Shown: one piece after another, positions 1-16,377 of the stretch
How the letters are laid out: each line of letters opens with the position of its first letter
How positions within the stretch are numbered: position 1 is the stretch's first letter
From: Phycisphaerales bacterium
GTDB taxonomy: Bacteria; Planctomycetota; Phycisphaerae; Tepidisphaerales; Tepidisphaeraceae
Assembly (NCBI GenBank): GCA_028291615.1
Contig: JAQGHM010000172.1
Span: forward strand, 1 to 16,377
Reading direction: 5' to 3'
DNA length: 16,377 nt
Notes under the pieces: generated by a model
What the model saw: only the letters and a program-made list of their open reading frames with translations
The model's database searches: none
Told to the model about the DNA's origin: nothing
Translations under genes and position numbers: made by a program

Positions 1-987
1 CACCGGGTGCTTCATCTCGGGCAGGCCGAGTTCCGCCAGGACTTCGCTGATGTCGCGCACGCGCGACGAGAACAGTTTGGCGCGATCGGCGTATTGCGGA
101 TCGTCGCGGAGCAGGTGATCGTAATCCTTGAGCATCGCGCCGCAGCCGGCGATGTTGGTGGCGATGAAGGTGGGGGCAGTGTTTCCTGTGCCCATCAGGG
201 CGCCGATGTTTTGGCGGGCGAAATCCCGGGCTGGTTCCCAATGGCCGTTGTGATGGTGGATGGCGCCGCAGCAGACTTGCGCGCGGGGGACGCGGACGTC
301 GGCGCCGCAGGCATTTAGCAATTCAATGGTTTGGCGATTTACCTTTTCGAACATGACGCTGCCGATGCAGCCGGGGAAGAAGGCGACGATCGTTTTCGGA
401 TCCGAGCTGATTGTGGCGCCCGGGGCGTTTTGCGCGGGCATCATCTTCGGCAATCGCGCCGGCCAAACCTTTCCATGGGCCGGCAGCATTTGCTCCATCT
501 TCCGCAACTGCGCCGGCAGCAGTTTGAACAATCCGATCCGCCGCAGCAGGCCGTATAGGCCGATCTTCTGCATCAGCCGGGCCGGGAGGAGCGCCAGCTT
601 CAGCCGCGTCGGATAGATGAAGACGTGGAAGAAGATCCACTGCATGAACCGGCCTTGCAGCGTGAGCTTTACGTCGCGGTTCAGCAGTTCGCGCGTCTCT
701 TCGATCAGCTCGTGGTAGACCACGCCGCTGGGGCAGGCCGTCTCGCAGGCGCGGCAGTCGAGGCAGAGGTCGAGGTGTTTGCGGACGGATTCGGTTGGCT
801 CGATCACGCCTTCGGCGAGTCCGCGCATCAACTGGATTCGGCCGCGGGGCGAATCTCCTTCGTGAAACGTTTGCGTGTAGGTGGGGCACGCGGGCAGGCA
901 CAGGCCGCAGTGCACGCAGGAGAGGGCGCGATCGTAGGTTCGCGGGTCGAGGGGCAGGGGGGTGATCTTCGTTGGAGCATCAGTCAT
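1..987 (-). CDS. (Fe-S)-binding CCG-domain protein, glycolate oxidase iron-sulfur subunit GlcF-like (partial: C-terminus lies beyond the left edge of the window)
   Basis: Reverse-complement translation from the ATG at 987-985 gives MTDAPTKITPLPLDPRTYDRALSCVHCGLCLPACPTYTQTF...KHLDLCLDCRACETACPSGV. These are two canonical CxxCxxCxxxCP 4Fe-4S ferredoxin motifs. Further on come FFPGCIGS and VCCGAIHHHNG, hallmarks of the cysteine-rich CCG domain of GlcF/HdrD/GlpC-type proteins. The frame stays open to position 1, so the ORF is absent from the track because it has no stop in the window. The start overlaps the upstream gene's stop as ATGA (984-987). Confidence 0.85.
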   Translation of the reverse strand, partial: MTDAPTKITPLPLDPRTYDRALSCVHCGLCLPACPTYTQTFHEGDSPRGRIQLMRGLAEGVIEPTESVRKHLDLCLDCRACETACPSGVVYHELIEETRELLNRDVKLTLQGRFMQWIFFHVFIYPTRLKLALLPARLMQKIGLYGLLRRIGLFKLLPAQLRKMEQMLPAHGKVWPARLPKMMPAQNAPGATISSDPKTIVAFFPGCIGSVMFEKVNRQTIELLNACGADVRVPRAQVCCGAIHHHNGHWEPARDFARQNIGALMGTGNTAPTFIATNIAGCGAMLKDYDHLLRDDPQYADRAKLFSSRVRDISEVLAELGLPEMKHPV

Positions 988-1928
988 AGAACGCCCACGA
1001 GATTCCCATCCGGATCAAACGCCGTTTTCAATCGTCCGAGCAACTCCGATATTCCTCGATCCATCTCGATCTGAACCTTTCCCTGCTCCAGAAAAAAGAC
1101 GGTGCCACTCGCCTGGCGCACCGCGGCTGTGATCGTCTGTCGCTGCGCTGCGGTTGCCATCCCCACGACGACGCCAAACGCGGCGTCCGCAGACCAATCT
1201 TTTAGCGCCGCCGACTTCGCGAACTCCAGGACCTTGACCGGCGGGACCGAGGCTCGGAAAGATCCATCGACCCCCGCGGCCTGCCAAAGCTCGGCACGAT
1301 GGCGGGTGTCTTCCTCCACCGTTCGGGCGATGATCTCACGCGGCTGGTGTGATGGCATCGCGTCGCGGTAGTACGCGATCGTTCGTTCATCGCCCAGGTA
1401 ACCGCACCACATCGCGTCGGTCGTTATCGCCGTCCACTGTGGCCGGCAGGGGGTCGGGAGCAGACGATTGATCTGCCATGCGTCGGGCGCGAATCGCGCG
1501 AGCAATGCGCCGGTTGGCCGCAGGTATGTCCGCGTTGTGATGGTGACAACCCGGCCGAATACTCCGCCTTGGCCCACCACAAACTTGGTCAGGTCGTAAC
1601 CGGCGACGTTCTTTACCGTGCGCCCGCCCGCGGTGATCAGCTCCCCGCGGCCGTTCAAGAATTGACAACCGAGCAGGAGATCGCGCCAGGCCCCGTATCC
1701 TAGCCGCAGCGGGCCGGTGGAATTGGTCTCCACAAGCCGTCCGAGCGTCCACGTCGCATCCCCATCGACCGGCAGCCACTGGCCGAGCTCCGCCAGCTTC
1801 TGTTGTGCCTCCGCCAGCGTTACGTCGGCGGAAAACGTGGCCGTCATGTCGCGCGCCTGCAGGTCCATCCCGCCGGGCGGAACCAGTGGCGGGCGATCGG
1901 GTCGATATTCCACGTCGGCGTGAGACAT
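984..1928 (-). CDS. FAD-binding oxidoreductase, glycolate oxidase subunit GlcE-like
   Basis: 314-aa ORF with an ATG start at 1928. It carries the second half of a PCMH-type FAD-binding domain (GELITAGGRTVKNVAGYDLTKFVVGQGGVFGRVVTITTRTYLRP, compare E. coli GlcE GGEVMKNVAGYDLSRLMVGSYGCLGV). The C-terminal LKTAFDPDGNL motif is typical of GlcD/GlcE. The stop overlaps the glcF-like start (ATGA), implying translational coupling. Confidence 0.8.
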   Translation of the reverse strand: MSHADVEYRPDRPPLVPPGGMDLQARDMTATFSADVTLAEAQQKLAELGQWLPVDGDATWTLGRLVETNSTGPLRLGYGAWRDLLLGCQFLNGRGELITAGGRTVKNVAGYDLTKFVVGQGGVFGRVVTITTRTYLRPTGALLARFAPDAWQINRLLPTPCRPQWTAITTDAMWCGYLGDERTIAYYRDAMPSHQPREIIARTVEEDTRHRAELWQAAGVDGSFRASVPPVKVLEFAKSAALKDWSADAAFGVVVGMATAAQRQTITAAVRQASGTVFFLEQGKVQIEMDRGISELLGRLKTAFDPDGNLVGVL

Positions 1929-1973
1929 TCGCGCGTCCCAGTGTAGCGGGACGGTCGCACGATTGAAGGGCGC

Positions 1974-2381
1974 TCACGTCCCTTCGATCTTCACGAGGAT
2001 CTTGCGCAAGGTATCCAACACTTCCTCCTGAACGGCATCGCGTTTTCCTTCGGTTTCGCCGTCGAGGGTCTTGGCTGCCATGGCTGGGCCCATTGTCATG
2101 AGGGTCGAGCCCAGGAGCTTTCCGAGCGGCGTTTTGGCGAAGATGTCGCCGTAGCCGACGGAGAGGCACGTCGAGCAATAGACCATCGCGTCGAAGACGT
2201 CGTTCACCTTTGGATTGCGGTTCTTCTCAAGCAGGTAGAACAAGACCGTGCTAAGGCCTACGACCGTCGCGGTGTTGCGGCAGGGGGATTCCGCCAGTTT
2301 TCCGGCCCAGCGTTCGAGGTCCGCCCCGAATTCTTCGGGGACGCTCAATCCGATTGCTACCAGGTTTTCACGCAAACCCAT
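1974..2381 (-). CDS. minimal two-TM potassium channel (Ion_trans_2 family)
   Basis: 135-aa ORF with an ATG at 2381. M1 helix TATVVGLSTVLFYLL. Pore helix plus selectivity filter VNDVFDAMVYCSTCLSVGYGDI (K+ channel signature T/SxGYGD). M2 helix LGKLLGSTLMTMGPAMAA. It ends 45 bp upstream of the glcE-like start on the same strand. Confidence 0.7.
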   Translation of the reverse strand: MGLRENLVAIGLSVPEEFGADLERWAGKLAESPCRNTATVVGLSTVLFYLLEKNRNPKVNDVFDAMVYCSTCLSVGYGDIFAKTPLGKLLGSTLMTMGPAMAAKTLDGETEGKRDAVQEEVLDTLRKILVKIEGT

Positions 2382-2418
2382 GATGGATCACCGCAATTCC
2401 AAGCGTAAAACCGGGTGA

Positions 2419-2438
2419 CCCACCCCACGCGGGATGGG
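2419..2438 (-). terminator. weak candidate hairpin downstream of the flotillin gene (cccaccc-cacgc-ggg(a)tggg), followed on the minus strand by ..GGUUUUAC
   Basis: It lies in the 76-bp gap between the flotillin stop (2458) and the K+ channel start (2381). The stem is a 7-bp GC stem with one bulge, and the U-tract is 10 nt away, so it is not a textbook intrinsic terminator. Confidence 0.25.
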
Positions 2439-2457
2439 CCACCCACTGAAGCAGCAA

Positions 2458-4332
2458 TTACAGCTTGCGGCCCTTCCGCTCGGGCGCATCGGCCACCGCG
2501 ACCTCTGCCGCCGCCGCCGCGCCGTTTCCTTCCGCTGGCTTTGCGCTGAGCTGCGACATCACCGCGTTGCCGATCTTGTCGAGCATCGTCTTGCCTTCTT
2601 CGGGCAGGGTCTTGAGCAGGCCGTCCGCTGCGGCGCCCATGCTGGCGGCGCGCATGAACTGCATGCTCATCTTGGCCATCGTGTCGGGGTCGCCGAAGAT
2701 CTGCATCGTCGCCTTGGCGAACATGTTCCCCAGCGCCTGGGCGGCGGCGATGCGCACCTCGCGCTCGGCGTTGACGCGGTACTTTTCCAGCTCGAACTTC
2801 AGGGCGGCGTCCTCGAATTCCTGCTTGTTCGACAGGCTCTGGCGTTCCACGTCCACGCGCGCCTGCTCGACGCCGACGCGCTCGCGCTCGACGGTCACAT
2901 CGACCATCTTGATCGCGCGTTCGCCGTCGGCGCGCTTGCTTGCCGCCTGGGCGTCGCCGTCCGCCAGCTTCAGCTTGGCCAGGTAGCGCAGGTCGGCGGC
3001 GTCCTTCTCGGCTGTCGCATCCTTGATCTGCGTGTAGGCCATTACGTCCGCTTCGGTCTGGTCGCGGATCTTCTTCTCGTTGATCACCTGCTGGGCGGCG
3101 ATGAGCTTCTTGGCGGCTTCGCGGTCGGCCTCGGCGGTGACCGTGACCGTCACGACGCGCTGCTTGGCGGCCTCGCGCTCGGCCTCGGCGGTCAGCGCGC
3201 TGGCCTGTGCGGTCGCACGCTCCTGCTCCTTCTCCGCGACGGCGACCTCCTTGGCGCGCTCGGCGACTTCCACCGCCTGGCGCTTGACGATCTCGCTGGT
3301 CTCCTGCTCGCGGTTCTTGGCGATCAGCGCGATCTTGCGCGCCACCTGCGCCTGCTCGACCGCCAACGTGCGCTCGACCTCGGCGGTCTCGATCTGCTTC
3401 TGCTTTTCGATGTCGCGGCGGGCGACGGCCTCATCCTGCGAGAGCTTGAACTCGGCCACCTCGCGCTCGCGGGCGGCGCGGACGTTGGCGACCTTGGACC
3501 GCTGGTCGGCTTCAAACTCCGCTTGGTCGCGCTCCATGTCGAGCACCTTTTTCTTGGTCTCGACGTTCTTGGCCACCACCTGCCGCTGCGCTTCCATCTC
3601 AATGTGGTTGCGCTCGACGCGGGCCTTCTGGGTGATCTCGGCGATCTTGCGCAGGCCCTGGGCGTCGAAGACGTTCCGTTCCTGCAGGGCGGATGGGTCG
3701 GTCTGGTCGAGGGACGAGATCGTCACGGACTCGAGCGTTAAGCCGTTGGTCGCGAGGTCGTGGGTGACGATCTCCTGCACTGCCGAGGCGAACTCATCGC
3801 GCTTGGCGTGGAGCTCGACCAATTCCTTGGTCGCCGCCACGGTGCGCAGGGCCGAGACCAGCTTGTCTTCCACCAATTCCGCCACGGCGTCGGGCTGCAC
3901 GCTGCGCCCGCCCAGCGATCTGGCCGCCTGCTGGATGTCCTCACGGCTGGGTTGAACCTTGATGTAGAACTCGGCCGACAGGTCGACGCGGAGGTTGTCC
4001 TTGGTGATCAGGGCATGGGGGCCGCGGCGCTCGACGTTGAGGCGCATCGTCTCCAGCGAGACCGCGGTCAGGTTGTGGATGATCGGGATCACGATCGCGC
4101 CGTCATCGAGGATCACCTTGGGCCCTTTGCCGCCGGTGCGGACGTACGCCATGTTCGCCGAGGTCTTGCGGTAGAAGCGGGTAAAGATGGTGATGAACGC
4201 GACTGCCACCAGTAGAATCGAGCCCACAATCGTGAGCACATAGCCTCCCGTCTGCGGAAGTTGCGGTACCAGCCCGGTCCAGGGGACGATCGCCATTGCG
4301 GCGCCCAGCACGAATAAGAGGATGAGAATCAT
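2458..4332 (-). CDS. flotillin-like SPFH/band-7 family protein (YqiK/FloT-like)
   Basis: The protein has N-terminal hydrophobic helices and an SPFH domain (MAYVRTGGKGPKVILDDGAIVIPIIHNLTAVSLETMRLNVERRGPHALITKDNLRVDLSAEFYIKV, compare E. coli YqiK AFVRTGLGGQKVVMSGGAIVMPIFHE). A very long Glu/Ala/Arg/Lys-rich coiled-coil region follows, typical of flotillins. The track ORF extends to 4395, but that codon is TTG directly abutting the nfeD stop. The first ATG is at 4332 and is preceded by GGAG 7 nt upstream (ttGGAGaactgtcATG), so I call 4332 the start (624 aa). Confidence 0.9.
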   Translation of the reverse strand: MILILLFVLGAAMAIVPWTGLVPQLPQTGGYVLTIVGSILLVAVAFITIFTRFYRKTSANMAYVRTGGKGPKVILDDGAIVIPIIHNLTAVSLETMRLNVERRGPHALITKDNLRVDLSAEFYIKVQPSREDIQQAARSLGGRSVQPDAVAELVEDKLVSALRTVAATKELVELHAKRDEFASAVQEIVTHDLATNGLTLESVTISSLDQTDPSALQERNVFDAQGLRKIAEITQKARVERNHIEMEAQRQVVAKNVETKKKVLDMERDQAEFEADQRSKVANVRAAREREVAEFKLSQDEAVARRDIEKQKQIETAEVERTLAVEQAQVARKIALIAKNREQETSEIVKRQAVEVAERAKEVAVAEKEQERATAQASALTAEAEREAAKQRVVTVTVTAEADREAAKKLIAAQQVINEKKIRDQTEADVMAYTQIKDATAEKDAADLRYLAKLKLADGDAQAASKRADGERAIKMVDVTVERERVGVEQARVDVERQSLSNKQEFEDAALKFELEKYRVNAEREVRIAAAQALGNMFAKATMQIFGDPDTMAKMSMQFMRAASMGAAADGLLKTLPEEGKTMLDKIGNAVMSQLSAKPAEGNGAAAAAEVAVADAPERKGRKL

Positions 4333-4395
4333 GACAGTTCTCCAATTGCAAAGTGTTCGAGTGTTCAATCCCGCCGACACGTTTCGGTCGGTCAA

Positions 4396-5151
4396 TCAAT
4401 CCAGTTGTCTCACGAAGAAAAACCGTTCGTCCGCGCGATACGCCACGAGCTTGACCTTCGCGCCGCGCGGGATCGGCTCGATGCCCGCCGCCACCCGGCA
4501 GGGGAGTTGCTTCAGGTCCCCACGGCCGTCCCGCACCGCTACCAGGCCGAATCGCTCGTCAATTCCGTACAGCGCCTGCCCGACCTCGCCCACGTGGTCG
4601 CTCTGCCGCAGTGCGAGGTTCTGGTTCAGCGGCACGAACCGCGCGATCAGCATCACGAGGGTCCGCGTGATCAGGACGCTGGCGAGCATGGCGAGCGGGA
4701 TTGAGATTCGCGCCGCTTCGAAGTCCGTGCGCGGCCGCAGGATGGCGTTGGTGAGGAAGCCGGCCGCGCCCCACGTCAGCAGGAGGACGAGGGCGATCAG
4801 GCTGAGCGGCACGCGGCCGACGCCCAGCCACGCCAGCGCCGCCAGGTGCGCCGGCGTCTGCTCGGCCTCGTGGGAATCGCTGTCGCCATCGCCGTCGGCA
4901 TCCGAGTCTGCGTCATGCCCATCCGCGTCTGCGTCGGCATGTACATCGCCATCTGCATCGGCATCGATATGCGCGTCAGCATCGGCATCCACATCAGCAT
5001 CGGCATCGGCGTGGATATCGCCGTGCGCATCAGCGTCGGCGTCGCCCATGCCCACGCCGCCCAGCGTGCAGGCGAACAGGTAGACCAGTGCCACCGCGAA
5101 CGGCGCGACGAAGATCAGGTTCCACCAACTGAGAATCCATTGCAGGGTCAT
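4396..5151 (-). CDS. NfeD-like (YqiJ/DUF1449-type) membrane protein with C-terminal OB-fold, partner of flotillin, carrying an inserted Asp/Ala/His-rich repeat
   Basis: ATG at 5151 with GGAGG 8 nt upstream. TM helices at the N-terminus and mid-protein, and a C-terminal beta-rich OB-like segment (GIDERFGLVAVRDGRGDLKQLPCRVAAGIEPIPRGAKVKLVAYRADERFFFVR). It sits immediately upstream of the flotillin gene with a 63-bp gap, the conserved nfeD-flotillin (yqiJ-yqiK) arrangement. Confidence 0.8.
   Translation of the reverse strand: MTLQWILSWWNLIFVAPFAVALVYLFACTLGGVGMGDADADAHGDIHADADADVDADADAHIDADADGDVHADADADGHDADSDADGDGDSDSHEAEQTPAHLAALAWLGVGRVPLSLIALVLLLTWGAAGFLTNAILRPRTDFEAARISIPLAMLASVLITRTLVMLIARFVPLNQNLALRQSDHVGEVGQALYGIDERFGLVAVRDGRGDLKQLPCRVAAGIEPIPRGAKVKLVAYRADERFFFVRQLD
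4870..5043 (-). repeat. imperfect tandem hexamer repeat (GCRTCR units; GCATCGGCATC recurring) inside nfeD-like, encoding ~58 aa of DADA(D/H/G) repeats
   Basis: Directly visible on the plus strand as ...gccatcgccgtcggcatccgagtctgcgtcatgcccatccgcgtctgcgtcggcatgtacatcgccatctgcatcggcatcgatatgcgcgtcagcatcggcatccacatcagcatcggcatcggcgtggatatcgccgtgcgcatcagcgtcggcgtcgcc. Minus-strand translation is DADADAHGDIHADADADVDADADAHIDADADGDVHADADADGHDADSDADGDGDSDSH. Confidence 0.85.
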
Positions 5152-5373
5152 ACGTCACCCCTCCCGGAAAAGAGGGCAAACGACGATTGCGACTCACACA
5201 TCACGAATGGAAGTTTTATCCCCGCCTAATCGGCATGTCCGCTATAACCCCGCGCGCCGAATATAACGCCTTCGGCACACGTCCTGCTCAAGACTTACAG
5301 CGTTATCAGCCCGTCTGCCGCTGGCAGTCGCTTTGCGGTTTCGCCCGTTAAATCGCGCAACAGAAATGGAAAC

Positions 5374-7053
5374 TCAGCGCCCCTTCGCCGCCCCGACTTC
5401 AGCCACTGTCGCCACCGGTAGCGCCGGCGTTACCGGTCGATCGACCGCCCCCGCGCCGCCCGCGTGGCGGATCGCGTTCAACGGCTGCTCGAGTGACTTG
5501 AGCAGCGGCGTTGGGAAGACGCCCAGCACGATCACGAGGATCGCCAGCGGCAGCAGCACCAGCACCTCGCGCTTGGTGATGTCGCCGCCGGGGATGTACT
5601 TGGGGTGGACCGTGGCGTGCGTGCCATGTTCCTCGTGCACTAGCGGATAGTGCAGCGGGCCGAAGAGTAGCGTGCTGCCGAAGCGCAGCATGTACGCGGC
5701 GCCGAGGATGATGCCGAGCGACGCGATCACGCCGTAGGCGACGCCCAAGTGCTCGCTGGTGAAGGCGCCCAAGATCGTCAGGAACTCGCTGACGAAACCG
5801 TTCAAGCCCGGCAGGCCCAGCGCCGCCATCGTGAAGAGCATCATGAAGAACGCGAGCTTGGGCATCGCCCGTGCGAGGCCTGAAAGTTCGCGGATGTCGC
5901 GGGTGTGATACCGGTTGTAGATCATCCCGACGGTGAGGAAGAGCGCGCCGCTGACGATGCCGTGGTTGATCATGTAGAGCACCGAGCCGGCCATCCCCTC
6001 GGGGTTGAGCGCCAGCATCCCCAGCACGCAAAAGCCCAGGTGCGATACCGATGAATAGGCGATCAGCTTCTTGATGTCCGTCTGCACCCACGCGACCAGG
6101 GCGCCATAGACGATCCCGATCAGGCAGAGCACCGCCAGCACGGTAAGCACCTGCGGGAAGAGGACGCTGCCGTCGGCGTTGATCATTCCCACCGGCAGGG
6201 CGATGCGGAGGAGGCCGTAGGTGCCGAGCTTGAGCACCAGCGCCGCCAGATCGACGCTGCCCGCGGTCGGGGCTTCGGTGTGCGCCAGCGGGAGCCACGT
6301 GTGCAGCGGGAAGAGGGGCGTCTTCACGCAAAAGGCCGCCAACAAGCCCATCAGTACCCAGAAGCGCTCGTTGGTCGCCATGTGGTTCTGCGCGAAGAAC
6401 ACGACCGAGGGGATGTCGAACGTCTGCGCCCGCAGACCGAGGTAGACGATCGCCGCCAGCGCGAAGACCGACGCGGAGAAGGTGTAGAGGAACAGCGTAA
6501 CCGCCGCCCGCCGCCGTTCCTTACCGCCCCAGATGCCGACGATGAAGAAGAGCGGCACGAGCGACGCCTCGAAGAAGACGTAGAAGAGCAGCAGGTCCGT
6601 GGCCATGAACGTGCCGAGCATGAAGACCAGCAGCAGGTTCATGTTCGCGTAATGCTCGCGCGAGCGCATGTGCACCGAGCGCAGCGACGCCGTCACCGCG
6701 ATCGGGTGCAGCACCGCCGTGAGCAACACCAGCAGCAGCGAGATCTGATCCAAGCCCAGCGCGAACTGAAATCCGAGTTGCTCGATCCGCGGCCCCTTCA
6801 CGACAAACTGATATCCGCCCTGGTGCCAGTCGTAATGCATCGCCATCGCGAACGCGGCGAACAGCGTGCTGGCGCTGACGCCCAGCCCCCAGGTCTTGCC
6901 GCGCATGCGCGGCGGCAGGAGCATCCCGCCGATCACGCCAATGAGCGGAACCACGAGAATGCCCAGCGGCAGGTACCGCGGCGGGAGCAGCGCCGCCCCG
7001 CCGCTCAGGCACGCGAGGATTATCAACAGTCGAATCGGTAAGCGCCGAACCAT
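5374..7053 (-). CDS. nuoM: NADH-quinone oxidoreductase subunit M (NuoM/ND4 family, complex I antiporter-like subunit), apparently orphan
   Basis: Strong family signatures: [60 protein letters not shown], and [25 protein letters not shown]. These match E. coli NuoM ([56 protein letters not shown]). The track start at 7095 is GTG. The first ATG is at 7053 ([16 protein letters not shown]...), which matches the expected N-terminus, so I use 7053 (559 aa). No other nuo genes are adjacent. Confidence 0.9.
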   Translation of the reverse strand: [559 protein letters not shown]

Positions 7054-7128
7054 GGGGCGGAATCGTAGTGGAGGGGAGGCGGGTTGTCGATGCACGCCCC
7101 ACCCCTTACCGGACGCGCGTCCGATCCG

Positions 7129-8004
7129 CTACGCGGCCGCCGGGAACTGACCCGGTCTTCGAACCAGTCTGGCGTGAAGCGCACGCAGGCGATGCGCGTC
7201 GGCGTCATCGCCCGGCGTCCAGAGGATCGCTTCGGAGGCCGCGGCGCCAAGCGCCTGGGCTCCAGCGATTGGAACGCCCCAGCGCGGTTCGACATCCACC
7301 TCGATCCGCGGCATGCACCGGTCCTTAGCGAGAGTCCGTCCGGCTAGAATGGCGCCGGGCGCACCCGCAATCAACCCCGCTGCAATGGTCGCGCCAGCCA
7401 GCGCCTTGTTCGGCTCGGCGACAACGTCACGCCGCGCGAAACGCACGCGCGCGCCGCCGATTCCGGCAACGTTCACGCGGTATTCCGCCACGAGCGTGAA
7501 GACTCTGGACTGTCCGCGCATCGGGACATCCACCTGCGCCAGCTTGACGGCCGAACCACCCACCGAAACATCGATCGGCGGCACCTCGGCGCTGATCGCA
7601 TTGTCATCGTTCAACACCGAGACCGTGATCCGTGCACGGCGCGGCGCGTCCATCAGGTTCTGTACAGCGAATTCCCAGCGGATGCCGGCTTCGACCTGGC
7701 GGGCTCGACCGACCACATGGATGCCGTTGCACTCCCGTATCTCGCCAGGTTCAAAAAGGATCGCCAGGATGTCGGGATGCAGATCAGGACGCCCAACCGC
7801 GCGAACGTGCCAGAAGCCCAGCGCCGTGATCAAGACGACGATCCCTCCCACCAGTTCGTATGCGAGCGCGTGTTGTCCCGGCGAGGCGTAGACCGCAAAA
7901 GCGGTCGCAAAAATCAATGGGAGGACCATCAACCCGATCGTGATCTGTTGCCAGGTGAGTGCAACAAGGTTCCCCTGCCGTTCGCCCGCGTTTTCGTGAC
8001 TCAT
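7129..8004 (-). CDS. hypothetical membrane protein (two N-terminal TM helices plus ~200-aa soluble domain of unknown function)
   Basis: Long uninterrupted ORF on the same strand, 75 bp upstream of the nuoM-like start. The ATG at 8004 is preceded by GGAG 7 nt upstream (gtctcGGAGcgcacatATG). The longer 8025 start would contain this RBS inside it. Hydrophobic helices are ITIGLMVLPLIFATAFAVYA and LVGGIVVLITALGFW. I recognise no domain. Coding is supported mainly by length, strand context and the RBS. Confidence 0.55.
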   Translation of the reverse strand: MSHENAGERQGNLVALTWQQITIGLMVLPLIFATAFAVYASPGQHALAYELVGGIVVLITALGFWHVRAVGRPDLHPDILAILFEPGEIRECNGIHVVGRARQVEAGIRWEFAVQNLMDAPRRARITVSVLNDDNAISAEVPPIDVSVGGSAVKLAQVDVPMRGQSRVFTLVAEYRVNVAGIGGARVRFARRDVVAEPNKALAGATIAAGLIAGAPGAILAGRTLAKDRCMPRIEVDVEPRWGVPIAGAQALGAAASEAILWTPGDDADAHRLRALHARLVRRPGQFPAAA

Positions 8005-8171
8005 ATGTGCGCTCCGAGACGGCACGGCTGGAACGGCGACGACGTCGTCCCATCGAGCGTGCCGCTGAAGCGTTCATCGGCTGCAAAAGGCGTGCAATTA
8101 AAACGCGCAGGCCTGACATCGCAGGAACTCGAAAGATTAGTTTCTGGCTAAGGCGGGCCCCATTCGACGCA

Positions 8172-9389
8172 CTACCACCGCTTCGCCTGGCTCGCCACCT
8201 TCATCGGCAGCCCAAACAAATCGATGAACCCGCGCGCCGCCGTTACGTCGTATCCTTCCATGCTGAAGCTCGCGAGCTGCGGATCGTAAAGCGAATGCGG
8301 GCTGGTCGCCGAGATCGCCATCGCGCGCCCCTTGAAGAGCCGCACCCGCGCCGTCCCCGTCACCGTCGCGTTGGTGTGATCGACGAAGGTCTGCAGCGCC
8401 TCGCGTAGCGGATGAAACCACTGGCCGTTATATACCATCTCCGCGTAGCGCAGCACCAACTGTTGCTTGTAATGCAGCGTATCACGCTCCACGCAAAGCT
8501 GCTCCAGCGCCTTGTGCGCCTCGTACAAAATCGTCCCGCCCGGCGTCTCGTAGACGCCCCGGCTCTTCATCCCCACGAGACGATTCTCCACCAGCAGCGC
8601 TATGCCCACCCCGTGCCGCCCACCGATCTTGTTCAGCTCCGCGATTAGCTCGCCGGGCTTAAGTTGTTTGCCGTTAACGGCGATCGGATTGCCGCCGCGG
8701 AACTCGACCTCGACGATCTCGCTCTGGTCCGGCGCGCGCTCGGGCGGCACGGTCATCGTCAAACACTTCTGCCAGTTCGGCTCCTTGTCCGGGTGCTCGA
8801 TTTCAGCGCCTTCGTGGCTGATATGCCAGAGGTTGCGATCCTGGCTGTAGATCTTCTCCTTGCTGACCGGGATCGGCACGTTGTGCTTGGCCGCATATTC
8901 CACGGCGCTCTCGCGGTCGCGCAGCTCGAAGCTCGGATCCTTCCACGGCGCGATGATCTTCAGCTTCGGGTCCAGCGCCATGTACGTCAGCTCGAACCGC
9001 ACCTGGTCGTTCCCCTTGCCGGTCGCCCCGTGGCCGACCGCATCGGCCCCCGTCTGGTGCGCCACTTCCACCTGCTTGGCGGCGATGAGCGGGCGCGCGA
9101 TGCTTGTCCCCAGCAGGTAATCCTGCTCATAAATCGCGTGCGCCCGCAGCATCGGAAAGCAATACTTTTCCGCGAATTCCTCGCGCAGATCCATAATGAC
9201 CACTTCATCCGCGCCGCTCTTGTACGCCTTTTCTTCGATCCCCTTGAGCTCATCTCCCTGCCCCAGCTCGGCGGCGAACGCCACCAGCTTCACCCCAGGA
9301 TAGCGCTCCTTCAGCCAGGGCAGGATGACGCTGGTGTCGAGTCCGCCGCTGTAGGCGAGGACGATCTTCTTCGGGGGTTGTTGTTGCAT
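8172..9389 (-). CDS. argG: argininosuccinate synthase
   Basis: Classic ArgG N-terminus KIVLAYSGGLDTSVILPWLKE (PP-loop SGGxDTS), then GATGKGNDQVRFELTYMALDP, HISHEG and the remainder of the ~400-aa family. The track start at 9416 is TTG. The ATG at 9389 (MQQQPPKKIVLAYSGG) has GGAG 8 nt upstream, so I use 9389 (405 aa). Confidence 0.95.
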   Translation of the reverse strand: MQQQPPKKIVLAYSGGLDTSVILPWLKERYPGVKLVAFAAELGQGDELKGIEEKAYKSGADEVVIMDLREEFAEKYCFPMLRAHAIYEQDYLLGTSIARPLIAAKQVEVAHQTGADAVGHGATGKGNDQVRFELTYMALDPKLKIIAPWKDPSFELRDRESAVEYAAKHNVPIPVSKEKIYSQDRNLWHISHEGAEIEHPDKEPNWQKCLTMTVPPERAPDQSEIVEVEFRGGNPIAVNGKQLKPGELIAELNKIGGRHGVGIALLVENRLVGMKSRGVYETPGGTILYEAHKALEQLCVERDTLHYKQQLVLRYAEMVYNGQWFHPLREALQTFVDHTNATVTGTARVRLFKGRAMAISATSPHSLYDPQLASFSMEGYDVTAARGFIDLFGLPMKVASQAKRW

Positions 9390-9424
9390 CACTTGTCTCC
9401 GGGTGCGGTGTACCAAATCAAGTC

Positions 9425-9466
9425 AAAACGCTCGTGACCGCAGTCCGATGACCGCGGTCACGAGCG
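9425..9466 (-). terminator. rho-independent terminator downstream of the WD40 gene and upstream of argG
   Basis: Perfect 13-bp inverted repeat cgctcgtgaccgc (9429-9441) / gcggtcacgagcg (9454-9466) with a 12-nt loop. On the minus-strand transcript it is followed immediately by UUUUGACUUGAU (9428-9417). It lies 63 nt after the WD40 stop at 9529. Confidence 0.6.
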
Positions 9467-9528
9467 GGATAAGTATAAAAACTTGGGAGCGATTGAACAG
9501 CGACGGCGCGCGGAAGCAGCCGTGCGAG

Positions 9529-11973
9529 TTACCGCCCGCCGCTCAGGCGTTTGGCGGCGTCGGTCGCGCTGGCGGCAATCGGGCTGCCGGTGCGGGCGTC
9601 GGCGATGCGCTTCAGCACTTCGATGGCGCGAGCAGTTCCGACCCATTGCAGGACTTCCACCGCGCGAACTTCGCGGAGCCGGGGGCCGGTGACGCTGCCT
9701 TGTTGCAGCGCGGTCAGCAGGACCTCTACGCGCGTGCGGACTTCGCTGGATTGAGTCTCCTTCATCGCTTTGCGTAGCGCGGTGGCGGCGGCGTCCCCCA
9801 ATTCAGCGAGCGCTTTGCCCGCGGTTTCGCGGGCGGTGAATTCGTCGGCGTCGAGACCGGCGATGAGTCGCTCGATGCCGGCGTCGTCGACGGGCGCTGT
9901 GCTGATGAGCTTCGACGCGAGGAAACCGACCGCCGCGTCGCCTCCGGTCGAGAGTTGCCGAATGGCTTGGTAAGCCTTGGCAGGATCGTCGTCCGCTAGA
10001 CCAGACCATAATTCGGCCATCGCGGCGGCATCCACCTCGTGGACTTTAGCCGTCTGGTCGCCGGAACGCGCGACATCCCAGACGATCGCGGTCGTGTCGC
10101 GGCTGGCCGAAACCAGGCGCTTGGAGTCGAAGGAGAAGGCGACGGATGTGAGCCACCCCGTATGGCCGACCAGCCTACGCGTCTGCCGCCCCGAACCAAG
10201 GTCCCACACGCGCACGGTCGGCCGATCCGGCCCGCCCCCCGCGGCGAGCATGCGGCCATCGGGAGAAAAGACGAGACAGGTCCCCGCGTCGCCATCCCCT
10301 TCGAGCAGGCCGCGCACGCTACGGCTAGCGACTTCGACCAGCCGGATCGGTTGCCCACGGCACGCGACGGCCAGCGTCGCGCCATCCGGCGAGAAGGCGA
10401 TCGAATTATCGCCCGCCGACGGGATGGGCAACTGGGTTTCTTCGCGGCCGGTGTCGGCGTCGAAGAGCGTCACATACTTCTTGTCCAGATCGCCGCTGCC
10501 GACGGCGAGATGACGCCCATCCGGCGAGAAGGCGAGCGGCAGTTCGGCCCATTGCCGCGGATCGATGTGAACGGTGAAGCGCTCGTTGCCGGTGCGCGTG
10601 TCGATGACGCGGACGGATGCGTGTCCGTACGTCGCCGCCGCAAGCGCGCCATCGGCGGAGAGCGTGACGCCGTTGACGCCGGGGCCGCTGTTAAGGAGCT
10701 CCAGCGTTCGCAGCTTCGCGGTGCTTACGTCCGATCCGCGCTCAAAGTCGCAGATACGCAGCGTGGCGTCTTCGCCACGAATAACTAGGCGCCGGCCGTT
10801 GCGGGCGGACCCGAGATGCACGTTACCGCGACCGCTGACGCCCATGCGCCCCAGCGCCTGTCCGCTTTGCGCGTCCCAGACGCGCATCGAGCCGTCCTGG
10901 CTCGCGGTGATGATGGTTTTGTCCGAATTGCCGAAGACGGCGGCGCTCAACTCACGCGTGTGGCCAAGTGCGTCAAGCGGCTTCAGGCTCTGGGCATCCC
11001 ACAGGCGGATCGCAAGTTCGGTGCCCGCGGTCGCGAGGATTTTTCCGTCTGGTGACGACGCCATCGCCATGACCCACGCGTCCTCGCGGCCCGTGGCGAC
11101 GAGTTTGCCAGCGTCCTTGCCGCTCTCGGTCTCCCACACGCCGACTGTCCCGTCCTGCGCGGCCGACGCAAACTGACGCCCGCCGTTGACGAACGCTACC
11201 GGCCGCACCCAGTGATCGGACAGCTCGACCCGTCGCACCTCAGTCGACGTTGCCAGATCCCATAGCCTCGTGGTTCGATCCGCGCCGCCGGAGAGTAGTC
11301 GCGTGCCGTCCGGATGGAAGGCCAGCGCGAAGACCGCCTTCGCGTGGCCCTGGAGCGTCGTAACCAGTGTCCCATCGGCGACGCGCCGGATCTGGATCGA
11401 TCCCCCTTCGCACCCGACCGCCAGCGTTTGTTCGTCCGGAGAGAGCACGACCGGGCGCACGTTGTTACCGGTGTCGATGCTGCGCTCCTCGCGCCACGCG
11501 GCCACGTCCCAGATCCGCACCAGTTTGCCGCTGCTCCACACCAGGCGTTTGCCGTCGCCCGAGAAGCGAAGCCAGAAGACGGTGTTCGGGTTGTCGGTGA
11601 GGCGATGAAGTTCCTTCCCGGTTCGCGCGTCCCACAGGACGGTCGTGCGCTGCATGTCCCCCGATGCGACCAGCAGGCCGTCGGGAGAAATGGCCACCGC
11701 GGACGCCCCATCCCCGTGCCCCGAGAAGCGGCTGACTTCGCGACCGCTGGCGACGTCCCAGACGCGCGCGGTCTGGTCCCAACTCGCCGACGCGAGCAGT
11801 TTGCCGTCGCCGGAGAAGGAGAGGGCGCTGACGGTGTGCCCGTGGCGGAGGTCACGCGTCCCCAGACAGGCAATCGCGCCCGGCGGCAACTCATCGGCGT
11901 CAACCGCGGCCGCCAACGCGATCACCGAGATCATTCCCAATAACCACGGAGCAAACAGTGTCCATCGGCTCAT
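9529..11973 (-). CDS. secreted WD40-repeat beta-propeller protein with C-terminal HEAT/PBS-lyase-like repeats
   Basis: 814 aa. ATG at 11973 with AGGAG 9 nt upstream. N-terminal signal peptide MSRWTLFAPWLLGMISVIALAAAVDA. At least 12 WD40 units recur, with the pattern ...VxFSPDGxxLAxxxxDxTxRxWD. The C-terminal ~120 aa are helical repeats (LIAGLDADEFTARETAGKALAELGDAAATALRKAM...). Confidence 0.9.
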   Translation of the reverse strand: MSRWTLFAPWLLGMISVIALAAAVDADELPPGAIACLGTRDLRHGHTVSALSFSGDGKLLASASWDQTARVWDVASGREVSRFSGHGDGASAVAISPDGLLVASGDMQRTTVLWDARTGKELHRLTDNPNTVFWLRFSGDGKRLVWSSGKLVRIWDVAAWREERSIDTGNNVRPVVLSPDEQTLAVGCEGGSIQIRRVADGTLVTTLQGHAKAVFALAFHPDGTRLLSGGADRTTRLWDLATSTEVRRVELSDHWVRPVAFVNGGRQFASAAQDGTVGVWETESGKDAGKLVATGREDAWVMAMASSPDGKILATAGTELAIRLWDAQSLKPLDALGHTRELSAAVFGNSDKTIITASQDGSMRVWDAQSGQALGRMGVSGRGNVHLGSARNGRRLVIRGEDATLRICDFERGSDVSTAKLRTLELLNSGPGVNGVTLSADGALAAATYGHASVRVIDTRTGNERFTVHIDPRQWAELPLAFSPDGRHLAVGSGDLDKKYVTLFDADTGREETQLPIPSAGDNSIAFSPDGATLAVACRGQPIRLVEVASRSVRGLLEGDGDAGTCLVFSPDGRMLAAGGGPDRPTVRVWDLGSGRQTRRLVGHTGWLTSVAFSFDSKRLVSASRDTTAIVWDVARSGDQTAKVHEVDAAAMAELWSGLADDDPAKAYQAIRQLSTGGDAAVGFLASKLISTAPVDDAGIERLIAGLDADEFTARETAGKALAELGDAAATALRKAMKETQSSEVRTRVEVLLTALQQGSVTGPRLREVRAVEVLQWVGTARAIEVLKRIADARTGSPIAASATDAAKRLSGGR

Positions 11974-12093
11974 GACGTGCGTCTCCTTGCTCGTGATGTA
12001 GAGCGAGACGGCGATTTCAATAAGCGAAGGTGAGAGCGCGCGACGAGAACTAAACCCGTTGCTTATTCTTCACTTGCCCGGAACCATTTCGAA

Positions 12094-13023
12094 TCATCCC
12101 GCCGCAGAACTAGGCGCAGGAGATTCAGGCGGCCGATCCGTCTTCCCCGCAATCGGCGCAGCCGCTGCAGCAGAGGCACTGGCCAGGTTCGACGCGATCT
12201 GCCCCTTCTGGATGATGTGCCGACCCAGCTCCAGGCGCGTGATCACCGCGTCCATGTCCACCGGCCGCTTCTGCTGCTTGGTCGAAACGCAATCCATCAC
12301 CAGGTTCGAGACCGCCTGCGGAACCTTCGGGTTCAGGTCCATCGGCGTGTCGATCCGGTCATCGAGCAGGAAGCTGTTCTCACCCTTTTTATTCACCGTA
12401 TACAGCGTCGGGATGTGCTTGCCCGTCAGGTTCCAGTAGAGCGTCGCACCGAGGTTGAACACGTCCGTCTGCTGGTTGATCGGTTTGCGGTTCACCTGTT
12501 CGGGCGCGATGTAGTCCGGCGTTCCCTGGATGCGCTCCTTGATCGTGCCGATCTTGCACGCCTGCCCGAAGTCGATCACCTTCACGTGCCCCTTGTCGTT
12601 GCGCAGGATGTTGTTCGGCTTGATGTCGCAATGCGCCCATCCCATCTGGTGCATCGCCTTGAGCCCCTGCGCCGCCTGGATGAACGTGTCCAGGATGTCC
12701 ATCATTTCCGTCGGCGGGCGCACGTCCAGCGGCTTGCCGTCGACCATCTCCATCACCAGGTACGCCTCGGCCACCTTCACGAGCATCGTCTTGATGATTT
12801 TCAGCTCGAACGACTTGCGAAGGTTCGGGTGATTGAACTGCCGGCTGACCTCGTACTCGGTCTCCACCTGCTCGACGAAGCGAATATCCTTCTGTTCGGC
12901 GCGGATGACGTGTTTGAGCGCGAAAACTTGGCGGGTGGTCGGGTCACTGACGGCGTAAATCACGCTGCGCGCGCCCTCCCCAAGCTTCTCCAGGACGTCG
13001 TACTGAAGTAATTTCTGCGCCAT
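12094..13023 (-). CDS. Ser/Thr protein kinase (Hanks-type)
   Basis: 309 aa, ATG at 13023. Glycine loop LGEGARSVIY, catalytic lysine in VFALKHV, catalytic loop HCDIKPNNIL, DFG, and activation-segment GTPDYIAPE. The C-terminal tail is Ala/Ser/Pro-rich and low-complexity. Confidence 0.9.
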   Translation of the reverse strand: MAQKLLQYDVLEKLGEGARSVIYAVSDPTTRQVFALKHVIRAEQKDIRFVEQVETEYEVSRQFNHPNLRKSFELKIIKTMLVKVAEAYLVMEMVDGKPLDVRPPTEMMDILDTFIQAAQGLKAMHQMGWAHCDIKPNNILRNDKGHVKVIDFGQACKIGTIKERIQGTPDYIAPEQVNRKPINQQTDVFNLGATLYWNLTGKHIPTLYTVNKKGENSFLLDDRIDTPMDLNPKVPQAVSNLVMDCVSTKQQKRPVDMDAVITRLELGRHIIQKGQIASNLASASAAAAAPIAGKTDRPPESPAPSSAAG

Positions 13024-13187
13024 GCGACCGACTTTCCTCCCCCGGACGATCGCCGTCCTGGAGCCATCTCCAAATTAGGCGAAGCCCGCCGGAATAGCAA
13101 GCCAAACGACCGCCGTCCAACGCCCTCGCCTGAGGCCGTTGCAACGCAGCGCACGCCGCAATTTGAATGGGAAAAGCCGGGCCGAAG

Positions 13188-13793
13188 TTACCGCAGCAAC
13201 TGCCCTTGAAATGCGCTCCCCGGGAAGTATCGCCCCGCCCCCGCGGGAGAGTTGGCGCAGTCGAACAACCACACCGCCGTCGCCGGAATCCGAAACTGCT
13301 CTTGCAACGTTTGCGCGAGATGCTCCAGCCGCTTGAGCTGCGTCGGCGTCGGCGCCGTGCGGTCAAAATCGCCCACCACGCAGATCGATATGCACGTCGC
13401 GTCGATGTTCGCCAGCCCGGGCGCAGGGTCCGCCGGCTGTTGCAGGTTCCACCGCTGGGTGAACTGGATCTCCCCGTCCAGCGCGCCGTCGCCGTTGCCG
13501 ATGACGAAATGGTCCCCGCACCCCTGCTGGTCGCCGTGCGCCAAAGACGCCGCGTCCCCGCGCGGCGTCCGGCTGTGATGAACGTAGATCGATTGCCACC
13601 GCCCCGCCTGCGGCGCCACCTGCGTGTTGAAGATGACCCGCAGCGCCGTCCGCGAGTCGCCCGCCATCAGGCTGCTCGCTGCGTCCGGCGTCAGCGGCGC
13701 GCCCTGCATCGCGCGCAATAAGACGCTGGTCAGGGTGAGCACACCGACGAGGCTCGACAAAACGATAAAAGATCGACGTGACTGATTCTTCAC
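13188..13793 (-). CDS. N-acetylmuramoyl-L-alanine amidase, Amidase_2 / PGRP (AmpD-like) family, membrane-anchored or secreted
   Basis: 201 aa. Signal-anchor RRSFIVLSSLVGVLTLTSVLL. Amidase_2-like blocks: IYVHHSRTP...SLAHGDQQG, HFVIGNGDGALDGEIQFTQRW, ISICVVGDFDRTAPTPTQLKRLEHLAQTLQEQFRIP. The start at 13793 is GTG with no good RBS, so the exact start is uncertain. Confidence 0.75.
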   Translation of the reverse strand: MKNQSRRSFIVLSSLVGVLTLTSVLLRAMQGAPLTPDAASSLMAGDSRTALRVIFNTQVAPQAGRWQSIYVHHSRTPRGDAASLAHGDQQGCGDHFVIGNGDGALDGEIQFTQRWNLQQPADPAPGLANIDATCISICVVGDFDRTAPTPTQLKRLEHLAQTLQEQFRIPATAVWLFDCANSPAGAGRYFPGSAFQGQLLR

Positions 13794-13998
13794 GGCAGCC
13801 GCCCGATGAGTTGTGGGACCTTCTGAAAGAGACGGTCGCCGAGTCCGATAAAAACCCCCACGCCATCTCTAAAGCATTCATCGGCAATGGCCACAAAACG
13901 CATGAATAGAAACTGAAAACCAACAATATCGGTCGTACCCAAGACGATACTGCCCCACTTTTTACTGGCTGGGGTTGCCCCGTGCGTCAATGTGCACC

Positions 13999-15162
13999 CT
14001 ACTGGCCGGCCGCCGCCCTTAAATCCCCCATCGGCACGTCCCGATACGCCCCCTTGGTCTCCGTCGCAATCTTCTTCAACTGTGGCGCAATATCGGGCTG
14101 GCCCAACGTAAGGCAATGGACTTTGGTCGTCACCTTGGCGTTGGTACGCAACGACATCACTTGCGGGTGAAACTTCTCATCTAAAAACGTCTTGATCGGC
14201 ACCAACACCACTACTTCGGCTCCGGTCTTGAACGCCTTGTCCATCGCCACTGACATTCTCGTCTGCCCCACCGCGTACACGTCGTCGAGAAACTTCTGCA
14301 ACTCCGCGATATTCTCAGGCGTCGCGGCCTTCAAACCCGTCGCCGGGTACGACAGCGGCTTGGTCCCCTCGATGTACCAACAGATCACCGCGAACTTCCG
14401 ATCCGGGCCCAGCGTCTGCACCGATCGCAGCAGCGCCTGCTTGAGCAAGTCCAGACGTCCCTCCGTCTGCGACGCCGCCCCACGATCCAGCACGTACGCC
14501 ACGCTCCTCTCATTTAGCGCCTGCCCCAGGAAGTTCGGCGGCGCTTTCTTCGGCACCACAACCGGCGGCGTGATCGCCTGGGTGTTCGTGTTGCCACCCG
14601 TCGTCGTCGCCGTGTCTCCACTGCCCCCGCCGCTGGCATTGTTCGTCTGCACCGCCCCCGTCCCGCCGCCCACCCCGCCCGCGGTCCCATCGGTTATCTC
14701 CCCACCCGTCCGGTCCCGAACCGCCATGTAAATGATGATTCCGATCAGCAGCGCGATTACGCCCCCCGCCACACCAGCGATGAGCAGCGCCCTGTTCTTC
14801 TGCGGATCGACCGGCGCGGTGGGACCTGCTGCTGCTGCGGCCTCCGCCTTCTTCTTCTGAAGCCGGATGCTTGCCAGGCCGCTGCTTGCCACGATCCCGG
14901 CCAAGTCATCCAGTCCTGTGCCGCTCCCTGCCCCTCCCTGGTCCGCTCCGCCCTTCTTCTTCTGGTAGAGCGTCTTGGCCGCCTTGCCCGATCCTATTGC
15001 TTCAGCCGTCGCTGGCACTCCCTGGCCATCCCCGTTGGCGTTCTTCAGGTGCTTGGGGACCGTCTGGATCGTCCCGCAATGCCGGCACCGGCAGACGCCG
15101 CCGGCGAACGCGTCGTCGATCTGCAGCAAGGCCTTACAATTGGTGCAGTTGATCTGGATCAT
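13999..15162 (-). CDS. zinc-ribbon / single-TM / Gly-Thr-rich linker / vWA-like domain protein
   Basis: 387 aa, ATG at 15162, 8 bp downstream of the sppA stop. The N-terminus has CTNC...CRCRHC (a CxxC-x18-CxxC zinc ribbon). A TM helix ALLIAGVAGGVIALLIGIIIYMAV follows, then a G/T/A-rich low-complexity linker. The C-terminal ~190 aa have a vWA-like alternating beta/alpha pattern (VAYVLDRGAASQ...FAVICWY...YAVGQTRMSVAMDKAF...VVVLVPIKTFL). The MIDAS is non-canonical (DRGAAS rather than DxSxS), so the domain call is tentative. Confidence 0.7.
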   Translation of the reverse strand: MIQINCTNCKALLQIDDAFAGGVCRCRHCGTIQTVPKHLKNANGDGQGVPATAEAIGSGKAAKTLYQKKKGGADQGGAGSGTGLDDLAGIVASSGLASIRLQKKKAEAAAAAGPTAPVDPQKNRALLIAGVAGGVIALLIGIIIYMAVRDRTGGEITDGTAGGVGGGTGAVQTNNASGGGSGDTATTTGGNTNTQAITPPVVVPKKAPPNFLGQALNERSVAYVLDRGAASQTEGRLDLLKQALLRSVQTLGPDRKFAVICWYIEGTKPLSYPATGLKAATPENIAELQKFLDDVYAVGQTRMSVAMDKAFKTGAEVVVLVPIKTFLDEKFHPQVMSLRTNAKVTTKVHCLTLGQPDIAPQLKKIATETKGAYRDVPMGDLRAAAGQ

Positions 15163-15170
15163 TCAGCACT

Positions 15171-16151
15171 TCACGGATTCCAGAGATAGTAGAACCCCGA
15201 CGGCAATGGGTCATGCACGCCCGGGATCTTTAACTCCATCACCCCACCGCCGTTCGCCTGAGGTTGCCCAACCGTGTTCTGGGCGTAAATCGAACCGCTG
15301 AATCCATACGGTCTCCGATAGATTACGACCTTGGCGTTGGGCGCGTTCGCCAGTTTCATCGCCTCCTCGATCGCGTCGTCCAGCAGCCCCGTCCGATCCG
15401 CCAGGCCCAGTTCCACCGCGCGGGTCCCGCTGAACACCCGGCCGTCGGTCACCATTTTTACGGTTGCACTCTCTTTGATCGGACGGTTGCTCGTCACCAC
15501 TGCGATGAATCGCTGGTAATACTCGTCCACCATCCCCTGCATGACCGCCCGCGACTCCACATCCAGTTCCCGGAACGGCGAGCCCATGTCCTTCAGTGGG
15601 CCGCTCTTGATTGCGTCGGTCTTCGCACCGATTTTGGCCAGCGTTCCTTCGAGGTTAAACGTGTTGAAGATCACCCCGATGCTCCCCACCACGCTGGTCG
15701 GATGCGCGACGATCTTGTCCGCCCCACATGAGACGTAATACGCCCCGCTCGCTGCCAGGTCCTGCAGCGACGCGACGACCGGTTTGTGCGTTTGTTGCTT
15801 AAATCGCACCAGCGTCTCGTACATGATGTCCGATGCCGTTACGGTCCCGCCCGGTGAGTTCACCCGGAGCACCACCGCCTTGACGGCTGGGTCCTTCGCC
15901 GCCTTCTCCAGTTCCTGCGCGAACCGGCTGACCTGGTTTTCCGCCGGCTGCATGAAGCCGCCGGACTTCATATTGGCGATCATCCCCTCGACTTCGACGA
16001 TCGCGATCTTGGGGGCGCCAAACCCCTTCCCCGCCCGCACCGTCTGCTCGTCGAGGCTGCTGGTATTCTGAACCGGCGTGACCAGAAAGCTGGGCGTCCC
16101 GCAGCCGCTTGCAAACAACGACAGCAATGCGGCAAAAACTAATCGCTTCAT
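15171..16151 (-). CDS. sppA: signal peptide peptidase SppA (36K type, peptidase S49), lipoprotein
   Basis: The ATG at 16151 is preceded by GGAG 7 nt upstream. The track start at 16163 is GTG. Lipoprotein signal MKRLVFAALLSLFASGC (lipobox ASGC). S49 hallmarks: IAIVEVEGMI, VKAVVLRVNSPGGTVTASDIMYETL, PVVASLQDLAASGAYYVSCGADKIVAHPTSVVGSIGV (catalytic Ser in AASGAYY), and a Lys-containing KSGPLKD block. Confidence 0.9.
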   Translation of the reverse strand: MKRLVFAALLSLFASGCGTPSFLVTPVQNTSSLDEQTVRAGKGFGAPKIAIVEVEGMIANMKSGGFMQPAENQVSRFAQELEKAAKDPAVKAVVLRVNSPGGTVTASDIMYETLVRFKQQTHKPVVASLQDLAASGAYYVSCGADKIVAHPTSVVGSIGVIFNTFNLEGTLAKIGAKTDAIKSGPLKDMGSPFRELDVESRAVMQGMVDEYYQRFIAVVTSNRPIKESATVKMVTDGRVFSGTRAVELGLADRTGLLDDAIEEAMKLANAPNAKVVIYRRPYGFSGSIYAQNTVGQPQANGGGVMELKIPGVHDPLPSGFYYLWNP

Positions 16152-16218
16152 CAAGGACTCCACAAAATATCGCGCGGGGCTGGACGTGCTAAACTGACTC
16201 GGCCAAGGATTGTAGCCG
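16152..16218. promoter_or_regulatory. divergent intergenic region between sppA (-) and the plus-strand metallopeptidase-like gene
   Basis: This 67-bp gap separates two divergently oriented starts and contains RBS-like motifs for both (GGAG for sppA, AGGA 9 nt before the ATG at 16219). Promoter elements are not confidently identifiable by eye. Confidence 0.3.
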
Positions 16219-16377
16219 ATGCCCTACCCTGTCAGCAAAACCGAATTCGCAACCCTCGTCGAACGTGCCGTCGCAGACCTCCCCCAGCCCTTCGCTGACT
16301 TCCTTGAAGAAGTCCCGATCGAGATCCACACCCGCCCCTCGGCCAAGCTCTTGCGCGAACTGGGGATGGACGATGAC
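16219..16377 (+). CDS. putative zinc metallopeptidase-like protein (DUF1025 / zincin-like family), N-terminal fragment only
   Basis: ATG at 16219 gives MPYPVSKTEFATLVERAVADLPQPFADFLEEVPIEIHTRPSAKLLRELGMDDD, open to the window end. This resembles the conserved N-terminus of the small 'metallopeptidase family protein' group (...LP.EF...L.NV.I.VED.P....L.ELG.D.D...). The HExxH region would lie beyond the window. Confidence 0.55.
   Translation, partial: MPYPVSKTEFATLVERAVADLPQPFADFLEEVPIEIHTRPSAKLLRELGMDDD

Follow-up and report, generated by a model that had tools for sequence, protein, structure and literature searches.

NfeD proteins have three transmembrane (TM) helices and an SPFH protein as operon partner, and for YuaF and YqiJ the relationship to NfeD has been reported at the level of the fold only (PMC2636767). 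In S. aureus, the OB domain of NfeD is cytoplasmic and binds flotillin (PMC11222466). YqiJ of E. coli (b3050), a DUF1449 inner-membrane protein, is encoded directly upstream of the flotillin gene yqiK (yqiJK). Other reports on yqiJ comprise a silver screen of E. coli, in which the gene was a hit, and a Salmonella egg-white study that lists it as an indel; neither has mechanistic content. In Shewanella, deletion of the flotillin SO1377 lowered EPR-visible free iron threefold, and its DUF1449 partner SO1376 was proposed to be a metallochaperone (PMC1468410). That iron phenotype is pleiotropic, and it concerns the flotillin, not the loop with which we deal here.

Our analysis covered a window of 16,377 nucleotides from a Phycisphaerales bacterium, whose minus-strand ORF at 4396..5151 encodes a YqiJ-like protein of 251 amino acids, an NfeD-type flotillin partner of the YqiJ/DUF1449 family. 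The Pfam family YqiJ_N (PF21001), to which E. coli YqiJ also belongs, matched it over profile positions 3-115 of 116 with 33.8 bits against a cut-off of 23 (E 4e-8), and is present in nearly all of the 120 homologues described below. Direct reading of the sequence gives a Shine-Dalgarno-like GGGAGGGG (5158..5165, minus strand) 6 nt 5′ of the ATG, and M1 is invariant among 60 aligned homologues. Three TM helices are predicted by AF2, as is characteristic of YqiJ/DUF1449 and NfeD proteins: TM1 (residues 3-30; 5062..5145, minus strand), with the conserved WWNLIF motif and positions W9, N11, L12 and P17 invariant among aligned homologues; TM2 (residues 116-138; 4738..4806, minus strand); and TM3 (residues 145-172; 4636..4719, minus strand). 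Leading into TM2 are a short amphipathic helix (AF2, residues 101-109) and W-L-G-V-G-R-V-P, the most conserved motif of the family (together residues 101-115; 4807..4851, minus strand). In its general form, W-x-G-x-G-[RK]-x-P, residues G110, G112 and P115 are invariant and R113 occurs in at least 90% of homologues.

The C-terminal residues 183-249 (4405..4605, minus strand) are predicted to form an NfeD-like OB-fold beta-barrel (AF2 pLDDT 90-97). Its top Foldseek matches were YbbJ in the QmcA-YbbJ complex (8z5g), the 1510-C NfeD domain of P. horikoshii (3wwv) and 3cp0, with E values from 2e-5 (8z5g) to 6e-4. The barrel superposes on these NfeD OB domains and that of B. subtilis YuaF with TM scores of 0.79-0.80 and rmsd of 1.7-2.6 Å (3wwv, 0.80 and 1.7 Å). 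At the level of sequence, the Pfam NfeD model did not match the window protein, whether searched whole at E<=0.01 or as residues 173-251 at E<=1; since Pfam found nothing in these 79 C-terminal residues, the OB-fold assignment rests on the fold search. The order of TM1, loop, G-R-x-P motif, TM2, TM3 and soluble C-terminal domain is shared with E. coli YqiJ, and the window gene is a typical member of this known family. Two plus-strand ORFs (4322..5083 and 4846..5229) overlap it, and were dismissed in view of the Pfam match and the hundreds of homologues of the minus-strand gene.

Directly 3′ of the yqiJ-like gene lies a flotillin/SPFH gene (2458..4332, minus strand; Pfam Band_7, 8e-19), whose product combines a hydrophobic hairpin at its N-terminus with a Band_7 domain and a long coiled coil. 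Its longest ORF reaches 4395; however, the ATG at 4332 is the probable start, chosen on the basis of synteny, as the yqiJ-flotillin gap is 64 nt in locus L002 and 52 nt in L004. A yqiJ gene stands directly upstream of a co-oriented flotillin gene in the window, in these two loci and in about 50 genomic loci, and the same arrangement is seen in E. coli. An earlier note on this DNA, made from the sequence alone, had called the gene a YqiJ-type NfeD partner of flotillin, and the YqiJ_N match, the OB fold and the downstream Band_7 gene bear this out.

Between TM1 and the helix 101-109/TM2 region is an (Asp-x)n repeat loop, predicted to be disordered (residues 37-94; 4870..5043, minus strand). The peptide encoded by codons 37-94 of the ORF, DADADAHGDIHADADADVDADADAHIDADADGDVHADADADGHDADSDADGDGDSDSH, contains 24 Asp, 6 His and no Lys or Arg in 58 residues, giving a net charge of about -26 when the flanking E95 and E97 are included. 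Both the repeat and its peptide had been given correctly in the earlier note, as our re-reading of the ORF matched them exactly, and the tract indeed lies between TM1 and the next hydrophobic block. Acidic residues alternate far above chance for this composition, with a lag-2 autocorrelation of 0.56 as against -0.01 +/- 0.12 in 5000 shuffles (maximum 0.44). AF2, which does not model ions, gave no ordered structure over residues 31-100 (pLDDT 43-53) and no ordered metal site in the loop. The disorder and topology prediction proposed as a check returned a disordered loop on the same face as the OB domain. The motif D-x-D-x-D-G occurs three times (DADADG twice, DADGDG once) and is present in 102 of 253 family loops, but with such composition it is often expected by chance. 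A PDB sequence search with the loop peptide produced solely compositional matches to circumsporozoite protein repeats and no solved analogue.

A Pfam match to TrAA12 was rejected, being below cut-off and compositional, and the same applies to NCBIfam MSCRAMM matches of 20-24 bits against cut-offs of 999-2500. The Ser-Asp stalks of MSCRAMMs (SdrC/SdrD/ClfA/ClfB; NCBIfam E about 1e-5) do carry Asp at every second position, as the window loop does. Nevertheless, the scores are sub-cut-off and the window protein has no adhesin domain, LPXTG motif or secretion signal, so that the likeness is purely compositional.

It is hardly credible that the repeat arose as an artefact of sequencing or assembly, or that the ORF is a spurious one running across a simple repeat. 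The source is a metagenome-assembled genome (MAG), and repeats can be mis-assembled; however, the ORF runs on without interruption, conserved sequence with invariant motifs flanks the tract on either side, and equivalent loops occur in dozens of independent assemblies. An NCBI protein from a Phycisphaerales MAG (MDB5320857.1) is 100% identical to the window protein, and an independent 97%-identical copy has a loop of the same length. On this point our analysis and the earlier judgement coincide.

The tract had previously been regarded as an unusual insertion, a view contradicted by the family as a whole: in more than 10 phyla, its members usually carry a periodic loop rich in D/E/H and poor in K/R. 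When a loop-free query (residues 94-251) was run against 1.84 billion protein representatives, 120 full-length proteins were obtained. At least four consecutive [DEH]-x dipeptides follow TM1 in 106 of these, the loop is free of K/R in 90, and 102 have at least three His. Asp makes up 21.5% and His 11.4% of loop residues versus 3.4% and 1.2% in the remainder of the same proteins, a roughly tenfold enrichment of His family-wide. A genomic survey of homologues, by pattern search with the W-L-G-V-G-R-V-P motif, detected similar loops in genomes of Planctomycetota, Desulfobacterales, Latescibacterota, Chloroflexota, Armatimonadota, Abditibacteriia, Thermoanaerobaculia and one CPR bacterium, and an ORF of 600-700 aa comes next after the yqiJ-like gene in nearly all of these genomes. 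Family loops range from 9 to 138 aa with a median of 52 aa, and the window loop is of typical length. They are very short in Thermomicrobiales and in E. coli, whose loop of about 17 residues (the window has 58 repeat residues) lies near the 10th percentile of the family and retains a rudiment of the pattern, LDAHLDHYD. The claim that canonical proteins have a short loop here thus holds for E. coli YqiJ but not for the family median. These comparisons indicate an ancestral loop that is a hallmark of the YqiJ/DUF1449 branch of NfeD proteins as a whole. Our searches of the literature on YqiJ, DUF1449, NfeD and flotillin found no description of a family-wide loop; nor did the NfeD papers examined describe an acidic repeat loop, or the NfeD and flotillin literature mention "histidine-rich" together with NfeD.

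The DNA periodicity, described earlier as perfect, proved to be degenerate. Tandem Repeats Finder (4920-5018) reported a period of 6 with 11.2 copies and 68% matches, and also periods of 18, 24 and 48, the last with 80% matches and a score of 127. Exact 6-nt periodicity extends over at most 14 nt in the window, and over at most 11 and 17 nt in two orthologues. Asp codons in the loop are mixed, GAT accounting for 15 of 24 as compared with 32% in other genes (p=0.006), and the GC3 of the loop is 0.58 versus 0.83-0.90. With this in mind, a contingency locus, that is, a hypermutable slipped-strand VNTR for rapid variation of loop length within the population, seems very unlikely to us. Length steps of the kind that it predicts were seen: proteins 93-97% identical within one 90% cluster differ in their number of 2-aa units, and exclusively within the loop, indels relative to L002 are of 6 and 12 nt and all lie in the loop, and the relative P0272 has an expanded GN/GD run. 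However, the exact repeats are short and the synonymous codons are mixed, which together with the GC3 would lower slippage and argues against a classical high-rate locus. Moreover, 6-nt units preserve the reading frame (all indels seen are in frame), so the gene cannot be switched on and off, and the independent 97% relative has a loop of equal length. What remains of the slipped-strand proposal is the occurrence of 6-nt steps among near-identical relatives, and the suggested comparison of repeat number among homologues confirmed that the loop varies by 2-aa units.

With a DNA repeat this degenerate, the Asp pattern is not upheld by slippage alone. When the window was compared with an orthologue of 88% identity, Asp was retained at 21 of the 22 aligned Asp positions, with the codon changed in nine, and the loop had a pN/pS of 0.125 (pS 0.82), although the repeat alignment may be out of register. 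This indicates purifying selection on the alternation of Asp. Loop length drifts as 6-nt (Asp-x) units are added or lost, with the pattern itself preserved by selection.

The three predicted TM helices place the loop and the C-terminal OB domain on the same membrane face in the AF2 model, and this face is probably cytoplasmic. K/R residues, which we counted towards this topology, are enriched at the G-R-x-P motif and after TM3, where the segment is K/R-rich across the family (mean 3.1 K+R per 18 residues). In principle, a loop of such strong acidity might be exported. By analogy with the published FloA-NfeD and QmcA-YbbJ complexes, and based on the operon structure, we infer that the OB domain docks onto the partner SPFH protein.

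Based on these observations, we propose, with a probability of about 0.5, that the tract is a selected, polyanionic, multivalent cation-binding disordered loop at the flotillin microdomain. Its Asp and His composition has the look of a cation-binding tract, as had been recognized from the sequence alone, and the residue pattern appears to follow the logic of ligands rather than that of charge. In the window clade, His falls 103 times in the Asp register versus 11 times in the spacer register, while the spacer register holds Ala 428 times versus 20 and V/I/L/F/M 155 times versus 2. One register would therefore supply ligands (Asp, some Glu, His) and the other small or hydrophobic spacers (Ala, Gly, Val, Ile, Leu). 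Across phyla, loops range from Asp-only to His-dominated (16 His and 3 acidic residues in Uhrbacteria), and those of L020 and L021 have no His.

The loop might instead be a low-complexity spacer or entropic bristle, a long, flexible, soluble and membrane-excluded linker with no specific ligand, in which Asp-x repeats are an easy product of slippage linking TM1 to the TM2-TM3-OB module. We consider this doubtful, although several observations fit it: the AF2 disorder, the 15-fold range in length, the frequent unit indels confined to the loop and the free variation at spacer positions. About 17 hydrophilic residues suffice in E. coli, and the range in length, with its very short members, indicates that any function of the loop either tolerates great variation or is dispensable. 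Conserved metal-related neighbors are also lacking: among 117 ORFs flanking 44 homologous loci, there were no recurring metal-transport or metalloregulator genes, and the repeated neighbors were solely Ion_trans_2 (7), pyruvate kinase (4) and methyltransferases (3). On the other hand, a pure spacer accounts neither for the enrichment of His nor for loops almost devoid of K/R in more than 10 phyla. Nor does it account for the strictness with which His keeps to the register of Asp and hydrophobics to that of Ala, or for the retention of Asp under saturated synonymous change.

A polyanionic holdase or electrostatic organizer for unfolded or basic clients, like poly-Asp/Glu tracts, strikes us as unlikely, as does its variant in which the loop shapes the microdomain by repelling anionic lipids or bridging them via Mg2+. 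The charge and K/R-free composition of the loop on the flotillin side of the membrane would suit such a role, and acidic residues that alternate with small or hydrophobic ones would form an amphipathic extended strand. FloA-NfeD stabilizes unfolded proteins without ATP, but NfeD alone has no holdase activity, S. aureus NfeD belongs to a different subfamily, and the words "loop" and "acidic" are absent from that report (PMC11222466). In addition, His-dominated variants with few acidic residues do not fit a role based on charge only.

The cation-binding reading finds its nearest parallels in metal-handling proteins, and one homologue (P0087) was auto-annotated by JGI as "RcnA". The cytosolic loops of RcnA, ZIP and CDF metal transporters and the His-rich tails of the metallochaperones HypB, SlyD and UreE are disordered tracts of low complexity, poor in K/R and with many metal-ligand side chains; as a rule they do not show a strict two-residue periodicity. 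With the RcnA/ZIP/CDF type, the window loop shares disorder, D/E/H richness, K/R poverty and membrane proximity. In contrast to RcnA and HypB, the window protein has no transporter or GTPase core (Pfam gave YqiJ_N alone, with no metal-transporter core, and NCBIfam gave compositional matches), and in its clade Asp greatly exceeds His. The (Asp-Y)n repeats of biomineral matrices and DxDxDG motifs are extracellular or lie within folded Ca2+ sites. Alternating Asp-x in an extended chain yields an evenly spaced face of carboxylates in these as in the window loop, but the latter is predicted to be disordered and probably lies in the cytoplasm, which contains very little free Ca2+.

If the loop binds cations, it would do so under or inside the flotillin assembly, on the presumed cytoplasmic face. 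Each subunit would contribute about 26 carboxylates and 6 imidazoles, which in an oligomeric YqiJ-flotillin complex would amount to a dense polyanionic brush. Multivalent binding of low to moderate affinity is the most likely activity, of Mg2+/Ca2+ via carboxylates, of Zn2+/Fe2+/Mn2+/Ni2+ where His joins, and also of protons. Binding would neutralize and compact the loop, and compaction may couple local cation status to the flotillin microdomain or buffer cations there.

In the window clade, the third gene of the cluster encodes a 2TM K+-channel-like protein of 135 aa with an SVGYGD filter (1974..2381, minus strand; Pfam Ion_trans_2, 2e-8). It directly follows the flotillin gene, and occupies the same place in 10 related Tepidisphaerales/Phycisphaerae loci. 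One can speculate, at rather long odds, that the Asp/His loop is a high-capacity buffer or sensor of Fe2+/Zn2+/Mn2+/Mg2+ or protons within the flotillin assembly and that, together with the K+ channel in Tepidisphaerales/Phycisphaerae, it forms a flotillin-caged ion-handling unit. If true, flotillin microdomains would serve as cation-handling compartments in many phyla.

Our study indicates that the repeat loop is a typical family trait, not a singular insertion, and that the whole YqiJ/DUF1449 branch probably carries a selected, Asp/His-rich and nearly Lys/Arg-free loop on the flotillin side of the membrane, of which the model organism E. coli happens to have an atypically short version. This provides a concrete and cheaply testable hypothesis, cation binding by the loop, which may tie in with the altered labile-iron pool of the Shewanella flotillin mutant.

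Our analysis has shown that an acidic repeat tract lies within a 251-aa yqiJ-like ORF (4396..5151, minus strand). Translation of this ORF places the tract (4870-5043, minus strand) at residues 37-94 with the peptide DADADAHGDIHADADADVDADADAHIDADADGDVHADADADGHDADSDADGDGDSDSH, exactly the location and peptide proposed in the earlier note. The tract contains 24 Asp, 6 His and no Lys or Arg. Tandem Repeats Finder reported overlapping arrays with periods of 6, 18, 24 and 48, among them a period-6 array of 11.2 copies (68% matches) and a period-48 array with 80% matches and a score of 127. The lag-2 autocorrelation of acidic residues was 0.56, and 5000 shuffles of the same composition gave -0.01 +/- 0.12 and never exceeded 0.44; the alternation is therefore real and not a chance product of composition. 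The protein is identical to NCBI MDB5320857.1 from a Phycisphaerales MAG and matches Pfam YqiJ_N (PF21001) with 33.8 bits against a cut-off of 23. Next to it on the 3' side, in the same orientation, is a flotillin gene, whose product is a Band_7/SPFH protein containing a long coiled coil. The YqiJ_N match, an NfeD-like barrel and this neighbor bear out the proposed identity as the NfeD-type partner of a flotillin, and the gene belongs, as an unremarkable member, to the YqiJ/DUF1449 branch of NfeD proteins and shares the customary operon with a flotillin gene. The flotillin gene has a repeat of its own in the coiled-coil part (3166-3222, minus strand), a 21-nt (7-aa) imperfect tandem repeat (TRF score 63) that duplicates an ...AEAEREAAKQ.../...AEADREAAKK... 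segment.

An AlphaFold2 model built with 60 homologues (mean pLDDT 73) consists of TM1 (residues 3-30), the loop (residues 31-100), a short helix (residues 101-109) followed by an invariant G-x-G-R-x-P motif, TM2 (residues 116-138), TM3 (residues 145-172) and a beta-barrel (residues 183-249, pLDDT 90-97). The loop, for which disorder and topology prediction had been suggested, falls between TM1 and TM2 with a pLDDT of 43-53; AlphaFold2 predicted no ordered structure in it, and no solved structure resembling it was found. The best Foldseek match in the PDB was YbbJ in the E. coli QmcA-YbbJ SPFH-NfeD complex (8z5g), followed by the NfeD C-terminal domains 3wwv (TM 0.80, rmsd 1.7 A) and then 3cp0. 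The Pfam NfeD model did not match the window protein, which agrees with the recognition of YqiJ and YuaF as NfeD homologues by structure and operon, not by sequence (PMC2636767). The most conserved element of the family is W-L-G-V-G-R-V-P (residues 101-115, window 4807-4851), which adjoins the acidic loop on its C-terminal side and thus lies outside both the TM helices and the OB domain; G110, G112 and P115 are invariant, and R113 is present in at least 90% of members.

With three membrane helices in the model, the loop and the C-terminal OB domain share one membrane face. Among 253 aligned family members, K+R cluster at the G-[RK]-x-P motif and behind TM3, where 18 residues hold 3.1 of them; the N-terminus (0.16) and the loop (0.29 in about 64 residues) have almost none. 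The OB domain of S. aureus NfeD is cytoplasmic and contacts flotillin (PMC11222466), and YbbJ is found together with QmcA in 8z5g. The window flotillin begins with a hydrophobic hairpin followed by TRFYRK, which by the positive-inside rule would place its SPFH domain in the cytoplasm. These observations lead us to infer that the topology is N-out/C-in and that the acidic loop faces the cytoplasm, beside the flotillin assembly.

The loop had been described as an insertion, a view that does not survive comparison with relatives. An Asp-x loop of 29-94 aa, with about 35-40% Asp and essentially no K/R, occupies the same position in all 120 homologues listed in a first search. Since that search may have been biased by the repeat, a second one used only the loop-free residues 94-251 against 1.84 billion cluster representatives, and 120 full-length representatives were analyzed. 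At least four consecutive [D/E/H]-x dipeptides followed TM1 in 106 of these; the loop was K/R-free in 90 and held at least three His in 102. Its median length was 52 aa (10th percentile 31, 90th percentile 86), and the window loop is of ordinary length among its relatives. With only GALDAHLDHYDSITTGH at this position, E. coli YqiJ falls among the shortest loops; the contrast with canonical YqiJ drawn in the earlier note thus holds for this model organism but not for the family. The 113 profile positions of Pfam YqiJ_N are stretched over 146 residues of the window protein, so the model evidently reflects such short-loop members. A genome scan with one genome per species recovered an equivalent arrangement in Tepidisphaerales/Phycisphaerae, other Planctomycetota, Desulfobacterales, Latescibacterota, Chloroflexota, Thermomicrobiales, Armatimonadota, Abditibacteriia, Thermoanaerobaculia and one CPR (Uhrbacteria) genome, nearly always with a 600-700-aa ORF 3' of the YqiJ-type gene. 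The loop is a family-wide, selected feature of YqiJ/DUF1449 proteins, and no description of it was found in the literature searched. That it arose as an assembly or sequencing artefact, already thought unlikely, is excluded by the many independent assemblies that carry such loops.

At the DNA level the repeat is far from the perfect periodicity claimed for it: exact 6-nt periodicity runs for at most 14 nt in the window (11 and 17 nt in two orthologues), alongside the 68% matches at period 6. Codon choice in the loop is markedly mixed and unlike that elsewhere: GAT supplies 15 of 24 loop Asp codons (15:9 vs GAC) compared with 32% (64:136) in eight other window genes (Fisher p=0.006), and the rare Ala codons GCT+GCA are over-used (6/16 vs 10% in the same eight genes, p=0.005). 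GC3 drops to 0.58 in the loop, from 0.90 over the remainder of the gene and 0.83 in other window genes, with a weaker shift in the same direction in two orthologues (0.69 vs 0.81 and 0.74 vs 0.80); the bias may stem from selection that disfavors perfect repeats or from the past of the unit that expanded. When repeat number was compared between relatives, as suggested, members of 90%-identity clusters that share 93-97% identity with the window protein varied in steps of 2 aa, always within the loop. One relative has an expanded GNGNGN run, and the TM and OB parts were free of internal indels. The L002 orthologue (88% identical) has indels of 6 and 12 nt only, all inside the loop; 21 of 22 aligned Asp are kept as Asp, nine with a different codon. 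Between the window and L002 (6001-6738), the loop has pS 0.82 and pN 0.10 (pN/pS 0.125), and the rest of the gene 0.38 and 0.02. The roughly twofold higher pS of the loop may partly reflect rapid unit turnover or alignment misregister. Even so, the residue pattern is plainly preserved, and the DNA sequence is not. Taken together, the labile length, low pN/pS and retained Asp fit a history in which Asp-x units come and go while purifying selection preserves the pattern. As the units are 6 nt long, frameshift switching is not possible. Of the proposed slipped-strand variability, lability in 2-aa steps thus holds; a high-rate contingency locus is contradicted by the degenerate DNA and is very improbable.

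The composition of the loop bears on its function. In the 120 representatives, Asp makes up 21.5% of loops and 3.4% of the rest of the same proteins, and His 11.4% and 1.2%, an enrichment of about tenfold. Within the window clade, His falls in the Asp register 103 times and in the other 11 times, and the spacer register takes Ala (428 vs 20) and V/I/L/F/M (155 vs 2). In other clades His alternates with hydrophobics between Asp (467 vs 210). A (D-H-D-hydrophobic)n pattern is present in many family members, e.g. DHDVDHDLDHDV in the homologues P0198 and P0253. Over phyla, loops range from Asp/Ala without His (loci L020 and L021) to His-dominated with three acidic residues (L063, Candidatus Uhrbacteria). 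Besides L063, His predominates over Asp in L014, L025, L031 and L033/L035; one such loop, HIGHGMHHIHIHHDHSVGHSHVVPHGHAHAHHE, contains 16 His and 3 acidic residues. Judged from sequence, the conserved trait is a lack of K/R combined with the order metal-ligand residue, spacer, metal-ligand residue. Four features, namely the enrichment in His, the register that His shares with Asp, the alternation in other clades and the range across phyla, suggest selection for a set of ligand side chains, beyond a mere charged or flexible spacer. A pure spacer or entropic bristle would account for disorder and length variation but leaves the His enrichment, the register and the K/R exclusion unexplained, and we regard it as unlikely. 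[quoted passage not shown] The best explanation, to which we give a probability of roughly one half, is that the disordered loop is a putative multivalent binder of cations; YqiJ and flotillin in an oligomeric complex would then display hundreds of carboxylate and imidazole groups on the surface of the membrane. The loop can be likened to the His/Asp-rich loops of RcnA, ZIP and CDF transporters, to DxDxDG Ca2+ motifs and to the (Asp-Y)n repeats of mineral-matrix proteins, but it shares no homology with them. An MSCRAMM Ser-Asp identity was rejected, its matches lying far below threshold.

Other minus-strand genes of the window were also noted. A 309-aa ORF with a Ser/Thr protein kinase domain (12094-13023) and, directly downstream, an 814-aa protein with multiple WD40 repeats (9529-11973) could represent either a paired kinase and WD40 protein or one gene that has been split. 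An SppA-like Peptidase_S49 protein (15171-16163) has a sub-threshold match to NfeD1b_N (34 bits vs cut-off 40), the ClpP-like protease domain of long NfeD proteins, which probably reflects only the shared ClpP/S49 fold. Between a Proton_antipo_M (NuoM/Mrp-like) gene and argG lies a 298-aa ORF (7129-8025) with no Pfam match.

Directly 3' of the flotillin gene, a 135-aa ORF (1974..2381, minus strand) carries the K+ selectivity filter SVGYGD (YCSTCLSVGYGDIFAKTP). It matches Pfam Ion_trans_2 (2e-8), and its product appears from sequence to be a minimal 2TM pore-only channel. In 10 related Tepidisphaerales/Phycisphaerae loci (L004, 5919-6368; L005, 5767-6186; L008-L011, L013, L015, L026 and L028) the flotillin gene is likewise followed by this small gene, which is seen at that position in none of the other phyla examined. 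The yqiJ gene, the flotillin gene and the mini K+ channel gene are a conserved three-gene cluster of Tepidisphaerales/Phycisphaerae only, of which we know of no earlier description.

No recurrent metal transporter was present among the neighbor genes of 44 loci. A Shewanella deletion mutant of the flotillin SO1377 had threefold less EPR-detectable free iron and a lower siderophore output, and its DUF1449 partner SO1376 was put forward, speculatively, as a metallochaperone (PMC1468410). This one published study ties the operon type to metal homeostasis, and the association of yqiJ and flotillin with a mini K+ channel fits loosely with a cation-related role.
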